From: Candidatus Poribacteria bacterium
GTDB taxonomy: Bacteria; Poribacteria; WGA-4E; JAJDTR01
Direction of reading: 5' to 3'
Assembly (NCBI GenBank): GCA_965222225.1
Contig: CBDCTK010000002.1
Span: 4,416,001 to 4,480,000 of the forward strand
DNA length: 64,000 bases
Below the pieces are notes generated by a model. That model saw only the letters and a program-made list of their open reading frames with translations, was not told the origin of the DNA and did no database searches. Positions 1-64,000 of the stretch are shown one piece after another (the stretch's first letter is position 1; each line of letters opens with the position of its first letter). The translations under genes were made by a program, and so were the position numbers.

Positions 1-1
1 G

Positions 2-733
2 GAAAACACAGTACGGGTGAGGAATCTTATCAAGAAGTATGAAATGGGCACGACAGTCGTCGAGGCATTGCGGGGCGCGAATTTTGAAATCGCCCGGGGC
101 GAATACATCTCAATCATGGGACCATCGGGTTCCGGGAAGTCAACCCTTTTCAACATGATTGGCGGATTGGATAAGCCAACAGAGGGGCGGGTTTATATTG
201 ACGAGGTCGACATCGCTCAATTGGATGCCTACGAATTGGCGTGGTTGCGGTGCCGAAAAATCGGGTACATTTTCCAGTCGTTCAACCTCATTCCAGTGAT
301 GACCGCGCTTGAGAATGTATCCCTACCGATGATATTCGCGGGTATGTCGGCTGATGAAAGCCGCGGCAAGGCGGTCGACCTATTGACCCTCGTCGGTCTA
401 GGCGAGCGTGTTCAGCATAAGCCACTAGAGCTGTCGGGAGGTCAACAGCAGCGTGTCGCCATTGCGCGCTCACTCGCGAACGATCCGGCTATCGTGTTGG
501 CAGATGAACCAACAGGAAACTTGGACACCAGAACGGGGTTAGAGATTATTTCGCTGCTCAGGAAACTAAACGAGGACAACGGCGTGACAGTTATTACCGC
601 CACACACGACACCAAGATGCTTGATGTTTCTGACCGGATCTTCCATATGACGGATGGGCGGGTGAGCAAGATTGAATCGCGAGATGAAATCGACCTGCAT
701 GTCGGTAGGCTTGATGGAGAGGAAGTGGGTTAA
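2..733 (+). CDS. ABC transporter ATP-binding protein (LolD/MacB-like), probably 5'-truncated by the window edge
   Basis: Walker A GPSGSGKST, signature LSGGQQQR, Walker B VLADEPTGNLD, H-loop ATHD; the frame is open to the window start (ENTVRVRNLIK). Confidence 0.9.
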   Translation, partial: ENTVRVRNLIKKYEMGTTVVEALRGANFEIARGEYISIMGPSGSGKSTLFNMIGGLDKPTEGRVYIDEVDIAQLDAYELAWLRCRKIGYIFQSFNLIPVMTALENVSLPMIFAGMSADESRGKAVDLLTLVGLGERVQHKPLELSGGQQQRVAIARSLANDPAIVLADEPTGNLDTRTGLEIISLLRKLNEDNGVTVITATHDTKMLDVSDRIFHMTDGRVSKIESRDEIDLHVGRLDGEEVG

Positions 734-839
734 TACAAGTTCGTAGTGCATGAGATAAGCACCGTGCTTTATAATAGTGCAACGATAGATGCGGTCATAT
801 AGGCAGATTGGTCAAAGCAACCGAGTTTGTGTAAAGCCA

Positions 840-866
840 AGGCGGGCCAACCCCGCCCCTACGGGT
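840..866 (-). repeat. REP-like GTAG hairpin (GTAGGGGCGGGGTTGGCCCGCC on the minus strand)
   Basis: GTAG tetranucleotide followed by an imperfect GC-rich palindrome, in intergenic DNA. Confidence 0.55.
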
Positions 867-1040
867 TTTGTTTGCGATTTGTACGTTTTTTTTGACATGT
901 AGGCACACCTCAACCCGGTTCCCGTTGGCAGGGATTAACGAGGGGACTAAGCCCCCCTGGTCGGCATGCACCGGCATCCGTAGGGTTGGGTCTTCAGATC
1001 GGCTTGGTGCCTCAATGTCAACAGATCCAAACTAGTTACA

Positions 1041-1080
1041 AAAAAAGGGAGTGAAGGCTATAGCCTTCACTCCCTTTTTT
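1041..1080. terminator. Bidirectional intrinsic terminator between the convergent ABC gene and groEL
   Basis: Perfect 40-bp palindrome AAAAAAGGGAGTGAAGGCTA/TAGCCTTCACTCCCTTTTTT, 16 bp past the groEL stop, giving a U-tract on either strand. Confidence 0.9.
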
Positions 1081-1096
1081 GGGTTTGCTGAACGGT

Positions 1097-2743
<1,647 letters not shown>

Positions 2744-2750
2744 CTAAGAT

Positions 2751-3041
2751 TTAGGTAATTTTTGCCAAGATATCGTCTTCGCGCAGAATCAGATACTCAA
2801 GGTTGTCGTGAGTGGCTTCGGTGCCACCATACTTTCCGAACAGGATATTATCCCCAGCGGCGACATCCACAGCTTGACGCTCGCCATTGTCAAGCAGGCG
2901 ACCTTTGCCAACGGCGATAACTACGCCTTCCTGCGGCTTTTCTTTGGCGGTGTCGGGGATGATGATTCCGCCCCTAGTTTTCTGCTCATCTTCTTCAATA
3001 CGCTTAACGAGAATTCTATCTCCAAGCGGTACAAGTGCCAT
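2751..3041 (-). CDS. groES: Co-chaperonin GroES
   Basis: [37 protein letters not shown]; 96 aa directly upstream of groEL. Confidence 0.99.
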
Positions 3042-3150
3042 TATAAGTATTCCTCCTTATAGGCATTTTTATGACACAGTTTCTGAAACTGTAGGATTAG
3101 GTTAAATCACCCTTGCTCCAAGGCAAGGGGTTTTAGTTCACCGATTTATT

Positions 3151-3167
3151 AGCAAGAGCCGTGCCAA
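3151..3167 (-). promoter_or_regulatory. Sigma54 (-24/-12) promoter of groES-groEL
   Basis: Minus strand reads TTGGCACGGCTCTTGCT, an exact match to TGGCACG-N4-TTGC, about 110 bp upstream of the groES ATG. Confidence 0.8.
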
Positions 3168-3195
3168 TACAGGATGATTGATTTTGGTGAAGTGG

Positions 3196-3303
3196 GTGCC
3201 ATTTTGTCACGCCCCATGATGGTGTTAAAATGTCGTCATTGGCGCTTTAGGTCTGATGGGCGACATTATGTCGCCGTTGTTTGCATGAGTGACAAGATGA
3301 ACT
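3196..3303. promoter_or_regulatory. Four palindromic (T/C)GACA-N3-TGTC(A/G)-type boxes, putative enhancer (bEBP) sites
   Basis: GTGCCATTTTGTCAC (3196), GTGTTAAAATGTCGT (3222), GCGACATTATGTCGC (3260, perfect arms), GTGACAAGATGAACT (3289), all upstream of the sigma54 site. Confidence 0.55.
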
Positions 3304-3326
3304 TGGCATCCCATTCGATTTTACTA

Positions 3327-3355
3327 TTGAGTGTATCTCAATAAATTGGTATAAT
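3327..3355 (+). promoter_or_regulatory. Sigma70 promoter of the dsRBD gene
   Basis: TTGAGT-17 bp-TATAAT with an extended -10 TG. Confidence 0.65.
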
Positions 3356-3446
3356 TATAATTGTCTCCTAACAACAGCCTATACTACCAGCTTATGGTCG
3401 GAATGGACTGAATCTTTCATCTTTCCAATCTCATCTTTAGTGTAAA

Positions 3447-4022
3447 ATGTCCGATAATACCACCAATTCAATCGTCGAAAATTATAAGGGCATACTGCAA
3501 GAATACTGTCATGTGAGGAATCTCGGTGATCCGTCGTACGAGGTTACGCAATTCGGAAGCCCGAACGAGCCGCGTTGGGGTGTGGAGGTCAAATACGGTC
3601 AAGCACGGCATAGTACGCCAGAACCGCTGTGCGGCTCCAAACGTCTCGCGGAGCAGATTGCGGCGAAGCAGGTGCTTGAGATTTTAGAATCACGTCAAGA
3701 GGCGTTCTTGGCGGGAAAGCCGCTAGAAAATAACTCGTCGGCTGCGGCAGCATTCAAGTCTGAGGCGCCCTCCATCCCGGTGGAGGAGGCGGATCTGCCT
3801 CCCATTGATGCGCCGGTTGAACTCGTTGCAACGGCGCTAAACGTGGCAAGTCAGCGTTTGGCTGGCAGTTCGCGACGCAGTGGAAAATACCGCGAATCCT
3901 CGGATTCAAAAAGAGATAATGAAATCTACGCTCGAAACTTGGCGGAACTAACGGTGCAAATCGTTCGGGAACTCATCACTGCTGCCGAATCAAATAACGT
4001 TAGATTTATATCCAAATCGTAG
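3447..4022 (+). CDS. Stand-alone double-stranded RNA-binding motif (DSRM) protein with an unknown C-terminal helical region
   Basis: NYKGILQEYC...PSYEV...GSPNEPRW.VEV...GSKRLAEQIAAKQVL matches the dsRBD pattern; no RNase III catalytic signature. Confidence 0.75.
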   Translation: MSDNTTNSIVENYKGILQEYCHVRNLGDPSYEVTQFGSPNEPRWGVEVKYGQARHSTPEPLCGSKRLAEQIAAKQVLEILESRQEAFLAGKPLENNSSAAAAFKSEAPSIPVEEADLPPIDAPVELVATALNVASQRLAGSSRRSGKYRESSDSKRDNEIYARNLAELTVQIVRELITAAESNNVRFISKS

Positions 4023-4167
4023 GGTGGGATCAAAGGAATGAATAATGAACAGGATTTACTATCGCCTTGGGATCTCTATCGCGGTCGTTATTCACTCCCC
4101 TGATCTATCCGCTCAGTTGATCGATAAAGATCCTTGGCCCACCAGCCTTTCGGACTTCGTTGCCTTT

Positions 4168-4189
4168 GTAGGGTGCGCATCGCGCACCA
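4168..4189 (+). repeat. REP-like hairpin GTAGGGTGCGCATCGCGCACCA
   Basis: Related copies at 5129-5150 (+), 12172-12193 (+), 39998-40019 (-), about 47512-47528 (-) and 48724-48745 (-). Confidence 0.75.
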
Positions 4190-4247
4190 GCCTTTTGTCC
4201 TCAATAATCCCTAATGGGCTAATCACCCTGTCCTCGATCCTCTCTTC

Positions 4248-4952
4248 ATGAACAACCCGACCCTCCCATCGGACCGAATCTCCAAGATAAAACATCGCTT
4301 GCGTCAATCTCGTTTTCTCTCAATCTTCATGGGGTGCCCCTACCCGGCGCCGCGCTGGGAGAAAGCCGTAAAGAAGGTCTTGCGCGATCTCGGTCAGGAA
4401 GCGAAAATCCTAGATCTCGGGTCGGGGCTTGATCGACGCACACCCAACACTATCAACCTCGAAATCGAAGCCACGCCGAATGTGGATGTCGTCGGCGACG
4501 GGCATTGCATTCCCTTCAAGGACGCGGTTTTCGACGCCGTCATCTCGGAAGCGGTTCTTGAGCATGTGCAAGATCCGAAACGGGTTGCCTCGGAAATGCA
4601 TCGCGTTCTGAAACCGGGCGGGTACGTTTGCGCCGCGGTGCCGTTCTTGCAAGGCTTCCACGCATCGCCGCACGATTATCAACGCTACACCGTTCCCGGA
4701 TTCAATCATCTTTTTTCGGCGTTTACGCGGATTGAGGGGGGAGCGTGTGCGGGACCGACGACGTCGTTGCACTGGATTTTCCGGGAGTATGTGGGGTTGC
4801 TCTTTTCCTTTGGAAATCTGCTTTTGGCAAAACTGATTTCGCTAGTCGTGGGGTGGATTACGTTTCCGGCGGTGTGGTTGGATTATCTTCTGATGCGAAA
4901 TAGACATGCGCATATTTTGGCGTCGGCGGTGTATTTTATTGGTAAGAAGTGA
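4248..4952 (+). CDS. Class I SAM-dependent methyltransferase (Methyltransf_11-like)
   Basis: ILDLGSG motif I, DVVGDGH, FDAVISEAVLEHV, VLKPGG, H..PHDYQRYT. Confidence 0.9.
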   Translation: MNNPTLPSDRISKIKHRLRQSRFLSIFMGCPYPAPRWEKAVKKVLRDLGQEAKILDLGSGLDRRTPNTINLEIEATPNVDVVGDGHCIPFKDAVFDAVISEAVLEHVQDPKRVASEMHRVLKPGGYVCAAVPFLQGFHASPHDYQRYTVPGFNHLFSAFTRIEGGACAGPTTSLHWIFREYVGLLFSFGNLLLAKLISLVVGWITFPAVWLDYLLMRNRHAHILASAVYFIGKK

Positions 4953-4978
4953 GAGCGGTTAGGGCGATGGAAGAGATT

Positions 4979-5058
4979 GTCTGAATCGCGGATTAAGGGG
5001 ATTACGCGGATTAGGGATCTCTATCGCACTCATTATCCATTCGCTTGATCGGATTAAA
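4979..5058 (+). repeat. About 80-bp element: CGGATTA tandem units plus a GGGATCTCTATCGC module
   Basis: Near-identical direct copy at 9094-9174; degenerate copy from about 11424. Confidence 0.8.
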
Positions 5059-5104
5059 GACTAGTCCTACTTTGTAACGGGAATTTAACCTGTGAAATCC
5101 TTTA

Positions 5105-5307
5105 GAACCTGTTTGAAAAGTACAGTTTGTAGGGTGCGCACTGCGCACCAGCCTCTAAAAGCCCCAGAGGGGATCAGGCGAACGATCAACTGAGTGGATA
5201 ACGAAGGCGATAGAAGATCCCATAGTGAGTGCGATAGAGATCCCACAAGTATATGACAACTCAAATGTCAAAAAGTGGATTTACCACCTAATTATTCAAG
5301 CAAGTTC
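5105..5307. mobile_element. Composite MITE with IS5-like terminal inverted repeats
   Basis: Left end GAACCTGTTTGAAAAGT, degenerate right end, flanked by TTA/TAA; homologous to 47323-47552 (inverted); ends shared with 55326-55454. Confidence 0.7.
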
Positions 5308-5310
5308 TAA

Positions 5311-5341
5311 GTTGGGTTTCACTGGGTTCCACCCAACCTAC
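5311..5341 (-). repeat. REP-like element GTAGGTTGGGTGGAACCCAGTGAAACCCAAC
   Basis: GTAG followed by a GTTGGGT...ACCCAAC hairpin on the minus strand. Confidence 0.6.
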
Positions 5342-5368
5342 GGGCTACAAAAAACCGGAGAATAGAAC

Positions 5369-8089
5369 ATGGACGGACCAAAAAAGGCCATTGAAAAAGC
5401 CCTGCACGAATTCGCCAGCGGTGACCTTTCCGAGAACGCCAAGAAGTTGTTCAAAGAACTCGGCTACGAGAGCGAGAGGACGATGAACCTTGACCCCAAC
5501 ACCGCAGACAGCTTCCTTTCCGCCTTCAATCTCCAAGACAATCAAGGTTTCAACCCCGAACGAGCGCTGATCGCGAAATGGGAATCAATAGATCTTCTGT
5601 TTCAGTTAACGGAGGAGGAAATCGGTAACAATCCCAATCTTGAGATCGACTTCGGAGACGGCGGCATTGACGAGGCGCGCATGGAGTCGTACCTCTTTTT
5701 CGCCATTAAGCTAAGCGGTGACCATTACACGCGGACACAACTCTCCCAAATTACGCGCGAAATCAACAAACCTTTCGACATGCCCGCCATGATTCTCTTC
5801 CAACATGGCGGGGCACTCACCTTCGCAGTGATTGACCGGCGTCTCAACAAACTCGACGAATCTAAAGATGTTCTCCTAAAGACAACCCTCATCAAAGACA
5901 TCAACTTCGCCAATCCCCACCGCGCGCACATTGACATTTTGTCTGACCTCTCAATTGACGAACTATATGCGAAGCACGAGTTCAAAAATTTCCCGGAACT
6001 TCATGAAGCGTGGAGAGGGACACTAGATACCGAGGAACTCAATCGACAGTTTTACCAGAAATTGTTTAAATGGTTTGAGTGGGCAGTATGTGAGGCAAGA
6101 TTCCCGGAGAGTGAGAAACGCACTTTGAAACCGGAGGAACACGTTATTCGGTTAATCACGCGCTTGCTTTTCGTCTGGTTCATCAAGGAGAAAGGACTGG
6201 TTGCGGATGAGTTGTTCAACGACACGCAAGTCGCACGTTTGATGAAAGACTATGACCGTGACAGTGGGGATTCTTACTACCGTGCGGTGCTGCAGAACCT
6301 GTTCTTTGCCACGTTGAACACCGAGATTGAGGAGCGTCGGTTTAGCAGAATGACAAGGGACGACCATCGCAATTTCACACTGTATCGCTACAAAGATCAG
6401 ATAAGCAACCCTGATGCTTTACTGACACTCTTCTCCCAAACGCCATTCATCAACGGCGGGTTGTTCGATTGTCTTGATGACTACAAAGCAATACTAGCGG
6501 GCGGTTCCCGCATTGACTGTTTTTCGGATGAGCATTACTGGAAGTTAAGTGTTCCTAACAGTCTGTTCTTTAACGAGACTCGTGGTCTGTTCCCCCTTCT
6601 GACCCACTACAAGTTCACTGTAGAAGAAAACACGCCGATAGAGGAGGAGGTCGCGTTGGATCCTGAATTGCTCGGAAAGGTGTTTGAGAATCTGCTGGCG
6701 GCATATAATCCGCAAACCGGCACAACCGCGCGCAAACAGACTGGCTCCTACTACACGCCGCGCGTTATCGTGGACTACATGGTGGAGGAAGCGCTGGTAG
6801 CGGCGCTTGCAGAACGGGTGAAACCGACAGATGGAGATGCGGAGTTCTGGAGTGAGCGGTTGCATTATTTGCTGGACTACGCAATGGCATTCGATGATGC
6901 GAGCGAATGGTTCGATGACCGGGAATTAAACGACATTGTCCGGAAAATCTCAGATTTGAAGATTTTGGACCCGGCGGTGGGGTCCGGTGCCTTCCCGATG
7001 GGGATGCTGCACAAACTGACACTTGCACTACGCCGGCTCGACCCGGACAATATCCGGTGGGAGAAATTGCAGAAGGAACGCGCGGGGCAACGAGCGACGG
7101 CGGCTTTCGATACCTCAGACCAACAGGAACGGGATGCGGAATTGACAGAGATCAGCGACACTTTCGAGCGATACCGCGATTCGGATTTTGGTCGGAAGTT
7201 GTACCTGATTCAGAACAGCATCTTCGGTGTGGATATTCAATCCATCGCCTGCCAAATTTCCAAACTGCGTTTCTTTATCTCGCTTACAATTGAGCAGGAA
7301 CCGAATGATTTAGTGGACAACTTTGGTATCAAGCCCTTGCCAAATTTGGAGACGCGCTTTATTGCTGCGAACACGTTAATCGGCCTAAAAACAGAAATCC
7401 AGTTATTTCTGGAAAATGACACCGTTCAAAAAAAGCAATCCGAAATTCAGTTAATACGCGAAAAGTATTTCTTGGCAAGCACTCGAAAGGAAAAGCTCGG
7501 ACAAATTGACAAGGAAGATGAGTGTCGCAGAGAATTAGAACAGGCATTGAATAAACAGCAAGTTGCATGGGTCATGCAGCAGAAAAGACAGATAGAGCAC
7601 AAGGTTGCTCAGCTTCCAACTGAAGAACTTCGGAAGGCACTACGGGAAAAACTAGGACACGAATACAAGCGACTTGAGCGAGAACTGAACATTCGCTTTG
7701 AGGAGGCCCGCAAAATCGCCGGATGGGTGCCCTACGACCAGAATTCCTCTGCCGAGTTCTTTGATGCGGAAGGAATGTTTGGTGTTAAAGACGGTTTTGA
7801 TGTGGTGCTAGGGAATCCACCGTATATTCAGTTGCAGAAGGATGGTGGAAAATTAGGGCGTTTGTATGAACCATGCAAATTTGATAGTTTCACAAAAACA
7901 GGGGATATCTACTGTCTGTTCTATGAGAAAGCAATTCAATTGTCAAATGACGGTGGGCATGTCTTCTTTATTACTTCCAACAAATGGATGCGTGCAGGGT
8001 ACGGCAAAAAGCTACGAGATTATCTCATTAAACACACCCAACCGATTCAGCTGTTGGATATGGGCCGGATGTATTTGACGCCACAGTAG
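5369..8089 (+). CDS. Eco57I-like / Type IIG-like restriction-modification N6-adenine methyltransferase, N-terminal part (frameshifted)
   Basis: RKQTGSYYTP, motif I ILDPAVGSGAF, IFGVDIQ, motif IV VLGNPPY, DIYCLFYE, FITSNKW. Confidence 0.88.
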   Translation: MDGPKKAIEKALHEFASGDLSENAKKLFKELGYESERTMNLDPNTADSFLSAFNLQDNQGFNPERALIAKWESIDLLFQLTEEEIGNNPNLEIDFGDGGIDEARMESYLFFAIKLSGDHYTRTQLSQITREINKPFDMPAMILFQHGGALTFAVIDRRLNKLDESKDVLLKTTLIKDINFANPHRAHIDILSDLSIDELYAKHEFKNFPELHEAWRGTLDTEELNRQFYQKLFKWFEWAVCEARFPESEKRTLKPEEHVIRLITRLLFVWFIKEKGLVADELFNDTQVARLMKDYDRDSGDSYYRAVLQNLFFATLNTEIEERRFSRMTRDDHRNFTLYRYKDQISNPDALLTLFSQTPFINGGLFDCLDDYKAILAGGSRIDCFSDEHYWKLSVPNSLFFNETRGLFPLLTHYKFTVEENTPIEEEVALDPELLGKVFENLLAAYNPQTGTTARKQTGSYYTPRVIVDYMVEEALVAALAERVKPTDGDAEFWSERLHYLLDYAMAFDDASEWFDDRELNDIVRKISDLKILDPAVGSGAFPMGMLHKLTLALRRLDPDNIRWEKLQKERAGQRATAAFDTSDQQERDAELTEISDTFERYRDSDFGRKLYLIQNSIFGVDIQSIACQISKLRFFISLTIEQEPNDLVDNFGIKPLPNLETRFIAANTLIGLKTEIQLFLENDTVQKKQSEIQLIREKYFLASTRKEKLGQIDKEDECRRELEQALNKQQVAWVMQQKRQIEHKVAQLPTEELRKALREKLGHEYKRLERELNIRFEEARKIAGWVPYDQNSSAEFFDAEGMFGVKDGFDVVLGNPPYIQLQKDGGKLGRLYEPCKFDSFTKTGDIYCLFYEKAIQLSNDGGHVFFITSNKWMRAGYGKKLRDYLIKHTQPIQLLDMGRMYLTPQ

Positions 8090-8106
8090 ATGCCAATATC
8101 CTGCTT

Positions 8107-9099
8107 TTGCGAAATTCCGCACTTGATTTGCGCACGGCATTCAGAGCTTGTACCATGAAATCTGATTTCGACAAACAAGTAGGGAACATAGCCCGATACC
8201 TGAAGAACAATGGCGTGACCATGGAACTACCGCCCAACGGCGAACCGTGGACGATACTTTCACCGGCAAAACTTGCCCTGAAACGCAAAATAGAGGGTGT
8301 TGGAAAAGCACTCAAAGACTGGGATATAAACATCCATTATGGGATAAAAACAGGTTGCAATGAAGCATTCATCATAAATGAAGCAAAGCGTGAAGAACTG
8401 ATTGCACAGGACCCAAGGTCAGTCGAAATCATCAAGCCATTTCTGCGCGGCCGAGACATCAAACGCTATCATGTTCAATGGGCAGGCTTGTACATGTTGG
8501 CAACCCAATACAATCTGGATATTCCAAAAAAGTATCCCGCTATCTACAATCACCTCAAAACCGTAGGAGAACAGATAGAATCTGGAAGAATAAAGGCAAA
8601 AGGTAAAGGGTTATTCAATAGGGACGACCAAGGCGAGAACTGGTGGAATCTCAGAGCTTGTGCTTACTACGCCGAATTTGAAGAAGAGAAGGTTGTTTAT
8701 CCCGAAACAACTCTCGCTGCTAACTTTTTCTACGATGAAGAGCGACATTTCATAGAGAAAACCTGTTTTATGATAACTGGTAGCGATTTAAAAATCTTAG
8801 TGGGATTGTTGAGTTCCACGCTATTGACATTTGTATACAGACAATACTACGGTGGTACTGTGCTCGGCAATAAGGGATATCAATACAACAAACATGCCCT
8901 AGAAGAGCTCCCGGTTATTGAGATTTCTGCTACAGAACAGCGTTCTTTTATCTCTTTAGTCGATCAGATTCTCGACGCCAAACGTGCCGATTCGGACGCC
9001 GATGTATCCGAACTTGAAAGTGACATTGACCAGGTGGTATACTCGTTGTACAATCTGACTGCTGAAGAAATTGCTATTGTGGAGGAAAACACGGTCTGA
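8107..9099 (+). CDS. C-terminal target-recognition part (TaqI_C-like) of the same enzyme, in the -1 frame from about 8065
   Basis: The frame upstream of 8107 reads PDVFDATVDANILLL and continues the first ORF; GIKTGCNEAF, KPFLRGRDIKRY, WWNLRACAYY, IDQVVYSLYNLT. Confidence 0.85.
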   Translation: MRNSALDLRTAFRACTMKSDFDKQVGNIARYLKNNGVTMELPPNGEPWTILSPAKLALKRKIEGVGKALKDWDINIHYGIKTGCNEAFIINEAKREELIAQDPRSVEIIKPFLRGRDIKRYHVQWAGLYMLATQYNLDIPKKYPAIYNHLKTVGEQIESGRIKAKGKGLFNRDDQGENWWNLRACAYYAEFEEEKVVYPETTLAANFFYDEERHFIEKTCFMITGSDLKILVGLLSSTLLTFVYRQYYGGTVLGNKGYQYNKHALEELPVIEISATEQRSFISLVDQILDAKRADSDADVSELESDIDQVVYSLYNLTAEEIAIVEENTV

Positions 9100-9215
9100 A
9101 TCACGGATTACACGGATTACGCGGATTAGGGGATCTCTATCGCACTCATTATCCATTCGCTTGACCGGATTAAACGCAAGGCACTCCGCAACCTGGATTC
9201 GATCCGTGAATCAGA
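9094..9215 (+). repeat. CGGATTA-repeat element with inverted ends; supplies the MTase stop codon
   Basis: TCTGAATCACGGAT...ATCCGTGAATCAGA ends; internal GGATCTCTATCGC module; direct repeat of 4979-5058. Confidence 0.75.
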
Positions 9216-9251
9216 AGATGCCCGATAATTTTCCATTGTGAAGAAAAGAGA

Positions 9252-11369
9252 ATGAACAAACCTCTAAAAGGTTTCATCACCTATTCGCATAAAGACGAAC
9301 AGAAAAGGAAAAAATTGCGGACGTGTCTTGCTGTAATGGAGCGGGCAGGCGAGGTGACAATTCGCGACGATAGTGACATCAACCCGGGCGGCAAAGCGCG
9401 TCAGGAAGACATTCTTAAAGAAGTTGCTGATTCGGATATTCTGCTTTATCTCGTTTCTACTGATAGCCTTGCATCTGGAAACTGTAACAGAGAGTTGACC
9501 GAGGCAGTGAGAGCCAACAGACGTGTTATCCCCATCATCCTTGAGAGTTGTGATTGGCTGAATGACCGACTCCACGGCTTCGGAGCTCTTCCGGACAAAG
9601 GCAAAGCCATAAACAAATGGAAACCTCAGAGTGATGGATGGCAGAATGTAGTGGATGGTATTCGAGAAGTTATTGAAGAAATGCAAGCTCAAGCGGATAC
9701 ATCATCCGGGACATCTGAAGAAGAACTACAGGCTAAATTGGCACTCAGATACGGTAACGACTTAATGATGATTGGACAAACCGACAGAGCAATAGAAAGC
9801 TATTCGCACGCAATTGAAATTGACCGAAATTATGCCGAGGCTTATAACAATCGCGGGGTTGCATACCAGAAAAAGGGCGACTTTAACCGCGCCATTACAG
9901 ATTTTACCAAAGTGATAGAGCTTAAACCCAATGATGCCGTAGCCTATACCAATCGCGGGGGCATTTATGGGGACACAGGTGATTATGACCGTGCCATCGC
10001 AGATGTTAATACCGCAATAAAACTCAAACCCAATTATGCCGGAGCGTATAATAATCGCGGGTTAGTTTATAATAATAAAGGAGATTTTAACCGTGCCATT
10101 GAGGATTATACGACGGCGATACAACTCGACCCGCATCATGCAATAGCCTATTGTAATCGTGGCATAGCTTACAACAGCAAAAATGAGTATGACCACGCCA
10201 TCAAAGACTTTAACGTGGCCATAGAACTCAAGCCAAACCTTGCCAACGCCTATTGCAATCGTGGCGGTGCTCACATTCATAAGGGGGATTATAACCGCGC
10301 CGTCGGCGACTTGGACACAGCAATAGACCTGAACCCCAATCTTGCAGAAGCCTATGCGGATCGTGGCGGTGCATACATTCATAAAGGGGATTATGACCGC
10401 GCCATCGCTGACCTGAACACGGCGATAGACTTGAAACCCGATAACACCGAAGCCTTTACCAATCGAGGCCTAGCCTTAATTCATGCAGGGGATTATGACT
10501 GTGCCATCGGCGACTTGAACACGGCAATAGGCTTGAAACCAGATCATGCCAGTGCTTATAACAATCGTGGACTAGCTTACGTTCATAAAGGCAATTTGAA
10601 CCGCGCCATCGTGGATTTTAACGTGGCGATAGACCTGAAATCTGATTTTGGCGAAGCCTATAACAATCGTGGAAGTGCTTACATTCATGAAGGGGATTAT
10701 GACCGCGCCGTCGACGACTTCAATGCGGCGATAGACCTGAAATCTAATGATGCCGGAGCCTATACTAATCGTGGTATTGCACAGGCCAAAAAAGGGAATC
10801 TTAATCTAGCCATTGGAGATTTTAATACAGCGATACAACTCAATCCCAATGATGCCATGGCCTATTCTAATCGCGGACAGACCTACAGTGATATAGGTGA
10901 TTATGATCGTGCTATCATAGACTTTGGCGCAGCGATACAATTGGACCCCCACAATGCCATCACCTACTACAATTGTGGTATCGCTTATAACAACAACGGA
11001 GAATACGAACACGCCATCGCAAACTTTGACATGGCCGTAAAGCGGAATCCCAATTTTGCAAACGCCTATCATCTTCGGGGTATTGCCTACAGAAACCAAA
11101 GGAAATTTAGCCCTGCCATAGCAGACTTCAGCAATGCGATTCAACTCAATCCGAATTTGCCGGGAGCCTATTGTAATCGCGGCGAGGCGCGGTTGCACCT
11201 ACGTGAATGGGAGAAAGCGAAATCAGACTTAATGGTTGCAAAGGATAAAGGCGTAGATATCATTGCTCCCTTTCGTATTTGCTACAAAGGCGTTGAGGAT
11301 TTTGAGCAGAAGAATAACGTGAAATTACCGGAAGACATTGTTGCGATGCTTACGCCACCGGCAGGTTGA
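9252..11369 (+). CDS. TIR domain plus about 15 tetratricopeptide repeats
   Basis: N-terminal FITYSHKD...SDILLYLVS.DSLAS..CNRELTEA...VIPIILESCDW (TIR_2-like); 34-aa AYxNRG...AIxDFxxAIxLxP repeats. Confidence 0.9.
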   Translation: MNKPLKGFITYSHKDEQKRKKLRTCLAVMERAGEVTIRDDSDINPGGKARQEDILKEVADSDILLYLVSTDSLASGNCNRELTEAVRANRRVIPIILESCDWLNDRLHGFGALPDKGKAINKWKPQSDGWQNVVDGIREVIEEMQAQADTSSGTSEEELQAKLALRYGNDLMMIGQTDRAIESYSHAIEIDRNYAEAYNNRGVAYQKKGDFNRAITDFTKVIELKPNDAVAYTNRGGIYGDTGDYDRAIADVNTAIKLKPNYAGAYNNRGLVYNNKGDFNRAIEDYTTAIQLDPHHAIAYCNRGIAYNSKNEYDHAIKDFNVAIELKPNLANAYCNRGGAHIHKGDYNRAVGDLDTAIDLNPNLAEAYADRGGAYIHKGDYDRAIADLNTAIDLKPDNTEAFTNRGLALIHAGDYDCAIGDLNTAIGLKPDHASAYNNRGLAYVHKGNLNRAIVDFNVAIDLKSDFGEAYNNRGSAYIHEGDYDRAVDDFNAAIDLKSNDAGAYTNRGIAQAKKGNLNLAIGDFNTAIQLNPNDAMAYSNRGQTYSDIGDYDRAIIDFGAAIQLDPHNAITYYNCGIAYNNNGEYEHAIANFDMAVKRNPNFANAYHLRGIAYRNQRKFSPAIADFSNAIQLNPNLPGAYCNRGEARLHLREWEKAKSDLMVAKDKGVDIIAPFRICYKGVEDFEQKNNVKLPEDIVAMLTPPAG

Positions 11370-12248
11370 GATTTGACAGACCGTTGCGCCTCCGAGGTAA
11401 TTGTGGAGGAAGGGATGGAAAACTGTCCGAATCACGGATTAAACAGAATACGCAGATTAGTGAATTTTTATCGATCAACTGGGCGGATAGATCGAACGAG
11501 CGATTAGCGAGTGATCAACTGAGCGATTAATGAAGGCGATAGAGATCCCATAGAGATCTTAAGGCGATAATTCCCCCATAGCGCCTTCCGTTCGACAGTG
11601 TTTATCCCGCGCCCTTCCAAATCTGATTGTTGACAAAAAGGCATTATTTCGTCAAATTTCGTCAAGTTGTGTCGTGTTTTGTCACGTAACCTTCGTTAGA
11701 AGCATTCACTTGAATCCGAGTTTCTACTTCAAAACCCGCGATCTTTATCGCAAAATCTTTTCGAGTGCACACCGCCGCCAAGCGGCAGAATAAATCCACG
11801 GAGCGAATAGATTAGCCACTTGACCTATTCAATCGTTCGATCGGTCATTTTCCATACATACCGAGTCGTCTCGACATGTATCGCGGCGAAAACTCTCGGA
11901 ATGGAGATGGGTTCAATTTGGCAAATGTCAACACGCTCTAGTACCCTTGAACCGGCTAGGGGATCGATCCGGTTTCAGAGTGTTGTTCCGAGGTCCATGC
12001 ACTGCATACCGCCGAGAAACTAGTCCTGGAACGGGTTCTCCCTGTTTCCTGTGACGCTTCGTTTCTCGCGTCTACTCTGAAAACTCTGAAAATCACATGA
12101 CCGCAGCCGCGTTAGATGAAGTGTCAGATTGAGTAAACCGCGGACGAGCCCTCACATCAGGCACACTTGCAGTAGGGTGGGCACTGCCCACCATCAGCAA
12201 ACGCCCAATGGCTGCTCAAATTAACGACATCCCATAAAGGAAAAAAAC

Positions 12249-15200
12249 ATGACAGAAAACCCCTCACTATTCCCGTCCGGCATCCGGGACAACCGCGAGC
12301 GGGGGACGGTCGGCAAGTTCCTTGAATCGCAGATTGAGAACGGGTCGTCGCTTTCGGTTGTCTCGGCGTACTTTACAATCTACGCTTTCGAGGCGTTGAA
12401 ATCGTCCTTACTTGGAATCAGTGACCTTCGCTTTCTGTTCGGCGAACCCCGATTCATCAAAAAGCTTGACCCCGACAAAACGGAAAAGAAATCCTTCGTC
12501 ATAGATAGCGACGGTTTGCAGTTGGAGAACCAGCTCCAACTCAAGCGTGTGGCACGGGAATGCGCCGAGTGGATTCAGGAGAAGGTGGAGATTCGGTCAA
12601 TCCGTGAATCAAATATGCTGCACGGGAAGATGTACCATATCGCCAAGAACGGCGTGGAAAACGCCATCCTCGGCAGCTCGAATTTTACCGTTCGCGGCTT
12701 GGGATTGAGTGAGTCAGGCAGCAATATTGAACTGAATCTGAAGGTGGCGGACGACCGCGACCGGAGCGATCTGAAGTTGTGGTTTGATGAACTGTGGAAT
12801 GATAAGAAACGGGTCGAGGATGTTAAGGAGGAGGTGTTGTCCTACCTTAACCAACTCTATGAGAATTACGCGCCGGAGTTTGTCTACTACAAGACGCTCT
12901 TTCATATTTTTGAGCGATTCTTGAGCGATCAGGAGGGACGGGGATTGCTGGACGAACCGGCGCAACTGGTCGATACGCAGATTTGGAAAGCGCTCTATGA
13001 ATTTCAGAAGGATGGCGTGAAGGGGGCAATCAACAAAATCTTGACGCATAACGGGTGTATCATCGCGGACAGTGTGGGCTTGGGCAAAACGTACGAGGCA
13101 TTGGCGGTGATAAAATACTTTGAACTGCGTAACGACAACGTGCTGGTGCTGTGTCCGAAGAAGCTGCGTGAGAATTGGACGCTCTACCAAGCATACACGG
13201 GAAACAAACTCAATCCGTTCCCCAATGACCGATTCGGTTACACCGTGCTGTCGCATACCGACCTGAGCCGGGAGGGAGGCAAGTCGGGGGATATCGACCT
13301 TTCGTCGTTCAACTGGGCCAACTACGGTCTGGTGGTTATAGATGAGTCGCACAATTTCCGAAACAACACGCCTGGAAAAAAAGATCGGGACGGCAACCTG
13401 ATACGCTTGAGCCGCTACAAGCGGCTGATGGAGGACATTGTCAAGAGCGGGGTAAAGACCAAGATGCTGTTGCTGTCGGCGACGCCGGTGAACAACGACC
13501 TACGAGATTTGCGGAACCAACTCTATTTTCTTACAGAGGAACGCGACGACGCTTTCAAGGACTCACTCGGTGTCGCCAACCTGAGAGAGACTATCACAGC
13601 CGCCCAAACGGCGTTCAACAAGTGGGCGAAAGAGGACGGTGCGCGTAACAGTCAGAAGTTGCTGGAGGAACTGAGTACTGCCTTCTTCAAGTTGCTTGAC
13701 GGGTTGACGATTGCCCGTTCGCGGAAGCAGATTCAGAAGTATTATCCCAAGTCGCTGAGAGAACTTGGCGGCTTCCCGGAACGCAGTAAGCCAGTTTCGC
13801 TTTCTCCGCCTATTGATACACTCGGGGAGTTCATGTCTTACGACAAACTTAACGAGGAGATTTCCGAGTATCAACTCTCCTTGTACAATCCTACCAAATA
13901 TCTCCGACCCGAATACCAGTGCGAATATGACCTAGAGCCCGTCAGAAACTTTACGCAGAGCGACCGCGAGCACTTTCTAATCGGCATGATGAGGGTAAAC
14001 TTCCTCAAACGCTTGGAAAGCTCCGTTCGCTCCTTTAGGATTACGTTGAAGCGTACGCTTGATAAGATTGAGGAGTTGGAGGCGCGTATCCGACGGTTTC
14101 AGGAGTATCGCGCCGGAAATCCCGACCTGGATCCGGCGGAGATGGAGATTGACGCCGATGATGACGAAGAACTACAGGCGGCGTTCGAGGTGGGCAAGAG
14201 CCTAGTGTTCAAGATGGCGCACCTTGATGTTGAGCGGTGGTTAGAGGATTTGAAACAGGACAGGGAGCAACTTGAGGGGCCGTACCGCTCGGCAGAGAAA
14301 GTCAGCCCTGTCCGCGATGCCAAACTGGCGAAACTCAAGGAACTAATTGAGGCTAAGGTTAAGCACCCGACAATCACCAAGAATGGGAATCCCAATCGGA
14401 AGGTACTGGTGTTCACGGCTTTTGCGGATACCGCCGACTACCTCTACGGGGAGTTACATGAATGGGCACAGGCAGAATTGGGCATCCGCACCGGGATGGT
14501 GACGGGGGGCGCCATGCCCAACAGAACCACGCTTGGCAAGACCAACTTCATCGACATTCTCACCAATTTCTCGCCCATTGCAAAGAACCGCGCGCACGAC
14601 GATTCCATGCCCCAAGAAGCCGAGATTGACCTGCTCATCGGCACGGATTGTATCTCGGAAGGACAGAACCTGCAAGACTGCGATTACCTGATTAACTACG
14701 ACATTCATTGGAATCCGGTACGCATCATCCAGCGGTTCGGGCGGATTGACCGTATCGGGAGCGTCAATAAGAGCGTACACTTGGTAAACTTCTGGCCCAC
14801 TCCCGACTTAAACCGTTACATCAACCTGAAAAATCGGGTTGAAGCGCGGATGGCGTTGGTGGATGTCACGGCTACGCAGGGAGACAACTTGCTCGATCCG
14901 GACGCACTTCCCGACGTGATTGCGGGTGACCTCAAGTACCGCGACCAGCAACTCCTAAAACTTCAGGAGGAAATCCTTGACCTTGAAGAGTTTAACGAAA
15001 GCGTTGCCCTCAACGAGTTCACGCTGGACGATTTCCGCATGGAACTAATCAAGTATATTGAAAGTAACAGGAAGAAACTTGAAGAGGCACCCTTCGGACT
15101 TTACGCGGTTGTGCCGCCGCTTGCGGGAGATCCAATAATTCAACCCGGCGTCATCTTCTGCCTGCGACAGAAAACGGAATCGGAGGAGAACGAAAAGTTG

Positions 15201-15653
15201 AATCCTACCCAACCCTATTTCCTCGTCTATGTTCGGGAGGATGGCGTCGTGCGGTTTACCTTTGCGCAGCCGAAGCAGATTCTTGAGATGTACCGGCAAC
15301 TGTGTGCGACGAAAACTAGCCCGTATGACGAGTTGTGTGCGTTGTTCGACGAGCATACGGAGGACGGCGGCGACATGTCGCAATACGACAAACTACTCCG
15401 GGAAGCCGTGAGGTCCATTTCTTATACGTACGAGAAACGCGCCTTCAGCAGTCTGCGATCCGGTCGCGGTGGGGTTTTGCCACTCGAGTCAGAGCAGGTT
15501 GGCGACACGACGGACTTTGAGTTGGTGACGTGGTTGGTGATTAAGGACGGATCGTCTCCCACAAAGCTGAATGAGCTTCTGGATCAAGTGACAGAATACA
15601 AGATTCATGGTGAAGTAGACACCGGATCTCCGGTGGGGCGTGAAGAATGGTAA
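12249..15653 (+). CDS. PLD-family nuclease / SNF2-type helicase with a C-terminal MazE-like tail
   Basis: LHGKMY...GSSNF (HxK/GSxN), ADSVGLGKT, VIDESHNF, LSATP, ISEGQNLQ, QRFGRIDR; tail KLNELLDQVTEYKIHGEVDTGSPVGREEW. Confidence 0.9.
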   Translation: MTENPSLFPSGIRDNRERGTVGKFLESQIENGSSLSVVSAYFTIYAFEALKSSLLGISDLRFLFGEPRFIKKLDPDKTEKKSFVIDSDGLQLENQLQLKRVARECAEWIQEKVEIRSIRESNMLHGKMYHIAKNGVENAILGSSNFTVRGLGLSESGSNIELNLKVADDRDRSDLKLWFDELWNDKKRVEDVKEEVLSYLNQLYENYAPEFVYYKTLFHIFERFLSDQEGRGLLDEPAQLVDTQIWKALYEFQKDGVKGAINKILTHNGCIIADSVGLGKTYEALAVIKYFELRNDNVLVLCPKKLRENWTLYQAYTGNKLNPFPNDRFGYTVLSHTDLSREGGKSGDIDLSSFNWANYGLVVIDESHNFRNNTPGKKDRDGNLIRLSRYKRLMEDIVKSGVKTKMLLLSATPVNNDLRDLRNQLYFLTEERDDAFKDSLGVANLRETITAAQTAFNKWAKEDGARNSQKLLEELSTAFFKLLDGLTIARSRKQIQKYYPKSLRELGGFPERSKPVSLSPPIDTLGEFMSYDKLNEEISEYQLSLYNPTKYLRPEYQCEYDLEPVRNFTQSDREHFLIGMMRVNFLKRLESSVRSFRITLKRTLDKIEELEARIRRFQEYRAGNPDLDPAEMEIDADDDEELQAAFEVGKSLVFKMAHLDVERWLEDLKQDREQLEGPYRSAEKVSPVRDAKLAKLKELIEAKVKHPTITKNGNPNRKVLVFTAFADTADYLYGELHEWAQAELGIRTGMVTGGAMPNRTTLGKTNFIDILTNFSPIAKNRAHDDSMPQEAEIDLLIGTDCISEGQNLQDCDYLINYDIHWNPVRIIQRFGRIDRIGSVNKSVHLVNFWPTPDLNRYINLKNRVEARMALVDVTATQGDNLLDPDALPDVIAGDLKYRDQQLLKLQEEILDLEEFNESVALNEFTLDDFRMELIKYIESNRKKLEEAPFGLYAVVPPLAGDPIIQPGVIFCLRQKTESEENEKLNPTQPYFLVYVREDGVVRFTFAQPKQILEMYRQLCATKTSPYDELCALFDEHTEDGGDMSQYDKLLREAVRSISYTYEKRAFSSLRSGRGGVLPLESEQVGDTTDFELVTWLVIKDGSSPTKLNELLDQVTEYKIHGEVDTGSPVGREEW

Positions 15654-16006
15654 GACTGACCAACTACGTTCCACGACGCGGTGATGCGGTGTGGGTTGAC
15701 TTTAATCCTCAAGCTGGGCATGAGCAAGCGGGTCGTCGTCCTGCCGTAGTTCTTTCACCAGAGTCTTATAACGGAACTGTAGGTTTAGCAATTTTGTGCC
15801 CAATTACCAACAAAGTGAAGGGGTATCCCTTTGAGGTGGCTATCCCTCCCGGACTGGAGGTAACAGGCGTAATTCTTGCGGATCAACTCAAGAGCGCAGA
15901 TTGGCAAGTAAGAAATTCCGAGTTGATTTGTTCCTTGCCCATGAACACAGTGGACACGGTTTTGCAGAAAGTCCAAACGCTCTTGGGAAAAGATGATAAA
16001 CCATGA
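15647..16006 (+). CDS. mazF: MazF/PemK-family endoribonuclease toxin
   Basis: YVPRRGDAVWVDFNPQAGHEQAGRRPAVVLSP...CPIT..KGYPFEV closely resembles E. coli MazF; catalytic Arg and Thr positions retained. Confidence 0.95.
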   Translation: MVRLTNYVPRRGDAVWVDFNPQAGHEQAGRRPAVVLSPESYNGTVGLAILCPITNKVKGYPFEVAIPPGLEVTGVILADQLKSADWQVRNSELICSLPMNTVDTVLQKVQTLLGKDDKP

Positions 16007-16177
16007 TTGAATCCAAGTGGAACACTTGTCAATTCACGATGGTTTTTTGTCCTTTAAAACCAAACAAATCAGCAACTCAACATATCTTGGACAGATTGCA
16101 TGGGTGGTGATTAACCAGCGGTGCAGTGAGCGAAAGGGTGTACTGAACTTGGTGCTTTTTGATGGAGAGAATCTCGT

Positions 16178-17188
16178 ATGGCTCTTAAACGAAATGACAG
16201 ACTGAAATGGAATAGCCGATCGATATTGGAAGGTAACGGGCAGATAGGCGATCTTAGGCAGGAGATACCTCAATTTGCGGAAGCTCCGTTCAGCGTAGAA
16301 GACAGAGGGGAGAATAAATATCTAAGACTCATAGTAAGGGAACCTCTCAAGGAAGGTCAAGGATTCCTTTTCCCAAGCAACAACCAAGAGGAGTTGCAGA
16401 TTCCCGTTGCCACCGTCTCAAAACGGTACAAGCTAGTTCAACATCGTCATATAGTAATGTCATTAGAAATGGCGCTGAAAAGAGTTGGTCTGAACCCAGA
16501 ACGTCTTGAAGTCGGATTAACCCTGACAGAGTATGGCGAATGCATGCAGATTAGCTTCTTTATGCCCAACGATTCTCCGTACGCCTTTAATCTCGGCAAT
16601 GAAGACCATGTTTTACAAGTGAATGCATTGAATTCTGTGGATAAAACGACGAAACTGGAGATTAACCTAAGGTGGTATAGTCTTAATTCCCAAACCGGAA
16701 TGTTGGCGCGTCGGGATGCGAGATTGAAAAAAATTCACCTGAAATCGTCGAAATCACTTGAATCTGTCATTAAAGGATTCTTAGAAGAGCAACTTGCTCA
16801 AGCATCAGAGGACATACAACGATTCAGAGAGTGGTATCAAATCAAGGTTTCTTTCGAGCAGTTATCCCATGCGAAGCCTAGTCCAAGCCAAATTGAACAT
16901 TGGATAAAGCGATTCGTCGCTAGGAGATGGGGAGAACATTCAGCCAAAAGAGTGTACCGCATTGCAAGAGAAGGGATGGACCTCCCCAGTCCTCATGAAT
17001 CCCAATACACCAATCCAGTTCTTAGCTCTTTCGCTCCCGTGCGCAATGCCTACGATATCAGTCAAGTGTTAAGTTGGATTGCCAGCCAAGAAGGAACAAT
17101 ACAGAATCAACATGCCCGACGGATGGATATACCAGATTTGATGGAGGCCCTCATTAAAACACAAAAGCCGCTAACGCTGAGCGTGTAA
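16178..17188 (+). CDS. DUF932/DUF945-like protein (mobile-element associated)
   Basis: VATVSKRYKLVQH, a central NSVD.T segment, LKKIHLK and a C-terminal NAYDISQ resemble the DUF932 family pattern; recognised from memory, not searched. Confidence 0.5.
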   Translation: MALKRNDRLKWNSRSILEGNGQIGDLRQEIPQFAEAPFSVEDRGENKYLRLIVREPLKEGQGFLFPSNNQEELQIPVATVSKRYKLVQHRHIVMSLEMALKRVGLNPERLEVGLTLTEYGECMQISFFMPNDSPYAFNLGNEDHVLQVNALNSVDKTTKLEINLRWYSLNSQTGMLARRDARLKKIHLKSSKSLESVIKGFLEEQLAQASEDIQRFREWYQIKVSFEQLSHAKPSPSQIEHWIKRFVARRWGEHSAKRVYRIAREGMDLPSPHESQYTNPVLSSFAPVRNAYDISQVLSWIASQEGTIQNQHARRMDIPDLMEALIKTQKPLTLSV

Positions 17189-17232
17189 TACCATTTCTCT
17201 AAAATGACAATGCATCAATGGCGTGAATTAAA

Positions 17233-17257
17233 GTCGCGATTCGGAGATCGCTCCTAT
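17233..17257 (-). repeat. REP-like element (A/G)TAGGAGCGATCTCCGAATCGCGAC
   Basis: Second copy at about 21864-21892. Confidence 0.6.
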
Positions 17258-17291
17258 TGGGACCGCTGGATTACCACGTATTTGATGTAAA

Positions 17292-18281
17292 TCAAAACTC
17301 CATTAGCGTTGCGTCGTTGTTGAGGTAGGCTTGGATCCATGGGCGTACTCGCTCGCGCATGCTACCGGCGTCATGTAGATGCAACCAAAGCGTCATGCCG
17401 CGGAGGAAGGCAAGTTTGAGATGAGCGGTCAGTGAATTTCGCTCGGATTTCGTGAGGGGACAGACCGCTTCGTAGGCATCAAGAAAAACGGATTTCTGGT
17501 GGGGCGCTAGGGGCGTGTTTTGGTAGACGGCGGGGAAAAAGACCAGGGCATACGCGAGATCGAAGGTGCGATTGGCGGGTCGTGCGGTGTCGAGATCCAA
17601 GATAGCTTTCACCTTTCCTTCGGCATGAAATTTCAGGTTCTGTGCGCGGTAATCGCCGTGGATAATCCAATCTCCCTCGTCCGGCACGGGAAGTTCCGCA
17701 GCTAATCTCTCCACTTCGGTCTTCCACTCAGCAATCTGACTCTCCGATACCGGATAGCCTGCGGTTTGCGAGGCAGCGGTTCGTATTCGCTCAAGCCGTA
17801 GGCGCAACAGGTTGATGACTTCGTCGTGCATTGGCACCCACTTGAAGTCAACTGAGGGCAGAAAGCCGCGCAATTCATCGTGAATTCGGCACAAGATGTC
17901 GCCCGCAGATTGCAGCGCTCCCGTAGGTTTCGCAGTGTCGTAATTGTACCCATCCACAAATTCGGAAATCGCGTAGATTTCACTTCCTTCATTCGTTAGT
18001 GTGTCGCTGTCACGGTTTCGGAGGAGGCGAGGGATGGGGAAACCCCGATCCCAAAGATAATCCTGTGCCGCATGGGTGAAGGCGATGCGAGGGCGGTGCG
18101 TAGATGGGTTGAGGTTAAGGTCAGACGCAGGCTTATAGCGTTTTAGAAACAATTTACCCCGATCCGTATTGAGTGCCATGGTGGAACTCATGGCGCCTGT
18201 GCCTACCGGGATAGCCGTGGCAACTTTCAGTCGGTAGTTCTGGTGGATACTTGCCTCTTCGTGAGGCAAAAGGGGTTCCAT
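17292..18281 (-). CDS. APH / homoserine kinase type II-like phosphotransferase
   Basis: LFLKRY, Brenner motif IHGDYRAQNL, ILDLD, FDLAYAL. Confidence 0.85.
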   Translation of the reverse strand: MEPLLPHEEASIHQNYRLKVATAIPVGTGAMSSTMALNTDRGKLFLKRYKPASDLNLNPSTHRPRIAFTHAAQDYLWDRGFPIPRLLRNRDSDTLTNEGSEIYAISEFVDGYNYDTAKPTGALQSAGDILCRIHDELRGFLPSVDFKWVPMHDEVINLLRLRLERIRTAASQTAGYPVSESQIAEWKTEVERLAAELPVPDEGDWIIHGDYRAQNLKFHAEGKVKAILDLDTARPANRTFDLAYALVFFPAVYQNTPLAPHQKSVFLDAYEAVCPLTKSERNSLTAHLKLAFLRGMTLWLHLHDAGSMRERVRPWIQAYLNNDATLMEF

Positions 18282-18432
18282 TTGCTGGTGTGTTTACTTT
18301 AATTTCTTGTCCTCGACTAGGGTTGTTTCTCTTAGGATATTTTCAGTCGTGCCGAGTTCGTTGTCAAGTCTTATTCGGGATTATCTTCGATTTTATGATT
18401 GAAGATTTCATCCTACGAGGGTGTGGAGGGAA

Positions 18433-18463
18433 GAAACCGAGTTTTGAGGAAAAACTCGGTTTC
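18433..18463. repeat. Palindromic repeat GAAACCGAGTTTT-N5-AAAACTCGGTTTC
   Basis: Perfect 13-bp arms; related copy at 21793-21824. Confidence 0.65.
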
Positions 18464-18725
18464 AACCCGAGAAGGAAAATCGGTGATTTGATGATTTCAG
18501 ATTGTGCTATCTCGCGCTCGGAGTTTAGTTTCACTGGAATCTCTATCGCACAGGATTTTCTTTCGGAACTCTATCGCCCTCGCTATCCACTTGGTTGATC
18601 CTACAAAATCTGTTGCCTCATGATAAATCTTTGGTGTATGATGTGGAAAAAGACCTAGCTGTCGTTGGCGCTAGATTTGGAGTTGCGCGATTCAGGCTTC
18701 ACATTGTAACGTTAGATTTCCGTAG

Positions 18726-20747
<2,022 letters not shown>

Positions 20748-20827
20748 ATCATGTAAGGCTGCCACCGTAACCTTTACGCACTTCCAGCCTATTCGATCTC
20801 TCATTTCCTCATTCCACTCGAATCGGA

Positions 20828-20869
20828 TTGATACATTGACGCCAAGTTGTTATAATGCAATCGCGTCAA
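20828..20869 (+). promoter_or_regulatory. Sigma70 promoter with an overlapping inverted repeat
   Basis: TTGATA-17-TATAAT with extended TG; TTGACGC-N20-GCGTCAA brackets the -10 box. Confidence 0.55.
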
Positions 20870-20894
20870 AATGATACGCGAAAGGAGTCAAATT

Positions 20895-21659
20895 ATGCCT
20901 ACATCACAAATTGCAGCACAACTTTATACCGTGCGTGATTTCACTAAAACACCGACTGATATCGCCCAGACGCTAAACAAGGTGAAGCAACTCGGATACG
21001 ATGCCGTTCAATGTTCAGCACTTGGTCCAATCGAGACAGCCGAATTGAAACGACTGGTTGATGGAGAAGGATTGAGCATTTGCGCCACGCACGCCGACTA
21101 TGAGCGAATGCGCACTGAACCCCAGTCCGTCATTGATGAACATCAACTTCTAGGTTGTAAGTATGTGGCGATTAGCAGCATGCCCGGGTCTGAACGCAGC
21201 GCCGAAGGGTTTGCGCGTTTCGCCAAGGAAGCCTCTGAAGTGGCGCAGCGTCTCGCCGAAGGTGGACTTGTAGTGTCATATCATAACCACAGCTTTGAGT
21301 TAGAGCGATTTGACGGACGTACCGGCTTGGAAATTTTATGCGATGAAAGCAATCCGGATCTCCTCAAGAGTGAGCTTGATACGTACTGGATTCAACACGG
21401 GGGCGGCGATCCGGCGGCATGGATTCGCAAATTAAAAGGGCGTATTCCAACAATTCACGTCAAGGATATGGAGATGCAGGGGAGCACTCAACTTTTTGCC
21501 GAGGTGGGAGAAGGCAATCTGAATTGGTCGGCAATTCTTGAGGCGTGTAAAGAGGCGAGCGTGCAATGGTACATCGTTGAGCAGGACACCTGCCAGCGCG
21601 ATCCATTTGAGAGTTTGGGAATCAGTTTGAGCAATTTGAAGGGGATGGGAGTTGAGTAG
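20895..21659 (+). CDS. Sugar phosphate isomerase/epimerase (AP endonuclease 2 TIM barrel)
   Basis: QLYTVRD, YHNHSFE, ELDTYW, IHVKD, VEQD; AAGGAG RBS before ATG 20895. Confidence 0.9.
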   Translation: MPTSQIAAQLYTVRDFTKTPTDIAQTLNKVKQLGYDAVQCSALGPIETAELKRLVDGEGLSICATHADYERMRTEPQSVIDEHQLLGCKYVAISSMPGSERSAEGFARFAKEASEVAQRLAEGGLVVSYHNHSFELERFDGRTGLEILCDESNPDLLKSELDTYWIQHGGGDPAAWIRKLKGRIPTIHVKDMEMQGSTQLFAEVGEGNLNWSAILEACKEASVQWYIVEQDTCQRDPFESLGISLSNLKGMGVE

Positions 21660-21979
21660 GATAAAGGTCATGAGGGATTGAAAGTCCATTTCTCCGTTTG
21701 AGGGCGATAGTATCTAATTTTTGGTTATTGAAGCGTTACTTACGTCGTTCTAGGCGTGACGCGCATTGAGAAAAGGAGAGGGTGTGAAAAAAGAACCCCG
21801 GTTTTCAAGAAAACACTGGGGTTCGATGCACATGCAAGTAAACCACATCCGCAGCAAGAGGAAGTCGCGATTCGGAGATCGCTCGCTCCTACCGGGTCGT
21901 GATTTGTTCGCTTGATTTCCTAAAATTAGACTTACGCACTTCCATAGCTGAATTGGGCAAGACGGTTTAGAATTTTTGC

Positions 21980-22008
21980 TTGCATAATCCTTCAAGTTAT
22001 GATACCAT
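21980..22008 (+). promoter_or_regulatory. Putative sigma70 promoter of the rimP-nusA-infB operon
   Basis: TTGCAT-17-TACCAT with extended TG. Confidence 0.45.
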
Positions 22009-22207
22009 GTAAATCCAGCCGCGAAGAACCTTTCCATGAGTACAGGGAAAAGCATCGCGGTTTTTTTGTGCGTCTGGCACCGCTGACAATTGTTTTATCG
22101 CCAATGTGGAGAGGCCTGAAATAACAGGCGGAAAGCGCGTTAATGGCGTGCTGGAAGTGCCTTTGTACGTTTGGCCGTCCGTCCAAGCTTGGTGAGTGGC
22201 ATTATTT

Positions 22208-22242
22208 CGAGAGTGGGATGTTATTCCCGCTCTTTTATTTTT
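22208..22242 (+). promoter_or_regulatory. rimP (yhbC/ylxS) leader hairpin / attenuator
   Basis: GAGTGGGA-TGTTAT-TCCCGCTC followed by TTTTATTTTT just upstream of rimP; matches the conserved GAGTGGG...CCC(A/G)CTC leader. Confidence 0.7.
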
Positions 22243-22259
22243 AGCACCCGAATTTCAAA

Positions 22260-22718
22260 ATGACATCTTTGTTGAAATCCTCAATGATCGAACTGTTGTC
22301 GCCTGTGCTCGGTCGGGAGGGAATTGAGTTAGTTGATGCCGAGCTTCTGGGTAAAAATAGGACAACGACGGTACGGTTTCTGATTTACAAGCCCGGCGGT
22401 ACAACTGTTAGAGATTGCCAAAGGGTGAGTCGCATGGTTCATCCAATCCTTGAAGTTCACGGTTTGATAGATAGCGGAGTAACCCTTGAAGTTGCTTCAC
22501 CGGGGATTGACAGACCGCTTGCCACCGAGGCAGATTTTCGCAGGAATATTGGACGGGCAGTTCAGATAGAAACAGCCTCCGCAACAGGAGAATCACTGCA
22601 ATTGAGTGGGACCGTGATGGATGTCAAGGGCGGAATAGTTCGCCTTGATGAATCTGGGAAAATAACCGAACTTCAAATTTCAACCATCATTAGAGCTCAA
22701 ATCCAACTGATGTGGTAA
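22260..22718 (+). CDS. rimP: Ribosome maturation factor RimP
   Basis: DCQRVSR, TLEVASPGIDRPL; first gene before nusA. Confidence 0.95.
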   Translation: MTSLLKSSMIELLSPVLGREGIELVDAELLGKNRTTTVRFLIYKPGGTTVRDCQRVSRMVHPILEVHGLIDSGVTLEVASPGIDRPLATEADFRRNIGRAVQIETASATGESLQLSGTVMDVKGGIVRLDESGKITELQISTIIRAQIQLMW

Positions 22719-22747
22719 CATATTGGGTGGGTAGTGGAGAATAAATC

Positions 22748-24031
22748 ATGACAAATGATTTGTTGATGATTGTTCGTCAAATCATGGATCAGACAGAATT
22801 ACCGCAGGAGACCTTCATTGAAGCAATAGAAGCTGCGCTCTATTCCGCAGCGAAGAGACGTTACGGCTCAACACACGGGGTTTCAATCAAAATAGATCCC
22901 GAGTTACGCGAGATCGAATGTTATGTGCCCAAGAAGGTCGTCGAAATCATGAAGAATTTCGCTAAAGAGATTCCGATTGAGGAGGCGGTAAAACTGAAAC
23001 CCGACGCCCAACTCGACGACATGCTCGAGGTTGAAGTAGATCCTAAAGAGTTTGGAAGAATTGAGGCTCAGACAGCACGTCAAATCCTCGTTCAGAAAAT
23101 CAAGGAAGCGGAACGACAACAGATCTATGAGGAGTACAAAGACCGCGAGGGCGAGGTTGTTGCGGGACACGTGCAGCGCATGGAGCGCGGGAGTCTTATC
23201 CTTGATTTGGAACGGACGGAAGGGGTGTTGCCGTTTAGCGAAATGCCTCATCCGAACAATTTCCAGCGGAATGACGTTTTGAAGTGCCTTATCTTGGAAG
23301 TTCAAGATAGTGTCAAAGGACCGCAGGTTGTCCTCTCTCGCACTCACAAGACTTTGGTTGCCCGTTTATTTGAGATGGAAGTTCCCGAGATGTATGATGG
23401 GCTCGTCCTCGTGAAAGCTATTGAACGAGATCCGGGCGATCGCGCGAAAGTCGCCGTTACCGCGACTGTCGGCGATATAGACGCGGTCGGAACGTGTGTC
23501 GGAGTCAAGGGGTCTCGCGTTCAAACGGTTGTGCGAGAATTAGATGGCGAGAGAATTGATCTCCTTGAGTGGGATGAGAATCCCAAAGTGTTTATAGCCA
23601 ATGCGCTGCAGCCCGCCAAGGTAACTCGCGTCACGATTGGTGAAGACGGCAATGCAGAAGTTATTGTTCCGGACGATCAGCTTTCGTTAGCGATTGGGAG
23701 ACGCGGACAGAACGCCCGGCTTGCAGCACGGTTGACGGGATGGAAAATTGATATCAAGAGTGAGTCTGAAGCAGGTTTGCAATTCAAGGAAGAGATTGTT
23801 GGTGAACTCTTTGGAACAGAGCCCGAGGCAACCTCCGCAGATACAGAGCTAGACTTGGCCGAGTTAGACGGAGTCGGCGCAAAAATTGCCGCCGTCCTTA
23901 AAGATTCCGCGTTTCCAACCGTAGAACTTGTTGCCAAGGCCTCGTTGGAAGATTTGTCATCTATCCCTGGCGTTGGCGTCAAGACGGCTGAGAAGATTCA
24001 ACGTTCCGCATTGGAGCTGATTGGGCCCTAG
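22748..24031 (+). CDS. nusA: Transcription termination factor NusA
   Basis: FGRIEAQTARQ, S1 and KH domains, AIGRRGQNARLAARLTGWKIDI, C-terminal HhH. Confidence 0.98.
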   Translation: MTNDLLMIVRQIMDQTELPQETFIEAIEAALYSAAKRRYGSTHGVSIKIDPELREIECYVPKKVVEIMKNFAKEIPIEEAVKLKPDAQLDDMLEVEVDPKEFGRIEAQTARQILVQKIKEAERQQIYEEYKDREGEVVAGHVQRMERGSLILDLERTEGVLPFSEMPHPNNFQRNDVLKCLILEVQDSVKGPQVVLSRTHKTLVARLFEMEVPEMYDGLVLVKAIERDPGDRAKVAVTATVGDIDAVGTCVGVKGSRVQTVVRELDGERIDLLEWDENPKVFIANALQPAKVTRVTIGEDGNAEVIVPDDQLSLAIGRRGQNARLAARLTGWKIDIKSESEAGLQFKEEIVGELFGTEPEATSADTELDLAELDGVGAKIAAVLKDSAFPTVELVAKASLEDLSSIPGVGVKTAEKIQRSALELIGP

Positions 24032-24079
24032 AGGAATTTAAAGAGAGAATCAACGAAGTTTCTAGCGCTAGGAGGTAGC

Positions 24080-24379
24080 GTGGCTGCTATTGCTTTACGT
24101 ACCTGTATTGGGTGCCGAGGAAAATTTCCCAAGAAAACGTTGCTACGATTCGTGTGCCATTTAGATTCATGCTTCCGAGCGGATGGAACAGGTAAACTTC
24201 CCGGGCGTGGGGCATATGTGTGCGAATCACAGGTTTGTATTGCGGAGGCATTCAAGTCGCACAAGCGGGTCAATTCGCTGTTGCGAAGAAATTTCTCGAA
24301 AGAGATTGTTATGCAGTTCAAACAGGAGCTTTTAAATTCGGTGAGTCAAGATAGCGCAAGAGGGGGAGGACATCAATGA
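24080..24379 (+). CDS. ylxR: YlxR/RnpM-family RNA-binding protein (DUF448)
   Basis: RTCIGC...LLRFV...GRGAYVC...C; lies between nusA and infB. Confidence 0.9.
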   Translation: MAAIALRTCIGCRGKFPKKTLLRFVCHLDSCFRADGTGKLPGRGAYVCESQVCIAEAFKSHKRVNSLLRRNFSKEIVMQFKQELLNSVSQDSARGGGHQ

Positions 24380-26454
24380 GAAAACGCAATGAGAAAAAGA
24401 AACCATCCACCACTAAAAAGCCGGCAGAAGAAACGAAGAACCTCCGAATCTATGAGCTTGCAAAGCAGTATGGGATAACTAGCAAGGAACTGATCGAAGA
24501 CCTGCAACGCTATGGCATTTCAGTCAAGAATCATATGAGTTCTCTTGACGCCGAGACGATTGCGCTTATCGAAGCCGAGCGCAAAGGAGCGGAATCAGCC
24601 AAGCCAAAAAAGCCTAAAGAAAAGGAAACGCCGGATTCCAAGCCTTCTCGTGACAAACCCGCCAAGGCAGTTATCGAATCGAAACAGCCTAAACCGGATG
24701 AATCTGGGCGATTGCAAATTCAGGAGAACGTCACGGTTGCGGATTTGGCTTCAACCTTGGGCCGCCGACCGCCGGAGATGATTATGCGCTTGATGAAGTT
24801 GGGCATAATGGCAAATGTGAACCAACGTCTGAGTTATGCAGCCCTCCAAGCGATTGGTGATACGTTTGATTTCGACGCTGTCCGCGAATTGACGTTAGCA
24901 GAAAAGCTGCTAGTGGATGAAGAGGATGATCCGGCAGACATGCTTCCACGCGCGCCGGTAACCACGATTATGGGTCATGTAGACCACGGTAAAACTTCTC
25001 TACTGGATGCAATTCGAGAGTCGAACGTCATGGAATCCGAGGCGGGGAATATCACCCAACATATCGGCGCCTATAATGTAAAGCTTGAAACTGGAAACGT
25101 CGTTTTTCTTGATACGCCGGGACATGCGGCTTTCACCGCCATGCGCGCGCGCGGGGCGCAAGTGACGGATGTCGTTGTTCTTGTCGTGGCTGCGGACGAT
25201 GGCATTATGCCACAGACAATTGAGGCAATTAGCCATGCAAAAGCAGCCGATGTCCCAATTGTTGTTGCAATCAATAAAATTGATGTGGCAGGCGCCCGGG
25301 TTGACTATGTGAAGGAGCAGTTAGGAAATCAAAATCTAGTACCTGAAGAGTGGGGTGGGCAGACGGTATTCGTTGAAATCTCGGCCAAAGAGAAGATAGG
25401 TATCGATTTCCTTTTGGAGATGCTACTGCTAGAAGCCGAATTGCTTGAATTAAAGGCAAATCCGAACGGGCCCGCACGCGGCACTGTTGTCGAGGCGAAA
25501 TTGGATAAAGGGCGCGGTCCTGTTGCAACCGTGCTTATGCAAAACGGAACGTTGAAAGTAGGGAATGCATTCGTCGCCGGACGCTATTATGGAAAAGTTC
25601 GAGCGATGATGGACGACCTTGGACATCGTATCAAAGTGGTAGGACCGTCAACTCCGGTAGAGGTTTTGGGTTTCACGGGGGTTCCCGAGGCGGGGGACCG
25701 ATTCTATGCCGTCGAATCCGAGAAGGATGCAAAAGCGATTAGCGATTCTCGACAGGAAGAACATCGACAAATCCAGCTCGGATCACATAGCCACGTCAGC
25801 TTGGAAGACCTGTTCCAACACATTCAAGAGGGTGAAATCAAGGAATTGAACATCATTGTTAAAGGTGATGTTCAAGGGTCGGTGCAGGCGGTCTCCGATG
25901 AATTAAACAAGTTGAGCACAGATGAGGTTAAGATTAATGTCATCCACCAAGCCGTCGGCGGAATTACAGAACCGGACATTTTGTTGGCTTCGGCTTCGAA
26001 TGCGATCGTCGTCGGATTCAACGTGCATCCCACGACGGGAGCTGCGCAACTAAAAGAGACCGAGAAAATTGATGTGCGAACTTACAACGTCATCTACAAT
26101 CTGATTTCCGATGTTCACTCAGCCATGGAAGGACTATTAGATCCGGAAGTCCGTGAGGTGGTCATCGGTAGAGCTGTGGTGCGAGACTTATTCAATGTGC
26201 CGCGGGTGGGAACCGCTGCGGGTAGCTATGTCAATTGGGGACGAGTGGCGCATAACCAGCCGGTGCGAGTATTGCGCGATAACCGTCTGGTCTATGATGG
26301 CAAGGTCGGTTCGCTCCGTCGATTCAAAGAGAATGTCAATGAAGTCCAAGCCAATTACGAATGTGGTGTCGGTATCAATGACTTCTCGGACTTCAAGGTT
26401 AACGATGTATTAGAATGTTATGTCTACGAACACATTCGCCGCTCTCTCAAGTAG
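24376..26454 (+). CDS. infB: Translation initiation factor IF-2
   Basis: [38 protein letters not shown]. Confidence 0.99.
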
Positions 26455-26497
26455 AGACGGAGTATCCGCGCAGGGTGTCGAATAATCAAGAATACGC

Positions 26498-26779
26498 ATG
26501 CGAGTCGGTGTTTGCAGGATTTTCCTGAGAATCCCGGAAAACCAGTCTCTAAAGCAGAAACGTCAGGTCGTGAAGAGCATTATTGACCGGGTAAAGAATC
26601 GGTTCAATGTCGCAATTGCGGAAGTTGATGCTCTTAATTCTCATCAAACCGTGGTTCTCGGAGCCGTGACCGTTTCAAACGATTCTAGACACGTCAACCG
26701 TGTCTTGTCACATGTCGTGAGCTATATTGAAGATACCGCCTCAACAGAATTGACCGACTACGAAATTGAGTTGACCTGA
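26498..26779 (+). CDS. ylxP: DUF503 / YlxP-family protein
   Basis: SLKQKRQVVKSIIDRVKNRFNVAIAEV; lies between infB and rbfA. Confidence 0.9.
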   Translation: MRVGVCRIFLRIPENQSLKQKRQVVKSIIDRVKNRFNVAIAEVDALNSHQTVVLGAVTVSNDSRHVNRVLSHVVSYIEDTASTELTDYEIELT

Positions 26780-26793
26780 GAGGGTGAGTCGAA

Positions 26794-27174
26794 ATGTTGG
26801 AATATACACGTTCGGATCGTGTGGGGGCGCTCCTGCAAAGAGAGTTGAGCGATATTATCCATCGTTCTCTTAAGGATCCGCGCGTCGGTTTCTGCACCGT
26901 GGGCCATGTCGAAGTGTCCTCAGACCTGAAATATGCCGATGTCTTAGTTAGCGTAGTGGGCGACAATAAACAGAAGCAGGCTACGCTTGCGGGCTTGAGA
27001 AGCGCCAGTGGTTTCCTGAGGCGTGAAGTCGGGAATCGAATCGACTTGCGTTATACTCCCGAACTCCGTTTCGCGCTGGACAAATCCGCAGACCATCTAA
27101 TGAAGATAGACCGTCTCCTTAAGCAAGTACAACAAGACACGGAAGAAGATGGGCACGTGACAACCGGCGAGTAG
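26794..27174 (+). CDS. rbfA: Ribosome-binding factor A
   Basis: RSDRV...LKDPR...VSSDLKYA...LRYTPELRF. Confidence 0.97.
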   Translation: MLEYTRSDRVGALLQRELSDIIHRSLKDPRVGFCTVGHVEVSSDLKYADVLVSVVGDNKQKQATLAGLRSASGFLRREVGNRIDLRYTPELRFALDKSADHLMKIDRLLKQVQQDTEEDGHVTTGE

Positions 27175-27176
27175 CC

Positions 27177-28175
27177 ATGGAAGACTATCAAGCGATTTTA
27201 GATGTATTCGACCAACACGACTCTTTTGCCCTGTCAGTCCATATCAATCCCGATGGGGACGCATTTGGCTCACAGCTGGCACTCTATTCCTTTCTCCGAG
27301 ATCTAGGAAAGCAGGTCCGAGTCTTCAATACGGACGTGGTTCCCGCCAACTACCACTTTCTCCCTTTCAGCGAAGTCATTCAAGGTCCTGACGACGTTCA
27401 GGGCTATTCTCCCGAGGTTCTTGTCATTCTTGATGCCAGTACCCGACGCCGAATCGGTGACAAATTGTGTCAAACGCTCGTTCCGACCAAAGCGGTCGTC
27501 AACATAGACCACCACGATACCGGCGATCGTTTCGGTGATTATAACCTTGTAGAGACAACCGCCTCGTCAACATCAGAGATTATTTATCGCCTAATCAAAC
27601 ATCGTGAGATGCCTATCGGCAAAGATCGCGCGCTTTGTCTCTATACCGGTATCATGTTCGATACCGGTTGCTTTCGATACAGCAACTCCGCTCCAGTTGC
27701 GCATCGGATTGCGGCAGAGCTCATCGAACAGGGCGGTTTTCCCGTAGATGTGGTATATCGCCAGGTGTATGAATCGGTTCCGCTGGGGAAGATGCGACTT
27801 TTGGCAGAGGTGTTGCACACATTGAGTCTGACCCCAGACGGCAAAATCGGGTGGTTATGTGCAACACGAGAGATGTTTCGGAAAACCGGCACCACTCCCG
27901 ATGACGTAGAGGGCTTCGTGAATCACATTCGCGCGATTGATACTGTCGAGGTTTCGATTTTTGTGAGCGAACTAGAGGATGGGACATCGAAAGCCAGTTT
28001 GCGAAGCGAGGCTTATGTTGATGTTGGCAAAGTCGCCGCTGAGTTTGAAGGAGGCGGGCACCAACGCGCCTCCGGGTGCGAAATCAATGCACCGCATCAA
28101 TTGGCAGTTGAACGACTTGTTGCAAACGCTCAAAAACGAATAAAGTCCACCACAAACGGTAACTCTGGGAAGTAA
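27177..28175 (+). CDS. nrnA: DHH/DHHA1 oligoribonuclease / pAp phosphatase
   Basis: HINPDGDAFGS, NIDHH, DTGCF, SLRS, GGGHQRASG. Confidence 0.92.
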   Translation: MEDYQAILDVFDQHDSFALSVHINPDGDAFGSQLALYSFLRDLGKQVRVFNTDVVPANYHFLPFSEVIQGPDDVQGYSPEVLVILDASTRRRIGDKLCQTLVPTKAVVNIDHHDTGDRFGDYNLVETTASSTSEIIYRLIKHREMPIGKDRALCLYTGIMFDTGCFRYSNSAPVAHRIAAELIEQGGFPVDVVYRQVYESVPLGKMRLLAEVLHTLSLTPDGKIGWLCATREMFRKTGTTPDDVEGFVNHIRAIDTVEVSIFVSELEDGTSKASLRSEAYVDVGKVAAEFEGGGHQRASGCEINAPHQLAVERLVANAQKRIKSTTNGNSGK

Positions 28176-28231
28176 CTCGGCAGTGCCGTAGGTCTTAACC
28201 GGCTATCTCCGGGTATAGGCTGATAGTCATT

Positions 28232-28966
28232 ATGCAGGTAGACGGCGTCTTTAATCTAAATAAACCACCAAGAATGACCTCCAGACAAGCCGTCGATCGA
28301 GTGAAACATGTCCTGAAAGTCCCGAAGGCTGGACACGGAGGCACATTGGATCCCGATGCCACAGGCGTTTTACTCGTCTGCTTGGGCAAGGCAACGAAGT
28401 TGTTCGATTGGCTACAAAAGGGAACCAAAGAGTACGAAGGCACACTTAGGTTGGGGATTACGACAGATACGCTTGATGCCAGTGGCAGAGTCCAAAAGGT
28501 GTCCGATGTTGGACAGGTTGCCGCGGAAGAAATCCGGGTTATTGCTCGACAATTTGTAGGCGAGATTGAGCAAGCGGTCCCCATGTTTTCAGCCGTAAAG
28601 CACAAAGGCAAGCGGTTGTACAAGTTGGCTCATCAAGGCGTCGCGTTGGACGAATTGCCGAAGCGAACTGTTCGCGTCAAATCACTTGAGATTTTATCGG
28701 TATGTCCGCCGGATGTTCGATTCCGAGTCGTGTGCTCGAAGGGCACATACATTCGTGTCCTCGCTGCGGATATTGGAGCATCCCTCGGGTGCGGGGCTCA
28801 TCTCTCACAGCTAACTCGCACGCGTTCAGGGGATTTCACGCTCGAATCGTCTCATACGCTTGATTGGCTTGAGGAGCAGTCATCTCAAGTTTACGAGGCT
28901 GTTATCCCAATGGATGCTGTGTTTGAAATGGGTGCCAAGACGGCAGAAAACACAGATTATCGCTAA
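28232..28966 (+). CDS. truB: tRNA pseudouridine(55) synthase
   Basis: GHGGTLDPDATGVL, PMFSAVK..GKRLY, CSKGTYIR; short form lacking the C-terminal PUA domain. Confidence 0.97.
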   Translation: MQVDGVFNLNKPPRMTSRQAVDRVKHVLKVPKAGHGGTLDPDATGVLLVCLGKATKLFDWLQKGTKEYEGTLRLGITTDTLDASGRVQKVSDVGQVAAEEIRVIARQFVGEIEQAVPMFSAVKHKGKRLYKLAHQGVALDELPKRTVRVKSLEILSVCPPDVRFRVVCSKGTYIRVLAADIGASLGCGAHLSQLTRTRSGDFTLESSHTLDWLEEQSSQVYEAVIPMDAVFEMGAKTAENTDYR

Positions 28967-29090
28967 GTGTTTAGTGTCACCGGAATCTTGGCTCGGCTAG
29001 TAATGCGTATCGCATAGAAGCGCTCCTCTTGAATCGTACTTTTCCGGGTCGTGATTGGCATTTCCAATCCGATGCCTTAGGGACTGAAGT

Positions 29091-30020
29091 TTGCAGATTT
29101 ACTACAATCTGGAAGATATTCCTGTATTTAATCAAGACTCGGTTGCGACCTTCGGCGTGTTCGACGGATTGCACCTCGGGCACCAAGCTGTCATTCACCA
29201 AGTAGTCAGAGATGCAACCGCTCGTGACCTTTCGAGTACCGTGCTTGGGTTTTATCCCCATCCGATGGCGTTTCTCGCTCCCGAAAGATGCCCGCCAATC
29301 CTTACTTCCCGACGAAAACGGCTTGAGCTTCTTGAAGAGTTGGGCGTTGACATCGCGATCTTTGTTCGGTTCGACGCATATTTAGCAGAGATGTCACCAA
29401 GCACTTTTGTCCAAGACGTACTTATTGGCAAATTACGTGCCCGGCAGGTCATTGTCGGATACGCGTGTCAATTTGGCAAGAGTCGGTCGGGAAATGCAGA
29501 GGTTTTGCAGTCGCTAGGCGCGCAGAATAACCTTGATGTAACAATTATGCCCCCAACAATGGTTGGAGGTATGCCGGTCCATAGCACCCGTGTCCGAGAA
29601 GTTGTGGTACAAGGTAAAATGAAACTTGCCGCACAGCTGCTTGAACGCCCTCACTCTATCATCGGCAGAATTGTTCGAGGCGATGGTCGAGGCCGCCAAC
29701 TCGGGTATCCGACAGCTAACATTCACGCCGAGAATCAGATTCATCCTCCAAACGGTGTCTATGCCATTCAGGCTAAACTGGAGGACAGGCTCTGCGGGGG
29801 AATACTGAATATGGGGATGCGACCAACCGTTGATGGACTGAAGTTTCAAATCGAGGCACACTTATTCAACTTTAATGAGGATGTGTACGACAGGGAGATT
29901 GAAATCTTTTTCATCAAGAATGTCCGTGATGAACGGAAATTTCCTGACCTGGAATCCTTGGTGAAGCAGATTGATCGGGATGTCGAAATTGCACACGGCA
30001 TTCTAGATGCCGAAACGTGA
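29091..30020 (+). CDS. ribF: Bifunctional riboflavin kinase / FAD synthetase
   Basis: GVFDGLHLGHQ, HSTRVR, GRQLGYPTAN, GMRPT, IEAHL; TTG start. Confidence 0.97.
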   Translation: MQIYYNLEDIPVFNQDSVATFGVFDGLHLGHQAVIHQVVRDATARDLSSTVLGFYPHPMAFLAPERCPPILTSRRKRLELLEELGVDIAIFVRFDAYLAEMSPSTFVQDVLIGKLRARQVIVGYACQFGKSRSGNAEVLQSLGAQNNLDVTIMPPTMVGGMPVHSTRVREVVVQGKMKLAAQLLERPHSIIGRIVRGDGRGRQLGYPTANIHAENQIHPPNGVYAIQAKLEDRLCGGILNMGMRPTVDGLKFQIEAHLFNFNEDVYDREIEIFFIKNVRDERKFPDLESLVKQIDRDVEIAHGILDAET

Positions 30021-30125
30021 GGGATGTCACCTAGTATTCGTCTTGGCAATTTTCGCTGATAGAACTAGGAGATGTTAGAAGAAACTGAAAAAATTGATAT
30101 GCACGGTGAGAGCACACGTGGAACA

Positions 30126-30352
30126 TCGGACTAGCGAATCCGAGTGTGCGGTCTGGATTTGCCAATCCAGACCGAGCAGTTAGGGAGACGCCGAACAGAG
30201 TGACACAATACAAATCCCGATGAATTGGAGTTGAAGGGTCTGTTTGAATACTGGTGACACAGTTTATTAGTCGGCTAGGCGGTTTACGCGGTGTGCTGTT
30301 CCCGCGGTTTGACAACCTCATCGGCCAAAGCTTGGATTTGTCAATCCAAGCT
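30126..30352. repeat. Cluster of GGATTTG(C/T)CAATCC hairpins
   Basis: CGGTCTGGATT-TGCC-AATCCAGACCG (30149-30174), AGCTTGGATT-TGTC-AATCCAAGCT (30329-30352), degenerate copy at 30126-30143. Confidence 0.6.
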
Positions 30353-30627
30353 GAGTGGGAAACAGCTATGAGTGTCTCGCGTCTGTCTGACTATTACAAG
30401 AATAGTGGCAAAGCCGTTTTTGGTCATTCGAGTTCCAATAAAATAAGCTAAAGATGCCATATTCAATTTGATACTCGCAGATTCCTCACCGCTAGAATCA
30501 GGTGCGATTGTCCAGCAAGCTGTCGATCTTTCCCTTTCGCAATTGTGACACGGTGTGATATAATCACAATATGTACCAACCATGCAGAAAGAAGTGAAGC
30601 ATCTACTGGATAAGGAGGTGAATCTAG

Positions 30628-30918
30628 GTGGCACTCAACGCAGAAAAGAAGGGCGAACTGCTCCAAACATACAGGCAGCACGAAAAGGATACCGGGTCGC
30701 CAGAAGCCCAAGTGGCATTAATCAATACTCGGATTCGACAATTGACCGATCATTTTCGCACGCACAAGAAGGACCATCATTCAAGATACGGACTCTTCAA
30801 ACTTGTGGGAAAACAACGTCGATTATTACGCTACCTTTACAAGAAGAACAGTCAACGATATTATCATCTTATTAATCAACTCGGAATACGGGACACACTA
30901 GGATCAAGAGGGAATTGA
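30628..30918 (+). CDS. rpsO: 30S ribosomal protein S15
   Basis: DTGSPEAQVA, HKKDHHSRYGL, LGIR; GGAGGTG RBS before GTG. Confidence 0.98.
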   Translation: MALNAEKKGELLQTYRQHEKDTGSPEAQVALINTRIRQLTDHFRTHKKDHHSRYGLFKLVGKQRRLLRYLYKKNSQRYYHLINQLGIRDTLGSRGN

Positions 30919-30952
30919 ACATCCACCGTAGGAGTGTTGAGGAGGAAACAAA

Positions 30953-33208
30953 GTGAAAGTAGAAATGCAACTTGGAGGAGAGCAACTTTCAATTGAAACG
31001 GGGAAGGTTGCCAAGCAGGCAGATGGAGCTGTCTGGGTACAATACGGTGGAACGGTCGTCTTAGTGACAGTCGTTGCCGAAATGAGAGAAAGCAATCTCG
31101 ATTTCTTTCCGCTAACGGTAGATTATCGAGAACGCGCATATGCCGCTGGACGAATTCCAACGGTTTACGGAAGGCGTGAACCACGCCCGGGGGTAGGAGA
31201 GCAGTTGGTCTCACGCTTAATTGATCACTGCATTCGGCCTCTGTTTCCGAAGGACTTTAAGGTAGAGGTGCAAATTCTGTGCAATGTTCTATCTTCAGAT
31301 CAGGTGCATCCGGCTGATGTGCCAGCGCTGATTGGAACTTCTGCGGCGTTATGTATTTCAGATATTCCTTTCAGTGGACCAGTTGGAGCGGTTACCGTCG
31401 GTAAGCTAGATGGATCGTTAGTCATCAATCCGGCCTACGAACAACTGAAATCGGCGGAAATGGAACTATTTGTCAGCGGTACGGCGGATGCGGTCATGTC
31501 TGTCGAAGGCGGCGGACACGAAATACCAGAGAATGATGTTATTGACACAATCATTGTGGCGCACAAGGAAATTAAAGAAATCATCAGATTGCAAGAGGGT
31601 TTGATTGCCCTCTGTGGGGAACCGACTCGTGAATACCAAACGAAGAAGATTGGCGAAGCGTTGAACACTCGAATCCGCAGCCTGGCTACCTCAAAGATTA
31701 GGGAATCAATCGGCATGGAGGACAAGAAAACTCGAGAGGATTATCTGGAGCAAGTCCAAGTGGATGTGCTTTCGAAAATCCTTGATGATGATGTCGAAGA
31801 GGAAGGTGTTGTCGCGATGGAGAAGGATACCATCTCCATATTGGGTGACATCGAAAAAGAGCAGATGCGCCAATCCATTCTGAATGAGGGGAGACGCGTT
31901 GACGGGCGCAGTACAACAGAAATTCGGCAGATCTCAGGAGAGGTTTCAGTGCTTCCGAGGGCACACGGTTCCTCCCTCTTCACACGCGGACAAACTCAGG
32001 CTCTCAGTGCGACGACACTTGGAACGGCTGGAGATGAAGACCTGCAACGCCGACTTGATGGTGAAACGAGACATTCGTTTTTCCTTCACTACAACTTTCC
32101 GCCGTTCAGCACCGGAGAAGTAAAGCGAATGATGGGGCCCGGTCGACGGGAGATAGGTCACGGATCGCTTGCTGAAAAAGCAATTCAGCCGGTCATTCCA
32201 TCCAAAGATGATTTTCGCTATACGATTCGAGTTGTGTCCGAAATTCTTGAAGCAAACGCCTCATCATCAATGGCAACTGTCTGTGGCGCGACTTTGGCGC
32301 TTATGGACGCTGGCGTCCCTATCACAAAACCTGTTGCCGGAATTGGTGTTGGATTGATCAAGGAAGGCGATCACGAGGTTATTCTGACTGATATGCTTGG
32401 CACAGAAGATTTCCTCGGAGATATGGATTTCAAGGTTGCGGGGACTCGCGACGGTGTCACAGCGATACAGATGGACATCAAAATTAATGGGGTTACCCCG
32501 GACTTGATGAAGAGGGCTATCTATCAAGCGAGAGAGGGGCGTTTAGCCGTGCTTGACAGAATGAGAGAAGTTTTCGCCGAACCTAGATCCGACATCTCCG
32601 TGTATGCGCCGCGCATCTACAACATCCAGATTTCTCCGAACAAAATCAAGGATCTCATTGGACCGCGCGGGAAAGTTATTCAAATGATTCAGGAAGAAAC
32701 AAATACCACTGTGAACGTTGAAGACAGTGGTAGCGTCGAAATTGCCGCAACGAGCGCCGAAGCAGCGAAAAAGGCGGAGGAGATGATCCGTGAAGTCACC
32801 GCTATGCCCGAGGTCGGCAAAGAATACAACGGAAAAGTTGTGCGAACGACGACCTTTGGTGCTTTTGTAGCGATTCTTCCCGGGCAGGATGGATTAGTGC
32901 ACATTTCGCAAATGGGTGATGGATACGTCAGAAAAGTTGAAGATGTGATGCAGGTCGGGGATGAGGTTACAGTGAGTGTAATCACTATTGATGACCAGGG
33001 GAGGGTAGATCTTGCTCTCGCCGGTGCAAGTGCCGAGTTGTCATCAACAGATTCTCCGACAGGCGAAGGAGATCGTGGTGCACCCCGCGATGCTGATCGA
33101 GGACGTTCCTCCTCCCGCGACCCTCGAAACAGCCGACCGGGACGCGGTGATAATTCGCGTGATTCTCGTAATCGGAGATCGCCACGCATTCCGAAGGGAC
33201 GTTTTTAA
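30953..33208 (+). CDS. pnp: Polyribonucleotide nucleotidyltransferase (PNPase)
   Basis: ETGKVAKQADG, FFPLTVDYRE, RREIGHG, DFLGDMDFKVAG, KH and S1 domains, R/S/D-rich tail. Confidence 0.99.
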   Translation: MKVEMQLGGEQLSIETGKVAKQADGAVWVQYGGTVVLVTVVAEMRESNLDFFPLTVDYRERAYAAGRIPTVYGRREPRPGVGEQLVSRLIDHCIRPLFPKDFKVEVQILCNVLSSDQVHPADVPALIGTSAALCISDIPFSGPVGAVTVGKLDGSLVINPAYEQLKSAEMELFVSGTADAVMSVEGGGHEIPENDVIDTIIVAHKEIKEIIRLQEGLIALCGEPTREYQTKKIGEALNTRIRSLATSKIRESIGMEDKKTREDYLEQVQVDVLSKILDDDVEEEGVVAMEKDTISILGDIEKEQMRQSILNEGRRVDGRSTTEIRQISGEVSVLPRAHGSSLFTRGQTQALSATTLGTAGDEDLQRRLDGETRHSFFLHYNFPPFSTGEVKRMMGPGRREIGHGSLAEKAIQPVIPSKDDFRYTIRVVSEILEANASSSMATVCGATLALMDAGVPITKPVAGIGVGLIKEGDHEVILTDMLGTEDFLGDMDFKVAGTRDGVTAIQMDIKINGVTPDLMKRAIYQAREGRLAVLDRMREVFAEPRSDISVYAPRIYNIQISPNKIKDLIGPRGKVIQMIQEETNTTVNVEDSGSVEIAATSAEAAKKAEEMIREVTAMPEVGKEYNGKVVRTTTFGAFVAILPGQDGLVHISQMGDGYVRKVEDVMQVGDEVTVSVITIDDQGRVDLALAGASAELSSTDSPTGEGDRGAPRDADRGRSSSRDPRNSRPGRGDNSRDSRNRRSPRIPKGRF

Positions 33209-33347
33209 GTGTTTGGTGCCGACAACCGAGTTAGGGCCTTCGTGTGAAGTTGAATCGGTGCGGGAGAACAAGTGGTTTTACGCCATCTGCCCCCCATCTT
33301 CTATTCTATCTCTTTCAGTCGATGGATTTTAACGAGAGTTTATTCCG

Positions 33348-33713
33348 ATGCAAGCAAGGAACCGCGTACCAAGGAGAACTCGCCTATCAAAAGGCGATTT
33401 ACTAGATCAGAAATGGTTAACCTATCTCTTGGTGTTAATTCTGATAGTGCTAATTGGTGTTCTTGTGGCGTCGTTGAGATACCAGGACGCACTTGTTAGG
33501 TACGCGAAGGACTTTGTACAACGTGCAAAGGATGCACTCTCCGCCAGTCTCGGTCTGAAAGAGATGCTTGGAGGGTTTGAATACCAAAGTTTCGCAAACC
33601 GATTCGCATTCGCACCGGTTGTAGCGTCACCCAAACTGTGTAATTTCTCTCCTATCAATTCTTTCCTCCATTTTCTGACAGCAGTTGAATCCAAATCAAT
33701 GGCCATTGAATAA
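33348..33713 (+). CDS. Hypothetical single-pass membrane protein
   Basis: One strong hydrophobic segment (WLTYLLVLILIVLIGVLVASL); co-oriented with and 21 bp upstream of the next gene. Confidence 0.45.
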   Translation: MQARNRVPRRTRLSKGDLLDQKWLTYLLVLILIVLIGVLVASLRYQDALVRYAKDFVQRAKDALSASLGLKEMLGGFEYQSFANRFAFAPVVASPKLCNFSPINSFLHFLTAVESKSMAIE

Positions 33714-33734
33714 CGCACGCCGGAGGACTGCCAT

Positions 33735-34250
33735 ATGCGCACTATGCTCCTTCATAGGTGTTTCCCGATCTTGACATGCCTCCTACTAGGCTGTGGTTAC
33801 GTTTCAACCTCCTCCTACCTCGAGCACATCAAGACCGTTCAAATTGCTCCAGTCCAAATTGAGGACTCCGATATTACATACGATATCCAGTCCGATAGAC
33901 CTTATGATGAAATCCTTCAAGAAAAACTGACAGAGCGTTTTACCCGCAAGTGGCGCGACGGAAACGACGCAGTGCTTGAAGTTAGAATCATGGACTACGA
34001 TTTGAGAGAGGTTGACTTCGGTGCTACTAATCAAGCTGAAAAATTGCGCATGAGTTTGCAGGTTGATTATAGATTTATAGACCGTGTCAATAACAAGATT
34101 ATCGATCAGGATGATAGTTATTTTCAAGTTTATGATTTCTTTATCGTCTCAGGCAGAGATGAAGAACCGAAAACGGTGCAACGAGCGCGTACCGAAATTT
34201 TCGATGAGCTTGTTGGCGATCTTTTTCAACTGCTCGCGGAACAATGGTGA
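33735..34250 (+). CDS. LptE-like LPS-assembly lipoprotein
   Basis: Lipobox LLLGC followed by GY...HIKTVQI; size and C-terminal helix typical of LptE; GGAGG RBS. Confidence 0.65.
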   Translation: MRTMLLHRCFPILTCLLLGCGYVSTSSYLEHIKTVQIAPVQIEDSDITYDIQSDRPYDEILQEKLTERFTRKWRDGNDAVLEVRIMDYDLREVDFGATNQAEKLRMSLQVDYRFIDRVNNKIIDQDDSYFQVYDFFIVSGRDEEPKTVQRARTEIFDELVGDLFQLLAEQW

Positions 34251-34271
34251 GATCGAGGAGGCAACTGCTTA

Positions 34272-35264
34272 ATGAGGGCGTCAAGTGCGGCTTTCCTCGT
34301 ATGCTGCATGGTAATTCTACTTTCTTGCAGTGCCGATCAAAAGCACCACACCGCCCTCCTCCGAGAAGGACAATACCTCTTTGGCGTGTGGAATACATAT
34401 TCGGAGGAAGTTGCAACAAAACTAATAGATCAGATGACTCAGACAGGTGCCCAGGAAAGGGAACAAATCCCGTCTTTACCGATTGAAACTTCTCTAAAAC
34501 CCGCTGACCTGCTGCCCGTTGATGGTGATGTCACTGACTGGGTCGGATCACGCGATCCTAGCGGGTATACTGCGAAAGATTTGTATAAAGATACCCTTGG
34601 GGGGCAGCCCGAGTTATATCAGGCTTATGGCGTTATTGAGCAAGCCGAAGTGGAATACCAGACACCTTTACTCGGATCCTACCCCTTGATTCGTGTTGAA
34701 ATTTTTGACATGCGCACCCCAGAAAACGCTTTCGGGATATATAGTTTCAACCAGTATCCGGAAGCGGAATCCGAGTGGGTTGGCAATCGAGCAGTCATTT
34801 CCGGTAAATTCTTACGGTTTTGGAAAGGAAAGTATTTTGTTGAGATTGAAGGGTACGAATTTGCCACCCAGGTTGAGGAGGGGATGGTTGAACTAGCGAA
34901 GTCAGTAGCGACCCGTATCGACGATCCACCAACAAAACCCTACCTTTTGGAGTTACTTCCGCCAAACAAAATTCCGTACAGTGTAAAATACTTCTTTGAT
35001 GATACCACTCTGCGGAAAATCTATAATTTCCTACCAAGCGATGGCATTCAGTTGGGTGCCAACGCAACAGGCGTCTCCGCCTCCTACGTGCATAAAAAGA
35101 ACAGTAATAGGCATTGGACCGATACAACGGTTGCCTTTCTCATTCGTTACCCCAGTGAGTCAGTAGCAACCGAAGCCTACAACAGTTATCGGGATTATCT
35201 TGAAGACGAGGCCGTTTCCGTTAGCTCGATTGAGGGCAGAGGGATTGTAATCCAGCAACAGTGA
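34272..35264 (+). CDS. Lipoprotein, DUF6599-like
   Basis: Lipobox ILLSC; EIFDM.TPENAFGIYS and FWKGKYFVEI motifs (recognised from memory). Confidence 0.6.
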   Translation: MRASSAAFLVCCMVILLSCSADQKHHTALLREGQYLFGVWNTYSEEVATKLIDQMTQTGAQEREQIPSLPIETSLKPADLLPVDGDVTDWVGSRDPSGYTAKDLYKDTLGGQPELYQAYGVIEQAEVEYQTPLLGSYPLIRVEIFDMRTPENAFGIYSFNQYPEAESEWVGNRAVISGKFLRFWKGKYFVEIEGYEFATQVEEGMVELAKSVATRIDDPPTKPYLLELLPPNKIPYSVKYFFDDTTLRKIYNFLPSDGIQLGANATGVSASYVHKKNSNRHWTDTTVAFLIRYPSESVATEAYNSYRDYLEDEAVSVSSIEGRGIVIQQQ

Positions 35265-35355
35265 GAATCAGGTTTCTCGAATTGAATAAGAAATTAGGAA
35301 TGGTGCGAGGTTTCGTTGCTTTGTTTTTTCACGCATCACGTTTCTCTGCACCGCC

Positions 35356-36453
35356 ATGTCAGACAATCTAAAGCGTACCCCACTCTTCGAAATCCACAAA
35401 CAACTCGGCGCGCGGATGATTGAATTTGGCGGCTGGGAAATGCCAGTTCAATACTGTAGCATAGTTGCAGAGCATCTAGCGGTTCGGTCAAATGTTGGTA
35501 TTTTTGACCTGTCGCATATGGGAGACATTGAGATTAAAGGTTCAGGATCGCTACCTCTGATCCAAAAGCTCATCACCAATGATGCCTCGAAGCTCAGTGA
35601 TGGACGAATTCTATATTCCCCGATGTGTACAGAAACCGGCGGAATTGTGGACGACCTTCTCGTTTATCGTTTCAGCGCGTCCAGGTACATGCTGGTCGTT
35701 AATGCCTCAAATATTGATAAGGATTGTGATTGGATTCATGTCCATAATAGTAATGGTGCAGAAGTCTCCAATTTGAGCGATGAAACTGTCCTCGTTGCGT
35801 TGCAAGGCAAAAATGCCCCAAATATCCTAGAGGCGCTGACAGATGTTGACATCTCAGCGGTTGAGTATTACGCCTTCATGGAAGGCGAGGTTGGCGGTAT
35901 TCCATCCGTCATCTCGCGCACCGGATACACGGGGGAAGCCGGATTTGAGTTGTATGTGACAGCGAATCGTGGCGAGGACATGTGGAACGTCCTTCATGAT
36001 GCTACAATAAATGTAGGCGGAAAACCTGTAGGCCTCGCAGCGAGAGATACGCTGCGTTTAGAAATGAGGTTCTGTTTGTATGGGAACGACATTGACGAGA
36101 CGACTACACCGCTAGAAGCAGGTCTGCGCTGGACCGTGGCATTTGACAAAGGGGATTTCACCGGGAAGAACGCATTAATCCAGCAGCGTAACAGCGGGAT
36201 CAAGCGATGTCTCACCGGATTCAAAATGCTAGACCGTGGAATTGCACGGTCGCATCATAAAGTCTATCATGGAGATTTGTCAATCGGTGAAGTTACCAGC
36301 GGGGCGCCGTCACCAAGCCTAGAGTGCAATATCGGGCTTGCCTACCTGCCGATAGAATGGAGTGAGAGAAAGACGAAAATCGACATCGAGATTCGAGGGA
36401 AACGCCATCCTGCGGAGGTGGTGGCAACCCCATTTTATAAATCGTCAAATTAG
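35356..36453 (+). CDS. gcvT: Glycine cleavage aminomethyltransferase T
   Basis: KRTPL, FGGWEMPVQY, FDLSHMG, SRTGYTGE.GFE, ARDTLRLE. Confidence 0.98.
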   Translation: MSDNLKRTPLFEIHKQLGARMIEFGGWEMPVQYCSIVAEHLAVRSNVGIFDLSHMGDIEIKGSGSLPLIQKLITNDASKLSDGRILYSPMCTETGGIVDDLLVYRFSASRYMLVVNASNIDKDCDWIHVHNSNGAEVSNLSDETVLVALQGKNAPNILEALTDVDISAVEYYAFMEGEVGGIPSVISRTGYTGEAGFELYVTANRGEDMWNVLHDATINVGGKPVGLAARDTLRLEMRFCLYGNDIDETTTPLEAGLRWTVAFDKGDFTGKNALIQQRNSGIKRCLTGFKMLDRGIARSHHKVYHGDLSIGEVTSGAPSPSLECNIGLAYLPIEWSERKTKIDIEIRGKRHPAEVVATPFYKSSN

Positions 36454-36496
36454 GCGTCACTTATTGTAAAACCTTACGAATGGGTCAGGAGATTGG

Positions 36497-36886
36497 ATGT
36501 TTCCGACAGAGTTAAAGTATATGGAGAGTCACGAATGGGCAAGAAATGAGGGAGATGTGATTACCGTGGGCGTCTCCGACTATGCCCAGCAAGAAATTCA
36601 AGATGTTGTCTACGTTGAACTCCCAGAAATCGGTCAAGAACTTGAGCAAAAAAAGGAGTTCGGCGTTATCGAGTCTGTCAAAGCGGCGTTCGACATTTCC
36701 GCTCCCGCCAGTGGCGAGGTTGTCGAAATCAACGAAGAACTTGAGGACAGTCCGGAATGTATCAATGAAGATCCTTACGGCGCTGGGTGGATAATCAAGA
36801 TTCACTTGAGCGATCCTAGCGAGCTAGACAACCTTCTATCTGTCGATGAATATCAGGCGAAACTTGAGGCTGAACTGGAAGCGTAG
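36497..36886 (+). CDS. gcvH: Glycine cleavage H protein
   Basis: SHEW, lipoyl-lysine motif IESVKA, INEDPYG.GW. Confidence 0.98.
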
Positions 36887-36887
36887 G

Positions 36888-39782
36888 ATGGAATCAGCGA
36901 GAGATAAAGCAGCCCAAGTTCTCGATTTTACTGATGTATTCGTAGATCGGCATATTGGTCCCCGATCGGACGACATTGAACTGATGTTGGAAAAGCTTGG
37001 CTACAGTTCTCTGAGCACATTCATTGAAGATGTCATCCCATCGCACATCCGCCTAAACCAGTCGCTAGCCATCAGCGCTGGGTATACCGAACACGAAGCC
37101 TTGCGGATGTTAAAAGATATTGCCTCGCAGAATGACCTGTATCGCTCATTCATCGGAATGGGCTATTATAATTGTATCCTTCCACCCGTAATCCAACGGA
37201 ACATACTTGAAAACCCTGGCTGGTACACCGCGTATACACCGTATCAAGCGGAGATTTCGCAAGGGCGTCTAGAAGCCCTGTTAAATTTCCAAACGATGAT
37301 TATCGATCTTAGCGGATTACCAATCGCCAATGCCTCACTTCTTGACGAGGCAACCGCAGCGGCTGAAGCCATGGGAATGTGCCTCGCCACAACGAAACAT
37401 CGGAACACGCCGACGTTTTTCATATCGGAAACATGCCATCCTCAGACAATCGCCGTCCTCCGCACGCGCGCAGAATCGCTGGGCATTGAGTTGATTTTTG
37501 GCGATCATCTCAAAGTGCAATTTGATCTGCCTATTCTAGGGGCAATTGTGCAATATCCTGCCAGCGATGGAGTGATTCACGATTATCGTGATTTTGCGGA
37601 TCAGGTTCACGAAGCTGGCGGATTGCTAGTTGTTGCGACCGATCTCCTTGCGCTGACTCTGCTTCTTCCGCCTGGCGAGTTTGGCGCCGACATTGCGGTT
37701 GGCTCGGCGCAGAGATTTGGGGTGCCTATCGGTTACGGCGGTCCGCACGCAGCATTCTTGGCGGCAAAAGAAGAATTTAAACGCAGGGTGCCCGGGCGAA
37801 TTGCCGGACTCTCGCATGACACCGAGGGGCGACCGGCGATCCGGCTTGCACTTCAGACACGAGAACAACATATCCGTAGAGAAAAAGCGACGAGTAATAT
37901 CTGCACAGCACAGGTGCTGTTAGCCGTGATGGCGGGCATGTACGCCGTTTACCACGGTCCGGCAGGGATGCGCCGGATTGCCAAGCGCGTCCATGAACTA
38001 ACCGGGGTTTTGCGACGAGGGCTGGAATCATTGGGGTACACGATTGGTGAGGGGGCGTTCTTTGATACAATTTGTGTCGAGTTTGGTTCGGTCAATCTAG
38101 AACGTCTGTTAGAAGCGGCGTGTGAAGTGAAGATAAACTTTAGAATTTTTGACCGCGCTCGTGGCGGAATTTCGCTCGACGAAGCAACTACAACCAAGGA
38201 TGTTCAAGAACTGCTTGATATTTTCGCGCTTGGAAGAAAACAACCGGCTGAATTTGAGAGTTTGGTCTTGGAAGGCACCGCTTCGACAACGGAAATTCCG
38301 GCAGCATTGCAGCGAAATACCCCGTATCTTTCACACCCTGTCTTTAACACCTACCATTCAGAAACAGAGATGTTGAGGTACATCCACAAACTTCAGGAGA
38401 AGGACCTCTCCCTAACTCGTTCGATGATACCGCTCGGCTCCTGTACGATGAAGTTGAACGCGACTGCCGAAATGATCCCGGTGACTTGGAACGAGTTTTC
38501 ACAGGCGCATCCGTTTGTGCCTCGCGAGCAGACGACCGGCTACCAAACGCTTTTTTCGCAACTTGAATCGTGGCTCTCCGAAATCACCGGATTTGCCGGT
38601 ATCTCCTTACAGCCTAACGCCGGATCCCAAGGCGAATATGCGGGGCTTTTGGTGATTCGCAAATACCATCAGAATCGAGATGAAGGGAATCGAAATATTT
38701 GTTTAATCCCCAAATCCGCGCACGGGACGAATCCCGCCAGTGCGGTGATGGCGGGGATGAAAGTTGTCGTAATTGATTGCGACGATGCGGGCAATATTGA
38801 CCTCGTTGACCTGAGAAGGAAGAGCGAGGAGCATAGTCATAATCTCGCGGCTGCCATGATTACCTATCCTTCCACTCACGGTGTTTTTGAGAAAGGAATT
38901 CAGAAAATCTGCGAGGTTGTGCATCAACACGGCGGGCAGGTTTATATGGATGGCGCCAATATGAACGCCATGGTGGGCTTATGTCGTCCAGGGGATTTTG
39001 GACCGGATGTCTGCCACCTGAACCTTCACAAGACATTCTGTATTCCACATGGCGGCGGCGGTCCCGGAATGGGGCCTATCGGGGTAAAAGAACATCTCAC
39101 TCGCTTCCTCCCGACACATCCACTTGTATCTGTTGGCGGAAAAGATGGAGTGGGTGCGATTTCCGCCGCGCCGTGGGGTAGTCCGAGTATTCTCCCAGTC
39201 TCGTGGGCGTATATCGCTATGATGGGGGCTGAAGGTTTGAAGAGAGCCAGTGAAGTGGCTATTCTAAACGCCAATTATATTTCAAGATGTTTGGAACCAC
39301 ACTATTCAGTGCTTTACAAGGGGAGTCACGGGCTTGTTGCACACGAATGCATTGTCGATCTTCGTGGCATAAAGAATGCGACTGGTGTCGGGGTCGTTGA
39401 CATCGCGAAACGCCTGATGGATTATGGTTTTCATGCTCCAACAGTGTCATGGCCTGTCAATGAGACGATGATGATTGAGCCCACGGAGAGTGAATCAAAA
39501 CAGGAATTAGACCGGTTCTGCGAAGCGTTGATTTCAATCCGCCAAGAGATTGCCGAAATTGAAAACGGGGAAGCGGATCGCACGGACAATGTTCTCAAGA
39601 ACGCACCTCATACGGCAGTCTATGTTACGCAATCAGAGTGGACGCACGGCTACACACGGGAAAAAGCCGCTTTCCCCGCACCTTGGACGCGCGAAAATAA
39701 GTATTGGCCACCGGTTTCACGGATTGATGAAGCACAAGGAGATCGAACGTTGATCTGCGCTTGTCCTTCGATTGACTCATAA
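36888..39782 (+). CDS. gcvP: Glycine dehydrogenase (decarboxylating), single-chain P protein
   Basis: [22 protein letters not shown] site [16 protein letters not shown]; likely start ATG 36888, just after gcvH. Confidence 0.98.
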
Positions 39783-39817
39783 GGCAGTTGAATCGACAGG
39801 TTCGTATTTATAGATTT

Positions 39818-40030
39818 AAAGCTAGTTTGAATAATATATGGCAAAGCCATTTTTGGTCATTTGTATTACTATATGCCTGATGCCTGTGAATCTCTATCGC
39901 ACGGGATTTTCTATCAATGTGTGGGGGATCTGACAATTCATACGCCTTTGAAGATGAGAAAAGCAGGTGGCTACCTTCGATGGTGCCTTACAAGAAATGG
40001 TGAGCGGTGCCCACCCTACAAATGTATTCA
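39818..40030. mobile_element. Degenerate copy of the composite MITE
   Basis: GTTTGAATAAT...GGCAAAGCCATTTTTGGTCATTTG...ATCTCTATCGC...CCCACCCTACAAA, collinear with 47323-47552. Confidence 0.55.
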
Positions 40031-40093
40031 TACGGAAGATGAATCCTTCGATTCATCATTAAAGATTTACCACGGTTGTAGGCGCCTAACCAA

Positions 40094-41461
40094 ATGAAAG
40101 CAATTATCATAGGAGCCGGGGAAGTTGGATTCCACACCGCGCGGGTGTTAACTGCCGAAAGGGATAACGATGTTGTGCTTATCGACCGGTCGGAAGCTGT
40201 CTGTCAACGCGCCCAAGAACAGTTGGATCTAATCGCCCTGCAAGGATCGGGTGCCTCGCCAACCCTATTGAAGAAGGCGGGGATTGAAAATGCAGGGCTG
40301 TTAATTGCCGTGACTAACAGCGACGAGATTAATATCCTGGCGTGCGCGATTGCGGCGCAATTTCGCGTCCGAACGAAAGTCGCGCGTGTATCCTCTCCAG
40401 AATACTTTGAAGGGGAAGGCAGCCTGCGTCCGGAAGATTTGAAAATAGATCTTCTCATTAATCCGGAACAGCTCTGCGCACAGGAATTTTACCGTCTCCT
40501 TAATACACCTGAAACGCGTGAAATCGTCGAATTTGAGGATGGCAAAGTCCGATTAGTTGCGTTCCGCGTGAAATCACGGAATCCGTTTCAGGGAAAATCG
40601 ATGATTCAGCTAGGGAGCGAAGGGTTGGTTTCCAATCTGAGATTCACCGGAATTAAGCGCAAGGATGGTACAACGGTTGTTCCCAAAGGTAATGACATTA
40701 TTCACGAAGGCGATGAGATATTCGCAATAGGCAGCCAAGAAGCCGTTGCAATCCTGCTAGAGCGTTCAGGGGTTTCCCTTGATGAAAAACTGAATCGAGT
40801 GGTTATCGCCGGAGCGGGACGCATCGGGATATATCTTGCACAGACCCTTGAGCGAGACGGTGTGAGCGTCAAGCTAATTGAGGTGGATAGAGAAAAGGCG
40901 GAGATTGCGTCAAGGACTCTGAAACGCACAACTGTTCTTCATGGCGATTACCTTAAACCCGGCTTTCTTGAGGAAGCCGGAGTTCAAGAAGTCGACGGGT
41001 TCGTTTCCGTTACCGGCGACGATGAGAATGACATTATGGCTTGTGTGACCGCAAAGCAGAGTGGCGCCGCGCGTGTTCTGGCACTGGTTCAGCAACCGCG
41101 TTATCTACCTATCCTCGCAGCCATTCCCACACTTGATTCGGCGGTGAGCCGCCATCTGACCGCAGTCGGAAGCATTTTGAGCCTTGTCCGTAGAGGGCAC
41201 ATTGTTTCGGTGGCATCACTTCGAGAGATCGACGCGGAAGTCATTGATATCGTAGCAGAAGCCAATTCTAAAATCGTCCGCAAAGATTTGATTTCGCTGG
41301 GACGAAAATTCCCTCATGATGCACTCATCGGTGCCATTGTACGGCGCGACAAAGTGCTAGTACCGACAGGGAAAAGCGTTATTCAGGTCGGAGATCGCGT
41401 CATTATCTTTAGCATGCCGCACGCAATCCCTGAAATCGAAAACCTCTTTACAGCACGGTAG
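40094..41461 (+). CDS. trkA: Trk potassium uptake NAD-binding subunit
   Basis: Two RCK modules with GAGEVG and GAGRIG Rossmann motifs; 455 aa. Confidence 0.95.
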   Translation: MKAIIIGAGEVGFHTARVLTAERDNDVVLIDRSEAVCQRAQEQLDLIALQGSGASPTLLKKAGIENAGLLIAVTNSDEINILACAIAAQFRVRTKVARVSSPEYFEGEGSLRPEDLKIDLLINPEQLCAQEFYRLLNTPETREIVEFEDGKVRLVAFRVKSRNPFQGKSMIQLGSEGLVSNLRFTGIKRKDGTTVVPKGNDIIHEGDEIFAIGSQEAVAILLERSGVSLDEKLNRVVIAGAGRIGIYLAQTLERDGVSVKLIEVDREKAEIASRTLKRTTVLHGDYLKPGFLEEAGVQEVDGFVSVTGDDENDIMACVTAKQSGAARVLALVQQPRYLPILAAIPTLDSAVSRHLTAVGSILSLVRRGHIVSVASLREIDAEVIDIVAEANSKIVRKDLISLGRKFPHDALIGAIVRRDKVLVPTGKSVIQVGDRVIIFSMPHAIPEIENLFTAR

Positions 41462-41639
41462 CTTAAGAGCAGTGGACTTCAAGATGTTAGGGAGCCAAAT
41501 AGGTTCGGTTGCCGCGCGGCGAAATAGAACGCCTGCAGCTATCGGGATTTAACGCAGGCACACAAAACCCACTACCTGTGCATTTTTAACGGTACTCCGC
41601 GATCCAATGGTTCGCCAATTTCCTACCCTATAACCAATC

Positions 41640-43136
41640 TTGAATTTTAGATTAGTTCTCTACACACTTGGCAACCTGTTAATTTTCCTCGCCGGGTCAA
41701 TGCTCCTTCCTCTCGTCGTAGCCCTGTATTATGGGGGGACTGAAGGCGACACAGACCTTTGGGCGTTCCTGTCTTCTTTTGCGATTACATGCCTGATAGG
41801 CGTTGTCCTGCGCTTTACCGCCAAGTTCAAGCAAGAATTGCGCAATAAAGAGGGAGCCGCAGTTGTGGCGTTTGGCTGGACCGGATGCGCTATTTTTGGA
41901 GCCCTTCCCTATTTCTTCCACAACGTTTTTGGCGACGTTGACAGAAATTTTCTTGTCGAGTTTTCATTCTGCTTTTTTGAATCCATGTCCGGGTTTACCA
42001 CCACGGGAGCGACCGTCCTCACACAGATTGAAGGGGTTCCCAAAGGGATACTCTTCTGGCGCAGTTTTACTCACTGGCTTGGAGGAATGGGAATTGTTGT
42101 TCTAGCCGTTGCCATCCTGCCGATGCTGGGTGTCGGAGGGATGCAGTTATTCCGTGCAGAAGCGCCGGGGCCTCAGACGGAGCGCTTGACGCCGCGTATC
42201 GCCCAGACGGCGAAGTTACTTTGGGGCGTCTACGTGCTCATTTCAGCGGTCGAAGTGTTATTGTTGTGGTTAGGGGGTATGACGTTGTTCGACGCACTCT
42301 GTCATACGTTTGGCACAATGGCAACAGGCGGTTTTTCTACCAAGAATCTGAGCATTGGTCAGTATGACAGTGTCTATTTCGATGTGGTGGTTACCTTCTT
42401 TATGTTCCTCGCCGGAACCAATTTTGCTCTGCATTACCGCGCACTTCGCGGAAACTTTGCCAGTTATCTCAAAGACGCCGAATTTCGCTTTTACGGACTA
42501 ATCTTCCTTCTGTGCACAGGGCTAATCGTTTGGAACACGATGAGCATGAAAGTGGGAGACACTGTCGTCTATGATTCTTTTGGAGATGCCCTGCGCTATG
42601 CCTCTTTCCAAGTAGGCGCCATCATCACAACGACCGGCTATGGAACTTTTGATTTCGAAAAATGGCCTGCGCTTTCGCAATTTCTACTGGTGATTCTCAT
42701 GTTTTTCGGCGGGTGTGCCGGATCAACGGGCGGCGGGTTAAAACAGATACGATTCCTGCTCCTAATAAAACAGGGATATGTGGAAATAAAAAGGTTGATA
42801 CTTCCACACGCGGTGCTTCCTGTCAAAGTCGGTAATCGGGTTGTTCCACAGGAGGTCATGACAAATGTGCTCGGGTTTTTCTTTCTTTTTATTGGCATCT
42901 TCGCCATAGTGACTTGCATAATGGCAGCGCTCGGACTGGACCTCGTCAGTGCCGCGGCATCCACCATAGCGACCATGGCGAACATAGGTCCCGGACTTGG
43001 CAGCGTGGGGCCTATTGACAACTATGCCCATATCCCGACAGTCGGGAAGTTCATACTCAGTTTTTGTATGTTGCTAGGACGCTTGGAGTTGTATACTGTG
43101 CTCGTTCTGTTTGCCCCCGAGCTGTGGAGAAAATGA
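41640..43136 (+). CDS. trkH: Trk potassium uptake membrane protein
   Basis: FESMSGFTTTGAT, WLGGMGI, TGGFS, GGCAGSTGGG.K, NIGPG, LLGRLE. Confidence 0.96.
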   Translation: MNFRLVLYTLGNLLIFLAGSMLLPLVVALYYGGTEGDTDLWAFLSSFAITCLIGVVLRFTAKFKQELRNKEGAAVVAFGWTGCAIFGALPYFFHNVFGDVDRNFLVEFSFCFFESMSGFTTTGATVLTQIEGVPKGILFWRSFTHWLGGMGIVVLAVAILPMLGVGGMQLFRAEAPGPQTERLTPRIAQTAKLLWGVYVLISAVEVLLLWLGGMTLFDALCHTFGTMATGGFSTKNLSIGQYDSVYFDVVVTFFMFLAGTNFALHYRALRGNFASYLKDAEFRFYGLIFLLCTGLIVWNTMSMKVGDTVVYDSFGDALRYASFQVGAIITTTGYGTFDFEKWPALSQFLLVILMFFGGCAGSTGGGLKQIRFLLLIKQGYVEIKRLILPHAVLPVKVGNRVVPQEVMTNVLGFFFLFIGIFAIVTCIMAALGLDLVSAAASTIATMANIGPGLGSVGPIDNYAHIPTVGKFILSFCMLLGRLELYTVLVLFAPELWRK

Positions 43137-43172
43137 CCCGTGTGGTCATTACGAGAAAAGACGGGATGGAAG

Positions 43173-43811
43173 ATGGAAACAGATGAACTTCGCCGAGAAT
43201 ACAATTCCGACGGGTTGCGCGAATCAGATGCGGCTGAAAGCCCTTTTGAGCAATTTGCACTGTGGTTTCAACACGCGCTTGACGCTAAAATCGATTTACC
43301 GGACGCCATGACGCTCGCAACCGTGTCAAAGAATGGGATGCCGTCGGCGAGAATAGTCCTGCTCCGAGGATTTGATGAACGCGGTTTCGTTTTTTACACC
43401 GACTACCAGAGTCAAAAAGGACAGGAACTTGCGGAAAATCCAAATGCCGCTTTGGTTTTCTATTGGCGAGAATTAGACCGACAAATCCGAGTTTCGGGAA
43501 CCGTCAGTACGGTTTCCCGTGAAGAATCGGAAAAATATTTTCGAAGCCGTCCCGTCAGCAGTCAGTTGGCAGCTTTGGCGTCAAAGCAAGGCGAGGTCAT
43601 TTCCGATCGGCAGAAATTAGAGTACAAGTTCAAGCAATTGATGGAGACCTATCGACAGAAAGCGATACCACTTCCGCCGTATTGGGGCGGTTTTCGTCTA
43701 TCACCCGACTGGTTCGAGTTCTGGCAGGGGCGTCCCAACCGCCTGCACGACCGACTCCGCTATACGCATCATCCCGGTAGACACTGGAAAATCGAACGGC
43801 TGTCACCATGA
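43173..43811 (+). CDS. pdxH: Pyridoxine/pyridoxamine 5'-phosphate oxidase
   Basis: LRREY, AMTLAT, RIVLL, EFWQGRPNRLHDR, IERLSP. Confidence 0.97.
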   Translation: METDELRREYNSDGLRESDAAESPFEQFALWFQHALDAKIDLPDAMTLATVSKNGMPSARIVLLRGFDERGFVFYTDYQSQKGQELAENPNAALVFYWRELDRQIRVSGTVSTVSREESEKYFRSRPVSSQLAALASKQGEVISDRQKLEYKFKQLMETYRQKAIPLPPYWGGFRLSPDWFEFWQGRPNRLHDRLRYTHHPGRHWKIERLSP

Positions 43812-44136
43812 TACGTTTTACCGCGGGCATCAGATTGGACAGGATTCAAAATTGAAAAAAAGGGCTTGACACCAGTTGTTGAAATATGTGACAATATAAT
43901 CGTTTTTCCACTCATTGGCAGGTAGCATGCAAGATGGATTATTACAATTCGTCTCCTTAGTTGACCCAAATTGTTCCGCCAGTGAACCGCACGATTGGAT
44001 GCCGCGCCTGTCCAATGTCTTTGCCTCTTGGATGGAACTAGGATTTACCCAGTTGAGACGTTTATTCGTCCTTTGTGAATTGGATTTTGAAGCTAGAAAA
44101 TGGGCGGCAACCTGCCCAATTCTTTTTGGCTTGAGC

Positions 44137-44154
44137 ATGTGAAAAATTTCACAA
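44137..44154. promoter_or_regulatory. Putative Rex operator upstream of nuoA
   Basis: ATGTGAAAAATTTCACAA versus consensus TTGTGAA-N4-TTCACAA (1 mismatch), 53 bp before nuoA. Confidence 0.65.
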
Positions 44155-44207
44155 GCGCATCAATTCTCCAAATATCTTGATTTGAGCAAATCATTCAACA
44201 CACACGA

Positions 44208-44576
44208 ATGCTAATTGATTACCTGCCTATTCTGCTGTTATTGGTTTTTGCCGTCGGTTTTGCGGCTATCAACCTTGCCCTTTCTCATCTCCTAGGTCCA
44301 AAGAAACCAACCCGATCGAAACTTTCCGTCTACGAGTCCGGGGTTCAACCTGTTGGGAACGCGCGCCAGCGGTTCACCATTAGGTTCGATCTAATCGCCA
44401 TGCTTTTCATCATTTTCGATATTGAGGTGGTGTTTCTGTATCCGTGGGCGATTGTTTTCAAGAAATTCTCGGAGAGTAGTGGCTATTTTATTTTGATTGA
44501 GATGCTGGTGTTCATCGGCATTCTCTTTTTAGGTTACATCTACGCGTGGAAGAAAGGTGGTTTGACATGGGATTAG
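44208..44576 (+). CDS. nuoA: NADH-quinone oxidoreductase subunit A
   Basis: [30 protein letters not shown]. Confidence 0.97.
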
Positions 44577-45079
44577 AAAATAGATCCGACGACAATATCA
44601 TCACCACCACTGTCGGCAAGATAATCAATTGGGGACGAAAAAACTCGCTCTGGCCGATGCCCTTCGGGACTGCTTGTTGCGCGATTGAAATGATGGCTAC
44701 GCTCGCGTCTAAGTACGATTTGTCTCGCTTTGGGGCAGAAGCCATTCGGTTTTCGCCGCGCCAATCGGATTTGTTAATTGTTTCCGGTCGGATTTCCCTC
44801 AAAATGATGCCGGTGCTAAAGAAGATTTATGATCAGATGCCGGAGCCCAAATGGGTCATCTCAATGGGTGCGTGCGCATCTTGCGGCGGCGTGTTCGATA
44901 CCTATACGATGATTCAGGGCGTAGATCAGTTTCTGCCTGTTGATTTGTATATCCCAGGCTGCCCTCCACGACCCGAAGATTTGATTGATGCCGTGATGCA
45001 GATTCAACGCCAAATTGATTCCGGTGAACTGCCCAAGGGTACGCTTTCTGACGCAGACCGCCCTGCCGCTGTAGGATAA
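44567..45079 (+). CDS. nuoB: NADH-quinone oxidoreductase subunit B
   Basis: [30 protein letters not shown]. Confidence 0.98.
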
Positions 45080-45085
45080 ATCATC

Positions 45086-45640
45086 ATGAGCGAAGAAGAA
45101 AAAGACACGACGAATTCAGATGAATCGCCGTCCGTATTTGGGAAGGTACGGGAGCAGTTTCAAGATGGCATCCTTGACTTCTCGAAGGAGTTTGGCGAGT
45201 TAACATTGGTCGTGCGCAAGGATTCTGTCTACGAAATCTTGGAATTTCTGAAGACTGATGCGGAGCTCTCTTACGATTTTCTCGTTGATGTCACTGCGGT
45301 TGATTACTCTCAGATGGAGGATGTGCTGACAAAATACGATTACGCTCGATTCATGGTAGTCTATCACCTTTACTCCTATAAAACGGGTGATCGCTTACGC
45401 CTTAAGGCGCCGGTGCATGAAAAGGAATTGTCGGTTCAATCAGTGACATCACTCTGGAAGGGCGCGGCTTGGCTTGAGCGAGAGGCGTATGACATGTTTG
45501 GAATTACCTTTGAGAACCACCCGGATCTTCGACGAATTTTGATGCCGGATGATTTTGAAGGGTATCCGCTTTGCAAGGACTATCCGCTGCGTGGTCGCGG
45601 CGAGCGTGAAACCTTTGATTTTGAACGTCAAAATGCCTAG
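45086..45640 (+). CDS. nuoC: NADH-quinone oxidoreductase subunit C
   Basis: DVTAVDY, WLEREAYDMFGI.F..HPDLRRILM. Confidence 0.97.
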   Translation: MSEEEKDTTNSDESPSVFGKVREQFQDGILDFSKEFGELTLVVRKDSVYEILEFLKTDAELSYDFLVDVTAVDYSQMEDVLTKYDYARFMVVYHLYSYKTGDRLRLKAPVHEKELSVQSVTSLWKGAAWLEREAYDMFGITFENHPDLRRILMPDDFEGYPLCKDYPLRGRGERETFDFERQNA

Positions 45641-45685
45641 CCTCAATAGTTACATCCGACTTTGACAAGGGGAGATAAACGGGAT

Positions 45686-46882
45686 ATGCACGCAGATATG
45701 GAACGTGTCGCAGGCGAAAAAATGATGTTGAACTTCGGCCCTCAGCATCCGGCGACACACGGTACACTGCGGCTCGTGTTAGAACTTGATGGCGAGACCG
45801 TTGTCAAAGCCACACCTCATCTCGGCTACCTCCATACCGGTTTTGAAAAACTCGGCGAGCACCTAGACTACAATCAGTATATTGTTGTTACGGATCGGAT
45901 GAATTATCTCTCTCCTCTATCCAACAACTTTGGTTACGTCCTTGCCGTTGAAAAACTCCTAGGCTTAGAAATACCTAAACGTGGTCAGTACGTGCGGGTT
46001 CTCATGGCGGAGTTGTCTCGTCTTGCCGATCATCTGCTCTGGCTGGGAATGGGCGCTCTCGACCTTGGCGCATTCACCGCGTTTCTCTATGGATTCAAAG
46101 AGCGTGAAAAACTGTACAGTATCTTCGAGAAGACAACAGGGGCCCGTTTAACCACGAGCTATACTCGTGTCGGCGGCGTTTTGAGAGACTTGTATGACGG
46201 GTTTGAAGAAGATGTCAACGCGTTTCTTTCAGCTTTTCCGAAAACGCTCAAGGAGGTACACACCCTACTCACGCGGAATCGGATCTGGATGGATCGGACG
46301 AAAGAGGTTGGTGTTATTTCGGGCGAAGATGCCATCAGCTACGGTTTGACGGGACCTTGTCTACGCGCCTCTGGAGTCGAGCATGATCTAAGAAAGGCTG
46401 AACCTTATTCCTCTTACGAGGATTTCGATTTTGACGTGCCAGTAGGCGACAATGGCGACGTGTATGACCGTTATCTGGTTCGGATGGAGGAGATGGTGCA
46501 GAGTTGTCATATCATTAGGCAAGCGATGGCCAATCTACCTGAAGGCCCCGTGAATGTTCCGGATAACAAGATTATTCTTCCTGAAAAAAAGGACGCTTAC
46601 GGACACATTGAAGGGCTGATTCACCACTTCAAGATTATTATGGATGGGCACGGTGTTCAGCCGCCGTGTGGTGAGATCTATTCCGCAACCGAGTCCCCCA
46701 ACGGTGAACTCGGGTTCTACATCGTCAGCGATGGAAGCGGCACCGCCTATCGGATTCGCATTCGTCCGCCGAGCCTATTGCAATATCAGGTTGTACCTCA
46801 TATGGTTGAGGGGGGTATGGTGTCCGATATTGTCGCTGTGCTGGGAAGTATGAATATCATTGCAGGGGAGTTGGATCGGTAG
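45686..46882 (+). CDS. nuoD: NADH-quinone oxidoreductase subunit D
   Basis: NFGPQHPATHGTLRL, GYLHTGFEK, DRMNY, ESPNGELG, GELDR. Confidence 0.98.
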   Translation: MHADMERVAGEKMMLNFGPQHPATHGTLRLVLELDGETVVKATPHLGYLHTGFEKLGEHLDYNQYIVVTDRMNYLSPLSNNFGYVLAVEKLLGLEIPKRGQYVRVLMAELSRLADHLLWLGMGALDLGAFTAFLYGFKEREKLYSIFEKTTGARLTTSYTRVGGVLRDLYDGFEEDVNAFLSAFPKTLKEVHTLLTRNRIWMDRTKEVGVISGEDAISYGLTGPCLRASGVEHDLRKAEPYSSYEDFDFDVPVGDNGDVYDRYLVRMEEMVQSCHIIRQAMANLPEGPVNVPDNKIILPEKKDAYGHIEGLIHHFKIIMDGHGVQPPCGEIYSATESPNGELGFYIVSDGSGTAYRIRIRPPSLLQYQVVPHMVEGGMVSDIVAVLGSMNIIAGELDR

Positions 46883-46942
46883 GATTGATAGAGTTTCCGC
46901 CGTTGTTCAGCTTAAGAATGCAGGACATTCCAGGGGAACCAC

Positions 46943-47284
46943 GTGAATCTTGGGGGCATCATACTCTTCATCAAAGACATGCAGGCTGCTATCGCGTATT
47001 ATCGGGATAGCCTCGGATTGCACCCTGATGTAGAACAGCCGTTTCCGGCTAACAGTTTTTTCCGCTTTAACACCGGGTAGTGTAAACTCTGCCTTCACAA
47101 AGCGGGAAAGCCTAACGGCGGAAGACAAAAGATTGTCTTTCACGTCGAAAGTGTAAACGATGTTCATCGGAACTTGGAAGCTAAGGGGTTGCAATTAAGA
47201 CCATTAAAGAACGAGGATGGTCAAGCAATTTTCGACATTAGGGGCCCCGAAGGAAACCGGATTCGGTTTTGGGGGAACTGCTAA
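46943..47284 (+). pseudogene. VOC/glyoxalase-family gene with an in-frame TAG at 47078-47080
   Basis: Translates as MNLGGIILFIKDMQAAIAYYRDSLGL...FNTG*CKLCLH...IVFHVESV...IRGPEGNRI; AGGGGA RBS; absent from the ORF track. Confidence 0.75.
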
Positions 47285-47322
47285 CCAAGTCTCTCTGACA
47301 CGTTTTTTAACGCTCGCGTTAA

Positions 47323-47552
47323 GATCCTGTTTGAATAATCGGTGGCAATGCCATTTTTAGTCATTTGTCGGAAGTTTTTTCATGTTTTCATTGTTGGCTG
47401 CTACAAACCTGTAGGATCTCTATCGCAGTCGCTATTCGCTCCCTTGATCCCACGCTGGGGCTTTTAGAGGCTGGTAGGATTTCTATCGCGCTCATTATTC
47501 ATTCGCTTGATCGCAGTGCGCACCCTACAAACTGTACTTTTCAACCAGGCTC
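47323..47552. mobile_element. Composite MITE with a TAA target-site duplication
   Basis: Ends GATCCTGTTTGAATAAT / ACTTTTCAACCAGGCTC with TAA on both sides; inverted homologue of 5105-5307. Confidence 0.75.
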
Positions 47553-47574
47553 TAAGAGTTTAATTGAATAATAA

Positions 47575-48618
47575 TAGGAGTTACGCAGTTGAGTGAAAAT
47601 AGGTTATAATTTGAGTATGAATCCCCCTAAATATACTGACACTGACTATATTGATTTCTTGGTAGCCGCTCAGAAAAGTTACAGTTGTCTTGAATCGGAA
47701 AAAGTTCAACCCCAAGCTGATAATCCTCCGGCTCACGATTCGATAACACGGCTCTTGCATCGAGAGGAACCCGATACTGGCAAACTGTGGCAAGAATCGA
47801 GAAATCAGGTGAAATTAGAATCCGGAATTTTAGTTATAGATGACTCGACTCTGGATAAACCTTATTCACAAAAGATTGAACTCGTGACAAAACACTGGTC
47901 AGGGAAACACCACCGAGTTGTGAATGGGATTAACTTGGTCACTTTGCTCTGGACGGATGGCGATAGACATATTCCGTGTGATTATCGAATCTATGATAAA
48001 GCCAAAGACGGCTTGACGAAGAATGAGCATTTCCGCGCCATGCTTGAAGAAGCGAAAACACGCGGTTTTGCTCCTGAATGTGTGTGTTTTGATAGTTGGT
48101 ATGCCAGTCTAAAGAATCTAAAAGCGGTGCGAGGTCATGGTTGGAAGTGGCTTACTCGTCTAGCTGCCAACCGACTTGTCAGTAAAGATTATTCCGGTAA
48201 CCGTCCGGTGAGTACGCTTCCGAGTGAATCAACAGGTACAATTGTCCATCTCAAAGGCTATGGATTGATTCGAGTATTTAAGGTTGACACTCCAGAAGGT
48301 GACATTGAATATTGGGCAACGAATGATTTACAGATGGACGAATTGACGCGTCTCAAATATGCCGAATGGTCTTGGACAATAGAAGAATATCATCGCGGGA
48401 TTAAGCAATTTGTTGGCATTGAACGCGCACAAGTGCGCTCTGCTCGCACTCAAAGAAATCATATCGGTTTAGCGCTGAGAGCCTTTCTGAGAATTGAGCA
48501 CTATTGCTATCATACCGGTATCAGTTGGTTTGATGCAAAACTCTCTATTGTCAGAGATGCGGTACGGGCTTATTTGGCACAACCTCTTTATACGCTTCAG
48601 CCAACTGCGTAACTCCTA
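47575..48618 (+). mobile_element. IS701-family insertion sequence (1044 bp)
   Basis: Perfect 17-bp TIRs TAGGAGTTACGCAGTTG / CAACTGCGTAACTCCTA; AATAA direct repeats at 47570-47574 and 48619-48623. Confidence 0.9.
47617..48612 (+). CDS. DDE transposase (IS701 family)
   Basis: VIDDSTLDK, FDSWYAS, WTIEEYHRGIKQ; the ORF ends inside the right TIR. Confidence 0.93.
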   Translation: MNPPKYTDTDYIDFLVAAQKSYSCLESEKVQPQADNPPAHDSITRLLHREEPDTGKLWQESRNQVKLESGILVIDDSTLDKPYSQKIELVTKHWSGKHHRVVNGINLVTLLWTDGDRHIPCDYRIYDKAKDGLTKNEHFRAMLEEAKTRGFAPECVCFDSWYASLKNLKAVRGHGWKWLTRLAANRLVSKDYSGNRPVSTLPSESTGTIVHLKGYGLIRVFKVDTPEGDIEYWATNDLQMDELTRLKYAEWSWTIEEYHRGIKQFVGIERAQVRSARTQRNHIGLALRAFLRIEHYCYHTGISWFDAKLSIVRDAVRAYLAQPLYTLQPTA

Positions 48619-48997
48619 AATAAGTGGGAAACCCATCTTTAGTCATTTGAGTTGCTATATACTTGAGGAGTTCAATCGCGTTCCCTATTCGGTCACTTGA
48701 TTGCCTCTGACGTTTTCAAAGGCTGGTGCGCATTGCGCACCCTACAAGATGTGGACTTGTCTCGCGCTCGCGTAAAGACGCGTAAAGAGTTGTGGGTTCG
48801 ATTCTTTTGCGAATTGTCAAGCCTAGGTGATTTTAAGTGGGAAAGGGCGGGTAAAACATGACGCGGTTAAGCCTTGTTTCATTATCGTGTCTAAGATACC
48901 CCCGGGGATTGTAGGATCGGGTGTGAATTGAAATGCCCGCAGTAAGCAAGGGTGCTTTTAGGCACCTCAGACACTTTGGCTCAGAAGGAATTAGCGG

Positions 48998-49519
48998 ATG
49001 TCTGATGAGTTGATTCATATCGAAACACCATTTCAGTTTTCTGAATCAAATAGACAGGAAATTGATGAACTCATCCAGCGGTATCCGGTGAAGGAAGCCG
49101 CTATGCTTCCGGTTCTCCATATCGCGCAGAAGCAGGCGGGCTACATCACTCCGGGCGTCATGAAACACGTCGCAGAGCTCCTAGAGGTGTCCGTGATGAA
49201 GGTCAAGGATGTGGTGACGTTCTATCCGATGTTCTTCGAGGAGCCTGTGGGCAAATATGTTATTCGTGTCTGTTATACGCTGCCTTGTGCTCTACGCGAT
49301 TGCAAATTGGTGCTGGATCATCTGAAAGAAAAACTCGGAACAGATGTGGCGTCCGAGACGAACTTGGCGAAGGGGACAACCGATGACGGGAAATTTACCA
49401 TTCTCAAATCGGAGTGCCTAGCATCTTGTGATGTTGCCCCGGTGATGATGGTCAACGACGACCTACACAAAAACCTCACACCAGAAAAAGTCGATGATCT
49501 CTTGGACGGCTTAACGTAA
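48998..49519 (+). CDS. nuoE: NADH-quinone oxidoreductase subunit E
   Basis: VVTFYPMF, C-x4-C (CYTLPC) and CLASC 2Fe-2S ligands. Confidence 0.96.
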   Translation: MSDELIHIETPFQFSESNRQEIDELIQRYPVKEAAMLPVLHIAQKQAGYITPGVMKHVAELLEVSVMKVKDVVTFYPMFFEEPVGKYVIRVCYTLPCALRDCKLVLDHLKEKLGTDVASETNLAKGTTDDGKFTILKSECLASCDVAPVMMVNDDLHKNLTPEKVDDLLDGLT

Positions 49520-49534
49520 GGTGCGGGCTAAACC

Positions 49535-51007
49535 ATGATTCAAGAACGACGAATACTCTACGAACACCTTGATGTCCCGGACATAAACACCTTTGATGTG
49601 TTTCGTCAGTACGATGGCTACAAACGCTTCGAGAAGGCGCTAGAGGAGTATCAGCCGGACGAGATTGCGGACATGGTGATGAAGTCGGGATTGAAAGGCA
49701 GAGGCGGCGCGGGATTCTTGACCGGTCTAAAATGGAGTTTCGTGCCACGCGATATTGAGCCGCGGTACTTGTGCTGCAATGCCGATGAAAGTGAACCCGG
49801 CACCTTTAGCAACCGGTATGTTTTGGAGAAAAACCCGCATCTGCTCATTGAGGGGATTCTGATTTGCTGCTACGCGATGGGGATTCATACAACATACATC
49901 TATATTCGCGGTGAATTTACTCTCGGCAAGCAGATGCTCGATCAGGCAATCGCAGAAGCCTATGAGCACGGATATCTGGGAAAGAATATCCTCGGCAAGG
50001 GTTTTTATCTGGATGTGTATTCTCACCCGGGAGCCGGAGCCTATATCTGCGGTGAAGAAACGGGGCTGATTGAATCGCTTGAAGGGAAACGGGGCCAACC
50101 CCGCAACAAACCGCCATTCCCGGCGGTGTCCGGCGTATTCAACAAACCGACCGTCGTCCAAAATGTGGAGACCTTGTGCAATTTGCCGTTCATCGTCGAT
50201 AAGGGCGTCGAATGGTATACGAGCATGGGGCCAACCTATGGCGATACAAGATTCCATCCGCCCAAGGCTGACCAAAACACGGGCACAAAGCTTTATTGCA
50301 TCAGTGGAGATGTAAACAAGCCTGGCGTCTACGAGCTAGACCTCGGGCTCACCTGCGAAGAATTGATTGAGGTTGCGGGCGGACTCAGGGGAATTCAGGT
50401 GAAAGCCGTCATCCCGGGCGGTAGCTCAGCGCCAATTCTGACGCACTATGAGCTGGATACGCGCTTGGATTTCACCGCTCTGACCTTGGCGAAGTCGATG
50501 CTCGGCTCCGGGGGCATCATTGTAATGAATGAGTCGCGGAATATCGTCGATTGCCTCCTAAACATCATGAAGTTCTATGCGCACGAATCGTGTGGACAGT
50601 GTACACCGTGCCGTTGGGGAACGCCTTGGGTGCGAGACATCGTTCAACGCATCGCAGATGGCGAAGGGCGTAAATCCACGATTACCCGACCGAAGTTTGG
50701 TGTCACGGAGAGTGGCAGATGGGGCGACACAAGGGAGACGGAGGAAATCTATGAGGATCTTGACCTGCTGGAAAGCGTCGCGAACAATATCGCAAATGTG
50801 GACACGATGACATGGGATACAATCTGTGTGTTTGGCATAGCCGTCTCATGGCCTGCCGTGAGTTACATGCGCAAGTTCCGTCCTGAGTTCGAAGCTTGCA
50901 TTCGCGAGGGGGAGCTTGTTACTCTTTCGGTTGATGAAGCAACTGTTCCGCCCGAAGAAAATTATGCGTTCCAACAGCGGATTATCCCAAAGGTGCTTGA
51001 AACGTGA
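49535..51007 (+). CDS. nuoF: NADH-quinone oxidoreductase subunit F
   Basis: GRGGAGF.TG.KW, NADESEPGTF, GAGAYICGEET, HESCGQCTPCR, TIC. Confidence 0.98.
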   Translation: MIQERRILYEHLDVPDINTFDVFRQYDGYKRFEKALEEYQPDEIADMVMKSGLKGRGGAGFLTGLKWSFVPRDIEPRYLCCNADESEPGTFSNRYVLEKNPHLLIEGILICCYAMGIHTTYIYIRGEFTLGKQMLDQAIAEAYEHGYLGKNILGKGFYLDVYSHPGAGAYICGEETGLIESLEGKRGQPRNKPPFPAVSGVFNKPTVVQNVETLCNLPFIVDKGVEWYTSMGPTYGDTRFHPPKADQNTGTKLYCISGDVNKPGVYELDLGLTCEELIEVAGGLRGIQVKAVIPGGSSAPILTHYELDTRLDFTALTLAKSMLGSGGIIVMNESRNIVDCLLNIMKFYAHESCGQCTPCRWGTPWVRDIVQRIADGEGRKSTITRPKFGVTESGRWGDTRETEEIYEDLDLLESVANNIANVDTMTWDTICVFGIAVSWPAVSYMRKFRPEFEACIREGELVTLSVDEATVPPEENYAFQQRIIPKVLET

Positions 51008-51126
51008 AATGTGACGCAATCTATTGCACGTTTCAGATTATCTGTCACATGTAGAAATGGCATAAGATGCTTGCTGCAGGGAACCCGATGCGCTAGGCCC
51101 GAGTTTAGCCGGCGAAATGCTTCAAA

Positions 51127-51906
51127 ATGATTCGCGTCTCTCATCTCACAAAAAAATATGGGACGAGCATCGCCGTTGATGATATCAGCTTTGAGGTTCC
51201 AGCGGGGCAGATTGTTGGTTACTTGGGACCCAACGGCGCTGGAAAAAGCACAACACTGAAAATGCTTGTCGGTTTGGTTGAACCGACCGCAGGCGACATC
51301 TCAGTCGCCGGTTGTGATGCGGCGACCGAAATGCTTGAACTCAAAAAGCGCATCGGATACGTTCCCGAAGATGCACAGCTATTTGAGAGCCTAACCTTGG
51401 CTGAACATCTTCAGTTAACGGGGAGGCTCTACCACGTTGAAGAGGCACTTATCGGCAAGAAAATCCTTGAGTTCGCTCGTCTTTTTGACATGGCGTCGTA
51501 TACCAAACAGAAAATAAGCAGCTTTTCACAAGGAATGCGCCAGAAACTGCTGATTATTTCCGCCTTGCTGCACAATCCGGATGTTCTGTTATTTGACGAA
51601 CCCTTTACCAATCTGGATGTGATGACAGTCACGTTCATGAAAACGATGTTACAGCGGCTCGCCGAGGCAGGTAAAACGATTCTATACTGTACACATATCC
51701 TTGAAGTGGCGGAAACACTCTGTCCCCGGGTTATGATTATCAACGAAGGAAAACTAATCGCCGATGCCAATGTTGATGAACTGCGGCGGATGACAAGTCA
51801 AACGGAGTTGGCTCAAATCTTCGCGCAACTCACCGACACTGTCAGAGGAATCAATCAAAGAACCGAGGATGCGGTTCGGATTGTGATGGGAGACACCGAT
51901 GCTTGA
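51127..51906 (+). CDS. ABC transporter ATP-binding protein (ABC-2 type)
   Basis: GPNGAGKST, FSQGMRQK, LFDEP, CTH. Confidence 0.93.
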   Translation: MIRVSHLTKKYGTSIAVDDISFEVPAGQIVGYLGPNGAGKSTTLKMLVGLVEPTAGDISVAGCDAATEMLELKKRIGYVPEDAQLFESLTLAEHLQLTGRLYHVEEALIGKKILEFARLFDMASYTKQKISSFSQGMRQKLLIISALLHNPDVLLFDEPFTNLDVMTVTFMKTMLQRLAEAGKTILYCTHILEVAETLCPRVMIINEGKLIADANVDELRRMTSQTELAQIFAQLTDTVRGINQRTEDAVRIVMGDTDA

Positions 51907-53542
51907 CAAAATCGCGCAAATTTACGGTGTAGACCCAGCGCACTTCCGGCAACTCCTCAAATTGGATAAGACTGTGACCAAGCGCGCCAAAGGCGATAAA
52001 CAAGGGTTTGCCAATCTCTCGTATGGTTTGGCGTGCTGCTTCCATGTCCTTATGGGAACTCCGGTTGCTTTCATACTGCTTTCTCGATTGTTGGATGCAC
52101 CCGTGGAGGCGTTCGACTACGCGCTTATTGCCCTGTCGTACACAATGGTGATGATAGCATTTTTGAGCTATTCGCGCCTTGAGTTTATCTTCAACCCGAC
52201 TGACTATCTCGTCTTGGCGCACACGCCGGTTTCATCGCGCACTTTTTTCCTTGCGAAGTTGACGCGGCTGCTATCGTCTACTGTAGTCATGTTGGGCTGC
52301 TTGAATCTGCTACCGGCTATCGCCGGATGCTGGACGGGGGAACGAAATCCGTTATTTCCAATTGTATACCTGCCCATCTCCCTCATCGCCGGGTTTTTCA
52401 GCGTTGGTGTATTAACGGTGATTACAGGCTGTGTGGCAAAACTACACACGTATGAGAAGCTGCGAAATATTTCCAGGTATGCGGAATTGGCTTTTCCCAT
52501 TCTTTTTCCGTTTGTCTATCTGATTGGTCCGCGTTTGTTACCGGAACTAAAGTTAGTGTCGGATAAGTTGCTTCCTTTCCTTACCGCTTTCTATCTACTT
52601 CCCAATAGTTGGTTTGCGGGGATGGTGGCTCTTGGGCTAGGACAGGTGAGCCGCCACATTCTGATATTAACTGCGCTTGCAATTACGGTGACGGTGCTGT
52701 TAGCGGCGGGACCGCTTCGCAGCGTGGCAAAGGGCTACACGAAATACTTGACTTCCCTGTTGGAATCAAGGAGAGCGCAGAAGCCCCAACTCAAACTGAG
52801 AGCGTCGCTCGTTTCACGCTTGTTTAAAAGACGGGAAACCCGCGCTGGGGCTGACTTTGTTTTCGCATACCTGCGGCGAGATAGGCGAACGCAACTCCGG
52901 GTCTTCTCCGCACTTGGCACTCCCGTTGTTTTTCTCGTCATTTTGCTTCAAGACAACCCTGTTTGGGACTGGATTGGGAAACCTTTTACCATCTGGCTTG
53001 CACTCGGCATCTCCGCTTTTTTCTTCTTTGGCTGTTCAACTATGGTCAGTTCTTTTCTGGGACAGATTCAGTATTCGGATCATTGGAAAGCCAAGTGGAT
53101 GTTTCGTTGCGCCCCATTAGCAGTTCCACACGCTTTATGGCGAGGCACGCTGGCGACAACCCTCATTTATATAGTTATCCCGTATACGCTGCTGTTGTTG
53201 ACATTGGCGACAATTTTTTGGCGAGAGCTTTGGGGAATTTTTTATCTATTACCGGGTTTAAGTGCCTTGCTCGTTTACGTTGGTTGCTACCCAAAACCGA
53301 GTTCCGGGCTACCGCTTTCCGAGAAATATATCCAAAGTGGATGGAATATGGAGCAAATTTGGATCTTGATTCGATTCATATGCACTCAACTCCTTTTCGG
53401 CGCCGTCCTGGCGATCCAATTTGTGATGTATAAGCTTCATTTAGGGTTTTATATCGGGAGTTACATCGTCATAGTCACCGCTGGATTTCTAATCTTCATC
53501 CACGCTTTTAACAAGAAACAGGAGAGGGAGGCTCATGCTTGA
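51899..53542 (+). CDS. ABC-2-type multi-pass permease
   Basis: About 12 hydrophobic segments, L..TPVSSRTFFLAK motif, overlaps the ATPase gene. Confidence 0.75.
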   Translation: MLDKIAQIYGVDPAHFRQLLKLDKTVTKRAKGDKQGFANLSYGLACCFHVLMGTPVAFILLSRLLDAPVEAFDYALIALSYTMVMIAFLSYSRLEFIFNPTDYLVLAHTPVSSRTFFLAKLTRLLSSTVVMLGCLNLLPAIAGCWTGERNPLFPIVYLPISLIAGFFSVGVLTVITGCVAKLHTYEKLRNISRYAELAFPILFPFVYLIGPRLLPELKLVSDKLLPFLTAFYLLPNSWFAGMVALGLGQVSRHILILTALAITVTVLLAAGPLRSVAKGYTKYLTSLLESRRAQKPQLKLRASLVSRLFKRRETRAGADFVFAYLRRDRRTQLRVFSALGTPVVFLVILLQDNPVWDWIGKPFTIWLALGISAFFFFGCSTMVSSFLGQIQYSDHWKAKWMFRCAPLAVPHALWRGTLATTLIYIVIPYTLLLLTLATIFWRELWGIFYLLPGLSALLVYVGCYPKPSSGLPLSEKYIQSGWNMEQIWILIRFICTQLLFGAVLAIQFVMYKLHLGFYIGSYIVIVTAGFLIFIHAFNKKQEREAHA

Positions 53543-53620
53543 GCTACTTTCTTTCAGTTTTCGGTTTCGTCTTAGCACGCACCACGTATCATTCTCTTCG
53601 TCCCAGATTTTGAGGAAATC

Positions 53621-55291
53621 ATGGCACTTATCAAATTGAATGACCTTGAAGTTGAAGTTCCTGATGGAATCAATGTTGTCGAGGCAGCACGGCTGCACGG
53701 CATTGAGGTGCCGCACTACTGCTATCATCAGGGATTGAGCCGTCCGGCGAACTGCCGCATGTGCCTTGTAGAGCCTCACGTGTTTTTCCCGCCCGCCGGC
53801 AAGGTTGTTCCGGACCGTCAGTTGGCGACGGGATGCACCGCCGTAATTAGATCCGCGCCACCCGATCGGAAGCTTGATGGCAAGTTTGACTACATCGTGC
53901 AGACAGATTCTCCGCGCGTAAAGAAGGCGCGCGAGGATATCCTTGAATTCTTGCTCGTTCATCATCCATTGGATTGCTCGGTATGCGATCAGGCTGGCGA
54001 GTGCGACCTCCAGGATTTCAGCTACCGGCACGGGCATGACAAGAGCAGGTACGTTGAGGTTAAGAATGTTCCGCCCAAGAAAGATTTAGGGCCTGATGTT
54101 CTTCTTTATTCCACCCGATGTATTGTCTGCACCCGTTGCATCCGGTTTTGCGACGAAGTAGCGGGTAGCGGAGAGCTTGGTCTAATTCAACGCGGTTCGC
54201 ACGATGAGATCGATATTCCACGCGCGCATGATGGAACGCCTCTGCAACGGTTGGACAATAAACTGGCTGGAAACGTCGTGGATATCTGCCCAGTGGGGGC
54301 ACTGATTAGTAAAGATTTCCTGTTCAAGTCCCGTCCATGGTTCATGAAGAAGGTGAACAGCGTATGTCCCGGTTGCAGCGTGGGATGTAACATTACGGTT
54401 GAATTCAAGGAGGATGGCGTTTACCGCTTGAAACCGCGTTTTCACGCGGATATCAACGAGCACTGGATGTGCGACGACGGTCGGCTCGGATACGAATACG
54501 TCAATAGCGAAGACCGGCTCCAGATTCCGATGAAACGAGAGAACGACGGGCTTAGTCCAACGTCTTGGGAAGATGTACTGCAACTGATTGCGGAAAAGCT
54601 GACAGCTGCGGAAGCGGAGTCTATCGTCGTTATAGGGTCGGCGCAGGGCACGAATGAGGAAAACTATCTGTTGAAGAAGCTGGCGCATGACGTGCTCAAG
54701 ACAGATCGGATTGGCTTATTTGGGCGTATAGCGGGCGAGGAACATAAGTTCCCGCAATTCACGATTGAGGCAGACAAAAATCCTAATACACGCGGCGCAC
54801 GAGATATGCTAGGCGCATCCGCAAATGGGAACGGGACGGCCGGAAGCGTTATAGAGGGAGATAAGCTCTGGGAGAGTTTGTCCGATGCAAAAGTGGTGTA
54901 CCTCGTTAACGGCGCCCCGGAACGTCCTCTGACCGAGACGGAAAAAGCCGCTTTAGACCACGCGGATTTCCTCATTGTGCAAGATATTTTCCTTTCCGAT
55001 GTTGCACAACTCGCGGATGTCGTTCTCCCGAGCACAACTTTCACGGAGAAGGATGGCAGCTTCACCAATTCAGCGGGCTGGGTGCAGCGCATTCACAAAG
55101 CCACGGATCCCCCCGGTGAAGCGCGCATTGACTGGGAAATTATCCAGCAGGTGGCAAAACGGTTAGCTGGCGAATTTGAGTATCATTTCGCAGGAGAGAT
55201 CGCGGTGGAGATTGCATCCACCGTACCCGGTTACTCTGAAACAACGCATCAACAGATTGGGGATGGCGGGATAAAACTTCAAGAGGTATGA
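53621..55291 (+). CDS. nuoG: NADH-quinone oxidoreductase subunit G (short form, 556 aa)
   Basis: HYCYH...CRMC, HPLDCSVCDQAGEC, CIVCTRC...CPVGAL, CPGCSVGC...WMCDDGR. Confidence 0.93.
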   Translation: MALIKLNDLEVEVPDGINVVEAARLHGIEVPHYCYHQGLSRPANCRMCLVEPHVFFPPAGKVVPDRQLATGCTAVIRSAPPDRKLDGKFDYIVQTDSPRVKKAREDILEFLLVHHPLDCSVCDQAGECDLQDFSYRHGHDKSRYVEVKNVPPKKDLGPDVLLYSTRCIVCTRCIRFCDEVAGSGELGLIQRGSHDEIDIPRAHDGTPLQRLDNKLAGNVVDICPVGALISKDFLFKSRPWFMKKVNSVCPGCSVGCNITVEFKEDGVYRLKPRFHADINEHWMCDDGRLGYEYVNSEDRLQIPMKRENDGLSPTSWEDVLQLIAEKLTAAEAESIVVIGSAQGTNEENYLLKKLAHDVLKTDRIGLFGRIAGEEHKFPQFTIEADKNPNTRGARDMLGASANGNGTAGSVIEGDKLWESLSDAKVVYLVNGAPERPLTETEKAALDHADFLIVQDIFLSDVAQLADVVLPSTTFTEKDGSFTNSAGWVQRIHKATDPPGEARIDWEIIQQVAKRLAGEFEYHFAGEIAVEIASTVPGYSETTHQQIGDGGIKLQEV

Positions 55292-55325
55292 GCTGGAGAT
55301 AGAAGACCATAGGGGAAATCTCTTA

Positions 55326-55454
55326 GAGCCTGTTTGAAAAGTAGGTAGCAAAGTCATTGTTTGGTCTTTTGAGGCTCAAAATCGTTGGATTTTCAAGGCA
55401 TTTACCCCAAAATAGCCTTCCTCTAAGACGGATTCGGACTTTTCAAACAGGTTC
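55326..55454. mobile_element. 129-bp MITE with IS5-like TIRs
   Basis: 17-bp TIRs GAGCCTGTTTGAAAAGT / ACTTTTCAAACAGGTTC (1 mismatch); TTA duplicated on both sides. Confidence 0.85.
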
Positions 55455-55501
55455 TTAGTCGTGGGACTTATGTACTTCTGTTTGGCGCGAAGGATATTAC
55501 G

Positions 55502-55705
55502 ATGCAACTGGATATTGGGGAACAGAAGCTTTATGAAATTGTGAAGCAGGTTGTTTCCGAGGTTATTGATGATAGGCTGGATAAGCTGAGGAATGAAATA
55601 CGTCTAGCTGCGCTTTACGATGAATTTGCTAAAGAGGACCAACAACTCGCCGAGGAAGGGTTGTCGGATTACAGGGAAGGATTGAAGAAAGAAGACGGTT
55701 TTTGA
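55502..55705 (+). CDS. Small acidic protein, possible orphan antitoxin
   Basis: 67 aa; AAGGA RBS; acidic tail EDQQLAEEGLSDYREGL reminiscent of PemK-associated antitoxins. Confidence 0.45.
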   Translation: MQLDIGEQKLYEIVKQVVSEVIDDRLDKLRNEIRLAALYDEFAKEDQQLAEEGLSDYREGLKKEDGF

Positions 55706-55787
55706 TGGCAATCCAAGCCGAGCGGGAAACAGTTGTGAGTGTCTCGCAGCTGCCTGAGCACTACACAAAACCTGAAAAGGGCGAAAT

Positions 55788-56972
55788 ATGGATTTACCAC
55801 TACATGTCCTGATCATTAGTTCGCTAATCAAGATTGTCGTCGTCGTTCATGTATTGCTAATTGGCGTCATGGCGATGATTCTGGCGGAGCGAAAGGTCAG
55901 TGGTTGGATGCAAGATCGGCATGGGCCGAACCGAGTGGGACCTTGGGGGATTTTGCAGCCTATTGCCGATGGCATAAAATTCTTGATGAAAGAGGATTTG
56001 ATTCCCGACCATGTGGACAAAGCAATATACGTGCTTGCACCAGCGATGCTCCTCGTTCCTGCACTCATAATTTGTGCTGTCGTTCCGTTCGGAAGTTCGA
56101 TGACAATCGCTGGCTATCAGATTCCACTCCAGATTGCCGACATAAACATCGGTATTCTCTATATTTTGGCGATTACTTCGCTAGGCGTATACGGCGTCGT
56201 GCTGGGTGCATGGGCATCGAATAATAAATATGCTCTACTGGGTGGTTTGCGGTCTTCGGCACAGATGATTAGCTATGAGCTAACATTGGGACTCGCTATC
56301 ATCGGAATCCTTATGTTATCAGGTTCACTTAGCCTCCGAGACATCGCTATAGCTCAAGGGGCTAATCTCTGGAATTGGAACTTCCTGATCCATTTCCCCG
56401 CATTCCTCGTCTTCACGACTGCTGCATTTGCGGAAACCAATCGCTTGCCCTTTGACCTTGCCGAAGCCGAGCAGGAGCTTGTTGCTGGCTACCACACCGA
56501 ATATAGTAGTATGAAGTTTGCCATGTACTTCATGGCGGAATACATGAACATGATTGTCGGTTCGGGCGTCGCCGTGACGTTATTTCTCGGCGGTTGGCAC
56601 TTCTTCGGGTTAGAGAATCTCGGCGGCCCCATCTGGAGCGGTGTGATTTCAGTCGGAATCTTCTCTGTCAAGACCGCGCTCTTCCTCTTTGTATTCATCT
56701 GGGTTCGCTGGACGTTGCCCCGATTCCGATATGACCAGTTGATGAATTTGGGGTGGAAATTCCTGATGCCCGTTGCCCTGACTTCAATCGTTGTTACGGC
56801 GATAGTATGGATTGGGACGCAGTCGAAAGTGTTGGTGGGGGTGTCCAACGTCGTAGCTGCCTTTATTGTTGTCGCCATCGTGGCAAGTGCGTTGGCGATG
56901 CGCCGCGAACCGGAGCAGGTTGAACGTCAGGCACCTAGTTTCATGGAAGGTTCCTCATCTAAAAGGACATAG
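55788..56972 (+). CDS. nuoH: NADH-quinone oxidoreductase subunit H
   Basis: ERKV..WMQDR.GPNRVG, QPIADGIK, RSSAQMISYE, AETNRLPFDL.EAEQEL, PRFRYDQLM. Confidence 0.98.
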   Translation: MDLPLHVLIISSLIKIVVVVHVLLIGVMAMILAERKVSGWMQDRHGPNRVGPWGILQPIADGIKFLMKEDLIPDHVDKAIYVLAPAMLLVPALIICAVVPFGSSMTIAGYQIPLQIADINIGILYILAITSLGVYGVVLGAWASNNKYALLGGLRSSAQMISYELTLGLAIIGILMLSGSLSLRDIAIAQGANLWNWNFLIHFPAFLVFTTAAFAETNRLPFDLAEAEQELVAGYHTEYSSMKFAMYFMAEYMNMIVGSGVAVTLFLGGWHFFGLENLGGPIWSGVISVGIFSVKTALFLFVFIWVRWTLPRFRYDQLMNLGWKFLMPVALTSIVVTAIVWIGTQSKVLVGVSNVVAAFIVVAIVASALAMRREPEQVERQAPSFMEGSSSKRT

Positions 56973-57008
56973 CGAAGGGTTGCGGCATTCTGCACAGGTA
57001 GGAGAGAG

Positions 57009-57716
57009 ATGAACGCTGAACCGATTCTATTCATCGCTTTCGGAGCACTCACCCTCATTGGCGCGGTTGCGGTCATTGGGTTCAAGAATCCAGTCTATAG
57101 CGCTATTGCCTTAATCGTCACATTTTTCGCCCAAGCAGGGCTTTTTATTCTGCTCGGTGCACACTTTGTCGCCGCCGTACAAGTCATCGTCTATGCGGGC
57201 GCGATTATGGTGTTGTTTCTGTTCGTAATCATGCTGCTGAACCTTGGCAGCGTGCGCGCGGATCGCCCTAAAGCAGGAATAGCGAAAGGTGCGGCGATTG
57301 TCTTGGGAATTATTTTTGCGCTTGAAGGCGTGTATATCGCCGTAAATGCGTACAAAGGCACGGCTGTCGCGCGAGTAAAACAGGAAAGCGATGTTGGCGA
57401 AGGGGCAATCACCACGGCACAGCTTGAAGAGATAAGCAAGATACAGACAACCTATCAGCTCACGCGTGATGAGATTAACACCGAATACGTTCCTAAGGTT
57501 GCCACGGCAGACAAAGCCCTAGAAAGTCTAACCGCGGTTGAGGCGCAGAAACTGATTCAAACACTTCGGGGGGAGATGGGCAAAACCGAACGAATCGGTT
57601 CTGTGTTGTTTAGCAAGTTCCTTCTGCCTTTTGAGGTGACTTCCCTAATCTTGCTTGCTGCTCTAATTGGGGTTATTGCACTGGTGAAACGGGAGCAACC
57701 GAAAGGGGCCTCCTAA
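57009..57716 (+). CDS. nuoJ: NADH-quinone oxidoreductase subunit J (with a long loop insertion)
   Basis: NPVYSA, QVIVYAGAIMVLFLFVIMLL, LPFEVTSLILLAA. Confidence 0.96.
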   Translation: MNAEPILFIAFGALTLIGAVAVIGFKNPVYSAIALIVTFFAQAGLFILLGAHFVAAVQVIVYAGAIMVLFLFVIMLLNLGSVRADRPKAGIAKGAAIVLGIIFALEGVYIAVNAYKGTAVARVKQESDVGEGAITTAQLEEISKIQTTYQLTRDEINTEYVPKVATADKALESLTAVEAQKLIQTLRGEMGKTERIGSVLFSKFLLPFEVTSLILLAALIGVIALVKREQPKGAS

Positions 57717-57746
57717 CCCTGGTTTGGGATTGCTGAGGATTGAGAT

Positions 57747-58046
57747 ATGAGTTTGGAATGGTATCTAGGTTTAAGCGCGTTACTCTTCACCGTTGGGGTG
57801 GTCGGTGTGCTGATTAGACGGAACGCCATCATTATCTTCATGTGCATTGAGTTGATGCTCAACGCTGCAAACCTTGCCTTTGTTGCCATATCACGTGAAT
57901 TGGGGGATCCATCCGGACAGGTTTTCGTCTTCTTCGTGATGGCCGTTGCGGCTGCCGAGGTCGCCATTGGACTGGCAATCATCGTAAGTGTATTCAAGCA
58001 CAGTGCAACGGTGAATGTTGATGAGGTTGATTCGCTCAAGGGATGA
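57747..58046 (+). CDS. nuoK: NADH-quinone oxidoreductase subunit K
   Basis: [25 protein letters not shown]. Confidence 0.98.
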
Positions 58047-58070
58047 GCAGTCTCGACATTAGGGTTTGAT

Positions 58071-59966
58071 ATGTCCGTAAACCTCATAATTCTACTTCTA
58101 ATTTCTCCGCTAATCGGATTTCTCATCAACGGTCTGTTTGGTAAATGGTTGAGGAATGCCGAGAAGTTGAGCGGTTGGATTGCGTGCCTTGCCGTCCTAG
58201 TCTCACTTATCTGTTCGGCGATCGTATTTACCCACGTCAAAGGCGGTGCGGAGCTAAACCAAACGCTCTACGAATGGATTGCCGGGGAATCTTTCGCATT
58301 CACAATCGGATTTCATGTGGATTCGCTTACGGTCGTCATGCTGCTGATTATTACGGGTATCGGCTTTCTCATCCACGTCTACTCGATTGGTTACATGCAT
58401 GGGGATACCGGGTACACGCGATATTTTGCCTATCTCAACCTTTTTGTGTTTGCGATGTTGATTCTCGTCTTGGCGGACAACTACCTGATGATGTTCGTCG
58501 GTTGGGAGGGCGTTGGACTGTGTTCCTATCTGCTGATCGGCTTTTGGTATGAGAAAAAGTCCGCAACAGACGCCGGCAAGAAAGCCTTCATTGTCAACCG
58601 GATTGGTGATTTCGGCTTCCTACTTGGAATGTTTACTTTATTCGCCGCCTTTGGTAGCTTGGATTTCGTTCCCATCTTTGAACATGCCGAATCGGGCGGT
58701 TTCAACCAAGTGTTCGGGGCAAGTACGCTCGCCGTTGCAACTTTGCTGCTCTTTGTCGGCGCCGTGGGGAAATCGGCGCAAATCCCTCTGTATGTCTGGC
58801 TTCCTGATGCGATGGAGGGGCCAACACCCGTGAGTGCACTCATTCACGCCGCGACGATGGTCACAGCGGGCGTCTATATGGTGGCGCGCTCCTCGGTGCT
58901 GTTTGAGCTTGCCGGTACAGGTGATGTGGTTGCATGGGTTGGCGTCCTCACGGCTATCTTTGCCGCCATCATGGCGTTAGCTGCGAACGACATCAAACGG
59001 GTGCTGGCGTATTCCACTGTGAGCCAACTCGGTTATATGTTCGTGGGTGTGGGCATTGGCGCCTATGCATCCGGTATTTTTCATCTCATGACACATGCTT
59101 TTTTCAAGGGCTTGATGTTCCTAACGGCTGGCAGCGTCATGCACGCCATGTCAAACGAACTTGACATGCGAAAAATGGGAGGCCTGAGATCGAAACTTCC
59201 CATCACGCACGTGACATTTCTTGTCGGGGCACTCGCCATTTCAGGATTCCCACTTCTGAGTGGTTTCTGGAGCAAAGATGAAATCCTACACAGCGCTTGG
59301 GAGAAGGGGCATCCTATCATTTATGTGATAGGATTGGTGACGGTTTTCCTCACGGCGTTCTATATGTTTCGCCTAATCTTTGGGACGTTTTACGGCAAAT
59401 CGCGTGTCGATTCACAAGTTCATCCGCACGAGTCGCCGCCCGTCATGTGGGTACCTCTGGCAATCCTTGCCATTCCGTCGGCGTTCATCGGTCTTGCCAT
59501 ATTGAGTTGGAAGGGACATGGCAGTGCGTTCCATCATTTCATCGGCGGCGTCTTTTCTCACCACGGTGAAAAAGCAGCCCGTCACGCCGACAATGTGCCG
59601 CTCTTCATGGTAATTTCATCAATTGTGGGTATTGCCGGAATTGCTTTGGCATGGGTGAAGTATCGGGATTGGACGCCACTGACGCAACCACGATCAGCAA
59701 TTCACAAGCTGGCTGCGGACAAGTTCTACGTTGATGAAATCTACAACGCCGTCTTCGTTCAAACCATCAAGAACATCTCTCAATTCGTCCTGTGGCGAGG
59801 TATGGATGTCTCAATTATTGACGGATTTGTGAACGGCGCCGCTTTTGTCGTGCGTACAGTTGGAGGATCGCTGCGACGGTTTCAGACAGGGGTTGTTCAA
59901 TCGTACATTTTGTCAATGGTTATCGGAATCATCATTTTTTTGGCGTACTACCTTTTTATTCAATAG
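58071..59966 (+). CDS. nuoL: NADH-quinone oxidoreductase subunit L
   Basis: GWEGVGLCSY, NRIGD, KSAQIPLYVWLPDAMEGPTPVSA, HAFFK. Confidence 0.98.
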   Translation: MSVNLIILLLISPLIGFLINGLFGKWLRNAEKLSGWIACLAVLVSLICSAIVFTHVKGGAELNQTLYEWIAGESFAFTIGFHVDSLTVVMLLIITGIGFLIHVYSIGYMHGDTGYTRYFAYLNLFVFAMLILVLADNYLMMFVGWEGVGLCSYLLIGFWYEKKSATDAGKKAFIVNRIGDFGFLLGMFTLFAAFGSLDFVPIFEHAESGGFNQVFGASTLAVATLLLFVGAVGKSAQIPLYVWLPDAMEGPTPVSALIHAATMVTAGVYMVARSSVLFELAGTGDVVAWVGVLTAIFAAIMALAANDIKRVLAYSTVSQLGYMFVGVGIGAYASGIFHLMTHAFFKGLMFLTAGSVMHAMSNELDMRKMGGLRSKLPITHVTFLVGALAISGFPLLSGFWSKDEILHSAWEKGHPIIYVIGLVTVFLTAFYMFRLIFGTFYGKSRVDSQVHPHESPPVMWVPLAILAIPSAFIGLAILSWKGHGSAFHHFIGGVFSHHGEKAARHADNVPLFMVISSIVGIAGIALAWVKYRDWTPLTQPRSAIHKLAADKFYVDEIYNAVFVQTIKNISQFVLWRGMDVSIIDGFVNGAAFVVRTVGGSLRRFQTGVVQSYILSMVIGIIIFLAYYLFIQ

Positions 59967-59996
59967 GTTAAATAGGTAGCTAATCGGGGGTTAACT

Positions 59997-61535
59997 TTGC
60001 TACTTTCCGCAGTTATTTTTCTACCACTCATCGGAGCGATAGTCATCGCGCTAGCGAGGACGGTTGTGAGCGCGTCGACGATTAAAGGCATCGCGCTCGT
60101 AATTGCATTGCTGACTTTTGTCTTCTCCCTATCGCTTTACACCGGATTCGACGAGACGACGCATGCCATGCAGTTCATGGCACAGAAGTCGTGGATTCCG
60201 GAGCTGGGCATTAGCTACCAATTGGGTATTGACGGCATCTCGTTATGGTTGGTGCTGTTGACAACTTTCTTGACCCCGATCTGCGTCCTGGCAGCTTGGG
60301 GATCGATTGAAAAAGGCACCAGCGGGTTTATGATTTCACTGTTGATGCTGGAAACAGGGATGCTCGGCGTCTTTTGTGCGCTGGATCTCTTCCTGTTCTT
60401 CGTATTCTGGGAGTCTATGCTCATTCCGATGTACCTGCTGATTGGAGTTTGGGGCGGCAAGCGTCGGATATACGCGACGGTCAAGTTTGTTCTGTACACG
60501 ATGGCGGGCAGCGCGTTGATGCTTGTTGGAATTTTGTATCTGTATTTTCAGAATGATAACAGTTTCGATCTCATGACGTTGTACGACAAAGCCGGTACTT
60601 TGGCACATCAACGGCTGCTGTTCTTAGCATTCTTCATCGCATTCGCTATCAAGGTGCCGCTATTTCCGTTCCACACTTGGCTCCCAGACGCACACGTTGA
60701 AGCGCCGACGGTTGGCAGCGTGATTCTTGCGGGCGTGTTGCTCAAAATGGGAACCTACGGCATACTGCGGTTCTGCATTCCTCTTTTTCCTGAAGGGACA
60801 GTAGCGTTTACCCCGCTCATCTCCAAGCTTGCGGTTATCAGCATCATCTACGGCGCGCTGGTTGCCATGGTGCAACCCGACCTCAAAAAGTTGGTGGCGT
60901 ATTCGAGTGTCAGTCATCTTGGATTTGTCGTACTCGGACTGTTTGCGCTTAACAGTCAGGGGGTGCAGGGCGGAATCATTCAGATGGTCAACCACGGGTT
61001 GAGCACGGGGGCGCTATTCCTTCTTGTCGGCATGATTTATGAGCGTCGGCATACGCGAATGATTGCGGATTTCGGCGGATTGGCGAAGTGCATGCCCATC
61101 TTTGCGACGATATTCCTGATTGTTACATTGTCATCAATAGGCTTACCCGGATTGAACGGGTTCGTTGGCGAGTTCATGATCTTGCTCGGTAGCTTTATTT
61201 CAGGGGCTTTTTCAAAAGTGCACGCTGTACTTGCCGCAACCGGTGTCATTTTAGCCGCTGTCTATATGCTCTGGATGTTTCAACGAGTGATGTTTGGGAA
61301 GCTGGATAAACCGGAAAATCAAGCGTTGAAAGACTTGAACTTGCGGGAAGTTATTGTGCTACTTCCCATTCTCCTGTTTATTGTCTGGATTGGTGTATAT
61401 CCCAAGCCGTTCCTGAGTCGAATAGAAAAATCCGTCAATCACGTCTTGAAACAGCACACCAAGGCAATGGCAGCGATTGGCGATTCGAAAAACGCTGTAG
61501 TGGTAGATGCAGGGCTCAAAGGGGAGCGTGAGTAG
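59997..61535 (+). CDS. nuoM: NADH-quinone oxidoreductase subunit M
   Basis: FWE, KVPLFPFHTWLPDAHVEAPT, LLKMGTYG, AYSSVSH. Confidence 0.98.
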   Translation: MLLSAVIFLPLIGAIVIALARTVVSASTIKGIALVIALLTFVFSLSLYTGFDETTHAMQFMAQKSWIPELGISYQLGIDGISLWLVLLTTFLTPICVLAAWGSIEKGTSGFMISLLMLETGMLGVFCALDLFLFFVFWESMLIPMYLLIGVWGGKRRIYATVKFVLYTMAGSALMLVGILYLYFQNDNSFDLMTLYDKAGTLAHQRLLFLAFFIAFAIKVPLFPFHTWLPDAHVEAPTVGSVILAGVLLKMGTYGILRFCIPLFPEGTVAFTPLISKLAVISIIYGALVAMVQPDLKKLVAYSSVSHLGFVVLGLFALNSQGVQGGIIQMVNHGLSTGALFLLVGMIYERRHTRMIADFGGLAKCMPIFATIFLIVTLSSIGLPGLNGFVGEFMILLGSFISGAFSKVHAVLAATGVILAAVYMLWMFQRVMFGKLDKPENQALKDLNLREVIVLLPILLFIVWIGVYPKPFLSRIEKSVNHVLKQHTKAMAAIGDSKNAVVVDAGLKGERE

Positions 61536-63041
61536 GTGAAGAGAACCATCAACAACCTCGCCCCTCTTCTCCTTGTTTTTAGTGCGCTCTTTTTCTTGCT
61601 TCCCTTGGTTGGTCTTTCAGCCGAAAAGGGACATGATGCAGCGCATGAAGGCGGTTCGCACGTTTCACATTCCGAACATCACGGGGTTGATGGCGCGGAC
61701 CTTCCCCTGTGGAGCATCATCCCGTTCGCTGGGATTTTGCTGTCCATCGCATTTTGGCAACTCATCGCACCGCACTTCTGGCATCATAATTACGGCAAAA
61801 TATCGTTCGCATGGGCGCTGATTTTCGCCATACCATACCTCATATTTTTTCATGGGCATGCGCTTTACGATATTCTGCACATCTATTTGATTGACTATAT
61901 CCCATTTATTATTCTGCTTTGGGGATTGTTCACGGTTGCGGGTGGCATTGTCGTGCGCGGCACACTACGTGGTACCCCAGTTGTGAACCTCGTTCTGCTG
62001 CTGATTGGTACCGCAGTCGCCTCGTGGATCGGGACGACCGGCGCGTCGATGTTGCTAATTCGCCCGCTGATTCGAGCCAACGCTTATCGCAAAAACAAGA
62101 CGCACCTGATTATCTTTTTCATCTTCTTGGTAAGCAACATCGGAGGCTCCTTGACGCCGTTGGGCGATCCGCCCTTGTTTTTGGGTTTTCTGCACGGTGT
62201 ACCATTTTTCTGGACTACGACAGCGCTTCTGCCACATATGCTATTCATGTGCGTCTTGCTGCTAGTGCTGTTCTTCATTGTTGATACCGTTTTGTTCAAG
62301 CGCGAGGGGGGCGTGGTTCCGGATGATGGCGAGAAAGAGCCGATTCGTGTTGCAGGTTTGTTTAATCTGATATGCCTTGCCGGAATCGTCGCTGGCGTGT
62401 TGATGAGCGGCACCTTCAAGTGGGGAGAGATTAACGTGCTCGCCGTGCACGTCGCATGGCAAAATATTCTGCGCGATCTGGTTATTGTCGCGATGGGATT
62501 GCTCTCATTGAAGTTTGCGCCCTTCGCAGGTGCGCTGAGGCGTGAGAATCAATTTGAATGGGAACCGATTGCCGAAGTCGCCAAGCTATTCGCCGCCATT
62601 TTCATGACTATTATTCCGGCACTTGCGATTCTCAAAGCCGGTGAGCAGGGGGCATTAAGTGGGTTGATTCGTGCAGTGAAAGAACCGTGGCACTATTTCT
62701 GGATCACGGGCGTGCTATCCAGTTTTCTTGACAATGCGCCGACCTACCTGACGTTCTTCAATACCGCACTCGGGAAATTCCATATGACGGAGGCGATGGC
62801 ACACGACGTACTCGTCGGGGCGGCGGCGAACCCTGAATTTATCAAACTGTTAACCGCCATCTCTGTCGGAGCAGTGTTCATGGGTGCCAACACCTACATT
62901 GGGAACGCCCCCAATTTTCTCGTCAGAGGTATAGCGGAATCAAGCGGCATTCGAATGCCGAGTTTCTTCGGATATATGCTCTGGTCAGTCGGCATCTTAC
63001 TGCCGCTCTTTGTCATCATAACACTGGTGTTTTTTGGTTAA
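61536..63041 (+). CDS. IT-superfamily cation/H+ antiporter-like transporter with a His-rich N-terminus
   Basis: IGTTGASMLLIRP, SNIGGSLTPLGDPPLFLG, LSSFLDNAPTY, GANTYIGNAPNF; starts immediately after the nuoM stop. Confidence 0.8.
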   Translation: MKRTINNLAPLLLVFSALFFLLPLVGLSAEKGHDAAHEGGSHVSHSEHHGVDGADLPLWSIIPFAGILLSIAFWQLIAPHFWHHNYGKISFAWALIFAIPYLIFFHGHALYDILHIYLIDYIPFIILLWGLFTVAGGIVVRGTLRGTPVVNLVLLLIGTAVASWIGTTGASMLLIRPLIRANAYRKNKTHLIIFFIFLVSNIGGSLTPLGDPPLFLGFLHGVPFFWTTTALLPHMLFMCVLLLVLFFIVDTVLFKREGGVVPDDGEKEPIRVAGLFNLICLAGIVAGVLMSGTFKWGEINVLAVHVAWQNILRDLVIVAMGLLSLKFAPFAGALRRENQFEWEPIAEVAKLFAAIFMTIIPALAILKAGEQGALSGLIRAVKEPWHYFWITGVLSSFLDNAPTYLTFFNTALGKFHMTEAMAHDVLVGAAANPEFIKLLTAISVGAVFMGANTYIGNAPNFLVRGIAESSGIRMPSFFGYMLWSVGILLPLFVIITLVFFG

Positions 63042-63056
63042 AGCCGGAGGAATTAC

Positions 63057-64000
63057 ATGACAGTCCCCTCCATTAACTGGCACATGCTGATGCCCGAATT
63101 AATCATTGTCATGACGTTTGTCATCGTGATGATTTTTGATCTAATCAGGTCAATTCAAAAGTCGGTTCTAGCCTGGGTGACCATTATCGGGAGCGCTATC
63201 GCGCTGTGGGCATCCGCAGAAATGCTCAATGCAGGGGTTATCGGAAACGAATTCAACGGCATGATTCGCGTCGATCGTTTTTCGATGTTTTTCAATATCA
63301 TCTTCCTCGTCTCGACTATCCTAGTAACGCTTATCTCCATCAATTACTTGGATCGAGAGGATAAGCGGCAAGGGGAATACTATGTGTTAATCCTGTTGGC
63401 AACGTTGGGCATGATGTTGATGGCATCGGGCAACGAGTTGATTGTCGTTTTCCTTGGCTTAGAGTTGATGTCGTTATCCCTGTACGTGTTGGCAGGTTAT
63501 TTTCGCTCCGTACAGGTGTCGAGCGAAGCCGGGATGAAGTATCTATTGCTGGGCGCGTTCGCTAGCGGTTTCTTCCTATACGGCATCGCGCTGATTTACG
63601 GCGCCGCCGGGACAACGAGTATCCCCGATATTGCGTCCGAGTTGAAAGCTGGCGGAAAGTCTCCGCTGATGCTCGCAGGGATGTTCCTGCTGATTGTCGG
63701 GTTCGGTTTCAAAGTTGCTCTTGTGCCGTTCCACCAATGGGCACCTGATGTATACGAGGGGGCGCCTACGACAATCGCCGCTTTTATTTCGGCGGGACCA
63801 AAAGCAGCCGGTTTCGCCGCGTTTCTCAGAATCTTCATGGGTGCACTTGAAAGCCTCCAACCGGAATGGAATGTCGTGGTTGTGATTCTCGCCGCGTTGA
63901 CGATGACTGTAGGCAACGTGATCGCGACGGCTCAAAGCAACATCAAGCGGATGTTGGCTTATTCGAGCGTTGCGCACGCAGGTTATGTGTTGGTCGGGTT
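63057..64000 (+). CDS. nuoN: NADH-quinone oxidoreductase subunit N (3'-truncated by the window edge)
   Basis: GGAGG RBS; MTVPSINW..LMPE, SEAGMKYLLLG, FKVALVPFHQWAPDVYEGAP, KRMLAYSSVAH. Confidence 0.96.
   Translation, partial: MTVPSINWHMLMPELIIVMTFVIVMIFDLIRSIQKSVLAWVTIIGSAIALWASAEMLNAGVIGNEFNGMIRVDRFSMFFNIIFLVSTILVTLISINYLDREDKRQGEYYVLILLATLGMMLMASGNELIVVFLGLELMSLSLYVLAGYFRSVQVSSEAGMKYLLLGAFASGFFLYGIALIYGAAGTTSIPDIASELKAGGKSPLMLAGMFLLIVGFGFKVALVPFHQWAPDVYEGAPTTIAAFISAGPKAAGFAAFLRIFMGALESLQPEWNVVVVILAALTMTVGNVIATAQSNIKRMLAYSSVAHAGYVLVG

Follow-up and report, generated by a model that had tools for sequence, protein, structure and literature searches.

In the analyzed window, a stretch of 64,000 nucleotides from a Candidatus Poribacteria genome, the gene for a 1134-aa nuclease-helicase ends in frame in a MazE-like peptide and overlaps an intact mazF toxin gene. 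This gene fusion is real and unusual. Sequence comparison and structure modelling indicate that the helicase itself is probably the antidote to the toxin, and a role of the locus in phage defence is a guess. The preferred reading is that an old in-frame deletion within a mazEF cassette turned the helicase into the carrier of the antitoxin (rough probability, 0.7).

The source bacterium is uncultured and sponge-associated. The following features were found at the locus:

5369-9099, + strand: Eco57I/MmeI-like type IIG restriction-methylase in two frames, 5369-8089 and 8107-9099 (Pfam Eco57I, N6_Mtase, TaqI_C)
9252-11369, + strand: TIR-TPR protein, 705 aa (Pfam TIR_2 and many TPR families; PADLOC ThsB-like TIR, 9.5e-23)
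12249-15653, + strand: chimeric HKD(PLD)-SNF2 nuclease-helicase with a putatively MazE-derived tail, 1134 aa (open reading frame, translation, Pfam, PADLOC)
12525-12797, + strand: HKD/PLD nuclease domain, residues 93-183 (Pfam PLDc_2, 8.3e-08; RE_NgoFVII, 1.9e-06)
12864-14852, + strand: SNF2-type helicase core, residues about 206-868 (Pfam SNF2-rel_dom, ResIII, Helicase_C)
15519-15545, + strand: usual end of the helicase family, ELVTWLVIK, last strand, residues 1091-1099 (PADLOC profile, tail-less orthologues)
15546-15563, + strand: junction or linker DGSSPT, residues 1100-1105 (helicase 3' end or flank, or MazE linker)
15564-15650, + strand: candidate MazE-derived toxin-binding peptide KLNELLDQVTEYKIHGEVDTGSPVGREEW, residues 1106-1134 (MazE profile, C-terminal columns, fold)
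15647-15653, + strand: stop/start overlap ATGGTAA, 7 nt, with the mazF start within the last helicase codons
15647-16006, + strand: mazF, intact endoribonuclease toxin gene, 119 aa (Pfam, NCBIfam MazF)

A single open frame runs from 12249 to 15653. Its product ends with ...FELVTWLVIK, DGSSPT, and KLNELLDQVTEYKIHGEVDTGSPVGREEW, i.e., 35 residues past WLVIK. The DNA at 15642-15653 reads GAAGAATGGTAA; here mazF starts with the ATG at 15647, and the last base of the helicase stop codon is 15653. Both the in-frame tail and the 7-nt overlap described in the sequence-only reading are borne out by this frame. Through the overlap, we infer, translation of mazF is coupled to that of the helicase end. 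Contigs from two RNA libraries (15515-15689 and 15598-15901) span this region and join the helicase end and its tail to the start of mazF; this fits co-transcription and is not proof of it.

The long frame matches Pfam PLDc_2, SNF2-rel_dom, ResIII, and Helicase_C. The PADLOC profile "HKD+Snf2" (PDLC01075) matches over its full length (E 8.2e-126) and ends at residue 1097. The domain order of this profile, with the HKD nuclease at the N-terminus and the Swi2/Snf2 core behind it, is present. In an alignment of 24 homologues, H125, G126, K127, and G142-S143-S144-N145 are invariant. The helicase motifs GLGKT, DESH, SATP, and QRFGRIDRIG are invariant as well. The dN/dS value of the helicase body is about 0.1. 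All NCBIfam defence models score far under their cut-offs against the helicase, including the DISARM DrmD equivalog (151.3 bits vs. a cut-off of 610, with the match limited to the C-terminal half of the helicase).

Among the matches listed, the full-length ones outside the seven tail-bearing genomes all end at query residue 1098-1107, and two that reach 1116-1117 both read through TAA stops. The consensus end of the 24 homologues is DFELVTWLVIxxx. Tail-less orthologues finish with WLVIKNAGE, WLVIKNLEE, or WLVIQAADA directly before the stop, or with WLVIENPE..., and distant tail-less homologues finish with WLVIKDGKTD before the stop. Together with the profile end at residue 1097, these ends agree with the family end at WLVI(K) given in the sequence-only reading. 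At the DNA level, homology between the helicase and the tail-less alleles ends after ATTAA(G/A). Beyond ATTAA, MAFFT and pairwise alignments of tail-bearing with tail-less alleles disagree, and the junction is ambiguous. The residues KDG also belong to the end of distant tail-less helicases, and homology to MazE is clear only from KL onward. An LVI microhomology between TTGGTGATTA and TTGGTCATCA, the latter from a free mazE, gives a hint, suggestive only, of the joining site. An exact AAGGAC is located right behind the stop of the tail-less allele in genome G003, possibly by chance.

The tail was compared with a profile of 80 positions made from 74 free MazE proteins encoded at the nearest mazF loci. 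Among 137,900 six-frame ORFs of at least 25 aa in the genome, searched with filters off, the sole match was the helicase end (E 3.5e-6), aligned at profile positions 42-80; the next-best match in the genome had E 3.7. Pfam MazE_antitoxin (PF04014) and NCBIfam MazE gave nothing over their cut-offs anywhere in the genome. Thus, the lack of a separate mazE, noted earlier for the DNA upstream, holds genome-wide for MazE-type antitoxins, the family that the search covered. As nothing else in the genome was found to resemble MazE, no carrier of the antitoxin other than the helicase is visible.

Of the 79 nearest mazF loci without the fusion, 74 encode a complete MazE of roughly 80 aa that ends with ...LxxLLaxVTexNLHgEvDTGxavGrExW, and in most of them mazE overlaps mazF in the same way. 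The 7-nt overlap is the commonest arrangement of free mazE and mazF in related loci. Six columns are invariant in 28 free MazE C-termini, and the tail keeps all six. The profile of the MazE C-terminal end also matches the solved MazE chains 7d2n_E (1.3e-14) and 1ub4_C (1.3e-10), and NCBIfam PRK09798 aligns weakly to the tail at positions 54-82 of 82 (E 0.14). The last 39 aa have no match in Pfam and hence no AbrB/SpoVT swapped-hairpin domain, the part of MazE for DNA binding and dimerisation. The proposal that the tail is the MazF-binding segment of MazE without its AbrB half is well sustained by the start of the profile match at position 42, the C-terminal columns, and the solved chains. By these comparisons, the likeness of the tail to MazE is well beyond chance and is found at the canonical site overlapping mazF.

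The mazF product matches Pfam PemK_toxin (PF02452) with 1.4e-25 and 90 bits (cut-off 23.1), NCBIfam MazF (PRK09907) with 125.4 bits (cut-off 120), and the solved MazF chains 7d28_A (1e-36) and 1ub4_A (1.3e-26). Two of its residues, R31 and T54, correspond in alignment to R29 and T52, the catalytic active-site residues of E. coli MazF (5ck9); across 33 MazF relatives, T54 is invariant and R31 nearly so. The dN/dS values of mazF, 0.07-0.31, point to purifying selection. The gene is intact, as had been claimed, and from its conserved residues MazF looks active.

Binding of the tail to MazF was predicted by folding. As described in PMC3281143, MazF is silenced by the last 35 aa of E. coli MazE when these are attached to a different protein, and a single 23-aa MazE peptide per MazF dimer inactivates both sites. 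A MazF dimer folded with the 44-aa C-terminal end of the helicase gave a score of 0.80, and the best of three controls gave 0.08. Of 80 solved complexes, 58 attain the mark set for this score, as do 2 of 110 mismatched pairs. The predicted interface consists of residues 15-44 of the 44-aa piece, with at least 87% contact agreement between runs and a partner pLDDT of at least 71. The complex suggested for modelling by the sequence-only reading is thus predicted, but the pass may reflect likeness to the solved MazE-MazF complexes (1ub4, 7d2n). A full-length AlphaFold2 model made with 24 homologues (mean pLDDT 50.1, pTM 0.41, tail below 50) is too poor to place the tail.

The fusion was found in 7 of the 10 species of the genus. 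A search with the tail region among proteins of 623-1985 aa gave 13 metagenomic protein clusters, all of them orthologues (twelve of exactly 1134 aa and one 802-aa partial); this search needs shared 5-residue words, and distant fusions may escape it. When the MazE profile was applied to longer proteins (8000 candidates scored), 40 proteins of 143-522 aa were found, 39 of them carrying an AbrB domain and none a helicase, which is weak evidence. In JGI metagenome contigs, a query with the last 80 aa gave 15 loci, nine matching by query range to helicase ends and six to MazE, with the fusion in none. Reading of the ORFs in eight of these loci revealed tail-less helicases in L137 and L139 and free mazE in L141, L142, L147, L148, L150, and L151; a MazF-like ORF lies behind the free mazE in four of the latter six (L141, L142, L147, and L151). 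A parental locus, in which this helicase would be followed by a complete mazE, was not found. On the evidence of these searches, the fusion occurs in a single genus, whose members are uncultured.

Within the genus, the overlap is kept in all three mazF-bearing species. In the sister species G001, G002, G004, and G009, the tail is present and mazF is gone. The sequence-only reading had held that homologues with the same tail but without mazF would speak against it; such homologues do exist, but the absence of mazF in these four species is, on comparison of the alleles, a secondary loss with one shared junction. In sequencing run X16, a contig ending at 15652 gives a hint of another, second loss. 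The mazF-less genomes contain no close MazF (best, 27-40% identity). Other PemK toxin loci in these genomes (4-5 read; one each in G001, G004, and G009 and two in G002) have an RHH-type antitoxin gene just upstream, for which reason they were rejected as a trans target for the tail. Since G003 has neither tail nor mazF, though nested among tail-bearing alleles, the tail-mazF pair is dispensable. Between G000 and G005, mazF is 99-100% identical and the helicase 74-96% identical, and the gene tree at the locus is mosaic; from these comparisons, between-species gene flow at the locus is evident.

The sequence-only reading had offered a recent deletion joining the helicase to mazE as an alternative. 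Such a deletion is indeed the most likely origin, but an old one: the fusion is common to seven species, among which the synonymous divergence of the tail is 0.2-0.7. In the proposed ancestral state, a mazEF toxin-antitoxin cassette would have been located directly behind the HKD-SNF2 helicase gene. A single in-frame deletion would then have taken out the final few codons of the helicase together with its stop, as well as approximately the first 50 codons of mazE, corresponding to the AbrB-type DNA-binding, dimerising half of MazE. The resulting 130-kDa enzyme would end in a peptide of approximately 29 residues wrapping the MazF dimer, and MazF would be kept inactive on the helicase tail, one tail per MazF dimer. 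Because the MazF start overlaps the helicase stop, MazF would be made only where the full-length helicase is made. Transcriptional autoregulation by MazE would be lost, so expression would follow the helicase promoter. The antidote would also be inseparable from the enzyme, as losing the tail means losing the helicase C-terminus, and truncation or destruction of the helicase would release pre-made MazF.

A tentative addition to the deletion origin, not in conflict with it and rather unlikely, is the guard or abortive-infection function proposed in the sequence-only reading. The restriction-like HKD-SNF2 protein would act as a sensor that keeps MazF latent. MazF would be freed by a phage block, degradation, or occupation of the helicase or by a change in the shape of the helicase on foreign DNA, and it would then cut RNA and halt the infected cell. 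In an equally doubtful form of this proposal, the HKD-SNF2 protein would be both phage sensor and MazF antitoxin, phage inhibition, degradation, or engagement of the helicase would free MazF, and the helicase would since have taken over the peptide for its own use, which would explain the conservation of the tail without mazF. Such an arrangement would be a natural single operon, built by domain grafting, in which a restriction enzyme guards an RNase. The neighbouring genes are of defence type: the TIR-TPR protein and the split type IIG restriction-methylase, whose second piece (8107-9099) matches the PADLOC profile REase_MTase_IIG at positions 955-1246 of 1247. In the accessible parts of the sources, HKD-nuclease and Swi2/Snf2 fusions are the effector of "Type-2 BR" defence systems (PMC12839542), type II Gabija combines a helicase with a MazF-like effector leading to abortive infection, and SNF2 helicases have joined toxin-antitoxin defence systems (PMC13069673). 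Likewise, as far as the available texts go, PrrC is kept latent by EcoprrI, a restriction enzyme, until an inhibitor from the phage sets it free (PMC1484252), and the HamA nuclease is restrained by the HamB helicase (10.1101/2024.02.29.582594). However, the sequence itself shows neither a trigger nor a phage or mechanism of release, the NCBIfam defence models stay far below cut-off for the helicase, and the locus lacks the DUF499 gene that accompanies the helicase in BR systems. The loss of mazF in four species and the absence of both tail and mazF in others are typical of a dispensable toxin-antitoxin cassette, and the fusion is limited to a single genus.

The conservation of the tail could have another cause. 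In the mazF-bearing species, the tail shows 10 synonymous vs. 3 nonsynonymous changes; in the four mazF-less species, 12 vs. 3 (rough P 2e-6), which indicates purifying selection on a signal of 34 codons. In mazF-less pairs, the dN/dS of the tail is 0.06-0.19, and its dS is close to that of the body. Because the tail remains conserved after the loss of mazF, neutralisation of the adjacent MazF is not its sole constraint, unless gene flow mimics selection. The tail may therefore have, or have gained, a helicase role of its own, as an acidic nucleic-acid-mimic autoinhibitor or as a binder of another partner, with MazF a leftover passenger; this reading appears somewhat less likely still than a guard function. 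It agrees with conservation being equal before and after mazF loss and with the mazF-less genomes, where close MazF proteins are missing and the PemK loci read pair with RHH-type antitoxins. On the other side, the signal comes from just 34 codons, between-species gene flow could keep tails "fresh", and we know of no role of their own for MazE peptides. Moreover, the terminal Trp, present in 28 of 28 aligned free MazE C-termini, was lost twice where mazF is gone (TGG to TTG and TGG to TAG), as expected if Trp served MazF binding.

Improbable, too, is an inert relic, in which MazF is unmade, inactive, or neutralised otherwise and the fusion persists as harmless. A sigma-70 scan of 11300-16400 revealed 4 promoter-like sites vs. 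3.6 expected, all on the minus strand, and the absence of a + strand site would suit this reading, though the scan is a weak test for this phylum; a terminator scan of the same region gave 6 terminator-like sites vs. 6.0 expected. The loss of the cassette in some lineages points the same way. In contrast, mazF and the tail are under purifying selection, the residues invariant in the MazF family are kept, the canonical overlap is intact in every mazF-bearing species, and RNA-library contigs cover mazF. Finally, the concealment of a complete mazE by an assembly collapse or chimera, a concern of the sequence-only reading, can be set aside almost entirely: the same junction occurs in the genomes of seven species, several of them in 1-3 contigs, and in 13 metagenomic clusters, contigs of a second study cover 15504-15905 with zero differences, and the copies diverge synonymously.

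No SNF2 or HKD helicase with a MazE tail was reported in the literature covered, which was mostly non-subscription. If the tail neutralises MazF, this locus would be a natural case in which only the minimal inhibitory peptide of an antitoxin is left, attached to a large enzyme unrelated to it, and one deletion would suffice to rewire a toxin-antitoxin pair. The antidote would be a defence-type nuclease-helicase, the fate of the toxin would be bound to the integrity of the enzyme, and a concrete route would be given by which guard-type or fail-safe defence may arise. The reach of these implications is limited by the occurrence of the fusion in one uncultured genus and by the repeated losses of mazF.

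Several known systems resemble parts of this arrangement. PsyrTA was considered as a helicase-antitoxin parallel and dropped, its antitoxin being DprA-like. PrrC-EcoprrI is alike in logic only, an RNase silenced by a DNA-restriction enzyme. The proteins are unrelated, PrrC is in complex with a whole type Ic restriction-modification enzyme, and its activation by a phage peptide is shown experimentally (PMC1484252), whereas any such release of MazF here would be hypothetical.

In type II Gabija (GajB with the MazF-like GajC) and in ietHAS/DarHTG, a helicase likewise occurs with a MazF-fold effector or a toxin-antitoxin pair in defence. The latter are described as toxin-antitoxin systems that gained helicases, and the helicase is proposed to control the toxin. 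However, these systems use a UvrD-like helicase or have the SNF2 helicase as a protein of its own, the MazF-like component of type II Gabija is a split, divergent domain, and the portion of the source available describes no helicase-fused antitoxin peptide (PMC13069673).

Type-2 BR (PMC12839542; PDLC01075) shares the order of N-terminal HKD nuclease and SNF2 helicase, and an N6-adenine methylase gene lies 3 kb upstream in the window. According to the accessible text, Type-2 BR loci also encode a DUF499 ATPase, an N6-methyltransferase, and DUF3780 (PMC12839542). Unlike these loci, the one analyzed here has no DUF499 ATPase, the two DUF499 matches of the genome being 2-2.7 Mb away (at 2.44 and 1.73 Mb). 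Its methylase is split and of the Eco57I/MmeI type, and an antitoxin tail is unreported for the members described in the accessible text (PMC12839542).

Canonical MazEF (E. coli, 1ub4; 7d2n) is similar in the MazF toxin, the MazE C-terminal peptide, the stop/start overlap, and the predicted wrap on the MazF dimer. Here, in contrast, the antitoxin has neither an AbrB/SpoVT domain nor a gene of its own, and a nuclease-helicase of 1134 aa supplies the peptide as its C-terminus. Presumably, neither the self-regulation of MazE nor the MazF2-MazE2-MazF2 hexamer can come about in the usual way. There is also a likeness to the engineered tethered MazE peptide, in which, as given in the accessible part of PMC3281143, a C-terminal peptide of about 35 aa on an unrelated protein silences MazF, with release upon removal of the peptide. 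In that man-made construct the peptide is tied to MazF itself, whereas the tail described here is natural and carried by a helicase, with MazF as a separate chain.

The nuclease-helicase of the window and the genes around it are listed below, together with one related toxin gene found elsewhere in the window's own genome (G000).

5369-8089 and 8107-9099: type IIG restriction-methylase, Eco57I/MmeI-like, in two pieces that lie in different frames, 18 nt apart
9252-11369: TIR-TPR protein, 705 aa, with N-terminal TIR (ThsB-like in PADLOC) and then about a dozen TPR repeats
12249-15653, + strand: HKD(PLD)-SNF2 nuclease-helicase with MazE-like tail, 1134 aa, single open frame
15647-16006, + strand: mazF, 119 aa
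16178-17188: ORF of 336 aa right after mazF
G000:C2:2391244-2391547 (loci L014 and L015): second PemK-family toxin gene, with profile positions 1-31 and 37-108 in different frames

Pfam domains of the helicase are an N-terminal PLD/HKD nuclease (PLDc_2, RE_NgoFVII), a SNF2/ResIII helicase core, and Helicase_C. Its best match in the defence library is PADLOC PDLC01075 'HKD+Snf2' (E 8.2e-126), which covers profile positions 94-946 of 948 and ends at helicase residue 1097, within ...FELVTWLVIK. The frame continues for 35 residues past WLVIK, DGSSPTKLNELLDQVTEYKIHGEVDTGSPVGREEW, up to the stop codon at 15651-15653, and ATGGTAA is common to the helicase end and the mazF start at 15647. The 119-aa ORF is MazF (Pfam PemK_toxin, 1.4e-25; NCBIfam MazF, 125.4 bits, cut-off 120). 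It matches the solved MazF structures 7d28_A (1e-36) and 1ub4_A (1.3e-26); in an alignment with 5ck9, its R31 and T54 fall on the catalytic R29 and T52 of E. coli MazF. The sequence-only observation of a MazE-type tail on the helicase next to an intact MazF with an overlapping start is borne out in every detail. The one other PemK-like gene of this genome, split over two frames by a frameshift, is probably a pseudogene. Additionally, for the type IIG piece at 8107-9099, full-length profiles match in their C-terminal specificity part only, and the split enzyme is probably a frameshifted gene. The 336-aa ORF has no Pfam or PADLOC match and is missing at this position in two other species of the genus, G005 and G006.

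In total, 80 loci encoding the nearest MazF relatives were fetched; since L017 is itself an orthologue of the fusion, 79 remain. In 74 of these, the gene just upstream of mazF encodes a full MazE of some 80 aa, with the pattern M..QKWGNSLALRIPK...LVItPv...LxLxdLLaqVTexNLHgEvDTGxavGrExW*, and in these 74 loci mazE mostly overlaps mazF as the fusion does. Among the other five, contig ends truncate two, the search pattern missed one, and different N-termini are seen in two. A profile of the 74 free MazE, run with all filters off against 137,900 six-frame ORFs of at least 25 aa from G000, gave one match, at the C-end of the helicase (E 3.5e-6, positions 42-80 of 80 in the profile); no second MazE-like ORF was found among them, the next best having E 3.7. 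With Pfam MazE_antitoxin and NCBIfam MazE, nothing over cut-off was found anywhere in this genome. The tail retains six of six columns invariant in 28 free MazE C-ends, and a profile of such C-ends finds the solved MazE chains 7d2n_E (1.3e-14), 1mvf_D, and 1ub4_C (both about 1e-10). The fusion lacks the N-terminal AbrB/SpoVT half of MazE. From these profile matches, the missing half, and the genome-wide negatives, the tail is identified at the sequence level as the MazF-binding half of a MazE and as the sole MazE-like sequence available to the window MazF.

Several related loci differ in form. In another Poribacteria genome (L041, 2774-3007), the mazE frame lacks the conserved N-terminal M..QKWGNS start and the MazF match covers residues 1-106 only; the mazEF pair there may be in decay. 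Two longer proteins, P0021 (522 aa) and P0042 (193 aa), contain a full MazE domain; going by precomputed Pfam labels alone, one of them also has GAF and histidine-kinase domains and one combines MazE and PemK in a single chain.

A match reaching helicase residue 1133-1134 was found in only 7 of 61 related genomes; the other full-length matches listed end at 1098-1107, or at 1116-1117 if reading through stops. Tail-less orthologues terminate WLVIKNAGE*, WLVIKNLEE*, WLVIQAADA*, or WLVIENPE..., and 'KDG' in the fusion is probably helicase-derived, because distant homologues in other metagenomes terminate WLVIKDGKTD*. Clear MazE homology begins at KLNELL (15564), and DNA alignments are ambiguous for the six residues DGSSPT (15546-15563) between it and the helicase end. 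On these sequences, the fusion would most simply have arisen by one in-frame deletion running from the end of the helicase gene into mazE; a parental locus that would prove this was not found.

Among ten species of the genus, the window's own included, the tail is found with mazF in three (G000, G005, G006) and without mazF in four (G001, G002, G004, G009), and is missing in three (G003, G007, G008). Thirteen metagenomic protein clusters have a tail ending in W, 12 of exactly 1134 aa and one an 802-aa partial. DNA-run contigs from another study span 15504-15905 with zero differences, and contigs of two RNA libraries span 15515-15689 and 15598-15901, with 2 and 3 differences. Since DNA can be present in RNA libraries, the latter fit co-transcription but do not prove it. 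Two further alleles occur in the same RNA library: one without the tail, which diverges after 15544, and one that has the tail but continues into unrelated sequence from 15652. The fusion is neither an artefact nor recent. Although real, conserved, and open to test, it occurs in a single genus, and several species of that genus can do without it. In the tail-less alleles of G003 and G007 (L007 4941-5555, L008 4940-5539), the helicase is followed by an ORF of about 200 aa that, by eye, looks like a REP-associated tyrosine transposase.

The dN/dS is about 0.1 for the helicase body and 0.07-0.31 for mazF; the 34 tail codons of the three mazF-bearing species show 10 synonymous versus 3 nonsynonymous changes (rough binomial P 1e-4). 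In the helicase tree, tail-less G003 is nested among tail-bearing alleles. Between G000 and G005, mazF is 99-100% identical, whereas for the helicase 3' half the figure is 74-96%, and the flank 3' of mazF is unrelated in each species; the mazF segment has thus been transferred between species in recent times, and the locus is a mosaic. In the G000 and G005 loci (L001 against L002), identity of 99-100% covers 15610-16006, which takes in mazF and the 3' half of the tail, and the helicase genes diverge by 4-26% in windows of 100 nt. This points to a recent exchange of the mazF segment with a breakpoint inside the tail.

The sequence-only reading named homologues with the tail but no mazF as evidence against itself, and such evidence exists, with a qualification: four mazF-less species carry a conserved tail, all with one common junction, where homology to mazF-bearing alleles stops just after the helicase TAA. 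No close MazF was found elsewhere in these four species (best 27-40% identity), and all four other PemK toxin loci read in their genomes have an RHH antitoxin gene just upstream. Their tails show 12 synonymous versus 3 nonsynonymous changes (rough P 2e-6), with a pairwise tail dN/dS of 0.06-0.19 and a tail dS similar to that of the body. Only the last codon is altered, TGG to TTG in three species and TGG to TAG in one, both changes striking the G of the former mazF ATG. Either the tail is under constraint beyond the adjacent MazF, or it is kept intact by exchange with mazF-bearing alleles. In the mazF-less species (L003, L004, L005, L107), a toxin-like gene of about 118 aa (by eye, RelE/HigB-like) and a TPR gene are found downstream of the helicase; in G005 (L002) both are upstream, which implies rearrangement around the helicase gene.

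Binding was modelled with two MazF copies (alignment of 33) and the last 44 helicase residues (alignment of 29). The score was 0.80 in three runs, against 0.08 for the best of 3 controls; of 80 solved complexes, 58 attain the mark used, as do 2 of 110 mismatched pairs. Between runs, at least 87% of contacts recur, with partner pLDDT of at least 71, and the modelled interface comprises residues 15-44 of the 44-aa piece, from the residue before KLNELL through the final W. Because MazE-MazF complexes are already solved, this predicted fit shows likeness to them and is not proof of binding by the window copy. MazF is reported to be silenced by the last 35 aa of E. coli MazE when these are fused to another protein, and a single 23-aa peptide is reported to be enough to inactivate both sites of a MazF dimer (PMC3281143); by this analogy, a tail-only antitoxin is plausible. 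The window pair is most likely a MazEF whose antitoxin has shrunk to the inhibitory peptide and been joined to an HKD-SNF2 enzyme, and neutralisation of MazF by the tail is predicted with a probability of roughly 0.7. In such a pair, MazE autoregulation would be lost, MazF would be translationally coupled to full-length helicase, and truncation or destruction of the helicase would set MazF free.

In the full-text literature searched, mostly open-access, no paper described a helicase bearing a MazE tail; supplementary domain-architecture lists could hold a case. A guard role in phage defence, with MazF released when a phage acts on the helicase, as the sequence-only reading proposed, seems unlikely. 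In its favour, the neighbours are of defence type, namely the TIR-TPR protein just upstream of the helicase, itself a possible defence gene, and the split Eco57I/MmeI-like type IIG enzyme. Guard logic has precedents in type II Gabija, where a helicase works with a MazF-like effector, and in toxin-antitoxin systems that acquired SNF2 helicases (PMC13069673), as well as in PrrC-EcoprrI (PMC1484252). Fusions of HKD and Swi2/Snf2 are described as effectors of 'Type-2 BR' systems (PMC12839542), but the DUF499 ATPase typical of these is absent from the window locus.
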